In this document: in pieces, positions 1 through 24,713 of the stretch
Numbering within the stretch: the stretch's first letter is position 1
Layout: the number at the start of each line of letters is the position of its first letter
Virus record (IMG/VR): IMGVR_UViG_2563366822_000008
Source: a virus
Lineage: Duplodnaviria > Heunggongvirae > Uroviricota > Caudoviricetes
Length of the DNA stretch: 24,713 nucleotides
Strand: one strand, 5' to 3'
The notes under the pieces: generated by a model
The model's database searches: none
What the model saw: the letters and a program-made list of their open reading frames with translations, nothing else
What the model was told of the DNA's origin: nothing
Made by a program: the position numbers and the translations under genes

Positions 1-219
1 GATAACAGCCCAATGGAACGCTTCTTCAGGAGTCTGAAGAACGAATGGATGCCGGTGGTGGGTTACGTAAGCTTCAGCGAGGCAGCTCACGCCATAACGG
101 ACTATATCGTTGGATATTACAGCGCACTAAGACCGCACGAATATAACGGTGGATTACCCCCAAACGAATCGGAAAATCGATACTGGAAAAACTCTAACTC
201 GGTGGCCAGTTTTTGTTGA
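1..219 (+). mobile_element. IS3-family insertion sequence, 3' part of transposase (OrfB) gene; element begins upstream of the window
   Basis: The ORF is open from base 1 and ends at TGA 217-219. Its translation (ERFFRSLKNEW...ITDYIVGYYSALRPHEYNGGLPPNESENRYWKN) has the conserved C-terminal pattern of IS3-family DDE transposases. The exact IS name and the right inverted repeat were not determined. Confidence 0.7.
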
Positions 220-1270
220 CCACTTCAAATACGAGACAACCGGAAGTGAAGAGACACTCAAGACGGTTATCAATACCGACTGGGGATTACCTTATCTTCC
301 CCGCGCCAGCATGGAGCAACGAAAAAGTGAATTGCTTGAGCAGCGGGCAGAGCCAGTTCCTTCCCGCAGTGTGCCGGATGGCGTTAATTTCCTTGTGGCG
401 ACAGTGGATGTGCAGGCGGGACGTCATCGCCGTTTTGTGGTTCAGGTAACGGGCTATGGCAGCCGTGGCGAACGCTGGATTATTGATCGTTACAACATCA
501 CGCAGTCATTGCGCGGTGACAGCGACGGGGAGAGCCAGCGAATTGATCCGGCCAGCTATCCGGAAGACTGGGATGTCCTGCTGACGGATGTTTTTCATAA
601 AAGCTGGCCGCTGGCCTCCGACCCTTCTCAACAAATGCGACTGATGGCAATGGCGGTGGACTCCGGCGGTGAAGACGGGGTCACTGATAATGCCTATAAA
701 TTCTGGCGTCGTTGCCGTCGTGATGGCCTTGGTAAACGTATTTACCTGTTTAAGGGCGACAGCATCCGGCGCGCAAAACTGATCACCCGTACATTCCCTG
801 ATAACACCGGACGAACGGGCCGACGGGCGCAGGCCGCAGGTGATGTGCCGCTCTGGCTTCTTCAGACGGATGCCCTGAAAGACCGGGTGAATAACGCGTT
901 ATGGCGTGACTCGCCAGGTCCCGGCTATGTGCATTTCCCTGACTGGCTGGGGAGCTGGTTTTACGACGAACTGACGTATGAAGAGCGGAGCAGTGACGGG
1001 AAATGGAGTAAGCCGGGTCGCGGTGCCAACGAAGCTTTTGACCTGATGGTGTATGCCGAGGCTCTGGTCATTCTGCATGGATACGAAAAGATCCGCTGGC
1101 CGGATGCACCGGAGTGGGCGAGCCGGGAAACCTGGCTGGAGTGTGTCCCGGACAGTACCGAACCGTCACCCTCACCGGAACCGGTACCCACGCCTGTTAA
1201 AAAACAAAAACGGAAGAAAACAGTAACTGACGATGTTAACCCCTGGCTGACTTCCGGAGGATGGTTATGA
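220..1270 (+). pseudogene. Terminase large subunit (lambda gpA family), 3' fragment (roughly the C-terminal nuclease half) truncated at its 5' side by the IS
   Basis: The translation aligns by eye with the C-terminal half of lambda gpA (VATVDVQ...WIIDRY, HFPDWLG, EAFDLMVYAEAL motifs). There is no start codon or N-terminal ATPase region; the upstream frame runs straight into the IS transposase reading frame. The 5' boundary is approximate. Confidence 0.75.
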
Positions 1271-1479
1271 ATCAGAATGATATTGAAGCCATGATTCAGC
1301 GTTATACGGAAGCTGAAATGGCGGTGCTGGACGGAAAATCCGTCACTTTTAATGGTCAGCAGATGACCATGGAAAACTTATCTGAGATCCGGCAGGGGCG
1401 GCAGGAGTGGGAGCGCCGCCTTGCGGCTCTGATTACACGACGACGGGGGCATCCCGGGTACCGGCTGGCGAGGTTCTGA
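1267..1479 (+). CDS. Head completion / head-tail joining protein, gpW-like (about 70 aa)
   Basis: Small ORF between terminase and portal, the position of lambda W. GGAGG at about 1255-1259 precedes ATG 1267, and ATG 1261 is too close to the RBS. Sequence similarity to lambda W is weak; the assignment is by size and synteny. Confidence 0.55.
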   Translation: MNQNDIEAMIQRYTEAEMAVLDGKSVTFNGQQMTMENLSEIRQGRQEWERRLAALITRRRGHPGYRLARF

Positions 1480-2987
1480 TGGCATTTCTTGATGATGTGA
1501 TTGGCGTTTTTTCACCAGGATGGAAAGCGGCAAGGCTGCGTTCCCGTGCGGTGATCCAGGCTTATGAGGCCGTAAAAACGACGCGGACACACAAAGCCCG
1601 ACGGGAGAACCGAACTGCCGACCAGTTAAGCCAGTACGGGGCCGTGTCGTTACGTGAGCAGGCTCGTTACCTTGATAACAACCACGATCTGGTCATTGGT
1701 GTATTTGACAAGCTGGAAGAACGGGTGGTGGGGAAAAACGGGATTATTGTCGAGCCACATCCGGTATTACGCAATGGGGCCATTGCCCGTGATCTGGCAG
1801 CGGAGATACGTACCCGATGGAGTGAATGGTCTGTCAGTCCGGAGGTCACCGGGCAGTTTACCCGTCCGATGCTGGAACGTCTGATGCTGCGTACCTGGCT
1901 GCGCGATGGTGAGGTGTTTGCCCAGATGGTTTCCGGGCGCATAAACAGCCTGACGCCTTCTGCCGGTGTTCATTTCTGGCTGGAGGCGCTCGAGCCGGAC
2001 TTTATTCCCATGACCAGTGATGAGAGCAACAGGCTGAATCAGGGCGTGTTTGTTGATGACTGGGGGCGTCCCGAAAAATATCTGGTGTATAAAAGCCGTC
2101 CCGTATCCGGGCGGCAGATGGAAACCAAAGAAGTGGATGCAGAGCGAATGCTGCATCTTAAATTTGTTCGCCGTCTGCACCAGATGCGCGGGACGTCTTT
2201 GTTGTCCGGTGTGCTGATCCGCCTCAGTGCTCTGAAAGAGTATGAAGATTCTGAGCTGACTGCAGCAAGGATCGCCGCTGCTCTGGGGATGTACATCCGG
2301 AAAGGCGACGGACAGAGCTATGAAACGGATGGTAATGACAGCAAGGAGAATGAACGCGAGCTTACCATTCAGCCAGGCATTATTTACGACGATCTGAAAC
2401 CCGGCGAAGAAATCGGAATGGTGAAGTCGGATCGCCCCAATCCTAACCTTGAAACTTTTCGTAATGGTCAGTTGCGTGCCGTGGCTGCGGGCAGTCGTCT
2501 GAGTTTTTCCAGTACAGCGCGCAACTATAACGGCACTTACAGCGCCCAGCGTCAGGAGCTGGTTGAATCTACTGATGGCTACCTGATCCTGCAGGACTGG
2601 TTTATTGGTGCCGTCACCCGCCCGATGTACCGTGCCTGGCTGAAACAGGCTGTGGTATCCGGTGTTATCAGGCTACCCCGCGATCTGGACCGATCTTCAC
2701 TGTATACCGCGGTGTATTCCGGACCGGTGATGCCGTGGATTGACCCTGTTAAGGAGGCTGAGGCCTGGAAAATTCAGATTCGTGGTGGAGCGGCGACAGA
2801 ATCAGACTGGGTACGTGCAGGTGGTCGTAATCCGGATGATGTCAAACGTCGGCGCAAGGCCGAAATTGATGAAAACCGCAAGCTGGATCTGGTATTTGAT
2901 ACCGATCCGGCCAGTGATAAAGGAGGCAGCAGTGCCGCAACGAAACGACAGGAGCCGCAGCACACCGACGACCAGTCCGAAGAATAA
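1479..2987 (+). CDS. Portal protein
   Basis: 502-aa ORF in the portal position; its ATG overlaps the upstream stop (TGATG at 1477-1481). Not obviously lambda B-like in sequence, so the family is unassigned. The ORF-track start at 1407 is an upstream extension overlapping W. Confidence 0.8.
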   Translation: MAFLDDVIGVFSPGWKAARLRSRAVIQAYEAVKTTRTHKARRENRTADQLSQYGAVSLREQARYLDNNHDLVIGVFDKLEERVVGKNGIIVEPHPVLRNGAIARDLAAEIRTRWSEWSVSPEVTGQFTRPMLERLMLRTWLRDGEVFAQMVSGRINSLTPSAGVHFWLEALEPDFIPMTSDESNRLNQGVFVDDWGRPEKYLVYKSRPVSGRQMETKEVDAERMLHLKFVRRLHQMRGTSLLSGVLIRLSALKEYEDSELTAARIAAALGMYIRKGDGQSYETDGNDSKENERELTIQPGIIYDDLKPGEEIGMVKSDRPNPNLETFRNGQLRAVAAGSRLSFSSTARNYNGTYSAQRQELVESTDGYLILQDWFIGAVTRPMYRAWLKQAVVSGVIRLPRDLDRSSLYTAVYSGPVMPWIDPVKEAEAWKIQIRGGAATESDWVRAGGRNPDDVKRRRKAEIDENRKLDLVFDTDPASDKGGSSAATKRQEPQHTDDQSEE

Positions 2988-3000
2988 TTCCTGGTTCAGG

Positions 3001-4971
3001 ATGCAGGCAGGTCACCAGAGTGACGCGGATATTTATATTTATGACGAGATTGGTTTCTGGGGTGTTACGGCGAAGCAGTTTATCAGTGATCTGAATGCAC
3101 TGGGCGATATCACCCACATTAATCTCCACATTAATCTCCATATTAATTCACCGGGTGGCGATGTCTTTGAAGGCATCGCCATTTTTAATGCACTGAAAAC
3201 ACATGGTGCGTCCATTACCGTTTATGTCGACGGTGTGGCGGCGTCAATGGCGTCGGTCATTGCGATGGTGGGAAACCCGGTCATTATGCCGGAAAACTCC
3301 TTCATGATGATTCATAAACCATTTGGCTTTACGGGCGGTGATGCGGAGGACATGCGCACCTATGCCGACCTGCTCGATAAAGTTGAGGCGGTTCTGTTAC
3401 CCGCTTATGCACAGAAAACCGGGAAAACCACCGATGAAATTGCTGCCATGCTGGCGGATGAGACCTGGATGTCCGGTGCCGAATGTCTGGCACAGGGATT
3501 TGCTGATCAGGTGACACCAGCCGTTAAGGCAATGGCATGTATTCAGTCAAAACGTACAGAGGAATTTAAAAAGATGCCGGAATCCATTCGAAATATGATT
3601 ACTCCGCCACGCAACAGTGCTCCACGCGTACAGGATGATGGACCTGCAGCCTCCCGGACGCCAGTGCAGGCAGCAGCACCCGTGGTGGATGAAAACAGCA
3701 TCCGTGCGCAGGTCCTGGCAGAGCAAAAAGCGCGTGTAAACGGTATTAATGATCTGTTTGCCATGTTTGGCGGGCGTTATCAGTCGTTGCAGGCTCAGTG
3801 TCTTGCCGATCCTGAATGTTCGCTGGAGCAGGCCCGCGAAAAGCTGTTGAACGAGATGGGGCGCGAGTCCACGCCATCCAATAAAAATACCCCGGCTCAT
3901 ATTTATGCCGGTAACGGTAATTTTGTGGGGGACGGGATCCGCCAGGCGCTGATGGCGCGCGCCGGGTTTGAAAAAACTGAACGTGATAATGTCTACAACG
4001 GGATGACCCTGCGTGAATATGCCCGTATGTCACTGACTGAACGTGGTATTGGTGTTTCCAGTTATAACCCGATGCAGATGGTCGGTGCGGCGTTCACACA
4101 CAGTACGTCTGACTTCGGTAATATTCTGCTGGATGTTGCGAACAAAGCCATTCTGCAGGGCTGGGAAGATGCCCCTGAAACCTATGAACAGTGGACGCGG
4201 AAAGGTCAGTTGTCTGATTTTAAAATTGCCCATCGTGTGGGTATGGGGGGCTTCAGTGCTCTGCGTCAGGTGCGTGAAGGGGCAGAATATAAATACGTCA
4301 CCACCGGAGATAAACAGGCCACTATTGCACTGGCGACCTATGGCGAGCTGTTCAGTATCACCCGTCAGGCCATTATCAATGATGATCTGAATATGCTGAC
4401 CGATGTCCCGATGAAGCTGGGCCGTGCGGCGAAATCCACTATTGCCGATCTGGTTTATGCCATTCTGACGTCTAACCCGAAAATCTCCACAGATAATGTA
4501 AGTCTGTTCGATAAAGCGAAACATGCAAACGTACTGGAGAGCGCGGCAATGGACGTGGCATCGCTGGATAAAGCCCGCCAGTTGATGCGCGTTCAGAAAG
4601 AGGGTGAGCGTCATCTGAATATTCGTCCTGCGTTCGTACTGGTACCGACGGCGATGGAGTCTGTTGCTAACCAGGTCATTCGCTCCTCAAGTGTCAAGGG
4701 GGCTGACATTAACGCCGGTATTATTAACCCGGTGAAAGATTTTGCGACCGTTATTGCAGAGCCTCGTCTTGATGATAACAGCCAGACCACCTTCTACCTG
4801 GCTGCGTCCAAAGGCTCCGATACGATTGAAGTGGCTTATCTCAACGGTGTGGATACGCCATATATTGATCAGATGGAGGGCTTCAGTGTGGATGGCGTGA
4901 CAACGAAAGTGCGTATTGACGCTGGTGTTGCGCCAGTTGATCACCGCGGCCTGGTGAAATGTACGGCGTAA
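3001..4971 (+). CDS. Prohead protease (ClpP/S14-like) - scaffold/linker - major capsid protein fusion
   Basis: The N-terminal ~180 aa carry ClpP-like motifs (INSPGGDV, ASMASVIAMVG, MMIHKP), followed by an Ala/Pro/Gln-rich linker, and the C-terminal ~330 aa are capsid-like. Start taken at ATG 3001, just after the portal stop. The track ORF 2740-4971 includes a 5' extension inside the portal gene. Confidence 0.8.
   Translation: MQAGHQSDADIYIYDEIGFWGVTAKQFISDLNALGDITHINLHINLHINSPGGDVFEGIAIFNALKTHGASITVYVDGVAASMASVIAMVGNPVIMPENSFMMIHKPFGFTGGDAEDMRTYADLLDKVEAVLLPAYAQKTGKTTDEIAAMLADETWMSGAECLAQGFADQVTPAVKAMACIQSKRTEEFKKMPESIRNMITPPRNSAPRVQDDGPAASRTPVQAAAPVVDENSIRAQVLAEQKARVNGINDLFAMFGGRYQSLQAQCLADPECSLEQAREKLLNEMGRESTPSNKNTPAHIYAGNGNFVGDGIRQALMARAGFEKTERDNVYNGMTLREYARMSLTERGIGVSSYNPMQMVGAAFTHSTSDFGNILLDVANKAILQGWEDAPETYEQWTRKGQLSDFKIAHRVGMGGFSALRQVREGAEYKYVTTGDKQATIALATYGELFSITRQAIINDDLNMLTDVPMKLGRAAKSTIADLVYAILTSNPKISTDNVSLFDKAKHANVLESAAMDVASLDKARQLMRVQKEGERHLNIRPAFVLVPTAMESVANQVIRSSSVKGADINAGIINPVKDFATVIAEPRLDDNSQTTFYLAASKGSDTIEVAYLNGVDTPYIDQMEGFSVDGVTTKVRIDAGVAPVDHRGLVKCTA
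3114..3150 (+). repeat. Tandem direct repeat: CCACATTAATCTC x2 plus a degenerate third copy, in frame (encodes HINLHINLHINS)
   Basis: Read directly at 3114-3139 (two perfect 13-nt copies) and 3139-3150 (diverged copy), immediately before the INSPGG motif of the protease. Confidence 0.9.
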
Positions 4972-4994
4972 ACGTCGCAGACAACAACTCTGAT

Positions 4995-5014
4995 GGCCCG
5001 TAAGGGCTTTTTTT
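4995..5014 (+). terminator. Candidate intrinsic terminator or attenuator after the capsid gene
   Basis: GCCC-GTAA-GGGC short hairpin (4996-5007) followed by a run of seven T (5008-5014). The stem is only 4-5 bp, so this is probably partial. Confidence 0.4.
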
Positions 5015-5025
5015 GTACCTGAAAT

Positions 5026-5044
5026 CAGCCCCTGAACGGGGCTG
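5026..5044 (+). promoter_or_regulatory. Stable hairpin directly upstream of the RBS of the next gene
   Basis: CAGCCCC-TGAAC-GGGGCTG, a 7-bp perfect stem, located about 14 nt before ATG 5058. No T-run follows, so it is unlikely to be a terminator. Confidence 0.4.
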
Positions 5045-5057
5045 TGCGGAGACAGTT

Positions 5058-5381
5058 ATGGCAAAGAATTTTGTAGAAGAAGGAAAAACGGTGGCAATTG
5101 TTGCCAGTGCAGCCATCAGCAGCGGAGATCTGGTGCAGGTGGGTGATGTTTTTGCGGTGGCGTTGACCGATATTCCACAGGGAGAAACAGGCGACGGCAT
5201 AACCGAAGGTGTGTTTATGCTGTCTAAGCTGAAAACGGATGACATGAAAACGAGTAAGAAGGTTTATCTGAAGTCAGGAAAAGTTCAGCTGACTAACAGC
5301 GGCTCTGATCCGCTGGTCGGGGTTGTATGGGCAGATGCCGGAACCAGTGCAGAAGAAGTGCCGGTAAAACTCAATGTCTGA
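5058..5381 (+). CDS. Putative head decoration / capsid cement protein (small protein after the capsid gene)
   Basis: 107-aa ORF with GGAGA upstream of ATG 5058; the position after the major capsid gene is typical for decoration proteins. Function is inferred from position and size only. Confidence 0.55.
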   Translation: MAKNFVEEGKTVAIVASAAISSGDLVQVGDVFAVALTDIPQGETGDGITEGVFMLSKLKTDDMKTSKKVYLKSGKVQLTNSGSDPLVGVVWADAGTSAEEVPVKLNV

Positions 5382-5649
5382 TCCCTTTTCCCGGCTGGCA
5401 GTGCGTATGGATGCGATCACGGTCAGAAAGATGGGAAAGACAGCCTCGATTAATGATGTCGATATGACTGTGATCCCGGGAGAAACACTGGCAGAGCTGA
5501 ATGCTCTGTCCGGACCTGCGGTCTCTCTGGTGGTGTTTTCTTCGGGATACCGCCCACGGCGCGGGGATCGCGTTGTTTATGACGGACAACAATGGACGGT
5601 CACACGGCATGAACGTTTTAACGGTAAGCCAATGATCTTTATTGAGTAA
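5374..5649 (+). CDS. FII: Head-tail joining protein, FII-like
   Basis: 91 aa. The C-terminal segment RRGDRVVYDGQQWTVTRH parallels lambda FII RRGDTLTIGEENFWVDRV. It lies immediately upstream of Z as in lambda, and its start overlaps the upstream stop (ATGTCTGA). Confidence 0.65.
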   Translation: MSDPFSRLAVRMDAITVRKMGKTASINDVDMTVIPGETLAELNALSGPAVSLVVFSSGYRPRRGDRVVYDGQQWTVTRHERFNGKPMIFIE

Positions 5650-5660
5650 AGAGGTGTGGG

Positions 5661-6239
5661 ATGAAGGGGCTTGAGAATGCCATCCGCAATCTGAACAGCC
5701 TTGATACCCGTATGGTGCCACAGGCCAGCGCATGGGCGATAAACCGTGTGGCACAGAAAGCGGTCTCGGTTGCCACCCGGCAGGTTGCCGGGAATACCGT
5801 TGCGGGAGATAACCAGGTGAAAGGGATCCCCCTGAAACTGGTACGTCAGCGTGTCCGGGTGTTTAAAGCCAGTCCGTCAGGAAAAATGACGGCCAGGATC
5901 CGCGTTAACCGGGGCAATCTGCCCGCCATTAAGCTGGGGACAGCCCGGGTCAGACTGGCCCGGCGTGGTGGAAAACTGCAGTACCGTGGCAGTGTGCTGA
6001 AGGTGGGTAAATATCTTTTCCGGGATGCGTTTATTCAGCAACTGGCGAATGGTCGCTGGCATGTGATGCGACGTATTGATGGCAAAAATCGTTACCCCAT
6101 TGATGTGGTGAAAATCCCGCTGTCCGGACCGCTGACACAGGCATTTGAAGATGCCCGCGACCACATCATTGCTGCGGAAATGCCGAAACAGCTGGGGTAT
6201 GCACTGAAACAACAACTGAGGTTATGGCTGACCCGATGA
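5661..6239 (+). CDS. Z: Tail completion protein Z
   Basis: 192 aa, collinear with lambda Z (MKGLE.AI.NLNSL..., NGRWHVM.R..GKNRYPIDVVKIP, LGYAL..QLR). RBS AAAGAGG upstream. Confidence 0.9.
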   Translation: MKGLENAIRNLNSLDTRMVPQASAWAINRVAQKAVSVATRQVAGNTVAGDNQVKGIPLKLVRQRVRVFKASPSGKMTARIRVNRGNLPAIKLGTARVRLARRGGKLQYRGSVLKVGKYLFRDAFIQQLANGRWHVMRRIDGKNRYPIDVVKIPLSGPLTQAFEDARDHIIAAEMPKQLGYALKQQLRLWLTR

Positions 6240-6637
6240 ACCGACATACACAAATCCGCCAGGCCGTACTGGCACTCCTTCGGGAACAGTGTGGAGACAG
6301 CGCCACGTTTTTTGACGGGCTTCCGGCATTTATTGATGCGCAGGAACTGCCTGCCGTGGCGGTGTGGCTGAGTGATGCTCAGTACACCGGAAAAATGACG
6401 GATGAAGATGACTGGCAGGCTGTTCTGCATATTGCCGTCTTCATCCGGGCACAGGCACCGGATTCAGAGCTGGATATGTGGATGGAGAGCACCATTTTTC
6501 CTGCCCTGAATGATATACCGGCACTTTCCGGACTCATCGACACCCTGATCCCACTCGGTTTTAACTATCAACGTGATAATGAGATGGCCACCTGGGCGAT
6601 GGCGGAAATCACGTACCAGATCACGTACACGAATTAA
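6236..6637 (+). CDS. U: Tail terminator protein U
   Basis: Aligns with lambda U (ATFFDG.PA..D....PAVAV.L..A.YTG, PDSELD.WMES, IPALS.LI, TY.ITY). Start ATG 6236 overlaps the Z stop (ATGA). Confidence 0.9.
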   Translation: MNRHTQIRQAVLALLREQCGDSATFFDGLPAFIDAQELPAVAVWLSDAQYTGKMTDEDDWQAVLHIAVFIRAQAPDSELDMWMESTIFPALNDIPALSGLIDTLIPLGFNYQRDNEMATWAMAEITYQITYTN

Positions 6638-6647
6638 GGAGGTGGTA

Positions 6648-7391
6648 ATGACCACACCAAATCCACTGGCAAAGACGAAAGGTGCGGGGACGACGTTCTG
6701 GATGTATACCGGCAACGGCGATGCGTTTGCGAACCCTTTGTCGGACACTGACTGGCTGCGTCTTGCGATGGTGAAGGATCTGCAACCTGGCGAAATGACC
6801 GCTGATGCAGAAGATGACACTTATCTCGATGATGAAGATGCAGACTGGAAAACGACAACCCAGGGGCAGAAATCCGTTGGTGATACTTCGGCGACGCTGG
6901 CCTGGCGTCCGGGTGACAGCGGGCAGAAAAAACTGGTTCAGTTGTTCGACTCCGGTGAAGTCTGCGCGTTTCGTATCAAATATCCCAACGGCACTGTTGA
7001 TGTTTTCCGTGGCTGGCTGAGCTCACTGGGTAAAACCATTGCCTCAAAAGACGTGATGACCCGCACTGTGAAAATCAGCGGTGTGGGGCGTCCGTATCTG
7101 GCAGAGGAAGGCACTGAAACCGTGAGCGTTACCGGGCTGACAGTATCACCGGCGTCTGCCAGTGTAAAAGTGGGAGCAACCACCACGCTGACCTTTACAG
7201 TAAAACCTGACGGAGCCAGTGACAAAGCGAGCAGTGTGCATTCGTCAGATCCACAGACTGCCACGGTTACCCTGAACGGACTTGTGGCCACGGTAAAAGG
7301 CGTGAAGCAGGGCAGTGTCAGCATTGTGGGCATGACCGCTGACGGGAATTTTGTGGCTGTGACTGCGGTGACTGTCAGCGCAGCAGGTTAA
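6648..7391 (+). CDS. V: Major tail protein V with C-terminal Ig-like (Big_2-type) domain
   Basis: AGGAGG RBS 6638-6643, ATG 6648. N-terminal tube domain and a Thr/Val/Ser-rich C-terminal Ig-like region as in lambda V. Confidence 0.85.
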   Translation: MTTPNPLAKTKGAGTTFWMYTGNGDAFANPLSDTDWLRLAMVKDLQPGEMTADAEDDTYLDDEDADWKTTTQGQKSVGDTSATLAWRPGDSGQKKLVQLFDSGEVCAFRIKYPNGTVDVFRGWLSSLGKTIASKDVMTRTVKISGVGRPYLAEEGTETVSVTGLTVSPASASVKVGATTTLTFTVKPDGASDKASSVHSSDPQTATVTLNGLVATVKGVKQGSVSIVGMTADGNFVAVTAVTVSAAG

Positions 7392-7411
7392 CAGGACGAT
7401 ACTCATCATTT

Positions 7412-7436
7412 GCCCCGGTTATGCGGGGCTTTTTTG
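7412..7436 (+). terminator. Intrinsic terminator after V
   Basis: GCCCCG-GTTATG-CGGGGC hairpin (7412-7429) followed by TTTTTT (7430-7435). Confidence 0.65.
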
Positions 7437-7448
7437 CAGGTGGAGAAC

Positions 7449-7856
7449 ATGATGTTTCTGAAACAGGACACGTTTAATTATGAAAAACAGTCCGTGGTGC
7501 TCAGTGAGCTGTCCGGGCTGCAGAGAATTGAATATCTGATGTTTGTTCAGCAGCGAACGGCAAAGTTTGATGCCGGGGAGGGAGAACTGCCGGAGGCTGA
7601 ACGACAGATTGCTTTTCTGCGGATGGGGATGGATATCAATGCCTGGCTGGTTTCCCGCTCACTGTGGAATGCGGAACAGTCTCAGGATGTTGAGACGCTT
7701 TACGCATCCGTTATTACAACATGGTCGTATGATGCCCTGGGGGCGGGGGCGGGGGCGGGGGCGGGGGCGGAGATGGTTCTGTCGCTGAGCGGTATGGGGG
7801 CCATTGATAATGCCGGGGATTTGGAGCATGAGGTGCTGACGCCGGAAAAGTCCTGA
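7449..7856 (+). CDS. G: Tail assembly chaperone G
   Basis: MMFLKQD...LSELSGLQRIE matches the lambda G N-terminus (MFLK...LSELSALQRIE). GGTGGAG RBS. Stop TGA at 7854-7856. Confidence 0.85.
   Translation: MMFLKQDTFNYEKQSVVLSELSGLQRIEYLMFVQQRTAKFDAGEGELPEAERQIAFLRMGMDINAWLVSRSLWNAEQSQDVETLYASVITTWSYDALGAGAGAGAGAEMVLSLSGMGAIDNAGDLEHEVLTPEKS
7739..7769 (+). repeat. (GGGGGC)x5 hexanucleotide tandem repeat inside G, encoding (Gly-Ala)5
   Basis: Read directly: five G5 tracts separated by single C. In frame, giving GAGAGAGAGA in the protein. Confidence 0.95.
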
Positions 7857-8194
7857 CGCGGGAAATGCAGTTTGTCATGCGGCTTGCCCGGGAGTTCCGG
7901 CGGGCAGACTGGCGGCGGATGCTGTCGGAAATGTCGGCCACTGAGCTTGGTGAGTGGGGCGATTATTTCCGGATGCAGAGCTTCAGTGATGTGTGGATGG
8001 ATGCGCAGTTTGCCTCGCTGAAGGCATTGATCGTGAGAATGGTGTCCGGCAGCAGTGATGCTGCGGTGGCTGATTTCAGCCTTTTACCGGAAGAGAACGG
8101 GATACCGGAGCGAACGGACGAAGAACTGATGCATCTTGGGGAAGGTATTTCCGGAGGTGTGCGTTATGGACCAGATAGCCAACCTGGTCATTGA
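7832..8194 (+). CDS. T: T segment of the tail assembly chaperone G-T fusion, predicted to be expressed by -1 programmed ribosomal frameshift from G
   Basis: The -1 frame relative to G is open from 7832 (after an in-frame TGA at 7829-7831) to 8194 and overlaps the last eight codons of G. The only candidate slip site in the overlap is GGAAAAG at 7844-7850. Position between G and H is as in lambda. Confidence 0.6.
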   Translation, partial: GADAGKVLTREMQFVMRLAREFRRADWRRMLSEMSATELGEWGDYFRMQSFSDVWMDAQFASLKALIVRMVSGSSDAAVADFSLLPEENGIPERTDEELMHLGEGISGGVRYGPDSQPGH

Positions 8195-11100
8195 TTTGGG
8201 GATTGATGCGGCAGAGTTTAAAAATGAAATTCCCCGTATCAAAAACCTTCTGAATGGTGCAGCCAGCGATGCAGAACGGTCTTCTGCCCGTATGCAGCGT
8301 TTTATGGAGCGTCAGACTCAGGCCGCCCGGCAGACAACGCAGGCGGCGTCTTCGGCTGCAACAGCCGCATCCGTCCATGCGCAGACGGTGGAGAAGAACG
8401 CACAGGCTCATGAACGCATGGCCCGCGAGGTGGAGAAAACCCGCCAGCGTATGGAGGCACTGAGCCAGAAAATGCGCGAGGAACAGGCGCAGGCCATGGC
8501 TCTGGCGGAGGCTCAGGATAAAGCAGCTGCTGCGTTTTATCGTCAGATTGACAGTGTGAAACAGGCCAGTGCGGGGCTGCAGGAATTACAGCGTATTCAG
8601 CAGCAGATCCGACAGGCCAGAAACAGTGGCGGGATTGGTCAGCAGGATTATCTGGCACTGATTTCTGAGGTTACGGCGAAAACCCGTGTTCTTACACAGG
8701 CTGAGGAAGAGGCTACCCGACAGAAAGTGGCGTTTATCCGTCAGCTTAAAGAGCAGGCAACCCGCCAGAATCTTTCTTCTTCTGAGTTGCTTCGTGCTAA
8801 GGCTGCCCAGCTGGGGGTAAGCAGTGCTGCAGAAGTGTATATCCGCAAAATGGAGCAGGCAGGAAAAACCACGCATTCGCTGGGTCTGAAAAGTGCAGCG
8901 GCCCGCCAGGAGATAGGCGTTCTGATAGGTGAACTGGCCCGCGGCAATTTAGGGGCGCTGAGGGGATCCGGGATAACGCTGGCTAACCGTGCCGGATGGA
9001 TAGACACTCTGATGTCACCGAAAGGCATGATGCTTGGCGGTATTGCCGCGTCCGTCTATGGTCTGGGTAAAGCCTGGTATGACGGTCAGAAGGAGGGGGA
9101 AGAATTTAACCGCCAGTTGTCGCTGACGGGGCATTATGCCGGAGTCACTGCCGGGCAGCTGTGGACGCTCAGTCGTGCTATTTCCGGGAATGGTATCACG
9201 CAACATGCTGCAGCCGGTGTGCTGGCTCAGGTGGTGGGGAGTGGTGCATTTCGTGGAAACGATATCGGTATGGTGGCGAGAGCTGCCGCACAGATGGAGC
9301 GATCGGTTGGCCAGTCGGTCAGCGATACCATAAATCAGTTTAAGCGGCTGAAGGATGATCCTGTAAATGCCGCGAAGGCTCTGGACAATGAGCTGCATTT
9401 TCTTACTGCCACTCAGCTTGAGCAGATACGTGTCCTTGGGGATCAGGGACGGTCCAGTGATGCTGCACGGATAGCCATGTCTGCACTGGCAGAGGAAACC
9501 GGTCGGCGTACTGCGGATATTGATAATAACCTCAATGCGCTTGGCAGTACGCTGAAGTATCTGTCTGATTTGTGGAGTCGTTTCTGGGATGCGGCCATGA
9601 ATATTGGTCGTGAAGACTCGCTGGATGAACAGATTGCCGCTTTACAGGAGAAAGTGTCGCGGGCGAAAAGACTCCCCTGGACGGCATCATCTTCTCAGGT
9701 TGAATACGATCAGCAGCGTCTTAACGATCTTCAGGAGAAAAAACGCCAGAAGGATTTGCAGGATGCAAAAGAGCAGGCAGAGCGGAATTATCAGGAGCAA
9801 CAGAAACGACGTAATGCTGAAAATGCTGCACTGAACCGGATGAATGAAACGGAAGCAGCACGACATCAGCGTGAAATTGCGCGTATTAATTCCATGCAGT
9901 ACGCCGATCAGGCTGTCAGGGATGCAGCGATACAACGTGAAAATGAACGTTACGAGAAAGCCCTGGCATCCGGTAAGAAAAAAACACGCGAAACCCGTAA
10001 TGATGAGGCCACCCGGTTATTGCTGCAGTACAGTCAGCAACAGGCACAGGTGGAAGGACAGATTGCTGCTGCAAGACAGTCAGCAGGCATTGCCACTGAA
10101 AAGATGACAGAAGCGCATAAACAGCTTCTGGCTCTGCAGCAGCGCATCAGCGATCTGGACGGGAAAAAACTGACGGCAGATGAAAAGAGTGTGCTGGCCC
10201 GTAAAGATGAACTGATTCAGGCACTGACGCTGCTGGATGTAAAACAGCAGGAGCTTCAGAAACAGACGGCACTCAACGATCTGAAGAAAAAAACAATTCA
10301 GCTGACCAGTCAACTGGCTGAAGAAGAGCTCGCTCAGCGTCAGCAACATGACCTGGATATCGCCACGGTGGGTATGGGTGATCAGCAGCGGCAGCGATAT
10401 CAGGTACAACTGAGTCTTCGCCAGAAATACCAGCAACAGCTGGAGCAGTTGAGGCGGGATAGTGAGCAGAAAGGGACATATAACACGGATGACCACAGAA
10501 AGGCCGAGCAGGCGCTGACGGAGAGCCTGAACCGACAACTGAATGAGAATCGCCGTTACTGGCAACAGCTTGAAGTTGTGCAGGGTAACTGGAAAAACGG
10601 AGTCCTGCGTGCATTTCAGGATTTTACCGTGGATGCAGACAATACGGCAGGAACAGCAGAACAGGTGTTCTCGTCAGCCTTCAGCAACATGGGAAATGGC
10701 CTGGCAACTTTTGTCACTACCGGCAAACTCAACTTCAAATCCTTCACCTCTTCGGTGCTGTCAGATATGGCGAAAATCCTGGCGCAGGCAACCATGATGA
10801 AATCGATAAAAGGGATTGGCAGTGTACTGGGATTTGATCTCAGCAGCCTTTCCCTGAATGCCAATGGGGGGATTTATCAGTCTGCTGATTTGAGTCGTTA
10901 CAGTGGCACGGTGGTTAACCGTCCGACGTTTTTTGCTTTTGCAAAAGGCGCGGGTGTGATGGGGGAAGCTGGACCTGAAGCCATTCTGCCACTGCGTCGT
11001 GGTGCTGACGGTAAGCTGGGGGTTGTGGCGGATATTGGTGGTTCAGGTATGGCGATGTTTGCCCCGCAGTACAACATCGAGATCAATAACGATGGCACGA

Positions 11101-11219
11101 ACGGGCAGATAGGTCCGGCTGCCCTGAAGGTGCTTTATGACCTTGGGAAAAAAGCGGCAGCGGACTTTATGCAACAGCAGGCCCGTGATGGTGGTCGGTT
11201 AAGTGGAGCATATCGGTAA
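8166..11219 (+). CDS. H: Tail tape measure protein H (about 1017 aa)
   Basis: N-terminus MDQIANLVIDLGIDAAEFKNE matches lambda H MAEPVGDLVVDLSLDAARFDEQ, and the C-terminus INNDGTNGQIGPAALKVLYDL...RDGG matches lambda H. Long Gln/Glu/Arg-rich coiled-coil centre. GGAGG RBS at 8152-8156. Confidence 0.9.
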   Translation: MDQIANLVIDLGIDAAEFKNEIPRIKNLLNGAASDAERSSARMQRFMERQTQAARQTTQAASSAATAASVHAQTVEKNAQAHERMAREVEKTRQRMEALSQKMREEQAQAMALAEAQDKAAAAFYRQIDSVKQASAGLQELQRIQQQIRQARNSGGIGQQDYLALISEVTAKTRVLTQAEEEATRQKVAFIRQLKEQATRQNLSSSELLRAKAAQLGVSSAAEVYIRKMEQAGKTTHSLGLKSAAARQEIGVLIGELARGNLGALRGSGITLANRAGWIDTLMSPKGMMLGGIAASVYGLGKAWYDGQKEGEEFNRQLSLTGHYAGVTAGQLWTLSRAISGNGITQHAAAGVLAQVVGSGAFRGNDIGMVARAAAQMERSVGQSVSDTINQFKRLKDDPVNAAKALDNELHFLTATQLEQIRVLGDQGRSSDAARIAMSALAEETGRRTADIDNNLNALGSTLKYLSDLWSRFWDAAMNIGREDSLDEQIAALQEKVSRAKRLPWTASSSQVEYDQQRLNDLQEKKRQKDLQDAKEQAERNYQEQQKRRNAENAALNRMNETEAARHQREIARINSMQYADQAVRDAAIQRENERYEKALASGKKKTRETRNDEATRLLLQYSQQQAQVEGQIAAARQSAGIATEKMTEAHKQLLALQQRISDLDGKKLTADEKSVLARKDELIQALTLLDVKQQELQKQTALNDLKKKTIQLTSQLAEEELAQRQQHDLDIATVGMGDQQRQRYQVQLSLRQKYQQQLEQLRRDSEQKGTYNTDDHRKAEQALTESLNRQLNENRRYWQQLEVVQGNWKNGVLRAFQDFTVDADNTAGTAEQVFSSAFSNMGNGLATFVTTGKLNFKSFTSSVLSDMAKILAQATMMKSIKGIGSVLGFDLSSLSLNANGGIYQSADLSRYSGTVVNRPTFFAFAKGAGVMGEAGPEAILPLRRGADGKLGVVADIGGSGMAMFAPQYNIEINNDGTNGQIGPAALKVLYDLGKKAAADFMQQQARDGGRLSGAYR

Positions 11220-11548
11220 TGGAGACGTTTCACTGGAAAGTGCGCCCGGATATGAATGTGGTATCAGAGCCGAAAGTGGTGACAGTGAAGCTGGGCGATG
11301 GTTATGAACAGCGTCGTGCGGCGGGACTGAATAACCAGTTGTCGACTTACAGCGTGACGATACGTGTTCGTAAATGTGAACACCCATCTTTAAAAGCCTT
11401 TCTGGAACGGCACGGTGGCGTCCGCGCATTTCAGTGGACGCCACCTTATGACTGGAAGCCGATCAGGGTGGTTTGTCGTAAATGGTCGGCAAGCGTGGGG
11501 GCGTTGTGGGTAACCATAACGGCAGATTTTGAACAGGTCGTGGCATAG
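11219..11548 (+). CDS. M: Minor tail protein M
   Basis: 109 aa, collinear with lambda M (M.TF.WKV.P.M.V.S.P.V..V..GDGY.QR...GLN..L.TYSVT, WTPPY.W, KWS). Start overlaps the H stop (TAATG). Confidence 0.9.
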   Translation: METFHWKVRPDMNVVSEPKVVTVKLGDGYEQRRAAGLNNQLSTYSVTIRVRKCEHPSLKAFLERHGGVRAFQWTPPYDWKPIRVVCRKWSASVGALWVTITADFEQVVA

Positions 11549-11557
11549 GAGTCTCTG

Positions 11558-12256
11558 ATGCAGGATATTCCACAGGAAACACATCATGAGACGACACGCC
11601 TCACTCAGTCAGCCCAGGTGGTGCTCTGGGAAATCGATCTGACAGTGGTCGGTGGAGAACGTTATTTTTTCTGTAATGAGCAGAACGAAAAAGGTGAGCC
11701 GGTCACCTGGCAGGGGCGACAGTATCAGGCGTATCCCATTCAGGGGACGGGATTTGAACTGAACGGCAAGGGCAGTGCTGCCCGTCCGACACTGACGGTT
11801 TCTAACCTGCACGGCATGGTCACCGGGATGGCGGAAGACCTGCAGAGTCTGGTCGGAGGAACGGTGGTCCGGCGTAAGGTTTACGCCCGTTTTCTGGATG
11901 CGGTGAACTTCGTCAACGGAAACAGTGACGCCGATCCGGAGCAGGAGGTGATCAGCCGCTGGCGCATCGAGCAGTGCAGCGAACTGAGCGCGGTGAGTGC
12001 CTCTTTTGTACTGTCCACGCCGACGGAAACGGACGGTGCCGTTTTTCCGGGACGTATCATGCTGGCCAACACCTGCACCTGGACCTATCGCGGTGATGAG
12101 TGCGGTTATCACGGTCCGGCGGTCGCGGATGAATATGATCAGCCGACGTCCGATATCACGAAGGATAAATGCAGCAAATGCCTGAGCGGCTGTAAGTTTC
12201 GCAATAACGTCGGCAACTTTGGCGGCTTCCTTTCCATTAACAAACTTTCGCAGTAA
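11558..12256 (+). CDS. L: Minor tail protein L (Cys-rich C-terminus, Fe-S cluster type)
   Basis: 232 aa, near-identical by eye to lambda L (MQDI.QET...VVLWEIDL...GERYFFCNEQNEKGEPVTWQGRQYQ...CSKCLSGCKFRNN). Confidence 0.9.
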   Translation: MQDIPQETHHETTRLTQSAQVVLWEIDLTVVGGERYFFCNEQNEKGEPVTWQGRQYQAYPIQGTGFELNGKGSAARPTLTVSNLHGMVTGMAEDLQSLVGGTVVRRKVYARFLDAVNFVNGNSDADPEQEVISRWRIEQCSELSAVSASFVLSTPTETDGAVFPGRIMLANTCTWTYRGDECGYHGPAVADEYDQPTSDITKDKCSKCLSGCKFRNNVGNFGGFLSINKLSQ

Positions 12257-12261
12257 ATCCC

Positions 12262-13005
12262 ATGACACAGATAGAATCAGCGATTCTGGCGCACGCCCGG
12301 CGATGTGCGCCAGCGGAGTCGTGCGGCTTCGTGGTAAGCACGCCGGAGGGGGAAAGATATTTTCCCTGCGTGAATATCTCCGGTGAGCCGGAGGATTATT
12401 TCCGGATGGCTCCGGAGGACTGGCTGCAGGCAGAAATGCAGGGTGAGATTGTGGCGCTGGTCCACAGCCACCCCGGTGGTCTGCCCTGGCTGAGTGAGGC
12501 CGACCGGCGGCTGCAGGTGCAGAGTGATTTGCCGTGGTGGCTGGTTTGCCGGGGGGCGATTCACAAGTTCCGCTGTGTGCCACATCTTTCCGGGCGGCGC
12601 TTTGAGCACGGGGTGACGGACTGTTACACGCTGTTCCGGGATGCTTATCATCTGGCGGGGATTGAGATGCCGGATTTTCATCGCGAGGATGACTGGTGGC
12701 GTCACGGTCAGAATCTCTATCTGGATAATCTGGAGGCCACAGGGCTGTATCAGGTGCCGTTGTCATCAGCACAACCGGGCGATGTGCTGCTGTGCTGTTT
12801 TGGTTCATCGGTGCCGAATCATGCCGCCATTTACTGTGGTGATGGCGAGCTGCTGCACCATATTCCTGAACAACTGAGCAAACGAGAGAGGTACACCGAC
12901 AAATGGCAGCGACGCACACACTCCCTCTGGCGTCACCGGGCATGGCACGCATCTGCCTTTACGGGGATTTACAACGATTTGGCCGCCGCATCGACCTTCG
13001 AGTGA
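12262..13005 (+). CDS. K: Tail tip assembly protein K (JAB/MPN metalloprotease-like plus NlpC/P60-like domains)
   Basis: MTQIESAILAHARRCAPAESCGFVV...HSHPGG (JAMM-type H-x-H motif) and a Cys/His peptidase-like second half. The 3' end overlaps the start of I. Confidence 0.85.
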   Translation: MTQIESAILAHARRCAPAESCGFVVSTPEGERYFPCVNISGEPEDYFRMAPEDWLQAEMQGEIVALVHSHPGGLPWLSEADRRLQVQSDLPWWLVCRGAIHKFRCVPHLSGRRFEHGVTDCYTLFRDAYHLAGIEMPDFHREDDWWRHGQNLYLDNLEATGLYQVPLSSAQPGDVLLCCFGSSVPNHAAIYCGDGELLHHIPEQLSKRERYTDKWQRRTHSLWRHRAWHASAFTGIYNDLAAASTFE

Positions 13006-13550
13006 AAACGGGGTCCGAAGCCATCCGGGCGCTGGCCATGCAGAACCCGGCGTTTCGTCAGAAACTGAGCGACGGCTGGTACCAGGTACGCATTGCCGGG
13101 CGTGATGCAGGTGAAACCGAATTGTCTGCCCGTCTTAATGAGCCGCTGGCAAATGGTGCCGTGATCCACATCGTGCCGCGTCTGGCGGGAGCTAAAAGTG
13201 GCGGTGTGTTTCAGGTGGTGCTGGGGGCGGCGCTGATTGCGGTGGCATGGTGGAACCCTGTGGGCTGGCTGGGTGCCGCGGCTGTATCGGGCATGTATGC
13301 GGCAGGGGCCAGTATGATCCTGGGCGGAGTGGCGCAGATGCTGGCACCGAAAGCCAGGACGCCCACGGCAGCAAGTACAGATAACGGCAAACAGAACACC
13401 TATTTCTCCTCACTGGATAACATGGTTGCCCAGGGCAATGTTCTGCCGGTTCTGTACGGTGAAATGCGCGTGGGGTCGCGGGTGGTATCTCAGGAGATCA
13501 GCACAGCAGATGAAGGTGATGGTGGGCAGGTTGTGGTGATTGGTCGCTGA
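12903..13550 (+). CDS. I: Tail tip assembly protein I
   Basis: MAATHTLPLASPGMARICLYGDLQRFGRRIDL... and the C-terminus NGKQNTYFSSLDNMVAQGNVLPVLYGEMRVGSRVVSQEISTADEGDGGQVVVIGR match lambda I. Confidence 0.85.
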   Translation: MAATHTLPLASPGMARICLYGDLQRFGRRIDLRVKTGSEAIRALAMQNPAFRQKLSDGWYQVRIAGRDAGETELSARLNEPLANGAVIHIVPRLAGAKSGGVFQVVLGAALIAVAWWNPVGWLGAAAVSGMYAAGASMILGGVAQMLAPKARTPTAASTDNGKQNTYFSSLDNMVAQGNVLPVLYGEMRVGSRVVSQEISTADEGDGGQVVVIGR

Positions 13551-13567
13551 TGAAAAACGTTTATGTG

Positions 13568-13598
13568 AAACCGCCTCCGGGCGGTTTTGTCGTTTATG
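13568..13598 (+). terminator. Hairpin with T-rich tail between I and J (possible attenuator)
   Basis: AAACCGCC-TCCG-GGCGGTTT (13568-13587) followed by TGTCGTTTAT. The T-tract is interrupted, so any termination is probably partial. Confidence 0.35.
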
Positions 13599-13609
13599 GA
13601 GCGTGAGGA

Positions 13610-16600
13610 ATGGGTAAAGGCAGCAGTAAGGGGCATACTCCGCGCGAAGCGAAGGACAACCTGAAGTCCACGCAGCTGCTGAGTGTGATCGATGCCATCA
13701 GCGAAGGGCCGGTTGAAGGTCCGGTGGATGGATTAAAAAGCGTGCTGCTGAACAGTACGCCAGTGCTGGACAGTGAGGGGAATACCAATATCTCCGGCGT
13801 CACGGTGGTGTTCCGGGCCGGTGAGCAGGAGCAGACACCGCCGGAGGGATTTGAATCCTCCGGCTCCGAGACGGTGCTGGGTACGGAAGTGAAATACGAC
13901 ACGCCGATCACCCGCACCATCACGTCGGCAAACATTGACCGACTGCGTTTTACCTTCGGCGTGCAGGCACTGGTGGAAACCACCTCAAAGGGGGACAGGA
14001 ATCCGTCGGAAGTCCGCCTGCTGGTTCAGATCCAGCGTAATGGTGGCTGGGTGACGGAAAAAGACATCACCATTAAGGGTAAAACCACTTCACAGTATCT
14101 GGCCTCGGTGGTGGTGGGTAACCTGCCGCCGCGCCCGTTCAATATCCGGATGCGCAGGATGACGCCGGACAGCACCACAGACCAGCTGCAGAACAAAACG
14201 CTCTGGTCGTCATACACCGAAATTATCGATGTGAAACAGTGCTACCCGAACACGGCACTGGTCGGCGTGCAGGTGGACTCGGAGCAGTTCGGCAGCCAGC
14301 AGGTGAGCCGTAATTATCATCTGCGCGGGCGCATTCTGCAGGTGCCGTCGAACTATAACCCGCAGACGCGGCAATACAGCGGTATCTGGGACGGAACGTT
14401 TAAACCGGCATACAGCAACAACATGGCCTGGTGTCTGTGGGATATGCTGACCCATCCGCGCTACGGCATGGGGAAACGTCTTGGTGCGGCGGATGTGGAT
14501 AAATGGGCGCTGTATGTCATCGGCCAGCATTGCGAGCAGTCGGTGCCGGACGGTTTTGGCGGCACGGAGCCGCGCATCACCTGTAATGCGTACCTGACCA
14601 CACAGCGTAAGGCGTGGGATGTTCTCAGTGATTTCTGCTCGGCGATGCGCTGTATGCCGGTATGGAACGGGCAGACGCTGACGTTCGTGCAGGACCGACC
14701 GTCGGATAAGGTGTGGACCTATAACCGCAGTAATGTGGTGATGCCGGATGATGGCGCGCCGTTCCGCTACAGCTTCAGCGCCCTCAAGGACCGCCATAAT
14801 GCCGTTGAGGTGAACTGGATTGACCCGGATAACGGCTGGGAGACGGCGACAGAGCTTGTGGAGGACACGCAGGCCATTGCCCGTTACGGTCGTAACGTCA
14901 CGAAGATGGATGCCTTTGGCTGTACCAGCCGGGGGCAGGCACATCGCGCCGGGCTGTGGCTGATTAAAACAGAACTGCTGGAAACGCAGACCGTGGACTT
15001 CAGCGTGGGCGCAGAAGGGCTTCGCCATGTGCCGGGCGATGTCATTGAAATCTGTGATGATGACTATGCCGGTATCAGCACCGGCGGGCGCGTGCTGGCG
15101 GTAAACAGCCAGACCCGGACGCTGACGCTCGACCGTGAAATCACGCTGCCATCCTCCGGTACCACGCTGATAAGCCTGGTTGACGGAAGTGGCAATCCGG
15201 TCAGCGTGGAGGTCCAGTCCGTCACCGACGGCGTGAAGGTGAAAGTGAACCGGGTTCCTGACGGCGTTGCTGAATACAGCGTGTGGGGGCTGAAGCTGCC
15301 GACGCTGCGCCAGCGCCTGTTCCGCTGCGTGAGTATCCGTGAGAACGACGACGGCACGTATGCCATCACCGCCGTGCAGCATGTACCCGAAAAAGAAGCC
15401 ATCGTGGATAACGGGGCGCACTTTGACGGCGACCTGAGCGGCACGGTGAATGGCGTCACGCCGCCCGCGGTGCAGCACCTGACTGCCGAAGTCACCGCAG
15501 ACAGTGGGGAATACCAGGTGCTGGCCCGCTGGGACACGCCGAAGGTGGTGAAGGGCGTGAGCTTCCTGCTCCGTCTGACCGTAACAGCGGATGACGGCAG
15601 TGAGCGGCTGGTCAGCACGGTCCGGACGGCGGAAACCACATACCGCTTCAGGCAACTGGCGCTGGGGAACTACAGGCTGACAGTCCGGGCGGTAAATGCG
15701 TGGGGGCAGCAGGGCGATCCGGCGTCGGTATCGTTCCGGATTGCCGCACCGGCAGCACCGTCGAGGATTGAGCTGACGCCGGGCTATTTTCAGATAACCG
15801 CCACGCCGCATCTTGCGGTTTATGATCCGACGGTACAGTTTGAGTTCTGGTTCTCGGAAAAGCGGATTACCGATATCAGGCAGGTTGAAACCACAGCCCG
15901 CTACCTTGGCACGGGGCTGTACTGGATAGCCGCCAGTATCAATATCAAACCGGGCCATGATTATTACTTTTATATCCGCAGTGTGAACACCGTTGGCAAA
16001 TCGGCATTCGTGGAGTCCGTCGGTCGGGCGAGCGATGATGCGGAAGGTTACCTGGATTTTTTCAAAGGCCAGATAACCGAATCCCATCTCGGCAAGGAGC
16101 TGCTGGAAAAAGTCGAGCTGACGGAGGATAACGCCAGCAGACTGGAGGAGTTTTCGAAAGAGTGGAAGGACGCCAACGATAAGTGGAATGCCATGTGGGC
16201 TGTCAAAATTGAGCAGACCAAAGACGGCAAACATTATGTCGCGGGTATTGGCCTCAGTATGGAGGACACGGAGGAAGGCAAACTGAGTCAGTTTCTGGTT
16301 GCCGCTAACCGTATCGCATTTATTGACCCGGCAAACGGGAATGAAACGCCGATGTTTGTGGCGCAGGGCAACCAGATATTCATGAACGACGTGTTCCTGA
16401 AGCGCCTGACGGCCCCCACCATTACCAGCGGTGGAAATCCACCGGTATTTTCCCTGACATCAGACGGAAAGCTGACCGCTAAAAATGCGGATATCAGTGG
16501 CAGTGTGAATGCGAACGCCGGGACGCTCAACAATGTCACGGTAAATGAAAACTGTACGATTAAGGGCATGCTGGAGGCGACTCAGGTCAGAGGTGACTTC

Positions 16601-17023
16601 GTTAAAGCTGTATCCAAATCATTTCCGAAACAGGCTGGTACGTGGGGTAACACGGAAACACCAAACGGGACGGTTACAGTCACCATAAGCGATGATCATA
16701 ACTTTGACCGTCAAATCATTATTCCGCCCATTATCTTTAACGGAATAGCGTATAGCGATCCGGGAAGTGGTAATAACCCGGGAGGTACAAGATACACGGG
16801 TTATGGTTTTGAAGTTCGCAAAAACGGTGTATTAATCGCATCCAGAGAAACTAAAGGGGCCATTCCCGGTAGCTACAGTGCGGTTATTGATATGCCGAGT
16901 GGCAGGGGAAGCGTCACTCTGGAGTTTAAGGTTTTCCATAAAGGCAATCAGTGGGCAGGTAATATCACCGACTGTACGGTGATTGTGACCAAAAAAGCCG
17001 CTTCCGGCATCAGTATTCGTTGA
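13610..17023 (+). CDS. J: Central tail fibre / host specificity protein J (about 1137 aa)
   Basis: Size, position and the N-terminus [24 protein letters not shown] match lambda J. RBS GGAGCGTGAGG. The last ~140 aa diverge from lambda J as I recall it. Confidence 0.9.
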
Positions 17024-17044
17024 AATTGTTATAACCCATATAAG

Positions 17045-17069
17045 GGCACCAGAAATGGTGCCTTTTTTA
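17045..17069 (+). terminator. Intrinsic terminator after J
   Basis: GGCACC-AGAAAT-GGTGCC hairpin (17045-17062) followed by TTTTTT (17063-17068). Confidence 0.65.
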
Positions 17070-17092
17070 TTGCAGAAAAGCGAGAGGTAATT

Positions 17093-17692
17093 ATGCGTAA
17101 AGTTTGTGCAGCCATTTTGTCCGCAGCCATTTGTCTGGCCGTATCCGGTGCGCCTGCATGGGCGTCTGAACATCAGTCCACGCTGAGCGCGGGGTATCTT
17201 CATGCCCGGACCAACGTTCCCGGCAGTGATGATCTGAACGGGATTAACGTGAAATACCGTTATGAGTTTACGGATACGCTGGGGCTGGTGACGTCATTCA
17301 GCTATGCAGGAGACAAGAATCGCCAGCTGACCCATTACAGCGATACCCGCTGGCATGAAGATTCCGTTCGTAACCGCTGGTTCAGCGTAATGGCGGGGCC
17401 GTCTGTGCGCGTGAATGAATGGTTCAGCGCGTATGCGATGGCGGGTGTGGCTTACAGCCGTGTGTCGACTTTCTCCGGGGATTATCTCCGCGTAACTGAC
17501 AACAAGGGGAAAACGCACGACGTGCTGACCGGAAGTGATGACGGTCGCCACAGCAACACGTCTCTGGCGTGGGGGGCTGGCGTGCAGTTTAACCCGACCG
17601 AATCCGTGGCCATTGATATTGATTATGAAGGCTCCGGCAGTGGCGACTGGCGCACTGACGGTTTCATCGTGGGTGTCGGTTATAAGTTCTGA
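17093..17692 (+). CDS. lom: Outer membrane beta-barrel protein Lom (Ail/Lom/OmpX family)
   Basis: Signal peptide MRKVCAAILSAAICLAVSGAPAWA, alternating beta-strand pattern, C-terminal GVGYKF aromatic terminus. Position after J as in lambda. RBS GAGAGG. Confidence 0.85.
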   Translation: MRKVCAAILSAAICLAVSGAPAWASEHQSTLSAGYLHARTNVPGSDDLNGINVKYRYEFTDTLGLVTSFSYAGDKNRQLTHYSDTRWHEDSVRNRWFSVMAGPSVRVNEWFSAYAMAGVAYSRVSTFSGDYLRVTDNKGKTHDVLTGSDDGRHSNTSLAWGAGVQFNPTESVAIDIDYEGSGSGDWRTDGFIVGVGYKF

Positions 17693-17719
17693 TTAGCCAG
17701 GTAACACAGTGTTATGACA

Positions 17720-17746
17720 GCCCGCCGGTTCAGGCGGGCTTTTTTG
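17720..17746 (+). terminator. Intrinsic terminator after lom
   Basis: GCCCGCC-GGTTCA-GGCGGGC hairpin (17720-17739) followed by TTTTTT (17740-17745). Confidence 0.7.
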
Positions 17747-17756
17747 TGGGGTGAAT

Positions 17757-20700
17757 ATGGCAGTAAAGATTTCAGGTGTACTGAAAGACGGCACAGGAAA
17801 ACCGGTACAGAACTGCACAATCCAGCTGAAAGCAAAACGTAACAGCACCACGGTGGTGGTGAACACGGTGGCCTCTGAAAATCCGGATGAAGCCGGGCGT
17901 TACAGCATGGACGTTGAGTACGGTCAGTACAGCGTTATTCTGTTGGTGGAAGGCTTCCCGCCGTCACATGCCGGGACCATCACCGTGTATGAAGATTCTC
18001 AACCCGGTACGCTGAATGATTTTCTCGGTGCCATGACGGAGGATGATGCCCGTCCTGAGGCACTGCGCCGTTTTGAACTGATGGTGGAAGAGGTGGCGCG
18101 TAACGCGTCCGTGGTGGCACAGAACACGGCAGCCGCGAAGAAGTCAGCCAGTGATGCCAGCACATCTGCCCGTGAGGCGGCAACCCATGCGACTGATGCT
18201 GCAGGCTCAGCACGCGCAGCCAGCACGTCAGCCGGACAGGCCGCGTCGTCGGCTCAGTCAGCATCTTCCAGCGCAGGAACGGCATCAACAAAGGCCAGTG
18301 AAGCATCGAAAAGTGCTGCTGCTGCAGAGTCCTCAAAAAGCGCGGCAGCTACCAGTGCCGCTGCGGCGAAAACGTCAGAAACGAATGCGGCAGCGTCACA
18401 ACAATCAGCAGCCACTTCTGCATCCGCCGCGACCACGAAGGCGTCAGAAGCAGCCACCTCAGCCCGGGATGCGGCGGCCTCAAAAGAGGCAGCGAAATCA
18501 TCAGAAACGAACGCATCATCAAGCGCCAGTAGTGCCGCTTCCTCGGCAACGGCGGCAGGCAATTCCGCGAAGGCGGCAAAGACGTCTGAGACAAACGCCA
18601 GGTCTTCTGAAACGGCAGCGGGACAGAGCGCCTCGGCTGCGGCAGGCTCAAAAACAGCGGCTGCATCATCTGCCAGTGCCGCCTCAACAAGTGCCGGGCA
18701 GGCCTCAGCCAGTGCCACCGCTGCCGGAAAGTCGGCAGAAAGTGCCGCCTCGTCTGCTTCAACAGCCACAACGAAGGCTGGCAAAGCCACTGAACAGGCC
18801 AGTGCAGCAGCGAGGTCTGCTTCCGCAGCGAAGACATCCGAGACGAACGCGAAAGCGTCGGAAACCAGCGCAGAATCCTCAAAAACGGCTGCCGCATCGT
18901 CCGCCAGTTCGGCGGCTTCATCGGCATCATCGGCGTCAGCTTCAAAAGATGAGGCGACCAGACAGGCGTCAGCAGCGAAGGGCAGCGCCACGACAGCATC
19001 CACGAAGGCGACAGAGGCTGCTGGCAGTGCGACAGCGGCAGCACAGAGCAAAAGTACGGCAGAAACCGCGGCAACGCGCGCCGAGACAGCGGCAAAACGG
19101 GCAGAGGATATTGCATCCGCCGTGGCGCTTGAGGATGCGAGCACGACGAAAAAGGGGATAGTCCAGCTCAGTAGTGCGACCAACAGCACTTCCGAGTCAC
19201 AGGCGGCAACGCCAAAAGCCGTTAAGGCCGCGTATGACCTGGCTAACGGGAAATACACCGCACAGGATGCAACGACAGCACAGAAAGGGATAATCCAGTT
19301 AAGCAGCGCGACCAACAGCACGTCTGAAACGCTGGCGGCAACGCCAAAGGCAGTAAAAGCAGCCAATGACAATGCTGAGAAACGTCTGCAGAAAGATCAG
19401 AACGGTGCGGATATCCCTGGCAAAGATACCTTTACGAAAAATATTGGTGCCTGCCGTGCCTTCGGTGGGTCAGTAAGCACAACAACAGGAAACTGGACGA
19501 CTGCACAGTTTATCGAGTGGCTGGATTCTCAGGGAGCATTTAACCATCCCTACTGGATGTGCAAGGGGTCCTGGTCTTATGGCAATAATAAAATCATTAC
19601 TGATACTGACTGCGGTAATATTCATCTCGCCGGAGCTGTCATTGAAGTAATGGGGATAAAGTCAGCGATGACGATCCGCATTACCACACCGACCACCTCC
19701 ACTGGTGGTGGAACAACTAACGCCCAGTTTACCTATATTAATCACGGAACAGATTATTCACCTGGCTGGCGAAGGGACTATAACTCCAGAAATAAGCCAA
19801 CGGCATCAGAGATCGGGGCGTTACCGTCAGGTGGAACAGCAGTATCATCAGTTAATCTGGCTTCAAAAGGTCGGGTAACCGCGCTGACAGACAATACGCA
19901 GGGGGCAGCAGGTCTTGAGTTATACGAGGTGTATAACAACGGATATCCAACAGCGTATGGAAATATCATTCACCTGAAAGGGAGGACAGCCGTTGGCGAA
20001 GGTGAGTTACTCATCGGCTGGAGTGGTACAAGCGGTGCTCATGCTCCGGCATTTATTCGTTCACGACGGGATATGACCGACGCAAACTGGTCGCCGTGGG
20101 CGCAGCTTTACACCTCGGCTCATCCTCCTGCAGAGTTTTATCCAGTCGGTGCACCAATCCCGTGGCCATCAGATACCGTTCCGTCTGGTTATGCCCTGAT
20201 GCAGGGGCAGACTTTTGACAAATCTGCATACCCGAAACTTGCAGTTGCTTATCCGTCAGGCGTGATCCCTGATATGCGTGGCTGGACGATTAAGGGCAAG
20301 CCCGCCAGTGGTCGGGCCGTATTATCTCAGGAACAGGACGGCATTAAATCGCACACCCACAGCGCCAGCGCATCCAGTACGGATTTGGGGACGAAAACCA
20401 CATCGTCGTTTGATTACGGAACCAAATCCACGAATAACACCGGGGCGCATACCCATAGTATTAGCGGGACCGCAAATAGTGCCGGTGCGCACCAACACAA
20501 GAGTTCCGGTGCATTTGGTGGCACGAACACGAGCATTTTCCCTAATGGTTATACCGCGATTTCAAATCTAAGCGCGGGGATTATGAGCACAACAAGCGGT
20601 AGTGGCCAGACTCGTAATGCAGGGAAGACATCATCAGATGGTGCTCATACCCACTCGCTGTCCGGTACTGCTGCAAGCGCAGGCGCACATGCACATACTG

Positions 20701-20831
20701 TCGGTATTGGTGCTCATACGCACTCCGTTGCGATTGGTTCACATGGACACACCATCACCGTTAACGCTGCTGGTAACGCGGAAAACACCGTCAAAAACAT
20801 CGCATTTAACTATATTGTGAGGCTTGCATAA
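17757..20831 (+). CDS. stf: Side tail fibre protein Stf (about 1024 aa)
   Basis: N-terminus [26 protein letters not shown]... and the His-rich C-terminus (GAHTHS...[28 protein letters not shown]...[11 protein letters not shown]) match lambda Stf as recalled. Long Ala/Ser/Thr-rich centre. The GTG at 17751 offered by the track is less likely than ATG 17757. Confidence 0.85.
19150..19370 (+). repeat. Two tandem copies of a tail-fibre repeat unit (KGI[VI][21 protein letters not shown]) within stf
   Basis: Direct repeat seen at both protein and DNA level, first copy about 19150-19240 and second copy about 19280-19370, diverged at synonymous and some replacement sites. Confidence 0.8.
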
Positions 20832-21406
20832 TGGCATTCAGAATGAGTGAACAACCACGGACCATAAAAATTTATAATCTGCTGGCCGGAACTAATGAAT
20901 TTATTGGTGAAGGTGATGCATATATTCCGCCTCATACAGGTCTGCCAGCAAACAGTACCGATATTGCACCGCCAGATATTCCGGCTGGTTTCGTGGCTGT
21001 TTTCAACAGTGATGAGTCATCGTGGCATCTCGTTGAAGATCATCGGGGTAAAACGGTTTATGACGTGGCTTCCGGCGACGCGTTATTTATTTCTGAACTC
21101 GGTCCGTTACCGGAAAATGTTACCTGGTTATCGCCGGAAGGGGAGTTTCAGAAGTGGAACGGCACAGCCTGGGTGAAGGATACGGAAGCAGAAAAACTGT
21201 TCCGGATCCGGGAGGCGGAAGAAACAAAAAACAACCTGATGCAGGTAGCCAGTGAGCATATTGCGCCGCTTCAGGATGCTGCAGATCTGGAAATTGCAAC
21301 GGAGGAAGAAATCTCGTTGCTGGAAGCATGGAAAAAGTATCGGGTATTGCTGAACCGTGTTGATACGTCAACTGCACAGGATATTGAATGGCCAGCACTG
21401 CCGTAG
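20831..21406 (+). CDS. tfa: Tail fibre assembly protein Tfa
   Basis: 191 aa, near-identical by eye to lambda Tfa ([39 protein letters not shown]...). Start overlaps the stf stop (TAATG). Confidence 0.9.
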
Positions 21407-21482
21407 GGTAAAACATATAAATTCTATAATTAGATGTATCTTTCCATTTACGGCAAGGAAGGGGGCTTGGAAGACGTAAAGC

Positions 21483-21505
21483 ATCTCACACCGAGATTAT
21501 TTTTT
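21483..21505. terminator. Short hairpin plus T-tract at the convergent tfa / recombinase junction
   Basis: ATCTC-ACACC-GAGAT (21483-21497) followed by TATTTTTTAT. Weak 5-bp stem; the T-tract overlaps the recombinase stop codon. Confidence 0.3.
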
Positions 21506-22094
21506 ATATGTCAGGTGTCTGAAGTTTTGCTTTGGCTCTTAAAATGGTTTGCCGCGAGGTTTTGAATTCCCGGGCAATGGCACTTATACTTACACCTGAC
21601 TTAATTCGTTCGAATACCGCCTGTTTCTGTTCTTCATTTAACACAGGTGGTCGACCAAAACGTTTCCCTGCGCCGCGGGCTCTTACTATCCCGGAATGAG
21701 TGCGTTCAAGTAAAAGGTCTCGTTCAAATTCAGCGACTGCTGAAATTACTTGCATCATCATTTTTCCTGTTGGACTGGTCAGGTCAATGCCCCCCAATGC
21801 TAAGCAATGCACTCTGATACCTGTTTCGGTCAGTTGTTCCACTGTTTTCCTGATATCCATTGCATTACAACCAAGGCGATCCAGTTTTGTCACAATCAAT
21901 TGATCACCACATTTCAGGCGAGCAAGCAACCGGTTAAAACCAGGACGCTCACTGGTTGCTGCTGAGCCGCTAATGTGTTCTTCGATTATTTGCTGAGGTT
22001 TGATTTTAAAACCTGCACTTTCGATTTCCCGGCGTTGATTTTCGGTGGTCTGATCCAGCGTTGATATCCGACAGTAAGCAAAAATTCGAGACAT
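21504..22094 (-). CDS. pinQ: Serine recombinase (resolvase/invertase family), Pin-like
   Basis: 196 aa. N-terminal catalytic region with the nucleophile in YCRISTLDQ, and a C-terminal helix-turn-helix ([17 protein letters not shown]). The specific symbol is assigned from gene order (tfa-pin-small gene-MFS) and is uncertain; the family call is firm. Confidence 0.85.
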
Positions 22095-22231
22095 AGTGAG
22101 ACTCTATACGAAATTGGTGTTCATATCATAATGCATCTCAGAAAATAATTATGATTATTTTTGTGCATATTTGTATGTACACGTTCGAAAATAAACGAAT
22201 GCGTATGCAACTCCGTAATTTTGGTGAAACC

Positions 22232-22245
22232 CAAAATCGATTTTG
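22232..22245. promoter_or_regulatory. 14-bp perfect palindrome CAAAATCGATTTTG upstream of the recombinase gene
   Basis: Read directly; about 140 bp upstream of the pin start codon on the template side. A second inverted repeat AACTCG-N10-CGAGTT lies at 22260-22281. Confidence 0.3.
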
Positions 22246-22410
22246 TGAAAAATGGCTTTAACTCGGTTTGCTTTTCGAGTTCCGGGCGGACTCAAGGAAG
22301 AAGAATAGTGTTGCGTGTTATTTTAACCAGATTTCAAGTTGTTTGGTCGTGGAAAAGTGGAGCAAAATGTTGTTAAAGTGGAGAAATGATAAAAAAGTAA
22401 GTTTATTATA

Positions 22411-22644
22411 TTACATTTTACCATTTAAATTTTGGTTGTCTTTAAGAACTGATATCGCTGTTTGTAATAATTCTTTGTTATCCAGCCATGATTTTTTCTT
22501 TATGTTTCCTTCAATGTAATCAAGCAATGTTCTGGTATTGATAGGTCTTCCCTGTTTTGCTACTTCCACTACAGCATCCCCTAGGATAATTCTTACTTCA
22601 GGAAGCTGCGCAGGGAACCACTTTAGGGTGTCTTTTGATTTCAT
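22411..22644 (-). CDS. ydfK: Small prophage protein, YdfK/YnaE-like (77 aa)
   Basis: The ORF lies in an AT-rich segment. The internal ATG at 22644 has an AGGA RBS 8-9 nt upstream and gives 77 aa (MKSKDTLKWFPAQLPEV...); the track's longer 88-aa start at 22677 lacks an RBS. Naming rests on size and locus synteny recalled from E. coli K-12, not on a search. Confidence 0.5.
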   Translation of the reverse strand: MKSKDTLKWFPAQLPEVRIILGDAVVEVAKQGRPINTRTLLDYIEGNIKKKSWLDNKELLQTAISVLKDNQNLNGKM

Positions 22645-23150
22645 GAAGATATTCCTTAAAATATTATTGATTTTCATTGCGATATTGTATGTCTGATTCA
22701 GGATATGTTGACTTATACATCGGTTTTGTCTGGGTTATTGGATATGCCAATCCCTAATTTTATTAGGGCATGACTAAAAATGCTGAATATGATAAGGAGA
22801 GATGTGATTATCAGTATGCTGTTCATATAGCCTCGAATTAGTAATGTGTTATATATGATATAGTTGACAATTTTTATCTTGGGTGTTCTTAAAGTTCGTA
22901 AATAAACATTGTCGTTTCAGGTATACAGGAATGCTAACAGGTGGCAGCAAAAATCAGGCGGTTTATGGCGCAAGCTGAAGCGGCAACTGCAAACTATCTT
23001 ATGCAGAGACTCTACACGGATTGGGTTTAAAAGTATACATAGATAACAGTTTTTATCTGAAAAAGAAAAATATCAAGGTGATATAGCCTATATGCCTTTG
23101 ATGCGGAGGAATGAATGTGATGGGAGTGATGTATCTGAATAGTTGAAAAA

Positions 23151-23184
23151 CCGCAGACACGCCTTATGCAAGAACGTGCTGCGG
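23151..23184 (-). terminator. Hairpin followed by a T5 run on the - strand (candidate minus-strand terminator or leader structure)
   Basis: CCGCAG(A)CACG-N13-CGTGCTGCGG, a 10-bp stem with one bulge. On the - strand it is followed immediately by TTTTT (the + strand reads AAAAA at 23146-23150). Confidence 0.4.
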
Positions 23185-23429
23185 TTGGCTGGTAAATTTT
23201 TCGATAGTGTGAGTATTGAATGATTTCCAGCCGTTCTTGATTTTACGCATAAATCCATGAAAAAACTACTTATCTGTTGGGGAGTTTTTTTGGGGCATAT
23301 ATGGGACAGAAATAGGCCCCAGATAGACACTGAGATCGAACTTAGGATGCTTTTTAAAAAATGCAACTATCTGAAAAAACCTAGAAAACGCCAAGGAAAC
23401 CACAGGATGGGAAAAAACACCTGTGAATT

Positions 23430-24713
23430 ATGGATTTCCAGTTATATTCGCTCGGCGCAGCGTTGGTGTTTCATGAAATATTTTTTCCTGAATCATCAAC
23501 GGCAATGGCGTTAATTTTGGCAATGGGAACCTACGGTGCAGGTTATGTGGCGCGTATTGTCGGAGCATTTATTTTCGGCAAAATGGGCGACAGAATAGGG
23601 CGTAAAAAAGTGCTCTTTATTACCATCACCATGATGGGGATCTGTACCACCTTAATTGGTGTGTTACCGACCTATGCACAGATTGGTGTTTTTGCCCCCA
23701 TCTTGCTGGTGACGCTGCGTATTATTCAGGGGTTGGGTGCAGGTGCGGAAATTTCCGGTGCCGGTACGATGCTGGCGGAATATGCACCAAAAGGTAAGCG
23801 CGGAATTATCTCCTCATTTGTAGCTATGGGAACTAACTGCGGAACCTTGAGCGCAACGGCAATCTGGGCCTTTATGTTCTTCATTCTCAGTAAAGAGGAA
23901 CTGCTGGCGTGGGGATGGCGTATACCGTTCCTGGCGAGCGTTGTCGTGATGGTCTTTGCTATCTGGTTACGTATGAATCTGAAAGAAAGCCCGGTCTTTG
24001 AGAAGGTTAATGACAGCAACCAACCCACAGCAAAACCTGCACCTGCTGGTAGCATGTTCCAGAGCAAATCCTTCTGGCTGGCAACAGGGCTGCGTTTTGG
24101 TCAGGCGGGTAACTCCGGGTTAATTCAGACTTTCCTTGCAGGCTATTTAGTGCAGACGTTATTGTTTAACAAAGCAATTCCAACAGATGCATTGATGATT
24201 AGTTTGATTCTCGGCTTTATGACCATTCCGTTCCTTGGTTGGTTATCCGATAAAATTGGTCGCCGGATCCCGTATATTATTATGAATACCTCCGCGATTG
24301 TGCTGGCATGGCCAATGCTTTCTATCATTGTAGATAAAAGCTATGCCCCGAGCACCATTATGGTTGCACTGATTGTGATTCATAACTGTGCGGTGCTGGG
24401 ATTATTTGCTCTGGAAAACATTACCATGGCAGAAATGTTCGGCTGTAAAAACCGCTTTACCCGGATGGCTATTTCTAAAGAAATTGGTGGTCTTATCGCT
24501 TCCGGTTTTGGTCCTATCCTGGCGGGTATTTTCTGCACCATGACGGAATCCTGGTATCCGATCGCCATTATGATCATGGCATATTCAGTAATTGGTTTAA
24601 TCTCTGCGCTGAAAATGCCAGAGGTGAAAGACCGTGATTTAAGTGCGCTGGAAGACGCTGCGGAAGATCAACCGCGTGTTGTAAGAGCTGCGCAACCTTC
24701 CAGAAGTCTGTAA
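23430..24713 (+). CDS. ydfJ: MFS transporter (metabolite:H+ symporter-like), N-terminally truncated; candidate host gene interrupted by the prophage
   Basis: 427 aa with multiple hydrophobic helices and the MFS signature GKMGDRIGRKK after the first helix present. In intact family members this motif follows TM2, so about one helix plus the N-terminus appears to be missing. The symbol is a context-based guess. Confidence 0.8.
   Translation: MDFQLYSLGAALVFHEIFFPESSTAMALILAMGTYGAGYVARIVGAFIFGKMGDRIGRKKVLFITITMMGICTTLIGVLPTYAQIGVFAPILLVTLRIIQGLGAGAEISGAGTMLAEYAPKGKRGIISSFVAMGTNCGTLSATAIWAFMFFILSKEELLAWGWRIPFLASVVVMVFAIWLRMNLKESPVFEKVNDSNQPTAKPAPAGSMFQSKSFWLATGLRFGQAGNSGLIQTFLAGYLVQTLLFNKAIPTDALMISLILGFMTIPFLGWLSDKIGRRIPYIIMNTSAIVLAWPMLSIIVDKSYAPSTIMVALIVIHNCAVLGLFALENITMAEMFGCKNRFTRMAISKEIGGLIASGFGPILAGIFCTMTESWYPIAIMIMAYSVIGLISALKMPEVKDRDLSALEDAAEDQPRVVRAAQPSRSL

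Follow-up and report, generated by a model that had tools for sequence, protein, structure and literature searches.

The 24,713-nt stretch of DNA analyzed here (the window) is part of a prophage at the Qin locus of E. coli strain KTE142 that appears to have decayed recently, and in this strain specifically, through several insertion sequences (IS). The tip of an IS911 copy adjoins nucleotide 1061 of the large-terminase gene (terL), and 2,067 bp of phage DNA were probably lost; a probability of about 70% was assigned to this reading as a whole. The IS911 junction is real and recent, and it destroys the terminase. IS911 transposition made this junction, because the break falls exactly at the terminal nucleotide of the element. 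Packaging is not the sole function that was lost.

The window corresponds to KTE142 scaffold KB732916.1 (GCA_000351925.1), to which it was identical over the 11,270 nt compared. Upstream comparisons were performed with a longer stretch of this scaffold (L002), in which window position 1 is position 9691. A run of 1,985 N occupies L002 7705-9689 and ends one base before the window start; the assembled IS911 end in the scaffold comprises 228 nt, with one extra base 5' of the window between it and the N gap. The left edge of the window is a contig end within a repeat and not a biological boundary. The window alone tells nothing about what lies upstream, its edge being an assembly gap.

The window opens on the plus strand with the final 227 bp of IS911, an IS3-family (IS3 group) element first described in Shigella dysenteriae, at 100% identity to annotated IS911 copies. 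A complete copy of 1,249 bp (L012 579-1827) served as reference, the window segment corresponding to L012 1601-1827. This copy is annotated as 'IS3-like element IS911 family transposase' with a programmed frameshift, and hundreds of E. coli copies were 100% identical over the 227 bp. The reference organization of IS911 comprises orfA and orfB with a programmed -1 frameshift (PMC2909936). In the window, the C-terminus of orfB (the transposase) is read in frame 1 as far as a stop codon at 217-219. Pfam analysis of the 68-aa translation of 13-216 yielded rve_3 at 26.6 bits (cut-off 26.5) and rve_2 at 26.1 bits (cut-off 22), values barely over threshold because the transposase fragment is short. 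The DNA itself is that of an annotated transposase 3' end, and a DDE (rve) transposase C-terminus is encoded up to the right end of the element.

The right terminal inverted repeat (IRR) contains the orfB stop codon, as in IS911. Its tip reads ...TTCA at position 227, consistent with the 5'-TG...CA-3' ends of IS911, and its length is the 36 bp given for IS911 inverted repeats (PMC2909936). When its reverse complement, TGAAGTGGTCAACAAAAACTGGCCACC..., was aligned with the left inverted repeat (IRL) of the full copy, 24 of 36 positions were alike. The preliminary description, made from the window sequence, had recognized an IS3-family element ending in a terminase gene; this element is IS911, with the terminase beginning at 228. 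The IRR, which was to be sought by aligning 200-300, was located at 192-227, starting just left of that interval and continuing into it. In contrast to a typical IS911, the window shows a right end only, and the nearest other end in the scaffold is an inverted right end rather than a left one. If the junction arose by simple insertion, the trinucleotide AAT that follows the tip would be one copy of a 3-bp target-site duplication (Table 1); direct duplications flanking IS911 measure 3-4 bp.

Intact gpA-like terL genes are present in many E. coli. At least 14 complete E. coli genomes carry an intact prophage that matched window positions 228-1500 (1,273 nt) with 100.0% identity, and all of these alignments began exactly at 228. 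In the intact allele of E. coli 1943 (L001 4941..7043; 2,103 nt, 700 aa, 'phage terminase large subunit family protein'), position 228 corresponds to nucleotide 1061, within codon 354. Pfam placed GpA_ATPase at residues 41-304 and GpA_nuclease at residues 326-644 of the intact protein, the canonical order of the lambda gpA type, with a lambda-family portal encoded next. In contrast, the window copy retains residues 354-700 only (99.7% in the protein alignment) and matched GpA_nuclease (PF20454) with 6e-78 at profile positions 28-294 of 294 only.

GpA_ATPase (PF05876) was not found in the window; this whole domain and the first ~28 residues of the nuclease domain are missing from the remnant. 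The nuclease is itself incomplete, the break at codon 354 lying inside the domain of residues 326-644. The absence of an ATPase region had already been described, and this is correct with the refinement that the break lies 28 residues into the nuclease domain and not at a domain boundary. An intact terminase elsewhere in the prophage had been considered; neither this nor any other terminase sequence was found, whether within the window or over the 10 kb that precede it. In GenBank, the remnant carries a 319-aa 'hypothetical protein A1YU_00999' (ELF13586.1; start ATG at 311), which would be better annotated as a terminase pseudogene fragment. No sigma70-like promoter was predicted over window positions 1-1600, an interval that includes the IS/terL junction, and for this reason a hybrid outward promoter formed by the IS911 IRR and terL was rejected.

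Downstream of terL, 22 reference proteins from intact relatives were aligned with the window, and each was recovered at full length in a single HSP with 90-100% identity. They comprised DUF6148, portal, protease/capsid fusion, DUF2190, Gifsy-2-like, Z, U, V, G, T and tape measure, and further M, L, K, I, J, Lom, tail fibre, tfaQ, pinQ, ydfK and ynfT. The capsid gene has the form of a ClpP-protease/major-capsid fusion, with G/T listed between V and the tape measure. The downstream structural genes had been described as intact, and with 22 of 22 proteins in one piece this was borne out. The prophage was placed at the Qin locus because the window ends in a truncated ydfJ, which lacks its N-terminus and extends on the plus strand from 23430 to the window end.

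Table 1. Features of the window, with positions, strand and the basis of each assignment.
Feature	Position	Strand	Basis or content
IS911 3' end, including orfB C-terminus	1-227	+	Identity to annotated copies; Pfam rve_3/rve_2
IS911 right terminal inverted repeat (IRR), 36 bp	192-227	+	Direct reading; tip ...CCACTTCA at 227
Candidate target duplication, first 3 target bases AAT	228-230	+	Inferred from junction alignment with intact genes
terL 3' remnant, pseudogene fragment with most of the nuclease domain	228-1270	+	terL nt 1061-2103, codons 354 (partial)-700 and stop
Intact head and tail morphogenesis genes, DUF6148 to tfaQ	1267-21406	+	Full-length protein alignments; ORF sizes
Prophage right end and attachment locus	21504-24713	mixed	pinQ (-), ydfK (-), ynfT (-), ydfJ (+)

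A search upstream of the window for the 5' part of terL had been proposed. On the far side of the 1,985-N gap, an inverted IS911 end within an IS481-family IS was found instead. L002 7612-7704 is the exact reverse complement (100%) of L002 9825-9917, which identifies a second IS911 right end in opposite orientation to the window copy; the 5' half of terL is not there. The ~154 bp that precede it (L002 ~7458-7611) are the left end (nt 1-~154) of an IS481-family element, with a 100% match to the copy in E2348/69 (L010 2501-2657), and the second IS911 end is nested inside this fragment. Comparison of three copies delimited the IS481-family element to about 1.1 kb. In KTE142 it starts 40 bp after a phage gene encoding 68 aa, and the phage DNA up to that point was 99.9% identical to uninterrupted relatives.

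The 10 kb upstream of the window contain at least four IS ends. Of the four contig edges, three break off after 93-95 nt of a repeat. Edges of this kind reflect a repeat-limited assembly and the behavior of a large-k assembler, of which ALLPATHS-LG (K=96) is an example.

An intact prophage in strain FCI1 (L011, of which 6934-9000 equals NZ_CM172811.1 2460818-2462884) was used to determine what is missing. The KTE142 scaffold matched L011 2228-6933 and resumed at L011 9001, and the 2,067 bp between these points are absent from it. They comprise the presumed cos region, which is intergenic, a DUF1441 gene (PF07278) in the small-terminase (terS) position and nucleotides 1-1060 of terL. Unlike in lambda, the upstream partner of the terminase in intact relatives is this DUF1441 protein and not Pfam Phage_Nu1. 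Neither the 5' half of terL nor a DUF1441 gene was called in the 10 kb upstream of the window, and the DUF1441 protein was retrieved solely from genomes other than KTE142.

In the scaffold, 2,306 bp separate the two outward-facing IS911 tips. A pair of complete IS911 copies and nothing else would require 2,498 bp, and one IS911 copy with the rest of the IS481-family element and the assembled 228-bp IS911 end would require ~2,420 bp. Two IS911 copies (2 x 1,249 bp) together with the rest of the IS481-family element (~944 bp) and the 2,067 bp of phage DNA would require ~5.5 kb. The missing phage DNA together with the IS remainders would exceed the gap by ~3.3 kb. The N runs in this locus (1,445 and 1,985) are not round numbers and were therefore taken as size estimates rather than placeholders. 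On these grounds the cos region, terS and the 5' part of terL were probably deleted, or displaced, rather than concealed within the gap. Regarding the assembly, mate pairs can yield erroneous gap sizes, and a 2-kb repeat-flanked segment could be dropped or collapsed if KTE142 has another prophage with an identical terS-terL 5' region.

Further IS damage was observed toward the early region. The second N run (L002 1218-2662, 1,445 N) is bounded on the left by the right end of an IS481-family element joined to a T6SS vgrG truncated at L002 1122, and on the right by a reversed IS911 left end (L002 2663-2757, equal to L012 673-579). This third IS911 end abuts phage DNA at L011 2228; the Q antiterminator gene and its tRNA genes lie upstream of this point. 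At the corresponding place FCI1 carries Q, rusA, ydfU, rem, hokD, dicC, dicB, exo, xis and int, and no vgrG was found in ~35 kb of chromosome upstream of the FCI1 prophage. Shared contig starts near the third IS911 junction were considered as the same event; they lie 6-8 nt away from the junction and were attributed to a graph fork.

At its upstream border, the KTE142 late region meets IS911 and vgrG::IS481 where Q and the tRNA genes stand in relatives. In scaffold order it lacks the antiterminator, the region of the late promoter and all of the early region. In a functional lambdoid prophage, cos, the terminases, Q with the late promoter, and the early region would be contiguous with the late genes, and this arrangement was not found. 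Two earlier proposals are affected. A single hit as the only lesion does not hold, given the IS481-family insertion, the second IS911 copy and the third IS911/vgrG junction. It is also unlikely that the prophage could still make heads and tails, because in scaffold order its late region has lost Q, the late-promoter region and the early region, from which the third IS911 cuts it off.

The 2,067 bp are most likely gone rather than unassembled, and we infer both the deletion and the following order of events. An IS481-family element would have inserted 40 bp after the 68-aa phage gene, and IS911 would then have inserted into it. After two or three IS insertions, a deletion mediated by or associated with IS ends may have removed the 2,067 bp. 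Farther upstream, a third IS911 cuts the late operon off from Q, from the region of the late promoter and from all of the early region, and the outcome would be a prophage remnant that is neither inducible nor packageable. The head/tail module of ~20 kb remains sequence-perfect owing to the recency of these events.

IS911 transposes by a copy-out/paste-in mechanism in which one end attacks the other to form a figure-eight, replication converts this into a circle with abutted ends 3-4 bp apart, and integration of the circle follows (PMC2909936). This mechanism accounts for a break at precisely the IS tip. Two routes could account for the loss of phage DNA. Along the first, the ends of two IS copies would be joined and the DNA between them deleted. 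An event of this kind has been described for IS30 and ascribed to the figure-eight pathway (PMC9333248), which is common to the IS3 family (PMC2909936). Site-specific deletion and dimerization of IS30, as well as the circle and dimer junctions of IS911, would give two end-abutted IS copies, as the gap size suggests. However, the documented reactive junctions of IS30 and IS911 are IRL-IRR, whereas the KTE142 locus would need IRL-IRL or another route. Along the second, an adjacent deletion would extend from the right end of the IS481-family element into the terL-proximal IS911. Considering the five junctions, several schemes (duplicative inversion, recombination between IS copies, adjacent deletion) fit the outer ones.

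A simple insertion was regarded as the strongest alternative, yet an unlikely one. Under this explanation a complete IS911 lies in terL with a 3-bp duplication, nothing has been deleted, and an under-sized gap holds the 5' half of terL, the DUF1441 gene and cos together with the rest of an independent IS481::IS911. The right junction has exactly the form expected, the inverted IS911 ends fit two independent insertions in opposite orientation, and nested repeats defeat assemblers, as the contig edges 93-95 nt into a repeat illustrate. The 5' half of terL was not observed at the opposite flank of this IS911 copy in the scaffold, where the sequence inside the gap consists of Ns. However, ~5.5 kb would have to fit into an estimated 2.3 kb, and the unique 2-kb segment from the cos region to terL nucleotide 1063 should have formed a contig of its own, which the scaffold does not contain.

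The predicted junction of the terL 5' part with the IRL and its read-through products were likewise found nowhere in the collections searched. With duplications of 2 to 4 bp, the left junction was absent from 5,426 complete E. coli genomes, GTDB representatives and JGI metagenomes. Exact look-ups of read-through proteins consisting of terL(1-354) and IS911-IRL, either full or cut at an overhang of 93-97 nt, returned none, which is weak evidence as these constructs assume that the KTE142 N-terminus equals WP_000934104.1 and that the contig ends at a particular point. Even if a simple insertion were true, a single hit would not account for the locus, as the junctions of the IS481-family element, the second IS911 and the third IS911/vgrG remain. 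The proposal that an IS inactivated packaging holds in part: IS911 does adjoin a terL without its ATPase half, but a simple insertion could not be demonstrated and the context is one of multiple IS.

A more specific form of the deletion was considered improbable, namely that two inverted IS911 copies are fused or nearly fused at their left ends (IRL-IRL) and that the ~3 kb between them was excised precisely by transposase. Such a fusion would arise by 'inside-out' figure-eight or circle formation on the chromosome, with excision of the rest of the IS481-family element, the cos region, terS and the 5' part of terL. Two complete IS911 copies abutted head to head form a near-perfect palindrome of 2.5 kb. 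Palindromes of this length are expected to be unstable in E. coli. The low probability given to this structure reflects the genome survey: among the 5,426 complete genomes no directly abutted head-to-head IS911 pair (IRL-IRL) was found, and only three genomes carried head-to-head pairs of the IS911-like ISEc52, all with spacers of 0.5-0.6 kb. If true, the fusion would represent a natural chromosomal IRL-IRL junction and a 2.5-kb quasi-palindrome tolerated by the cell.

An assembly or scaffolding chimera, with an intact terminase in the real genome, was judged very improbable. The window does start at a contig edge in a multi-copy repeat, and the junction is present in no other genome. However, IS sequence gives way to terL precisely at the terminal base of IS911, and this point lies within a contig, flanked by 228 nt of IS and by 24 kb of phage DNA; there is no reason for an artefact to respect the IS tip. 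In addition, the assembled scaffold contains no intact terL, and the far side of the gap consists of IS911/IS481. It is hardly credible that the fragment is a genuine stand-alone nuclease-only gene with its own function (319 aa from the ATG at 311): although the ORF has an ATG and is annotated in GenBank, its DNA matches an internal part of a 700-aa gene at 100% identity, its nuclease domain lacks the beginning, no sigma70-like promoter was predicted over 1-1600, and the 319-aa call occurs elsewhere only with a terL nonsense mutation, an 8-bp deletion or a contig end.

With respect to the age of the deletion and the insertions, the terL remnant carries zero mutations relative to intact alleles over 1,273 nt. 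Searches of 5,426 complete E. coli genomes, GTDB representatives, JGI metagenomes and IMG/VR did not recover the IS911/terL junction, nor did any other contig with the same 319-aa ORF contain it. The phage/IS481, IS481/IS911 and vgrG/IS481 junctions were absent from complete E. coli genomes. Since the remnant does not differ from intact alleles (100% identity) and the junctions were found in KTE142 only, the events were considered recent and specific to the KTE142 lineage; the earlier estimate of a fairly recent origin is supported.

The KTE142 element resembles Qin of E. coli K-12 and its fuller relatives in the attachment locus at ydfJ (truncated ydfJ, ydfK, ynfT, pinQ, tfaQ) and in the lysis/cspI/gnsB block upstream. 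In K-12 Qin the head/tail module has been lost, whereas the KTE142 element keeps a complete module of 20 kb. In contrast to plain deletions, the lesions in KTE142 are IS-borne, with IS911 present three times and IS481-family elements twice. IS insertion and IS-mediated deletion are a standard, already known form of prophage decay in E. coli, and the KTE142 case is ordinary in this respect. The element is a remnant without packaging genes and, in scaffold order, without late-gene control, and it is not one mutation away from function. The importance of the case extends little beyond annotation; the intact 20-kb head/tail module could nevertheless donate genes by recombination to incoming lambdoid phages.

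In other samples of the same prophage, terL and its immediate surroundings were also a frequent site of lesions, many of them independent. These included a TCG-to-TAG nonsense codon (L003), an 8-bp deletion (L006) and deletions that start at terL codon 447 or 474 and extend as far as the tail-fibre or ydfK region (L034, L040, L042). An insertion with an 8-bp duplication was observed a few bases from the KTE142 site (L014/L005), and its ends are what we take to be IS66-family-like.

The bare 354-aa terL fragment was also found, and six of its eight contigs end at CAGGAA(T)(A). An insertion hot spot at terL codon 354 was considered and rejected as a selection effect, a query of exactly 354 residues returning only contigs that end there. 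One of these contig ends is an Illumina adapter, and a contig with the 3' ORF (L004) starts with a Nextera adapter.

The large-terminase gene terL was found to be interrupted by a different element in the Logan run SRR26217379, at a site only a few bases from the IS911 junction of KTE142. This element ended in GTAAGCGACTCG... and ...GAGCCGGTTAC and was flanked by an 8-bp duplication, CAGGAATA; such ends and a duplication of this length are typical of the IS66 family. The insertion is a separate event at essentially the same terL position as that in KTE142. Coordinates are collected in the table.

In two further samples, the same prophage carried terL inactivated by small changes: a TCG-to-TAG nonsense change at ~5421 of contig L003 (SRR9984568) and an 8-bp deletion (CCGGCGTT) at ~1750 of contig L006 (ENA ERZ28575525). 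Both the nonsense change and the deletion resulted in the same 319-aa downstream ORF being called as in KTE142. The two lesions were located upstream of the sequence equivalent to the window.

Contigs L034, L040, and L042 show the Qin-locus prophage in additional states of decay. One of them retained 447 aa of terL, fused directly to ydfK/ynfT/ydfJ; the other two retained 474 aa, with the tail-fibre-assembly/pin region following the break. Deletions thus end in terL repeatedly.

When breakpoints are searched for in Logan contigs, adapter sequence fused to terL is a pitfall, as such fusions look like insertion junctions. A Nextera adapter (AGATGTGTATAAGAGACAG) was present at L004 1-25 and a TruSeq adapter (AGATCGGAAGAGCACACGTCTGA) at L017 2056-2077.

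The contig edges in KTE142 were compared between window 1-228 and positions 7612-7704 and 2663-2757 of the scaffold (L002). The contig holding the window reached 228 nt into IS911, compared to 93-95 nt for the other three repeat-bounded edges. This difference in reach may indicate that the IS911 copy in the window carries a SNP relative to the other KTE142 copies, ~130 nt from its end.

Further upstream in the same scaffold, an IS481-family element truncates the type VI secretion gene vgrG with its right end, at L002 1122. In scaffold order, the truncated gene adjoins the prophage late region via a gap bounded by a third IS911, and this arrangement implies a larger deletion or inversion by which the early region of the prophage was lost from this place.

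Features and their positions
Feature	Position	Remark
Non-IS911 element in terL	L014 7106-7156 and L005 1-40	equivalent to window ~224-231
Stretch of KTE142 scaffold with vgrG	L002 1-1217	~8.5-9.7 kb upstream of window
Lesions of FCI1 prophage (portal, integrase)	L011 10180-11761 and L033 35346-36625	from annotation
12-bp tandem repeat CCACATTAATCT, 2.8 copies	window 3114-3147	within ClpP-protease/major-capsid fusion gene
Perfect (GGGGGC) x 5.3 hexanucleotide repeat	window 7739-7770	in G (tail assembly chaperone), close to its 3' end

The "intact" comparison prophage of E. coli FCI1 had lesions of its own: in the annotation, the portal gene is split into two CDSs and the integrase is marked as frameshifted. 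As FCI1 is a long-read-style assembly, both may be sequencing errors.

Two genes of the window contained tandem repeats. The repeat in the capsid fusion gene encodes HINLHINLHIN, and the product was 679 aa long compared to 675-676 aa in relatives; the length difference therefore reflects in-frame copy-number variation. The G protein comprised 134 aa, compared to 128 aa in FCI1, and the two aligned with one gap. The hexanucleotide repeat in G is an in-frame expansion, located just upstream of the expected G/T frameshift site.

Follow-up and report, generated by a model that had tools for sequence, protein, structure and literature searches.

A rare in-frame GGGGGC repeat in tail chaperone gene G of a lambdoid prophage: probable origin by slippage, with G-quadruplex potential as a by-product

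The tail assembly chaperone gene G of a lambdoid prophage includes a perfect run of the hexamer GGGGGC. The run is on the coding strand, corresponds to a canonical G-quadruplex (G4) motif and lies upstream of the position at which ribosomes would be expected to shift into the overlapping T frame. The question raised by this arrangement is whether the repeat is a signal that acts on frameshifting, a locus whose length is selected to vary, or simply a coding microsatellite that happens to resemble a G4. We have addressed this using the whole stretch of DNA analysed here (24,713 nucleotides, referred to below as the window), its relatives in phage, bacterial and metagenome collections, and structural prediction for both the RNA and the protein.

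Gene G, its repeat and the putative slip site

The window covers the late (structural) region of the prophage. Its gene content includes a terminase nuclease domain, the portal, a ClpP-capsid fusion and Z, U, V, G, T, H, M, L and J. These are followed, after J, by a tail fibre gene, a DNA invertase and then a host MFS transporter. The features of interest around gene G are listed here in order of position.

7412 to 7437, plus strand: terminator-like hairpin (GCCCCG-GTTATG-CGGGGC followed by a T-run) found by a scan, between V (the major tail gene) and G.
7449 or 7452 (ATG) to 7854-7856 (TGA), plus strand: gene G, tail assembly chaperone (Pfam PF06894 Phage_TAC_2, E = 1.7e-37; exact protein look-up).
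7739 to 7770, plus strand: perfect hexamer repeat (GGGGGC)5.3 (TRF, raw sequence, shuffle control, G4Hunter).
7832 to 8194, plus strand: open stretch in the -1 frame, the T part of G-T (Pfam PF06223 Phage_tail_T, E = 3.9e-15; frame translation).
7844 to 7850, plus strand: putative -1 slippery heptamer G GAA AAG (frame analysis, conservation and analogy with lambda G/GT).
7865 (ATG) to 8194, plus strand: annotated T ORF, inside the -1 open stretch.
8166 to 11219, plus strand: tape measure gene H (Pfam TMP_2, TMP_4 and Tape_meas_lam_C).

The G-T pair has matches to Phage_TTP_12 and to the TMP families on its two sides. With the PF06894 and PF06223 domains and the gene order V-G-T-H, the region has the composition of a lambda-type chaperone locus. 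An exact look-up identified the 134-aa form of the G protein as WP_001569825.1 / ELF13595.1 of Escherichia coli KTE142, while the 135-aa form (from the first ATG) has no exact protein record. Two of the features listed serve as context for the repeat: H, which encodes the binding partner of G and G-T, and the upstream hairpin, which is outside the repeat and whose homologous site in phage mEp460 is annotated as a rho-independent terminator.

TRF describes the repeat (7739-7770) as having a period of 6, 5.3 copies, 100% matches and the consensus GGGGGC. The raw sequence reads CCCT-(GGGGGC)5-GGAGATGG and is composed of five G5 tracts whose spacers are single C residues. In the frame of G the units are read as GGG GCG codons and give (Gly-Ala)5, which occupies residues 97-106 of the 134-aa protein. 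The repeat is a real feature. When (GGGGGC)3 was searched for with up to two mismatches, this was the single match in the window, and 0/100 dinucleotide-preserving shuffles gave a match at the same tolerance. A regular expression for the canonical G4 motif (G3+ N1-7, four tracts), applied to both strands of the 24.7 kb window, returned only 7739-7767 on the plus strand. The repeat has a G4Hunter score of 3.2, compared with 1.48 for the next-best site in the window. From the end of the repeat (7768-7770) to the start of the heptamer (7844) there is a gap of 73-75 nt, with the repeat upstream.

The first-pass annotation of this locus, made from the letters of the window and their open reading frames, was correct about the basic properties of the repeat. 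These include its sequence, strand and frame (TRF, raw sequence and translation), its (Gly-Ala)n product, the retention of frame when slippage involves whole units (the unit being 6 nt), its fit to the canonical G4 motif and its distance of about 75 nt from the slip site.

The T frame is -1 relative to G and overlaps its 3' end. A TGA at 7829-7831 closes the -1 frame upstream, so that it is open from 7832 onwards only, and the stop codon of G occupies 7854-7856; the ribosome would therefore have to enter the T frame at positions 7832-7853, the 22 nt before the G stop. The sole candidate in this interval is G GAA AAG, whose zero-frame codons GAA AAG specify the Glu-Lys of a C-terminal Pro-Glu-Lys. 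We take this heptamer to be the probable slip site, using lambda G/GT as a model (PMC5009743). It departs from the strict X XXY YYZ form, and re-pairing in the P site would require a G-U pair. The sequence CCGGAAAAGTCCTGA is found at a fixed offset in 110 of the 114 related loci, and P131, E132 and K133 never vary across 45 aligned sequences, which include homologues down to 55% identity. The C-terminal tail around Pro-Glu-Lys is variable across this alignment and is predicted to be disordered. A search of curated phage records and relatives for a joined G-T CDS found none annotated.

Allele lengths among relatives and the origin of the repeat

The region of the window that spans 746 nt occupies 728 nt in all 17 phage matches (mEp460, cdtI, Ayreon, Tritos and others) and in 59/59 sampled E. 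coli matches. Alignment indicates that the 18-nt difference is exactly three repeat units. In these relatives Gly-Ala-Gly-Ala is encoded by GGGTGC-GGGGGC, a site of two units with an interruption. Among the complete genomes, two units are present in about 1,784 of the 1,786 E. coli records carrying the gene, nearly all relatives having the interrupted form. Exactly two of the 1,786 (the complete genomes of strains 1919D62 and PSJ-07) contain three units, and 0/1,786 contain four or five. The IMG/VR viral contigs are similarly uniform in length: 99/104 have the ancestral GGGTGC-GGGGGC and the remaining 5/104 have perfect (GGGGGC)2. Metagenome contigs yielded five perfect two-unit alleles and nothing longer, and no perfect allele was found in the species-representative genomes.

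The rare long alleles were recovered by a search of 5.8 billion proteins. Those with four or five units are limited to a few contigs and are distributed over at least three sequence backgrounds. In addition to that of the window, these include a second background with (Gly-Ala)5 (protein P0002, four samples), which at the DNA level is (GGGGGC)5 in locus L115, and a third with (Gly-Ala)4 (P0003), which is (GGGGGC)4 in locus L116. Exact look-ups of hypothetical G proteins carrying varied numbers of Gly-Ala pairs in two backgrounds gave the following distribution.

Background of the window: two pairs on at least 1,000 contigs and five pairs on one contig; one, three, four, six and seven pairs absent.
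Second background: two pairs on thousands of contigs, three pairs on 14, four pairs on two and five pairs on one (four samples); six pairs absent.

No allele with six or more units was found in any of these collections. The expanded alleles of this lineage (at least three units) consist of perfect units only and never retain GGGTGC.

Several further variants were encountered. Across the family the site has the form Ala-Leu-Gly-x-[Gly/Ala]-[Ala/Gly], and expansion is confined to the GAGA lineage. A more distant sequence from Shigella flexneri encodes (Gly-Ala)3 from a different, interrupted tract (GGCGCG-GGCGCG-GGGGCG). One variant (P0029) is frameshifted inside the G-run and is the single out-of-frame case seen. 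A 182-aa protein (P0001), considered as a possible giant Gly-Ala expansion, was rejected: about 54 aa of G are duplicated within it. A literature search concerning this repeat, or polymorphism of this kind in phage G genes, found nothing relevant.

Copy number had been expected to differ between related prophages, and the locus had been proposed as hypervariable. The first expectation is borne out in that alleles of 2, 3, 4 and 5 units exist; they are rare, however, and the second does not hold. A length other than two units is seen in only 2/1,786 E. coli records and in none of the 17 phages or 104 IMG/VR contigs. The locus is not hypervariable; it is a coding microsatellite whose length changes stepwise and at low frequency.

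The relationship between the alleles can be followed in the flanking DNA, for which we compared 710 nt of G and T around the repeat. There are 0 differences between the window and FDAARGOS_433, which has the ancestral allele, and 2 between the window and strain 08-00022, which has (GGGGGC)2. The other five-unit allele (L115) has 10 differences from the window. It matches the two- and three-unit alleles in its own background at every flanking position, and there is 1 difference from mEp460. The combination of perfect tandem units with whole-unit differences in length, between sequences that differ at 0-2 flanking positions within a background, is that of a coding microsatellite. So too is the contrast between a common interrupted allele and the uninterrupted alleles of three or more units in this lineage. 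Interruptions stabilise microsatellites.

We consider it likely (a probability of about 0.8) that slippage in an mEp460/cdtI-like lambdoid prophage of E. coli KTE142 gave rise to the repeat, which would be a coding microsatellite of recent origin, rare and in frame, and that the G4 motif is a by-product. The starting point would be the common ancestral tract, GGGTGC-GGGGGC, with its two interrupted units. A synonymous T-to-G change (GGT to GGG) would erase the interruption and generate (GGGGGC)2, after which slipped-strand mispairing would occasionally insert whole units to give three, four or five. The canonical G4 motif would arise at four or more units as a consequence of this expansion. 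The G/G-T frameshift would rely on the conserved CCG GAA AAG just before the G stop, not on the G4. The six extra residues would be inserted into the final helix predicted for the G core, and the resulting allele would be neutral to mildly harmful rather than useful.

Judging from the backgrounds, expansion appears to have occurred at least twice. Since three- and four-unit intermediates are lacking in the background of the window, the route from two to five units there could have been either a multi-unit jump or short-patch recombination from the other five-unit lineage. Such a transfer of five units between backgrounds is possible because the nearest differences distinguishing the window from the other five-unit lineage are at 7702 (37 nt upstream of the repeat) and 7821 (51 nt downstream). 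The occurrence of five units in both backgrounds could hint at a favoured length, though two observations are too few to establish one.

G-quadruplex potential, the protein model and a possible cost of expansion

The G4 potential of the different alleles was estimated with ViennaRNA (as the gain in ensemble energy) and with G4Hunter.

Ancestral GGGTGC-GGGGGC: ViennaRNA ensemble gain 0; G4Hunter 1.48.
Two and three perfect units: G4Hunter 1.88 and 2.56, respectively; ViennaRNA gain -9 to -16 kcal/mol (two-layer G4).
Four and five perfect units: G4Hunter 3.12 and 3.2, respectively; ViennaRNA gain -57 to -64 kcal/mol, model values that are too high, since five layers are more than a loop of one nucleotide can bridge.

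For the longer alleles it is more realistic to expect three layers, with the surplus guanines accommodated in the loops. According to these models, canonical G4 potential is limited to alleles with at least four units. The first-pass annotation had suggested G4 prediction as a check on the motif, and in these predictions the five-unit repeat scores very high.

The same annotation had treated the Gly-Ala run as a linker in the chaperone, and the protein models contradict this. AlphaFold models the two-unit protein (best mean pLDDT 87.3; range of the five models 85.8-87.3) with the GAGA sequence, residues 97-100, inside a continuous helix (93-106), for which 10-residue blocks have mean pLDDT values of 96 and 95. 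The helix is flanked by the invariant residues W91, S92, A95, L96, L104, L106 and S107. With five units the helix is divided into two (93-96 and 104-112), residues 98-102 have a pLDDT below 50 and the mean pLDDT of three models out of five is only 67-70, a low confidence that is partly to be expected, the alignment having no homologous residues at the insertion. The structural argument is entirely one of AlphaFold models, since no solved homologue was found by sequence at E values up to 1 and a Foldseek search of the PDB gave nothing better than E = 2.6. As modelled, the repeat is not a pre-existing linker, and its expansion places six residues in the last helix of the G core. At the level of the genome at least, an insertion of this size in its final predicted helix is something the tail chaperone tolerates.

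For a prophage that stays resident, the expansion could be neutral or mildly harmful. A more specific proposal, compatible with the microsatellite explanation and adding to it a claim about fitness, is that expansion is costly. An RNA G4 (or a DNA G4/R-loop on the non-template strand) would cut the synthesis of G and G-T, or the additional residues would disturb the last helix; tails would be poor and selection would keep alleles of four or more units rare. The steep drop in allele counts with length, ending with none at six or more units, is in agreement with this. So is the distribution of the alleles, the 17/17 isolated plaque-forming phages bearing the short ancestral form and the expanded alleles being known from bacterial or metagenome assemblies only. 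The disrupted helix of the AlphaFold model points in the same direction. In addition, canonical three-layer RNA G4s accounted for 0/168 sites in E. coli rG4-seq, and an RNA G4 within a coding sequence is able to hinder translation (PMC6974567). A low slippage rate alone would, however, yield the same frequency spectrum, and the prophages with four or five units keep their neighbouring genes intact and of normal length. We therefore regard a cost as possible and advance it tentatively.

Frameshifting, other explanations and comparison with known systems

It had also been suggested that the repeat, as an mRNA structure close to the slip site, could affect -1 frameshifting. This link is not supported by the sequences of the relatives or by the position of the repeat. 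CCG GAA AAG is kept in relatives that have no G4: the motif is present in 0/17 phages, 0/104 IMG/VR contigs and 0/1,786 E. coli records. Because only alleles with at least four units have predicted G4 potential, while the slip site is conserved in the relatives, the G4 cannot, on this comparison of sequences, be a conserved part of the G/GT frameshift mechanism. As to position, known modulators are within a few nucleotides of the slip site, as against a repeat that ends at 7768-7770 for a heptamer at 7844. The known 5' attenuator hairpin (that of SARS-CoV) is about 4 nt upstream of its slip site; G4 frameshift stimulators are immediately downstream and are known from synthetic or human constructs only, natural use of a G4 in recoding being still unknown as of 2016 (PMC5009743, PMC12809536).

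The one conceivable route from the repeat to frameshifting is an indirect one, by way of ribosome load, and none of the present observations favours it. Ribosome load alters frameshifting at IS3, dnaX and prfB, with effects at ribosome-stalling motifs (PMC6815119), and lambda tail assembly depends on the G:G-T ratio, which is approximately 30:1 (PMC5009743). Two proposals of this type can be considered. In the broader one, the four- and five-unit alleles would represent a recurrent, naturally occurring, very stable canonical RNA G4 in an essential late ORF of a phage whose host, E. coli, has a transcriptome otherwise devoid of such motifs. By reducing the flow of ribosomes through G, it would shift either the amount of G made or the G:G-T ratio, and tail assembly would be affected in turn. 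We consider this unlikely. If it were true that the G4 lowers ribosome flux, the alleles of 2, 3, 4 and 5 units would constitute a natural titration of G4 effects on bacterial translation and frameshifting.

The narrower proposal, that an RNA G4 in the late mRNA paces the ribosomes and so tunes -1 frameshifting and the G:G-T ratio, is quite unlikely. The motif is certainly canonical, on the sense strand and very high-scoring, and the related HRAS hras-2 DNA (G4-G5 tracts with single-C loops) folds into a parallel G4 with a Tm above 90 C in 100 mM KCl (PMC3169596). Ribosome traffic would provide a means of acting at a distance (PMC6815119) on a ratio that is important in lambda (PMC5009743). 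More than 99% of relatives, however, have the same slip site without a G4 motif, and the repeat, unlike the attenuators and stimulators described above, would be roughly 60 nt beyond the rear edge of a ribosome positioned on the slip site. The load effects described come from ribosome-stalling motifs (PMC6815119), and no stalling structure is predicted downstream here. Compared with shuffles, Watson-Crick structure is in no way unusual at the repeat (z = -0.32), between the repeat and the slip site (z = 0.43) or downstream (z = 0.53). A local variant, in which tracts 2-5 would form a G4 roadblock promoting slippage on tract 1, was considered and rejected by reasoning: over so short a spacing a structure would not persist ahead of the ribosome.

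It is highly improbable that the repeat is an adaptive contingency or hypervariable locus, with a length selected to vary a linker in the chaperone. Alleles of 2, 3, 4 and 5 units do exist across several backgrounds, but variation among close genomes is very rare (2/1,786 records), the common allele bears a stabilising interruption and the site is in a predicted helix between the invariant residues listed above. Nor could such changes act as an on/off switch, since a 6-nt unit preserves the frame and the sole out-of-frame variant is P0029. An error of sequencing or assembly in the length of the repeat is hardly credible: G-rich low-complexity tracts are error-prone and P0029 is frameshifted within its G-run, but an independent assembly made from reads (Logan SRR640020) reproduces 6,405 nt of the window without a difference, five units included, the protein has a RefSeq WP accession and a UniRef cluster with 6 members, five units recur in a second background (4 samples) and three-unit alleles are present in two complete genomes.

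The microsatellite explanation makes this an ordinary coding polymorphism in a well-known phage gene. It also serves as a caution that a striking G4 motif close to a recoding site need not be a recoding signal. The natural series of 2, 3, 4 and 5 units, in near-identical genes, spans the predicted G4 threshold in a gene whose product ratio is functionally important. It provides a convenient test of whether RNA G4s impede bacterial ribosomes or alter frameshifting through ribosome load.

Several known systems resemble the locus in part. The HRAS hras-2 sequence has the same organisation of G4-G5 tracts with single-C separators (…GGGGCGGGGCGGGGGCGGGGGC…) and experimentally gives a very stable parallel G4 of three layers with spare guanines in the loops, but it is DNA, belongs to a human promoter and affects transcription-factor binding (PMC3169596). 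The SARS-CoV attenuator and the synthetic or human G4 stimulators are, like an RNA G4 here, structured RNAs sharing an mRNA with a slip site; they are about 4 nt upstream or directly downstream of the shift site, whereas the present repeat is 73-75 nt upstream and is missing from nearly all relatives. In the C9orf72 repeat, one reading frame gives poly(Gly-Ala). This repeat (GGGGCC) is likewise a G-rich hexamer that forms an RNA G4 (mentioned in PMC5009743). It differs in being eukaryotic and non-coding, with hundreds or thousands of units and repeat-associated non-ATG translation, as against five units in a normal ORF of a bacterial virus.

The slippery heptamer of lambda is G GGA AAG, compared with G GAA AAG here, and at what we take by eye to be the equivalent position lambda G has Ser-His-Ala-Glu and no repeat. 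The programmed -1 frameshift that produces lambda gpG/gpGT was reportedly described in Levin 1993 and in Xu, Hendrix and Duda 2004 and 2013, and is reviewed in PMC5009743. The two systems have in common the Phage_TAC_2 and Phage_tail_T domains, the order V-G-T-H, a T frame at -1 over the end of G and, just before the G stop, a heptamer containing A-AAG that is here a candidate slip site. They differ in that frameshifting is here read from the sequence.

A further parallel is with in-frame coding microsatellites that expand by slipped-strand mispairing. These similarly have perfect tandem units with whole-unit changes among near-identical relatives, a common allele that is interrupted and stable, and frequencies that drop with length. 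Two properties set the present case apart: its G5C hexamer gains a G4 motif once four units are reached, and its host gene is an essential phage morphogenesis gene.

Length and frame variants of the chaperone gene

Two proteins from the large protein search depart from the tail assembly chaperone encoded by G, one in reading frame and the other in length:

7739-7805 (matching segment), P0029, a G variant of 112 aa from Logan (5 member sequences)
7449-7856 (all of G), P0001, a homologue of 182 aa from E. coli (NCBI)

Inside the G-run P0029 passes to the -1 frame of the window and ends …ALGAGGGDGSVAERYGGH*. This switch indicates that out-of-frame slippage or read errors occur too within the G5 tracts, and either would truncate the chaperone. 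P0001 is a separate, larger length variant: about 54 residues of G are duplicated internally and in frame, so that ILRMGMDINAW…SLSG is present twice.

Clustered with the G protein of the window are many NCBI G proteins labelled 'partial', of 59-86 aa, which stop just short of the repeat region. Their ends point to draft assemblies whose contigs break within G. Several lambdoid prophages per genome with this sequence in common are the likely reason; alternatively, coverage may drop at the G-rich tract.

State of two related prophages

Two relatives of the window are as follows:

12700-15393, locus L004, E. coli FDAARGOS_433 (NZ_CP023899.1)
1269-1733 onward, locus L119, E. coli 08-00022 (NZ_CP013662.1)

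The G-T region of the FDAARGOS_433 prophage is the same as that of the window except for the repeat. This prophage is degraded: the tape measure gene has given way to a 'tail tip domain' fusion of 1.5 kb, the genes for the tail fibre are only partial, and the terminase is absent upstream of the portal. Of the perfect (GGGGGC)2 alleles, the one nearest to the window is that of strain 08-00022, in which the tape measure gene is annotated as a frameshifted pseudogene.

Other features of the window

Further repeats, reading frames and regulatory candidates were identified elsewhere in the window:

3114-3147 (+), 12-nt tandem repeat CCACATTAATCT, 2.8 copies, 95% matches
7412-7437 (+), terminator-like hairpin, 6 G-C pairs followed by a T-run
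11609-12952 (-), antisense ORF of 447 aa inside the L/K genes
14210-16234 (-), antisense ORF of 674 aa inside J
21504-22094 (-), resolvase/invertase-family gene (Pfam Resolvase and HTH_7)

The CCACATTAATCT repeat lies within the ClpP-protease/capsid fusion gene (2740-4971) and, with its unit of 12 nt, is in frame. Codon bias probably accounts for the very long antisense ORFs in J and L/K.

The hairpin is strong and sits in the late operon with the major tail gene V on one side and G on the other. It could set the ratio of V to G/T/H expression; the homologous site in phage mEp460 carries a rho-independent terminator annotation. The resolvase/invertase-family gene adjoins the genes for the tail fibre and its assembly (17751-21406), and this proximity suggests a putative invertible host-range switch similar to Pin/Gin.

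What the first reader, a model, noticed from the sequence alone, without database searches (positions are those of the whole stretch)
7832..7870. G-T frameshift window carries GGAAAAG rather than the canonical GGGAAAG heptamer
The -1 frame is open only from 7832, and G stops at 7856, so the shift must occur in this 25-nt overlap. The only plausible slippery sequence there is CCG GAA AAG (7842-7850). Lambda uses G GGA AAG. Here the A-site Lys codon can still re-pair AAG to AAA, but P-site re-pairing (GAA to GGA) is mismatched. This predicts either reduced frameshift efficiency or an A-site-driven mechanism, and it would change the G to G-T ratio that is important for tail assembly.
Basis: partly seen in the sequence, partly recalled or inferred. 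Interest (0 to 1): 0.45.

Follow-up and report, generated by a model that had tools for sequence, protein, structure and literature searches.

The report
Ordinary phage tail G-T frameshift site
This is the usual ribosome-slipping signal that lambda-like phages use to make a small amount of a fused tail-assembly protein; its GGAAAAG spelling is the common, already annotated form in this gene family, and lambda's GGGAAAG is the exception.

Summary
Gene G (7449-7856) ends at TGA 7854-7856, and the -1 (T) frame is open from 7832. The only shift-prone sequence in the 25-nt overlap is G_GAA_AAG (7844-7850). It sits at exactly the position of lambda's G_GGA_AAG.

It is not an aberration or a sequencing error:
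- GGAAAAG is invariant in 17 related phages and 77 viral contigs, and about 1,830 E. coli genome records match with A at 7846.
- It is the heptamer in 15 of 20 divergent T-protein clusters across Enterobacterales.
- GenBank already marks it as the -1 slippery sequence in phages N15 and LLS.
- Lambda's GGGAAAG lineage is nested inside GGAAAAG lineages, so it looks derived.

Across the family the pattern is GGNAAAR. The first G is invariant although it is a synonymous third codon position in G. T-frame coding periodicity starts at the heptamer. Start codons in T are not conserved, and no conserved 3' structure or SD-like stimulator was found.

Most likely mechanism: a low-level -1 tandem slip, with tRNA-Lys moving AAG to AAA and tRNA-Glu moving GAA to GGA (a middle G.U pair). 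This would give a 248-aa G-T fusion. The efficiency is unmeasured, and in vitro work treats this heptamer as poorly slippery. The finding is known and ordinary, so interest is low.

The parts
7449..7856 (+). Gene G, the tail assembly chaperone (135 aa, MMFLKQ...LTPEKS*). The zero-frame product ends at TGA 7854-7856.
   Evidence: ORF list and translation. Pfam PF06894 Phage_TAC_2, E = 1.7e-37. The start corresponds to the annotated start of mEp460 gene 011.
7829..7831 (+). TGA in the -1 (T) frame. It closes that frame upstream, so the shift cannot occur before 7832.
   Evidence: Sequence and script.
7832..7856 (+). The 25-nt G/T overlap in which the -1 shift must occur.
   Evidence: Across the family the common overlap shrinks to -3..+9 around the heptamer (L283-type versus Proteus L015).
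7844..7850 (+). Slippery heptamer G_GAA_AAG. Zero frame: GAA in the P site and AAG in the A site. -1 frame: GGA AAA.
   Evidence: It lies at the homologous position of lambda's G_GGA_AAG. Positions +0, +1, +3, +4 and +5 are invariant in 20 of 20 divergent clusters. The same heptamer is annotated as the slippery sequence in N15 and LLS.
7850..8194 (+). T segment read in the -1 frame after the slip (VLTREMQFVMRLAREF...GH*, 114 aa plus stop). The predicted G-T fusion is join(7449..7850,7850..8194), 248 aa.
   Evidence: Translation. Pfam PF06223 Phage_tail_T, E = 5.1e-15. T-frame codon periodicity of conservation starts at the heptamer. The peptide aligns collinearly with lambda's from GKV onward.
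7865..7867 (+). ATG that databases use as the start of a stand-alone T ORF. It is probably not the main route of T expression.
   Evidence: It is annotated as the T start in mEp460, cdtI, PhiR55_1 and RefSeq. An ATG at this codon offset (7) exists only in the window's cluster and one sister cluster. Nine of 20 clusters have no T-frame ATG before offset 17.
7830..7835 (+). GAGGTG, a Shine-Dalgarno-like hexamer 8 nt 5' of the heptamer. It is a candidate weak stimulator only.
   Evidence: The anti-SD duplex energy is -9.2 kcal/mol, but that is only the 15th percentile within its own G ORF. The element is not conserved across the family (median percentile 0.30). Close relatives read GAGGCG.

Best explanation
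Positions 7844-7850 are the programmed -1 ribosomal frameshift site of a lambda-type tail assembly chaperone pair in an E. coli lambdoid prophage of the mEp460/cdtI type.

Most ribosomes translate G to TGA 7854 and release the 135-aa chaperone. A small fraction slips back one base when GAA (7845-7847) is in the P site and AAG (7848-7850) is in the A site:
- tRNA-Lys (anticodon mnm5s2UUU) re-pairs perfectly from AAG to AAA.
- Peptidyl-tRNA-Glu (anticodon mnm5s2UUC) re-pairs from GAA to GGA with G:C, G.U and A:U pairs, which is near-cognate.

The next codon read is GUC (7850-7852). Translation then continues in the T frame to 8194 and gives a 248-aa G-T fusion with the junction ...TPEK|VLTREM....

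By analogy with lambda, the G part of the fusion binds the tape measure protein and the T part recruits the major tail protein. The G to G-T ratio is set by the slip frequency.

Shown here: the ORF geometry, the homology, the family-wide nucleotide-level conservation of GGNAAAR, and T-frame coding that starts at the heptamer. Inferred: that the slip actually occurs, that both tRNAs move, and that the efficiency is low.
For: - Gene context is V - G - T - H. G matches PF06894, T matches PF06223, and the tail tube and tape measure proteins flank them.
- The T-frame peptide aligns with lambda's from the very first codon of the heptamer: GKVLTREMQFVMRLAREF versus GKVFDGELSFALKLAREM.
- tblastn matches in 40 or more loci from other genera begin at query residue 1, which is at the heptamer.
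- Among 20 T clusters at 80% identity or less, the site is GGAAAAG in 15, GGGAAAG in 1, GGCAAAA+TAG in 3 and GGGAAAA+TAG in 1. More distant relatives use AAAAAAG, GGGAAAG and CCCAAAA. A_AAR is universal.
- In the conservation profile the upstream G tail carries 0.04-1.25 bits per position. Positions +0, +1, +3, +4 and +5 carry 2 bits. Downstream the pattern is 3-periodic in the T frame.
- Position +0 (G) is the third base of CCG, CTG, GCG, GTG, ACG, TTG or ATG codons, yet it is always G. Background third-position G use in such codons of the same G ORFs is 39%. This argues for P-site first-base re-pairing.
- Position +5 is always A although AAG would be synonymous in T.
- The family-wide intersection of the overlap windows is -3..+9.
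- T-frame start codons are not conserved.
- The identical heptamer is annotated as the -1 slippery sequence in N15 (misc_feature 10027-10033) and in LLS, where the CDS is joined.
- The literature describes A_AAG/NNA_AAG shift sites and G_GA-type intermediate heptamers (PMC5009743).
Against: - There is no direct protein or reporter evidence for this phage or, as far as I could find, for any GGAAAAG-type G-T site. The open-access search found no paper discussing it in phages.
- In a reconstituted E. coli system, AUG GAA AAG gave mainly zero-frame product and served as the 'less slippery' control (PMC6924986).
- In vivo, A_AAG tetramers without a strong stimulator were at about background (0.15% versus 0.11%) and reached 5.6% only with the IS3 pseudoknot (PMC4066793).
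- No significant or conserved downstream structure was found (z = -0.18 and -1.38; consensus energy -1.64 kcal/mol). No conserved SD-like element was found either. It is therefore unexplained how a useful shift level is reached.
- An in-frame ATG (7865) lies 8 nt after the G stop, so some independent T synthesis cannot be excluded.
Confidence: 0.82

Rival explanations
1. The site and product are the same, but only tRNA-Lys slips, as in A_AAG / NNA_AAG hexanucleotide shifting. This could happen in the A site, or in the P site while the next codon or the nearby stop is decoded slowly. tRNA-Glu would not need to re-pair, as the first reader's 'A-site-driven' option proposes.
For: - A_AAR is the only element shared by every family member, including GGCAAAA+TAG, AAAAAAG and CCCAAAA.
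- Position +2 varies freely among A, C and G.
- In the GCA_AAA_TAG variants, P-site tRNA-Ala could re-pair only poorly, and a stop codon follows directly. That fits single-tRNA P-site slippage.
- In the window the G stop lies one codon after AAG.
- Hexanucleotide sites such as IS1222 G_CGA_AAG are used naturally (PMC5009743).
Against: - G at +0 is invariant (20 of 20 clusters) at a synonymous third position of G-frame codons for P, L, A, V and T, and it is never translated in the T frame. Its conservation is best explained by re-pairing of base 36 of the P-site tRNA.
- Tetramer-only sites need strong stimulators (PMC4066793), and none is found here.
Confidence: 0.25
2. There is no frameshift. 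T is made as a stand-alone 109-aa protein from ATG 7865, as GenBank and RefSeq annotate it, by re-initiation after the G stop 8 nt upstream.
For: - All close relatives annotate T this way.
- ATG 7865 and ATG 7877 are in frame and close to the G stop.
Against: - An ATG at this offset exists only in the window's cluster and one sister cluster. In 9 of 20 clusters the first T-frame ATG lies at codon offset 17-25, which is inside or beyond the conserved LAREF..DWR motif. Gene callers pick different starts in different relatives.
- Lambda T has no start codon at this position (it reads CTG), and lambda uses frameshifting to make gpGT (PMC5009743).
- Homology and T-frame periodicity extend upstream of the ATG to the heptamer.
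- The only purine-rich stretch, GGGAA, lies directly against the ATG, which is too close for a normal SD spacing (inference).
- GGNAAAR invariance would be unexplained.
Confidence: 0.07
3. The GGAAAAG spelling is a sequencing error or a recent inactivating mutation of an ancestral GGGAAAG in a decaying prophage.
For: It differs from lambda's heptamer by a single transition at 7846.
Against: - It is identical in 17 isolated phages, including plaque-forming mEp460, Ayreon and phi458, and in 77 viral contigs.
- About 1,830 E. coli genome records were seeded through A7846, and none matched the GGGAAAG version perfectly.
- It is present in 15 divergent clusters from at least 12 genera.
- The lambda lineage is nested within GGAAAAG lineages.
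Confidence: 0.01
4. RNA polymerase slippage on the A run yields a minority mRNA with one fewer A, which fuses G and T at the RNA level.
For: The site contains a homopolymeric A run (7846-7849).
Against: - The run is only 4 A long. From general knowledge, productive transcriptional slippage in bacteria needs about 7-9 or more identical bases.
- Conservation of the flanking GG and of the reading-frame register (A_AAR always in the zero-frame register) is a ribosomal signature, not a polymerase one.
Confidence: 0.01

Closest known systems
Phage lambda G / G-T programmed -1 frameshift (G_GGA_AAG; Levin, Hendrix and Casjens 1993; Xu, Hendrix and Duda 2004, 2013, 2014, as cited in PMC5009743)
   Same: - Same gene order, V-G-T-H.
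- Same Pfam families (PF06894, PF06223).
- The shift site is at exactly the homologous codon pair.
- The T-frame peptide is collinear from GKV onward.
- The A-site codon is the same (AAG to AAA).
   Different: - The P-site codon is GAA (Glu) instead of GGA (Gly). Re-pairing therefore gives a middle-position G.U instead of a wobble-position G.U.
- The G stop lies 1 codon after the site instead of 5.
- T lacks lambda's C-terminal extension.
- T is only 39% identical.
Phage N15 genes 14/15 and phage LLS genes 11/12 (also HK225, phi80 and Fels-1)
   Same: The heptamer GGAAAAG is identical and sits at the homologous position. GenBank marks it as the 'slippery sequence for -1 translational frameshift' (N15) and the 'minus-one programmed translational frameshift site GGAAAAG' (LLS, with a joined CDS).
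   Different: - T is about 44% identical to the window's T.
- The G frame continues 5 codons past the site (…CCC TCG CCA GTG AGC TGA).
- No GAGG lies upstream.
- I found no accessible experimental measurement for these sites either.
Hexanucleotide / tetranucleotide A_AAG -1 shift sites (IS1222 G_CGA_AAG; Bacillus subtilis cdd A_CGA_AAG) and 'intermediate' G_GA-type heptamers of insect flaviviruses, mesoniviruses and umbraviruses (PMC5009743)
   Same: tRNA-Lys slips on A_AAG while the P-site tRNA can re-pair only imperfectly. Only the first base of the X_XX part is matched.
   Different: The insertion-sequence and viral examples rely on strong 3' stimulators (pseudoknots or hairpins). No such element is detectable or conserved here.
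E. coli dnaX A_AAA_AAG frameshift
   Same: Same shifty tRNA-Lys(UUU) on AAG. In the window an SD-like GAGGTG lies at about the dnaX spacing, roughly 10 nt 5' of the site.
   Different: dnaX has a fully cognate P-site re-pairing, a proven SD stimulator and a strong 3' hairpin, and its efficiency is high. Here the SD-like element is neither conserved nor statistically distinctive, and there is no hairpin.

Membership tests
Lambda-type tail assembly chaperone G/G-T -1 programmed frameshift | Two overlapping ORFs lie between the major tail (tube) gene and the tape measure gene. | tested here: met
   V-like gene at 6645-7391 (PF16461), G at 7449-7856, the T frame at 7832-8194 and an H-like gene at 8166-11219 (PF06791, PF09718).
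Lambda-type tail assembly chaperone G/G-T -1 programmed frameshift | The upstream ORF is homologous to gpG and the downstream segment is homologous to the T part of gpGT. | tested here: met
   PF06894 at 1.7e-37 and PF06223 at 5.1e-15. The window's T-frame translation is 36% identical to lambda T in the alignment and 38.9% by tblastn.
Lambda-type tail assembly chaperone G/G-T -1 programmed frameshift | The downstream ORF is in the -1 frame relative to G, and a shift-prone sequence lies in the overlap at a conserved position. | tested here: met
   Frame arithmetic. GGNAAAR occupies the homologous position in 20 of 20 clusters.
Lambda-type tail assembly chaperone G/G-T -1 programmed frameshift | The downstream segment has no conserved independent translation start. 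| tested here: met
   T-frame ATG positions differ between clusters. Nine of 20 clusters have none before codon offset 17, and annotated starts are inconsistent.
Lambda-type tail assembly chaperone G/G-T -1 programmed frameshift | A G-T fusion protein is made at a few percent of G and is required for tail assembly. | not testable with these tools
   This needs mass spectrometry, a western blot, a reporter assay or genetics. The roughly 30:1 ratio is known only for lambda (PMC5009743).
Canonical X_XXY_YYZ tandem-slippage heptamer | The first three bases are identical, so the P-site tRNA keeps two Watson-Crick pairs plus wobble after the shift. | tested here: not met
   The heptamer is G_GAA_AAG. 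Its third base is A, not G, so P-site re-pairing has a second-position G.U (PMC6924986).
Canonical X_XXY_YYZ tandem-slippage heptamer | Bases 4-6 are identical, so the A-site tRNA re-pairs cognately (AAG to AAA). | tested here: met
   Positions 7847-7849 are AAA and 7850 is G.
Z_ZZN / NNA_AAG single-tRNA (hexanucleotide) -1 shift sites | A_AAG is in the zero-frame register. | tested here: met
   A7847 is followed by the zero-frame codon AAG at 7848-7850.
Z_ZZN / NNA_AAG single-tRNA (hexanucleotide) -1 shift sites | The site depends on a strong 3' stimulator (pseudoknot or hairpin), as Sharma et al. 2014 reported for tetramers. | tested here: not met
   No downstream fold stands out from shuffles (z = -0.18 and -1.38). 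There is no conserved structure in 20 relatives (-1.64 kcal/mol).
Z_ZZN / NNA_AAG single-tRNA (hexanucleotide) -1 shift sites | There is no constraint on the base 5' of the P-site codon. | tested here: not met
   Position +0 is G in 20 of 20 clusters although it is a synonymous third position of G codons.

The most novel reading that the evidence does not exclude
The heptamer that mechanistic studies use as a poorly slippery control (G GAA AAG, with a second-position P-site mismatch) appears to be the ancestral and predominant natural G-T recoding signal of lambda-like tails in Enterobacterales. It apparently works without any detectable RNA stimulator.

If the in vivo efficiency turns out to be comparable to lambda's few percent, that would point to one of two things:
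- An unrecognised stimulator, such as the nascent acidic G tail, the proximity of the stop codon, or a special property of mnm5s2U tRNA-Glu in the P site.
- A real tolerance of middle-position G.U pairs in the P site during tandem slippage.

If the efficiency is much lower, these phages assemble tails with a G to G-T ratio far from lambda's 30:1.
Probability: 0.2. Interest if true: 0.4.

Novelty: already known. Interest (0 to 1): 0.15.

Why it matters
Practically, the value is in annotation. In the close phage relatives and the two RefSeq genomes whose annotation I read, T is annotated as a separate gene and the G-T fusion is missing. The spread listing of the roughly 1,850 matching E. coli genome records names a separate T protein in the same way. 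The join for this window should be 7449..7850,7850..8194.

Scientifically, the comparison gives a clean natural-variation picture of what a bacterial -1 site needs: GGNAAAR, with the first G fixed at a synonymous site and the third base free. It also shows that lambda's textbook heptamer is the derived minority form.

It does not reveal a new mechanism. The one open question is quantitative: how much G-T this 'weak' heptamer produces without a stimulator.

Tried and rejected
- **Downstream stimulatory RNA structure.** Folds of 7851-7930 and 7810-7930 were not better than shuffles. RNAalifold on 20 diverse relatives found essentially nothing. Rejected.
- **Upstream SD-like stimulator (GAGGTG, 7830-7835).** The spacing is attractive, but the anti-SD energy is only the 15th percentile within its own gene, and the element is absent in N15-like, lambda and other clusters. 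GA at -14/-13 is explained by a conserved Glu codon in G. Kept only as an unsupported possibility.
- **Sequencing error or pseudogene.** Rejected. My mutated 55-nt query was not centred as intended (the mutation fell at position 30). It therefore seeded on the 5' 29 nt and still aligned, but every hit had exactly one mismatch, which answers the question anyway. It could not seed in copies with the GAGGCG upstream variant.
- **Literature.** Searches for GGAAAAG as a phage slippery sequence in open-access text found only the Rodnina-lab in vitro paper. Xu et al. 2004 and Licznar et al. 2003 are not held. I could not check whether they list or measure this heptamer.
- **First viral-contig scan.** The scan with the T alignment returned only near-identical copies. 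Diversity had to be obtained with separate queries and from genome contigs.
- **Biopython bootstrap.** The first run timed out. I redid it with a simple Kimura distance.
Full report
**1. What is at the coordinates**

The window is a lambdoid E. coli prophage or phage tail region. Bases 7400-8200 are 95-97% identical to phages mEp460, cdtI, Ayreon, phi458, Tritos and PhiR55_1. The same allele occurs in 1,848 of 5,426 complete E. coli genomes, including O157:H7 EDL933.

- Gene G runs from ATG 7449 to TGA 7854-7856 and encodes 135 aa (Pfam PF06894, lambda TAC protein G, E = 1.7e-37).
- The -1 frame is closed by TGA 7829-7831, open from 7832 to TGA 8192-8194, and encodes a PF06223 'minor tail protein T' domain (E = 5.1e-15).
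- A lambda-type tail tube gene lies upstream and a tape measure gene lies downstream.
- The zero frame reads ACG CCG GAA AAG TCC TGA. The -1 frame reads GGA AAA GTC.
- GGAAAAG occupies 7844-7850 and is the only in-register A_AAR in the 25-nt overlap.

The one slip is that the base differing from lambda's GGGAAAG is A7846, not 7845. The heptamer by itself is not rare in the window: 6 copies against 3.6 expected, and 13 of 100 shuffles had at least 6. Only position and conservation make it meaningful.

**2. It is the homologue of lambda's shift site**

Lambda reads GCG GGA AAG TGT TCG ACG GTG AGC TGA. In the -1 frame the two phages align without gaps from the first codon of the heptamer:
- lambda: GKVFDGELSFALKLAREMGRPDWRAML
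- window: GKVLTREMQFVMRLAREFRRADWRRML

The predicted fusion is join(7449..7850,7850..8194), 248 aa, with the junction ...LTPEK|VLTREM....

**3. It is not an error or a local oddity**

- The site and about 90 nt around it are identical in mEp460, cdtI, PhiR55_1 and Ayreon and in all 77 close viral contigs.
- A 55-nt query centred on 7846 hit 1,830 E. coli genome records. With a 28-base seed, each of those records must carry A7846. Of these, 1,275 matched at 100%.
- A GGGAAAG version of the query found no perfect match; all 1,277 of its hits had one mismatch.

**4. The wider family**

I collected loci encoding T relatives from one-genome-per-species bacterial contigs and from viral contigs. I then located the G-stop/T-frame overlap in each by script.

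Among 115 unique 170-nt contexts, 106 carry GGAAAAG. After clustering T proteins at 80% identity there are 20 clusters, with identity to the window down to about 39-45%. They are drawn from Escherichia, Salmonella, Citrobacter, Kluyvera, Leclercia, Buttiauxella, Klebsiella, Entomohabitans, Proteus, Providencia and Ewingella; Atlantibacter, Trabulsiella, Dryocola and Yokenella loci also carry GGAAAAG.
- GGAAAAG: 15 clusters
- GGGAAAG: 1 cluster (lambda itself)
- GGCAAAA followed directly by TAG: 3 clusters
- GGGAAAA followed directly by TAG: 1 cluster

More distant relatives use A_AAA_AAG (Stx2_14040 and Stx1 phages), G_GGA_AAG (the Stx2a_JNE phages) and C_CCA_AAA (Vibrio phage K243). Fels-1 has GGAAAAG.

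N15, HK225, phi80 and LLS all have GGAAAAG. GenBank already marks it as the 'slippery sequence for -1 translational frameshift' in N15 (misc_feature 10027-10033) and as the 'minus-one programmed translational frameshift site GGAAAAG', with a joined CDS, in LLS.

**5. Which form is ancestral**

I built a neighbour-joining tree of the T segments rooted on the Vibrio phage.
- It places lambda, Stx2a_JNE (both GGGAAAG) and Stx2_14040 (AAAAAAG) as one clade, with 100% bootstrap.
- That clade is nested within the N15/phi80/Leclercia/Buttiauxella/Entomohabitans group, whose other members all carry GGAAAAG. The enclosing clade has 92% bootstrap.
- The lambda group was never basal (0 of 100 replicates).
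- GGAAAAG also occurs in the Proteus/Providencia branch.

By parsimony GGAAAAG is ancestral in Enterobacterales and lambda's GGGAAAG is derived. Caveats: the protein is short, the distance method is simple, and phage genomes are mosaic.

**6. What selection preserves, and what that says about mechanism**

I anchored one representative per cluster on the site.
- The upstream G tail is poorly conserved (0.04-1.25 bits per position).
- Positions +0, +1, +3, +4 and +5 are invariant.
- Position +2 varies (A in 15, C in 3, G in 2) and position +6 is G in 16 and A in 4.
- From there on, conservation is 3-periodic in the T frame. Positions +18/+19, +27/+28, +42/+43 and +48/+49 are fixed while the third positions are free.

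Three details are informative:
- (a) Position +5 is always A although AAG would be synonymous in T. The -1 codon must be AAA.
- (b) Position +0 is always G although it is the third base of CCG, CTG, GCG, GTG, ACG, TTG or ATG in the G frame. Third-position G use in such codons of the same G ORFs is 39%. This base is not translated in the T frame if the slip happens on GAA-AAG.
- (c) The P-site amino acid varies (Glu, Gly, Ala), but its codon always starts with G.

Together these are the signature of a tandem slip in which the P-site tRNA keeps its first-position G:C pair. The central position may be G.U (Glu), G:C (Gly) or a mismatch (Ala; those cases have a stop codon directly after AAA and may use P-site-only slippage).

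The overlap windows of different relatives intersect only at -3..+9 (an L283-type locus opens the T frame one codon before GGA; in Proteus, TAA follows AAG directly). This pins the shift to the heptamer independently of any motif model.

From established knowledge of E. coli tRNAs: tRNA-Glu (mnm5s2UUC) on GGA gives G:C, G.U and A:U pairs, and tRNA-Lys (mnm5s2UUU) moves from AAG to a perfect AAA.

**7. Independent initiation of T**

Databases annotate T from ATG 7865. However:
- An ATG at that codon offset occurs only in the window's cluster and one sister cluster.
- 11 of 20 clusters have an ATG at offset 11. The other 9 have none before offset 17-25, which is inside or beyond the conserved LAREF..DWR motif.
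- Annotated starts differ from record to record.
- Homology and periodicity extend upstream of the ATG.

I rate stand-alone T as the main product at about 0.07. A minor contribution cannot be excluded.

**8. Stimulators**

- The 80 nt downstream folds no better than shuffles (z = -0.18). The 121-nt region gives z = -1.38.
- RNAalifold over 20 diverse relatives gives -1.64 kcal/mol and 7 trivial pairs.
- The upstream GAGGTG (7830-7835; GAGGCG in many relatives) sits at a dnaX-like distance and pairs with the anti-SD at -9.2 kcal/mol. That is only the 15th percentile within its own gene, and the family median percentile is 0.30. N15-like, phi80-like and lambda sequences have nothing comparable.
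- The conserved GA at -14/-13 is a Glu codon of G.

No conserved stimulator is supported.

**9. Comparison with the literature**

- Atkins et al. 2016 (PMC5009743) describe the lambda G/G-T shift and its 30:1 ratio.
- They also describe NNA_AAG 'hexanucleotide' sites, such as IS1222 G_CGA_AAG and B. subtilis cdd A_CGA_AAG, whose efficiency depends on the 5' codon's tRNA.
- They further list 'intermediate' heptamers whose X_XX part is G_GA.
- Sharma et al. 2014 (PMC4066793) found A_AAG to be the best tetramer. It stayed at about background without a stimulator and reached 5.6% with the IS3 pseudoknot. G_GGA_AAG was among the best heptamers.
- Peng et al. 2019 (PMC6924986) used AUG GAA AAG as the 'unfavourable' or 'less slippery' sequence because of the second-position mismatch, and saw mainly zero-frame product with wild-type EF-G.
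- PRFect (PMC10885494) lists a 'twofour' motif class among annotated tail-chaperone frameshifts. GGAAAAG appears to fit that class by name, but I could not see the definition figure.

Lambda itself needs only about 3%, so a weak site may be adequate.

**10. Verdict**

This is a normal member of the lambda-type G/G-T recoding system. It carries the family's commonest heptamer, which is already annotated in N15 and LLS. Novelty: already known. Interest: low.

The residual question is quantitative. How does a heptamer regarded as poorly slippery, without a detectable stimulator, deliver enough G-T? Alternatively, do these phages simply work at a different G to G-T ratio?

Noticed in passing
window 7739-7770: A perfect GGGGGC x5.3 tandem repeat lies inside G and encodes GAGAGAGAGA. 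It is 18 nt (3 units) longer than in the four phage relatives aligned. All 17 phage hits and nearly all listed E. coli prophage copies span 783 nt against 801 nt here. It looks like an in-frame variable repeat in the chaperone, and it puts a G-rich run on the mRNA strand about 75 nt 5' of the shift site.
   Followed up: partly
window 7412-7435: A terminator-like hairpin, GCCCCG-gttatg-CGGGGC followed by TTTTTT, lies between the major tail gene V and G. The equivalent element is annotated as a rho-independent terminator in mEp460, Ayreon and N15. It may lower G/T/H transcription relative to V.
   Followed up: partly
window 7865-8194, and the equivalent in relatives (L001-L006): GenBank records of mEp460, cdtI, PhiR55_1 and Ayreon, and the two RefSeq (PGAP) E. 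coli genomes whose annotation I read, give T as a stand-alone CDS with no ribosomal-slippage join. The listed hits among about 1,850 E. coli records name a separate T protein in the same way. This looks like a systematic annotation gap.
   Followed up: yes
L032-L051 (genome contigs): G/T sequence matching lambda's turns up on short or low-coverage contigs in assemblies labelled Neobacillus, Oceanobacillus, Kitasatospora, Shewanella, Pseudomonas, Leeuwenhoekiella, Chromatium, Enterococcus, Paenibacillus and others. This is almost certainly lambda DNA contamination of those assemblies. Similarly, near-identical copies of the window's own G/T sit in MAGs labelled 'Bacillota' and 'Proteobacteria' (L009, L010).
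   Followed up: no
window 8166-8194: The tape measure gene's ATG (8166) lies 29 nt inside the end of the T frame, whose stop is at 8192-8194. G-T and H are therefore translationally overlapped, as in the relatives.
   Followed up: no
L012, L013, L018, L030 (Kluyvera genomosp. 1, Ewingella, Klebsiella sp. BIGb0407, Providencia rustigianii): In these relatives the site is G_GCA_AAA or G_GGA_AAA followed immediately by TAG. In Proteus and Providencia heimbachae it is G_GAA_AAG followed by TAA or TAG. A stop codon directly after the slippery Lys codon suggests a termination-pause-assisted variant of the same recoding signal.
   Followed up: partly

Follow-up and report, generated by a model that had tools for sequence, protein, structure and literature searches.

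A phage 434-type receptor-binding cassette at the 3′ end of a lambda-like J gene

Gene J and its surroundings

The window analysed here is a whole stretch of 24,713 nucleotides from a virus of the Caudoviricetes (IMG/VR record IMGVR_UViG_2563366822_000008). Its tail genes follow the order I-J-lom-stf-tfa, as in lambda, according to the open reading frames and to Pfam matches for Lom, the tail-fibre N-terminal domain and the tail-fibre assembly protein. Taken as a whole, the window is closest to mEp460_ev081 (98% identity over 93% of the window), and positions 12900-16579 align at 92% to the I-J region of lambda. The features that are relevant to this study are the following.

13610..17023, plus strand: gene J, tail tip attachment / central tail fibre protein, 1137 aa, intact (open reading frame list and translation)
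13610..16516, plus strand: lambda-like J body, comprising the hub, FNIII domains, helical shaft and most of the beta-prism fibre (sliding identity)
16430..16560, plus strand: junction zone, holding the GC3 change point, the start of a near-perfect shared tract and the first lambda mismatches
16517..17020, plus strand: 434-type receptor-binding cassette, aa ~970-1137, with 37% amino acid identity to lambda and 95% to 434
17042..17065, plus strand: intrinsic terminator-like hairpin and T-run just past the J stop (terminator scan)
17093..17692, plus strand: lom, Ail/Lom outer-membrane protein (Pfam Ail_Lom, E = 1e-122)

The domain names used for the J body are those of the lambda structure paper (PMC11101478). 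Upstream of the tip, J contains the Pfam families FNIII-A_GpJ, Phage-tail_3, Ig_J, Ig_J_second and Phage_Tail_Tip, each above its cut-off. On the 3′ side of lom lie a side tail fibre gene (1026 aa) and then a tail-fibre assembly gene, both assigned by Pfam. The terminator-like hairpin falls within the tract that is common to the cassette donors, and the phage 434 record has an annotated terminator at this position. A minus-strand open reading frame at 16832-17203 (123 aa), which spans the J stop, the terminator and the start of lom, was treated as spurious and is unannotated in all relatives examined. A promoter scan of 16400-17800 returned no sites, and no invertible segment is evident near stf, tfa and pinQ, where the inverted repeats are only short, chance-level pairs.

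Boundaries and type of the J tip

Alignment of J with the corresponding genes of lambda (NC_001416) and phage 434 (OL657226) bears out the original prediction that most of J tracks lambda J and that its C-terminus departs from it. Protein identity to lambda in 50-aa windows is 0.90-1.00 up to aa ~950, and past this point it drops stepwise, to 0.74 at aa 951-1000 and then to 0.50, 0.42, 0.34, 0.30 and 0.26. DNA identity to lambda, taken per 100-nt bin, is 0.88-1.00 up to 16509, with 15810-15909 as the sole bin under 0.91, and it is 0.72 in 16510-16609 and 0.43-0.51 further downstream. The start of the divergence had been placed at 16600; the DNA is indeed divergent there, but the real boundary lies ~40-80 nt upstream, the first lambda mismatches being found at 16517 and dense mismatches from 16561. 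The motif that had been given as the last lambda-like stretch already departs from lambda, which has NVTIAENCTINGTLRAEKI.

The junction zone corresponds to lambda J aa ~940-985. The tract that is near-perfectly common to Perceval and the Stx2c phages starts within this zone, at 16442, and lambda aa 964, which has been described as the "last stretch of identity" and is used by engineers for swaps of gpJ tips (PMC11338833), maps to nt 16499. The left boundary of the cassette coincides both with the GC3 change point and with this swap site at lambda aa 964, and the right boundary is the J stop.

When the last 150 aa of J are compared separately from the remainder, they split from the lambda-type tips (~36-37% identity) and match phage 434, to which they are 95.3% identical without indels and with loops of equal length. 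They are 100% identical to the tips of Perceval, ev099 and many Stx1a- and Stx2c-converting phages of O157, including Stx2c_2409, and every other sampled tip type is at most 47% identical to the tip here in one comparison. Homologous tips were compared in 243 phage records; their identity to the last 150 aa is at least 90% in 74 records and below 60% in 169, and no record lies between these values; judged by these sequences, J tips form discrete types. Relative to lambda, the cassette carries indels at four loop regions (+2, +6, +1 and +2/-6 residues), and the sites of these indels, lambda 1012, 1048, 1077 and 1107, are hot spots of indels and diversification (Maddamsetti et al., PMC6646904).

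The J protein of phage 434 (UMO75286.1), which is the classical, OmpC-dependent h434 host-range allele, is also 1137 aa long and has no indels relative to the J here. The two genes are 95.7% identical in nucleotide sequence over their full length, and phage 434 and the lambda h434 imm21 hybrid match the whole J gene at 95.6-95.7%. Of the 24 residues at which the two proteins differ, 11 are located between aa 943 and aa 1137, and the last 150 aa contain seven (1004, 1008, 1009, 1019, 1049, 1099 and 1115), most of which lie close to the loop hot spots. The J here belongs to a sister subtype that it shares with Perceval, ev099, cdtI and the Stx1a/Stx2c phages and that is 89-92% identical to 434 in nucleotide sequence inside the cassette. 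The Lom allele of phage 434 is 96% identical to the Lom here. It is highly probable that the 3′-terminal ~500 nt of J (about 16517-17020) encode a receptor-binding domain of the 434 type in place of the LamB-binding domain of lambda.

The feature is a well-known and very common J receptor-binding cassette of the 434 type, and nothing about it is new in kind. With thresholds of at least 80% DNA identity and at least 80% coverage, 2091 of the 5426 complete E. coli genomes searched (~39%) contain its DNA. Knowledge of the 434/OmpC host-range allele dates from the 1970s, a curated Pfam family covers the domain, and structures are available for two sister types. Practical use of the assignment is limited to annotation and to the choice of gpJ tips for engineered lambda particles.

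Base composition and exchange of the cassette

The 3′ end of J shows the predicted shift towards AT. The last 450 nt have a GC content of 0.473 and a GC3 of 0.45, compared with 0.553 and 0.63 for the last 450 nt of lambda J, and the extra AT enrichment therefore belongs to the cassette here. A scan across the gene divides the shift into two steps, because GC starts at 0.600 (first 2100 nt) and is 0.537 in 15710-16480 before it reaches the value of the last 450 nt, with GC3 values of 0.74, 0.64 and 0.45 for the same three segments. Only the second step is specific to the cassette; the first (0.60 to ~0.53, from ~15800) is also present in lambda and 434 and lies outside the exchange. The maximum-likelihood change point of GC3 is codon 940, nt 16430 (0.72 to 0.47), and the GC3 of the last 150 codons differs both from that of the rest of J (p = 1e-9, Fisher) and from that of the preceding 300 codons (p = 1.7e-4, Fisher). 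Within the whole window, the GC content of 16600-17023 (0.465) ranks only at the 12th percentile, because the region past tfa is far more AT-rich.

A low GC content could arise from the amino-acid make-up of a loop-rich binding domain and not from a separate history, and the drop of GC1 from 0.60 to 0.48 is what such an effect might produce. However, the largest change is seen at third codon positions, GC2 is nearly flat (0.46 to 0.49), and homologous tips with the same fold span GC3 values of 0.45-0.69, all of which makes this explanation very unlikely. The GC3 of the 434-type cassette, 0.45-0.47, is the lowest among the sampled tip types, the others having values of 0.50-0.69.

A six-way alignment points to a separate history of the tip. 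The sequence of Stx2c_2409 is identical to the window over 16442-17058 except for one base, at 16687 (99.8%), whereas the first 1.8 kb of its J have only 56-85% DNA identity to the window; because the tip is near-identical while the N-terminal part of J is so different, the cassette appears to have been exchanged horizontally. Perceval likewise matches the window in all but one base, over 16442-17101. The opposite pattern is seen in mEp460_ev081, whose J body is 93-99% identical to the window nearly throughout (a single bin is at 0.87) and whose identity falls to 89-92% (a difference of 8-11%) inside about 16500-16960, the part in which its subtype is that of 434. The tip and the rest of J thus have conflicting histories, in both directions. 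The original prediction of a horizontally exchanged receptor-binding domain is supported by these alignments, in which the tip is shared with Stx2c_2409 despite a divergent J N-terminus, and by the bimodal distribution of identities among the phage records. This mosaicism agrees with the conclusion of Maddamsetti et al. (2018) that J residues 960-1132 constitute the specificity region and evolve as an independent recombining module (PMC6646904), and the locus offers a clean textbook example of cassette exchange at this region.

It might instead be supposed that the divergence arose in place, by fast diversifying selection on an ancestral lambda-like tip and without horizontal exchange, because the specificity region is known to be under diversifying selection and to be an indel hot spot (PMC6646904). 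This supposition can be given almost no weight, since the boundary is sharp, the shift in composition sits at synonymous sites, a near-identical cassette is found in phages with far more divergent J bodies, and no identities between 60% and 90% were observed among the 243 phage records. Under horizontal exchange, the cassette would move among lambdoid phages and prophages by homologous recombination at the conserved sequences on either side of it, probably the J fibre sequence around aa 940-985 on the left and, on the right, the region of the J stop, terminator and lom.

The block that is unlike lambda extends beyond J, spanning 16520-17570 and covering most of lom, and the Lom here has 46% amino acid identity to that of lambda. 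Inclusion of lom in the swap was considered and rejected. The same Lom allele is 95-96% identical in most of the sampled phages that carry four or five other tip types, and only 87% identical in VT1-Sakai and 2G7b. The non-lambda block therefore reaches ~17570 because lambda lom is the outlier and, as the allele here is common across tip types, the tip alone is the mobile unit.

Predicted fold and receptor of the tip

The C-terminal part of J (aa 1001-1136, nt 16610-17017) matches Pfam family PF12421, Ig_GpJ_C ("C-terminal receptor binding domain"), with a score of 90.9 bits against a gathering threshold of 26.2 (E = 9.6e-26). The last 180 aa were modelled with AlphaFold2 as a monomer, although the domain itself is trimeric, from a 24-sequence alignment of diverse tips that was drawn from a protein search yielding mostly partial enterobacterial J fragments. 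The model is all-beta, with a mean pLDDT of 81.5, and the tip alignment shows a conserved framework with variation concentrated in the loop regions. A Foldseek search of the PDB with this model retrieved the lambda central fibre (8xck/8xcj, closed / open on LamB; E = 8e-16, TMq 0.69-0.73, 42% identity) and the A8 gpJ713 with and without the OmpC of EDL933 (9wcb/9wca; E = 4e-15, 47-48% identity), and the next unrelated match was far behind (E = 5e-5). A sequence search of the PDB returned the same lambda and A8 entries. The J tip is thus predicted to fold like the solved Ig-like receptor-binding domain of lambda, and the comparison with J C-termini of differing specificity that the original prediction envisaged gives a match to both the lambda gpJ-LamB and the A8 gpJ-OmpC structures.

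The lambda gpJ domain on LamB (PDB 8XCJ/8XCK; PMC11101478) belongs to the same Pfam family as the tip here, has the Ig-like fold predicted for it, shares conserved framework residues with it (among them the FDRQ and DMP.G.G motifs) and likewise forms the end of a lambda-like fibre. It differs in sequence (~37% identity over the last 150 aa), in GC3 (0.63 compared with 0.45) and in the expected receptor, which is OmpC and not LamB for the tip here. Of all PDB entries, A8 gpJ713 with the OmpC of E. coli EDL933 (9WCA/9WCB) matches the J here best in sequence (E = 3e-97 over 260 aa). The gpJ chimeras engineered from A8 and 1A2, in which a natural gpJ C-terminus is carried on a lambda J body, use OmpC, and their fusion point at lambda aa 964 falls in the junction zone seen here (PMC11338833). 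However, the A8 tip is a cassette type different from that here (47-51% identity), as is the 1A2 tip in the supplement of that paper, so that their OmpC data are not directly transferable; no 434-type peptides were found among the Eligo A8 and 1A2 chimeras of that supplement. In phi330 (PMC12502783) and Gifsy-1 (PMC12312913), which use OmpC, the J tip likewise sets porin use on a conserved J body. The Lom of phi330 is 95% identical to the Lom here and similarly adjoins the J tip, whereas its tip is only 45% identical to the tip here, and phi330 is reported to differ from 434 in its predicted OmpC-contacting loops (PMC12502783).

Phage 434 and the lambda h434 hybrid use OmpC, and replacement of lambda J with that of 434 switches lambda to OmpC (PMC3509688, PMC11101478). 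In the record of the lambda h434 imm21 hybrid, the sequence maps to lambda up to position 17619 and to 434 from position 17637 (J codon ~705-711). Because aa 710-950 of J hardly differ between lambda and 434, the tip is the obvious determinant of host range; the hybrid also carries the lom, stf and tfa of 434, and it alone cannot pin host range to the last 170 aa. By homology to 434, the receptor of the J tip here is most probably OmpC. The expected host range of the prophage, as inferred from 434, would be OmpC-dependent and independent of LamB and maltose regulation.

The original prediction had derived a receptor other than LamB from the divergence of the C-terminus. This receptor assignment is plausible on the grounds of the 95.3% identity to 434, but the step from divergence to a non-LamB receptor is unsafe. 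The tip of Phi21 is only 47% identical to that of lambda, and the native receptor of Phi21 is nevertheless LamB, with a single mutation adding the use of OmpC (PMC11336670); divergence from lambda alone therefore cannot exclude LamB. Lambda itself gains the use of OmpF by a few mutations (PMC6646904, PMC11336670), and receptor use in the J family can switch with very few mutations. The literature yielded no experimental receptor data for the exact subtype, and none for mEp460 and the PhiR phages.

The solved gpJ structures of lambda and A8 suggest how infection may be triggered. At the end of the central tail fibre, three copies of the tip would assemble as an Ig-like trimer, whose four variable bottom loops would enter the extracellular mouth of a porin trimer, most probably that of OmpC. 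Engagement of the porin would spread the bottom of the trimer, and this spreading would be relayed up the fibre via the beta-prism and the helical shaft, so that the tail tip opens for DNA ejection.

The same exchanged 434-type cassette could also have a shifted specificity in the subtype here, directed to certain OmpC alleles only (for example, those of the O157 type and not those of the K-12 type) or to another porin such as OmpF or LamB. The seven substitutions relative to 434 lie mostly beside loop hot spots, exact copies of the tip are carried by Stx1a/Stx2c phages of O157, the A8 and 1A2 gpJ chimeras distinguish one OmpC allele from another (PMC11338833), and the Phi21 tip, which looks by eye like the OmpC-binding A8 type, natively binds LamB. 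Nevertheless, the tip is 95% identical to that of 434 and has no indels, and phages of this subtype are recorded on K-12 hosts, namely Ayreon (K12) and phi458 (MC1061), which makes such a shift unlikely as an account of the locus. That the subtype is tuned to a set of OmpC alleles other than that of the 434 tip, or has gained a second porin, is conceivable but rather unlikely; if this were the case, the two subtypes into which E. coli prophages divide, ~90% identical to each other, would represent functionally distinct host-range classes.

Mosaic structure of J and its receptor-binding tip

Comparison of J, the tail tip attachment gene, with its counterpart in the Stx2c-converting phage Stx2c_2409 divides the gene into at least three mosaic segments, which differ in their level of identity as follows.

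13600 to about 15392: J segment 1, 56-85% identity to Stx2c_2409
15393-16441: J segment 2, 91-97% identity
16442-17058: J segment 3, 99.8% identity

Because identity to Stx2c_2409 rises stepwise along the gene, J contains a second recombination boundary, which lies near codon 595.

The tip of the phage 21 (Phi21) J protein (OL657228, 15693-19175) resembles, as judged by eye and without a computed identity, the OmpC-binding tip of A8 (PDB 9WCA), and LamB has been reported as the native receptor of Phi21. The type of cassette carried may not predict receptor class in the gpJ tip family.

The end of J is also overlapped by an open reading frame on the opposite strand.

16832-17203, minus strand: 123-aa ORF, antisense to the stop codon of J, the terminator and the start of lom

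This ORF, which is annotated in none of the relatives examined, is probably spurious.

Lom and the side tail fibre gene

Lambda Lom shares 44-46% amino acid identity with each of the Lom proteins sampled from other lambdoid phages, whereas these non-lambda proteins are 85-99% identical among themselves. The odd lom in the comparison of 16520-17570 with lambda is lambda's own.

Further to the right lies the side tail fibre gene, the product of which contains Phage_fiber_2 repeats and a Collar domain (Pfam).

17751-20831: stf, side tail fibre gene

Within stf, a stretch of more than 1 kb (18100-19400) has a very strong AT skew (0.33-0.50) and a GC content of approximately 0.62.

Match to the Qin prophage junction at the right end

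The right end of the window (21400-24713) matches the junction of the E. coli Qin prophage, and several genomes match it at 99.7-99.9%. It contains the following genes.

within 21400-24713: tfaQ, Qin-junction gene
21504-22094, minus strand: pinQ, Ser recombinase
beyond pinQ: ydfK and ynfT, Qin-junction genes
23430 to the window end: ydfJ, MFS transporter gene

Because of this match, the window seems to be a lambdoid prophage of full length that sits at the Qin/ydfJ locus, and not a free phage genome. Its overall backbone is mEp460-like, and J and the flanking tail region are lambda-like.

An 83-aa ORF (22268-22519) has no match in Pfam. The lowest GC content in the entire window (0.32, in the 424-nt interval starting at 22101) is found at approximately 22100-22500, just past pinQ in the ydfK/ynfT area.

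Follow-up and report, generated by a model that had tools for sequence, protein, structure and literature searches.

A mosaic stretch beside the interrupted ydfJ gene holds a small-protein gene, an attachment site and a conserved lambdoid cassette with a terminator-like hairpin

Introduction

The window analysed here is the whole stretch of 24,713 nucleotides of IMG/VR record IMGVR_UViG_2563366822_000008 (Caudoviricetes). From position 149 to 22644 it is packed with genes, but the 785 bp that follow (22645–23429) make up its longest stretch without a large gene. What do these 785 bp contain, and why are they there? Their GC-content is 0.366, compared to 0.528 for the whole window and 0.545 for the morphogenesis genes, in keeping with an initial annotation, made from the sequence, that described the stretch as AT-rich. 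The only ORF of at least 90 codons is a TTG-started frame of 92 aa (23088–23366, minus strand), which traverses a hairpin and matches no family. The initial annotation saw no convincing ORF at all and offered three readings: a long structured 5' leader for the small neighboring gene (ydfK), a small RNA, or the attachment-site region of a prophage.

We find that the stretch is not a single element but a mosaic, the functional parts of which all belong to the minus strand. It comprises the small-protein gene ynfT, a cassette of about 100 nt that contains a terminator-like hairpin, what is left of a degraded dinI gene, and an attachment site, represented by its P arm and core. Taking the two statements together, we think it probable that the 785 bp are the right, non-structural end of a lambdoid prophage of the Qin/mEp460/Tritos type inserted in ydfJ, and that the cassette is a 3'-end module with a terminator. 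For the annotation of the window this means that an apparent mystery resolves into a small-protein gene, a putative terminator, a gene remnant and an attR. The features, with the evidence for each, are as follows.

22645–22712, minus strand: spacer of 68 nt between ynfT and ydfK (sequence and promoter scan)
22713–22826, minus strand: ynfT, encoding a hydrophobic small protein of 37 aa, YnaM/YnfT family (RefSeq annotation in the window and in K-12)
22827–23143, minus strand: non-coding DNA upstream of ynfT (no codon bias, no family matches, fold z = -0.03)
23032–23061, minus strand: candidate sigma-70 promoter, TTCAGA-18-TATACT (promoter scan and conservation)
23144–23246, minus strand: conserved lambdoid element of about 100 nt, the cassette (covariance model, 210 phage records, folding)
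23149–23186, minus strand: stem-loop resembling an intrinsic terminator, core 23151–23184, T-run 23146–23150 (folding and covariation)
23247–23300, minus strand: decayed dinI-like remnant (comparison with intact dinI in the O157 ydfJ prophage and in phage 2H10)
23247–23423, plus strand: phage P arm of the attachment site, 177 bp (repeats and comparison with other prophages)
23424–23438, no strand: att core (crossover region), TGAATTATGGATTTC (three-way comparison of attP, attB and window)
23430–24713, plus strand: ydfJ', the 3' part of an interrupted MFS transporter gene (RefSeq "incomplete; missing N-terminus")

The right end of a prophage in ydfJ

At least 80% of the region is contained in 2017 E. 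coli genomes, and the whole 785 bp is present at 98–99.6% identity in the live phages Tritos, HannyBb, mEp460_ev081 and PhiR42_1, in each of which the 3' end of int begins 46 nt past it. Along the minus strand the order in the free phage is pL operon, xis, int, attP, dinI (deleted here), the cassette, about 320 nt of non-coding DNA, ynfT, ydfK and pin. RefSeq annotates the order across the region in the window as ydfK, ynfT, ydfJ'.

Alignment with an intact allele of the transporter gene, which the initial annotation had proposed as a means of locating the att core, placed it at 23424–23438: the sequence TGAATT(T)ATGGATTTC is common to attP (Tritos, HannyBb), attB (intact ydfJ, L006) and the window. 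This alignment identifies the junction as an attR (P-O-B'). The boundary of Qin in K-12 is annotated at the equivalent base, and the K-12 ynfP peptide ...LEFMDFKSHAC spans the opposite junction (PMC6001520). The annotated ATG of ydfJ' falls within the core; intact ydfJ in strain SM107 begins about 77 codons earlier. The attachment-site reading is therefore right for the right-hand ~190 bp, which includes a core common to attP, attB and the window; the rest of the stretch is something else.

Other ydfJ-integrated prophages share the P arm at 85%. It contains a tandem pair, TGGGGCA (23291–23297) and TGGGACA (23302–23308), spaced 11 bp apart, which are candidate arm-type integrase sites. The motif TGGGRCA occurs three times in the 24.7-kb window, against 8.8 expected, and two of the three lie in the P arm. 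In Tritos another pair, TGGGGCA-N4-TGGGGCA, is found at attP on the side of int. The IHF consensus WATCARNNNNTTR occurs nowhere in the window.

Within the P arm lies what is left of dinI: a start-codon stub, ATGCCCCA (23298–23291), and a diverged 3' end at about 23247–23277 (...ACAGATAAGTAGTTTTTTCAT...). Both the O157 ydfJ prophage and phage 2H10 have an intact dinI of 80–82 aa at this position; compared to them about 200 bp are absent here, and of an ORF of about 80 codons there remain only a stub of 10 codons and the diverged 3' end. L052 carries a sequence intermediate between intact dinI and the remnant. Inspection by eye showed a LexA box upstream of dinI in phage 2H10 (CACTGTATACAAACACAGTG), which is absent from the O157 and Qin versions.

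ynfT and the DNA upstream of it

The initial annotation had it that the ORF candidates are short and lack ribosome-binding sites. It was right that the stretch has no large ORF, but it overlooked ynfT, which is preceded by GAGG (22831–22834), 4 nt upstream of its ATG. The product belongs to NCBIfam NF041477, with 63.9 bits where 35 is the cut-off, and matches phrog_35882 with E = 3e-20. Of the 38 positions aligned with the homologue in Salmonella phage 118970_sal3 (37 residues and the stop), 30 are identical, and the nucleotide differences distribute 4/4/15 over the three codon positions. A K-12 protein of identical sequence has been detected with an SPA tag (PMC6001520; bioRxiv 10.1101/511675). 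We conclude that ynfT is a real and evolutionarily constrained gene with its own ribosome-binding site, one that is already annotated and published. The other short ORFs were rejected as genes: six, including three between 22849 and 23160, have no match in PHROGs or NCBIfam, and five (three between 22849 and 23160, together with plus-strand 22883–22978 and 22941–23030) show no codon-position bias in comparison with phage 2H10.

The spacer between ynfT and ydfK contains the ydfK Shine-Dalgarno sequence AAGGA, and the promoter scan reports a promoter-like site in it (TCAACA-16-TACAAT, 22711–22684). Since these hexamers are not kept in the corresponding spacer of 118970_sal3, co-transcription of ynfT and ydfK would appear to be the more general arrangement. 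A search for related loci with YdfK gave copies of 100% identity only, and hence no divergence to compare. Upstream of ynfT, the non-coding DNA at 22827–23143 is probably the promoter and 5' leader region of ynfT–ydfK. It is present at 99% in Rac too, there upstream of ynaM, and Rac-type loci match the window up to 23188. Between the candidate promoter at 23032–23061, which is overlapped by an inverted repeat (AGATAA-N6-TTATCT), and its 2H10-type homologue only one nucleotide differs, and this one lies in the spacer; the background is 43 differences in about 330 nt. If transcription began at the predicted start, near 23025, the leader would measure about 200 nt before ynfT and about 380 nt before ydfK.

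Could the whole stretch, or its left 500 bp, be a long cold-responsive leader of ydfK? Cold induction of ydfK and ynaE is reported (PMC10654059, PMC7430671), as are Hfq-bound RNAs named "5'UTR-ydfK" and "ttcC-ynaE" (PMC4152368), and PMC5089854 refers, after Raghavan 2011, to "prematurely terminated" leader transcripts of both genes; the conserved promoter-like site and the leader lengths that it predicts would also fit. The "leader" is occupied, however, by ynfT, a translated gene that intervenes before ydfK. The candidate leader (23027–22815) folds with no more structure than its shuffles, and an Rfam scan of the region at E up to 10 returned neither a cspA-type thermosensor (RF01766) nor any other family, apart from a sub-threshold match to CssrB on the wrong strand. 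The Salmonella phage homologue retains ynfT–ydfK but not 22880–23150. Moreover, just one promoter-like site is conserved, and since the hairpin is located upstream of it, it cannot belong to the leader that starts there. The long structured leader, as first worded, is not supported, and we regard this reading as unlikely; a promoter and leader region serving ynfT–ydfK probably accounts for 22827–23143, and the hairpin belongs to a different part of the mosaic.

A conserved cassette of about 100 nucleotides

That part is the element at 23144–23246, to which covariance model R1 assigns 100.9 bits. At least 210 phage records, those of lambda, HK97 and Stx phages among them, and at least 120 IMG/VR stretches carry a copy; the cassette is confined to phages of Escherichia and Shigella and a few close relatives. 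Conservation across related prophages, which the initial annotation had suggested examining, extends beyond the att core. The lambda copy lies at 24155–24256 on the l strand, between ea31 and ea47; the HK97 copy (20943–21041) directly follows the annotated sib site (21042–21091), and the HK633 copy directly follows int. K-12 has copies at 1,632,470–1,632,572 (plus strand) and 304,210–304,310 (minus strand). That the K-12 ykgJ–ecpE copy is a host small-RNA gene was rejected: it sits in a prophage scar, where its neighbors are remains of tfa (IS009/EcsR2) and the degraded 3' end of a dinI.

The cassette carries no annotation in the records of the phages examined (lambda, HK97, Tritos, HannyBb and 2H10), whereas the HK633 record labels the corresponding 81 bp attP, which is probably a mis-annotation. 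Rfam scans of the region and homologous loci at permissive thresholds returned no family for it, and the literature searched contained neither a published description of the sequence nor an experimental RNA linked to it. The cassette thus appears to be undescribed so far.

Its position obeys a rule. Among 167 copies, every upstream neighbor identified within 700 nt is co-oriented with the cassette (dinI in 59 cases, ea31 in 14, int in 13), and the downstream neighbor is either convergent (tfa 28, pin 12) or the beginning of a new co-oriented module (ynfT 31, ykgJ 20, ea47 12). The cassette does not always follow int: mEp234 encodes its integrase on the other strand. Each end of the cassette coincides exactly with a mosaic joint; similarity to Rac-type loci stops at 23188, and that to other ydfJ prophages starts at 23165. 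It is, in short, a sharply bounded module reused in lambda, HK97, Stx-converting phages, O157 prophages and K-12 cryptic prophages, placed where the integration/accessory region meets the tail-fibre region.

Read 5' to 3' on the minus strand, the cassette consists of GTAAAATC, about 8 variable nt, a stem GGCUGG/CCAGCC enclosing a near-invariant loop (AAAUCAUUCAAUACUCRCACUAUCGAAA; AAUCAUUCAAUACUCGCACUAUCGAA as the invariant 26-nt loop), the terminator-like hairpin and U5. It folds with -34.3 kcal/mol (z = -5.25), and the fold of 23140–23250 comprises two separate hairpins of 10–13 bp, with no long duplex. The most diverged members, Citrobacter phage Chris1, mEp234 and 2G7a among them, still carry the loop unchanged. 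The first stem shows a compensatory change in a single case, Chris1 (GACUGG/CCAGUC); among close members its changes are one-sided and disruptive only. On the minus strand G–U pairs outnumber A–C mismatches, 43 to 29. The 5' boundary, TAnAAT, varies at position 3 only, as a -10 hexamer does, but no -35 element is present in any upstream context examined, and the promoter scan finds no promoter there. A coding function was rejected, there being a 1-nt indel in the Qin type and variation without 3-nt periodicity. Nucleotide diversity is 0.054 in the cassette core and 0.125 at third codon positions of dinI; because the difference is only about 2.3-fold, much of the apparent invariance reflects shallow divergence and the search pattern used. 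Complementarity to the conserved core within lambda and the window is at chance level (at most 10 nt).

The hairpin

The initial annotation had already picked out the minus-strand hairpin followed by T5 at 23151–23184, and folding bears it out: at -20.7 kcal/mol (z = -3.9), none of 200 shuffles is as stable. CCGCAGCACG (23184–23175) pairs with CGUGUCUGCGG (23161–23151) with one bulged U, the stem extends to 23149–23186, and UUUUUC follows directly. In the window the structure thus has both the stem-loop and the U-tract of an intrinsic terminator, at which termination is predicted. A simple terminator scan did not call it, because of the bulge and the loop of 9–11 nt; the same scan reported a weak 6-pair site at 23335–23317. 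Adams 2021 (PMC7815308) lists no entry for these genes.

The hairpin also covaries. RNAalifold on a MAFFT alignment missed it (indels misaligned the 3' arm), and a covariance-model alignment was used instead. Changes on both sides were found in 10 of 11 pairs, 93.1% of cells are paired compared to 88.0% in shuffles, and none of 500 shuffles matches the observed measures. The 64 distinct full-length copies have 36 distinct stem haplotypes. Pairing survives many independent double substitutions and even a complete swap of the loop, which indicates selection on the structure. A T-run of at least four follows the hairpin in only 34 of the 64 copies and is missing from lambda (CUCUACC); termination is therefore not the sole reason for the retention of the hairpin. 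Copies of the hairpin alone occur in Rac and downstream of lambda ea47.

What does the cassette do?

Most likely, the cassette terminates the leftward int/dinI transcription unit and shields ynfT–ydfK from read-through. It would be a reusable 3'-end module that closes a leftward accessory unit whatever its last gene (most often dinI, but also int/sib or ea31). RNA polymerase without antitermination modification would halt at the hairpin and U-tract, which would give upstream mRNAs a stable structured 3' end and prevent read-through into the ynfT–ydfK–pin module, itself presumably driven by its own promoter region (candidate 23061–23032). Upon integration int and the pL operon come to lie at the other end of the prophage, so that the cassette would here have lost its upstream gene and would, at most, insulate against transcription entering from the ydfJ junction. 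A plain terminator needs no conserved ~60 nt upstream of it, a point against a role in termination only.

Those upstream nucleotides raise the possibility, which we entertain tentatively and as an addition to the terminator reading, that the element of about 100 nt is itself a functional RNA: a small RNA embedded in a 3'-UTR or made by read-through, or an RNA–protein recognition module. The architecture resembles that of a small RNA, with two strongly folding hairpins, in which AAUCAUUCAAUACUCGCACUAUCGAA, presented on a short stem beside the terminator hairpin, could be the site of contact with a target RNA or with a binding factor. No variation is seen in this loop, in contrast to the terminator hairpin, which covaries in its stem and even exchanges its own loop. 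The compensatory change in Chris1, the excess of G–U pairs and the -10-like boundary point the same way, and, with respect to the RNAs reported in PMC4152368 and PMC5089854, the hairpin is the only terminator-like structure identified on that strand upstream of ydfK besides the weak 6-pair site. On the other side stand the missing -35 and the constant 3'-UTR position, the disruptive changes in the first stem of close members, the shallow divergence, a U-tail that is short (5 U) or missing in half of the copies, and the blank results from Rfam and the literature searched. Rac has the hairpin alone, which rules out that the ynaE RNA of the literature is a copy of the element. For the initial small-RNA proposal, which may hold, the architecture and the wide conservation count; against it, no -35 is recognisable and the position is always that of a 3'-UTR. 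If such a function exists, the cassette may be an undescribed lambdoid functional RNA in the lambda b region, produced at the 3' end of transcripts of int, dinI or the ea genes, with a loop that acts in trans on host or phage RNA or serves as a protein recognition site; this is conceivable rather than likely, but if true, lambda carries an overlooked regulatory RNA.

Two further readings concern the hairpin's origin and its relation to int. The cassette might be a terminator relic without further function, a "linker" at a module boundary recopied by homologous recombination among lambdoid phages. Its exact coincidence with mosaic breakpoints, the merely moderate constraint on its core relative to synonymous sites and its narrow host range would suit such a linker; the selection evident on hairpin pairing, the loop kept in the most diverged copies and the invariant strand and 3'-UTR position argue against it, and we consider it improbable. 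Alternatively, the hairpin could be a functional analogue of lambda sib/tI, where transcripts from pI would end stably, antiterminated int mRNA from pL would decay via RNase III, and integration would separate the site from int. In both Tritos and HannyBb, about 46 nt separate the stop codon of int from the core, on whose far side the hairpin follows after 240–280 nt on the int strand, and integration does part the two. However, sib is a separate feature in HK97, which the element adjoins; in lambda the element is about 3.3 kb from sib, past ea59 and ea31; dinI lies between att and the element in most copies; and the stem has only 12–13 bp, less than the RNase III substrate that forms at lambda sib. 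We consider this very unlikely. Termination and insulation by the cassette remain the reading that we prefer, and even if it is a terminator only, it provides a landmark for prophage ends and mosaic joints and explains the attP label in HK633.

Comparison with known systems

A close relative in sequence is the ynaM–ynaE end of Rac in K-12, which is 99% identical to the window over 22400–23188, from ydfK/ynaE through ynfT/ynaM to the hairpin. Rac lacks the conserved 60-nt 5' half of the cassette, and its att arm is a different one, marked by TTTTGCCCC repeats and a ttcC remnant.

Among described RNAs, the Shigella chromosomal small RNA CssrB (Rfam RF02799) shares the hairpin sequence family, ACCGCAGCACG...CGUGCUGCGG, but the match is on the opposite (plus) strand and reaches 25.3 bits against a gathering threshold of 76. 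Identity of the cassette with CssrB was rejected: genuine CssrB, with 230 bits, maps to another locus of strain ECMA0423, at a distance of about 1 kb, and shares only an antisense copy of the hairpin. Small RNAs derived from 3'-UTRs or read-through, such as those between dual rrn terminators described in PMC8144298, would be comparable to the cassette as short structured RNAs that follow a first terminator, with an end hairpin and no -35 of their own. In HK97 the cassette directly follows tI/sib, that is, a first terminator.

Lambda tI/sib, like the cassette, is an int-strand hairpin a few hundred nt past attP, on the b-region arm, which integration parts from int, and it can end leftward transcripts that are not antiterminated. 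The two are unrelated in sequence, and HK97 and lambda carry both separately; the cassette differs further in its short stem and in its usual upstream gene, which is dinI or ea31 rather than int. The terminators of moron-type lambdoid genes offer a second parallel, a terminator-like hairpin found both at the end of an accessory gene (dinI, ea31, ea47) and at a joint of the mosaic. To this plan the cassette adds about 60 conserved nt and a near-invariant 26-nt loop, and half of its copies dispense with the U-tract.

Layout of the region

The stretch between ydfK and the truncated ydfJ (window 22645-23429, 785 bp) had been described in the initial annotation as AT-rich and lacking a convincing open reading frame, the candidates being without ribosome-binding sites. 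Its composition is indeed skewed (GC 0.366 against 0.528 for the window) and it holds no large ORF with a family match; the claim fails, however, for ynfT, an annotated gene with a GAGG site.

Features of the window relevant to the stretch
149-21406, lambda-like morphogenesis genes, tightly packed
21504-22094, minus, pin
22411-22644, minus, ydfK
22713-22826, minus, ynfT, 37-aa ORF with GAGG ribosome-binding site, annotated in RefSeq and K-12
23061-23032, promoter-like TTCAGA-18-TATACT, overlapping an AGATAA/TTATCT inverted repeat
23144-23246, minus, conserved cassette of about 100 nt, hairpin core (23151-23184) in its 3' half
23430 to window end, 5'-truncated ydfJ (RefSeq)

A megablast search of complete E. 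coli genomes found window 22400-23500 in full in 2017 genomes, the RefSeq genes under it being ydfK, ynfT and the 5'-truncated ydfJ. In K-12 the cryptic prophage Qin has its left boundary here, and the window comes from a fuller prophage of that type. The whole 785 bp occurs in four sequenced phages (mEp460_ev081, PhiR42_1, HannyBb and Tritos) at 98-99.6% identity.

A second AT-rich gap (22095-22410, 316 bp, GC about 0.35) separates pin from ydfK and could house the promoter of pin or a crossover site for inversion. The tfaQ-like tail-fibre-assembly gene (20831-21406) matches Rfam IS009 at its 3' end (21174-21372, plus strand; 220.9 bits, threshold 117), as do lambda orf-194, Rac tfaR and the K-12 yagU-ykgJ spacer, from which the sRNA EcsR2 has been reported (PMC4350180). 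This "RNA family" is essentially a fragment of tfa coding sequence.

Attachment site and dinI remnant

In genomes whose ydfJ carries no prophage, similarity to the window starts at 23424. Comparison with an uninterrupted transporter allele had been proposed as a means of placing the att core; when the window was aligned with the Tritos and HannyBb attP sites and the intact ydfJ of strain SM107, the core was located at 23424-23438, where TGAATT(T)ATGGATTTC is common to all. To its left the window is phage, to its right chromosome. Beyond the stretch, after 46 nt, the phages have the 3' end of int on the minus strand and then xis. This makes the 177 bp to the left of the core the int-distal arm, which in lambda is called the P arm, and identifies the junction as attR. 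The suggestion that the stretch is an attachment-site region holds for the core and these 177 bp, the remainder having other content. The reciprocal junction, at Qin's other end, is spanned by the K-12 peptide YnfP (...LEFMDFKSHAC; PMC6001520).

In the P arm, at 23291-23308, TGGGGCA and TGGGACA are spaced 11 bp apart. TGGGRCA is rarer than expected in the window (3 occurrences against 8.8), two of the three lying in the P arm, and a second pair of this type is found on the int side of Tritos attP. We regard both pairs as candidates for arm-type integrase sites. The window has no match to the IHF consensus. The Rac att arm (K-12, L132 3290-3400, minus, just upstream of the hairpin) contains three copies of TTTTGCCCC within about 50 nt, and a fourth repeat, TTTTTGCC; TTTTGCCCC is the reverse complement of a TGGGGCAAAA-like motif in the Qin-type arm, which suggests that the two integrases have related arm-type sites.

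In the O157:H7 ydfJ prophage and phage 2H10, the att arm is separated from the hairpin region by a dinI-like gene of 80-82 codons. The window aligns with both flanks but is missing some 200 bp of the gene itself, leaving a 10-codon stub from the ATG at 23298-23296 and a decayed 3' end (ACA GAT AAG TAG TTT TTT CAT versus GCT GAC GAG TGG TTT GTT CAC). One IMG/VR contig (L052) carries a version intermediate in form, and the deletion is also present in the functional phages Tritos and HannyBb. The annotated DinI-like protein of the O157:H7 prophage (L007 2589-2831) begins MPHRYPAAKINK... rather than with the canonical MRIEICIAKEK..., its start being read from att-arm sequence, ATGCCCCA, that overlaps a candidate arm-type site; the gene has no LexA box, whereas one is seen in 2H10. 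It may be 5'-truncated, with a spurious start.

ynfT and its upstream segment

The ynfT product matches NCBIfam NF041477 (63.9 bits, cut-off 35) and is identical in sequence to K-12 YnaM and YnfQ (now YnfT), both detected by chromosomal SPA tagging (PMC6001520; bioRxiv 10.1101/511675). Between ynfT and its homologue in Salmonella phage 118970_sal3 the differences number 4, 4 and 15 at the first, second and third codon positions, and the Shine-Dalgarno sequence is kept, which shows that ynfT evolves as a protein-coding gene.

Qin-type and Rac-type loci share the segment upstream of ynfT (22827-23143) at 99% identity; the Salmonella phage lacks it, though it retains ynfT-ydfK. None of five candidate ORFs tested in the segment showed coding-type substitution. 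The promoter-like site at 23061-23032 differs from the 2H10 type by one change, in the spacer, while flanking segments vary more; a start here would give a predicted leader of about 200 nt ahead of ynfT. One possibility raised at first was that the stretch encodes a long structured leader, and ydfK is reported to be cold-induced (PMC10654059; PMC7430671). Such a cold-shock leader is unsupported: the candidate leader has no excess structure (z = -0.03 against shuffles) and no match in an Rfam scan. Another promoter-like sequence lies in the ynfT-ydfK spacer and lacks conservation in Salmonella. The segment likely contains a plain promoter and leader for a ynfT-ydfK operon.

A conserved cassette with a structured 3' half

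The stretch is peculiar, as first noted, though most of what it contains (ynfT, attR, the remnant of a gene) is unremarkable and had been annotated before. The sole feature beyond current annotation is the cassette, which is common to lambda and many relatives. The segment from the dinI stop to the hairpin is the best-conserved part of the O157:H7/2H10 alignments. Homology has an abrupt boundary at GTAAAATC and extends as far as the foot of the hairpin on its 3' side; at the 5' edge, TAnAAT varies at position 3 only and is followed by about eight variable nucleotides. A first stem, GGCUGG/CCAGCC, encloses the loop AAAUCAUUCAAUACUCGCACUAUCGAAAGUUCA and precedes a 12-bp hairpin; the window cassette folds at -34.3 kcal/mol (z = -5.25).

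The minus-strand hairpin and T5 seen from the outset are genuine: the stem CCGCAGCACG/CGUGUCUGCGG, with a single bulge and then UUUUU, reaches -20.7 kcal/mol (z = -3.9), and none of 200 shuffles folds as well. The suggested check for covariation across related prophages bore this out. In 115 matches aligned by covariance model, 10 of 11 hairpin pairs vary on both sides, and the share of paired cells is 93.1%, compared with 88.0% in shuffles, values reached by none of 500 shuffles and no slid control; an alignment fitted to the model is biased towards structure, and independent single-sequence folds agree. The 64 distinct full-length copies include 36 stem haplotypes and a complete loop replacement. 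The hairpin is clearly under structural selection. The case for the first stem is weaker: changes among close members are one-sided, and the single compensatory change (GACUGG/CCAGUC) comes from the more distant Citrobacter phage Chris1. The 26-nt loop core is unchanged in the most diverged copies, and core diversity (outside the search pattern) is 0.054 against 0.125 at dinI third-codon positions, indicating moderate, not extreme, constraint. The conserved loop is an unexplained feature.

Distribution of the cassette

A BLAST search with 23135-23262 found the cassette in 210 phage records; it is also present in Stx-converting phages and O157 prophages. Its carriers have unrelated integrases and att sites.

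Copies of the cassette at other loci
Lambda, 24155-24256, l strand, between ea31 and ea47
HK97, directly after the annotated sib site
HK633 (L011, JQ086377.1 20680-20760), directly after int, the same 81 bp being annotated attP
K-12 (NC_000913.3), 304,210-304,310, minus, second full copy, between ecpE and ykgJ

The HK633 attP annotation, based on similarity to the K-12 ykgJ-yagV spacer, coincides exactly with the cassette and is probably wrong. Next to the K-12 ecpE-ykgJ copy is a tfa remnant with a match to Rfam IS009, and the copy follows what is left of a dinI 3' end; the yagU-ykgJ-ecpE region has the appearance of a scar left by a lambdoid prophage. At this locus (303,600-304,320) ykgJ occupies the position held elsewhere by ydfK or pin. 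The hairpin alone is retained in Rac and downstream of lambda ea47. A degenerate second copy in lambda (L134 22566-22658, l strand, 29 bits), situated where ea47 and orf-194 converge, has retained CAAUACUCGC together with the hairpin.

In a pattern scan of one genome per species the cassette was confined to Escherichia and Shigella, low-coverage contigs aside. The lambda copy turns up in Pseudomonas and Shewanella assemblies on contigs of very low coverage, about 48.4-48.5 kb long, which are evidently lambda DNA contamination of public assemblies; short low-coverage contigs with the cassette in Streptomyces, Enterococcus and other assemblies look like the same.

Position and possible role

Across 167 copies, every upstream neighbour identifiable within 700 nt lies on the same strand (dinI 59, ea31 14, integrases 13), while downstream there is either a tail-fibre or invertase gene in convergent orientation (tfa 28, pin 12) or a new co-oriented module (ynfT 31, ykgJ 20, ea47 12). 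In this sample the cassette is thus placed at the 3' end of a leftward transcription unit. Mosaic joints coincide with both of its ends. Phage mEp234 departs from this pattern: its int lies on the opposite strand, and upstream of the cassette no gene in the same orientation is annotated. In the integrated prophage the upstream genes are gone.

The simplest mechanism would be that the cassette ends leftward transcripts that are not antiterminated, supplying them with a structured 3' end and shielding the following module (ynfT-ydfK-pin in this window) from them. Two observations speak against termination as the full explanation: a T-run of at least four follows the hairpin in only 34 of 64 distinct copies, lambda's having none, and a terminator does not need the 60 conserved upstream nucleotides. 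An RNA function is therefore possible. That the cassette is a 3'-UTR-embedded sRNA or a protein-binding module seems to us less likely than not: Hfq-bound "5' leader" RNAs reported for ydfK and ynaE (PMC4152368) and prematurely terminated leader RNAs reported for the same genes (PMC5089854) may support it, the hairpin being the only clear terminator-like structure common to Qin and Rac upstream of ydfK/ynaE (a simple scan also lists a weak 6-pair site at 23335-23317), but a -35 is lacking in every upstream context and the U-tail is short.

Two known elements were considered as identities for the cassette. The Rfam CssrB match is a plus-strand one that reaches 25 bits, below the family's threshold of 76, and it reflects the hairpin only; genuine CssrB (230 bits) lies at another locus, overlapping an antisense hairpin-only copy. 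Lambda tI/sib was also rejected, since HK97 and lambda carry sib as a separate feature, although there is a likeness of geometry: the cassette is placed relative to int and attP much as tI/sib is.
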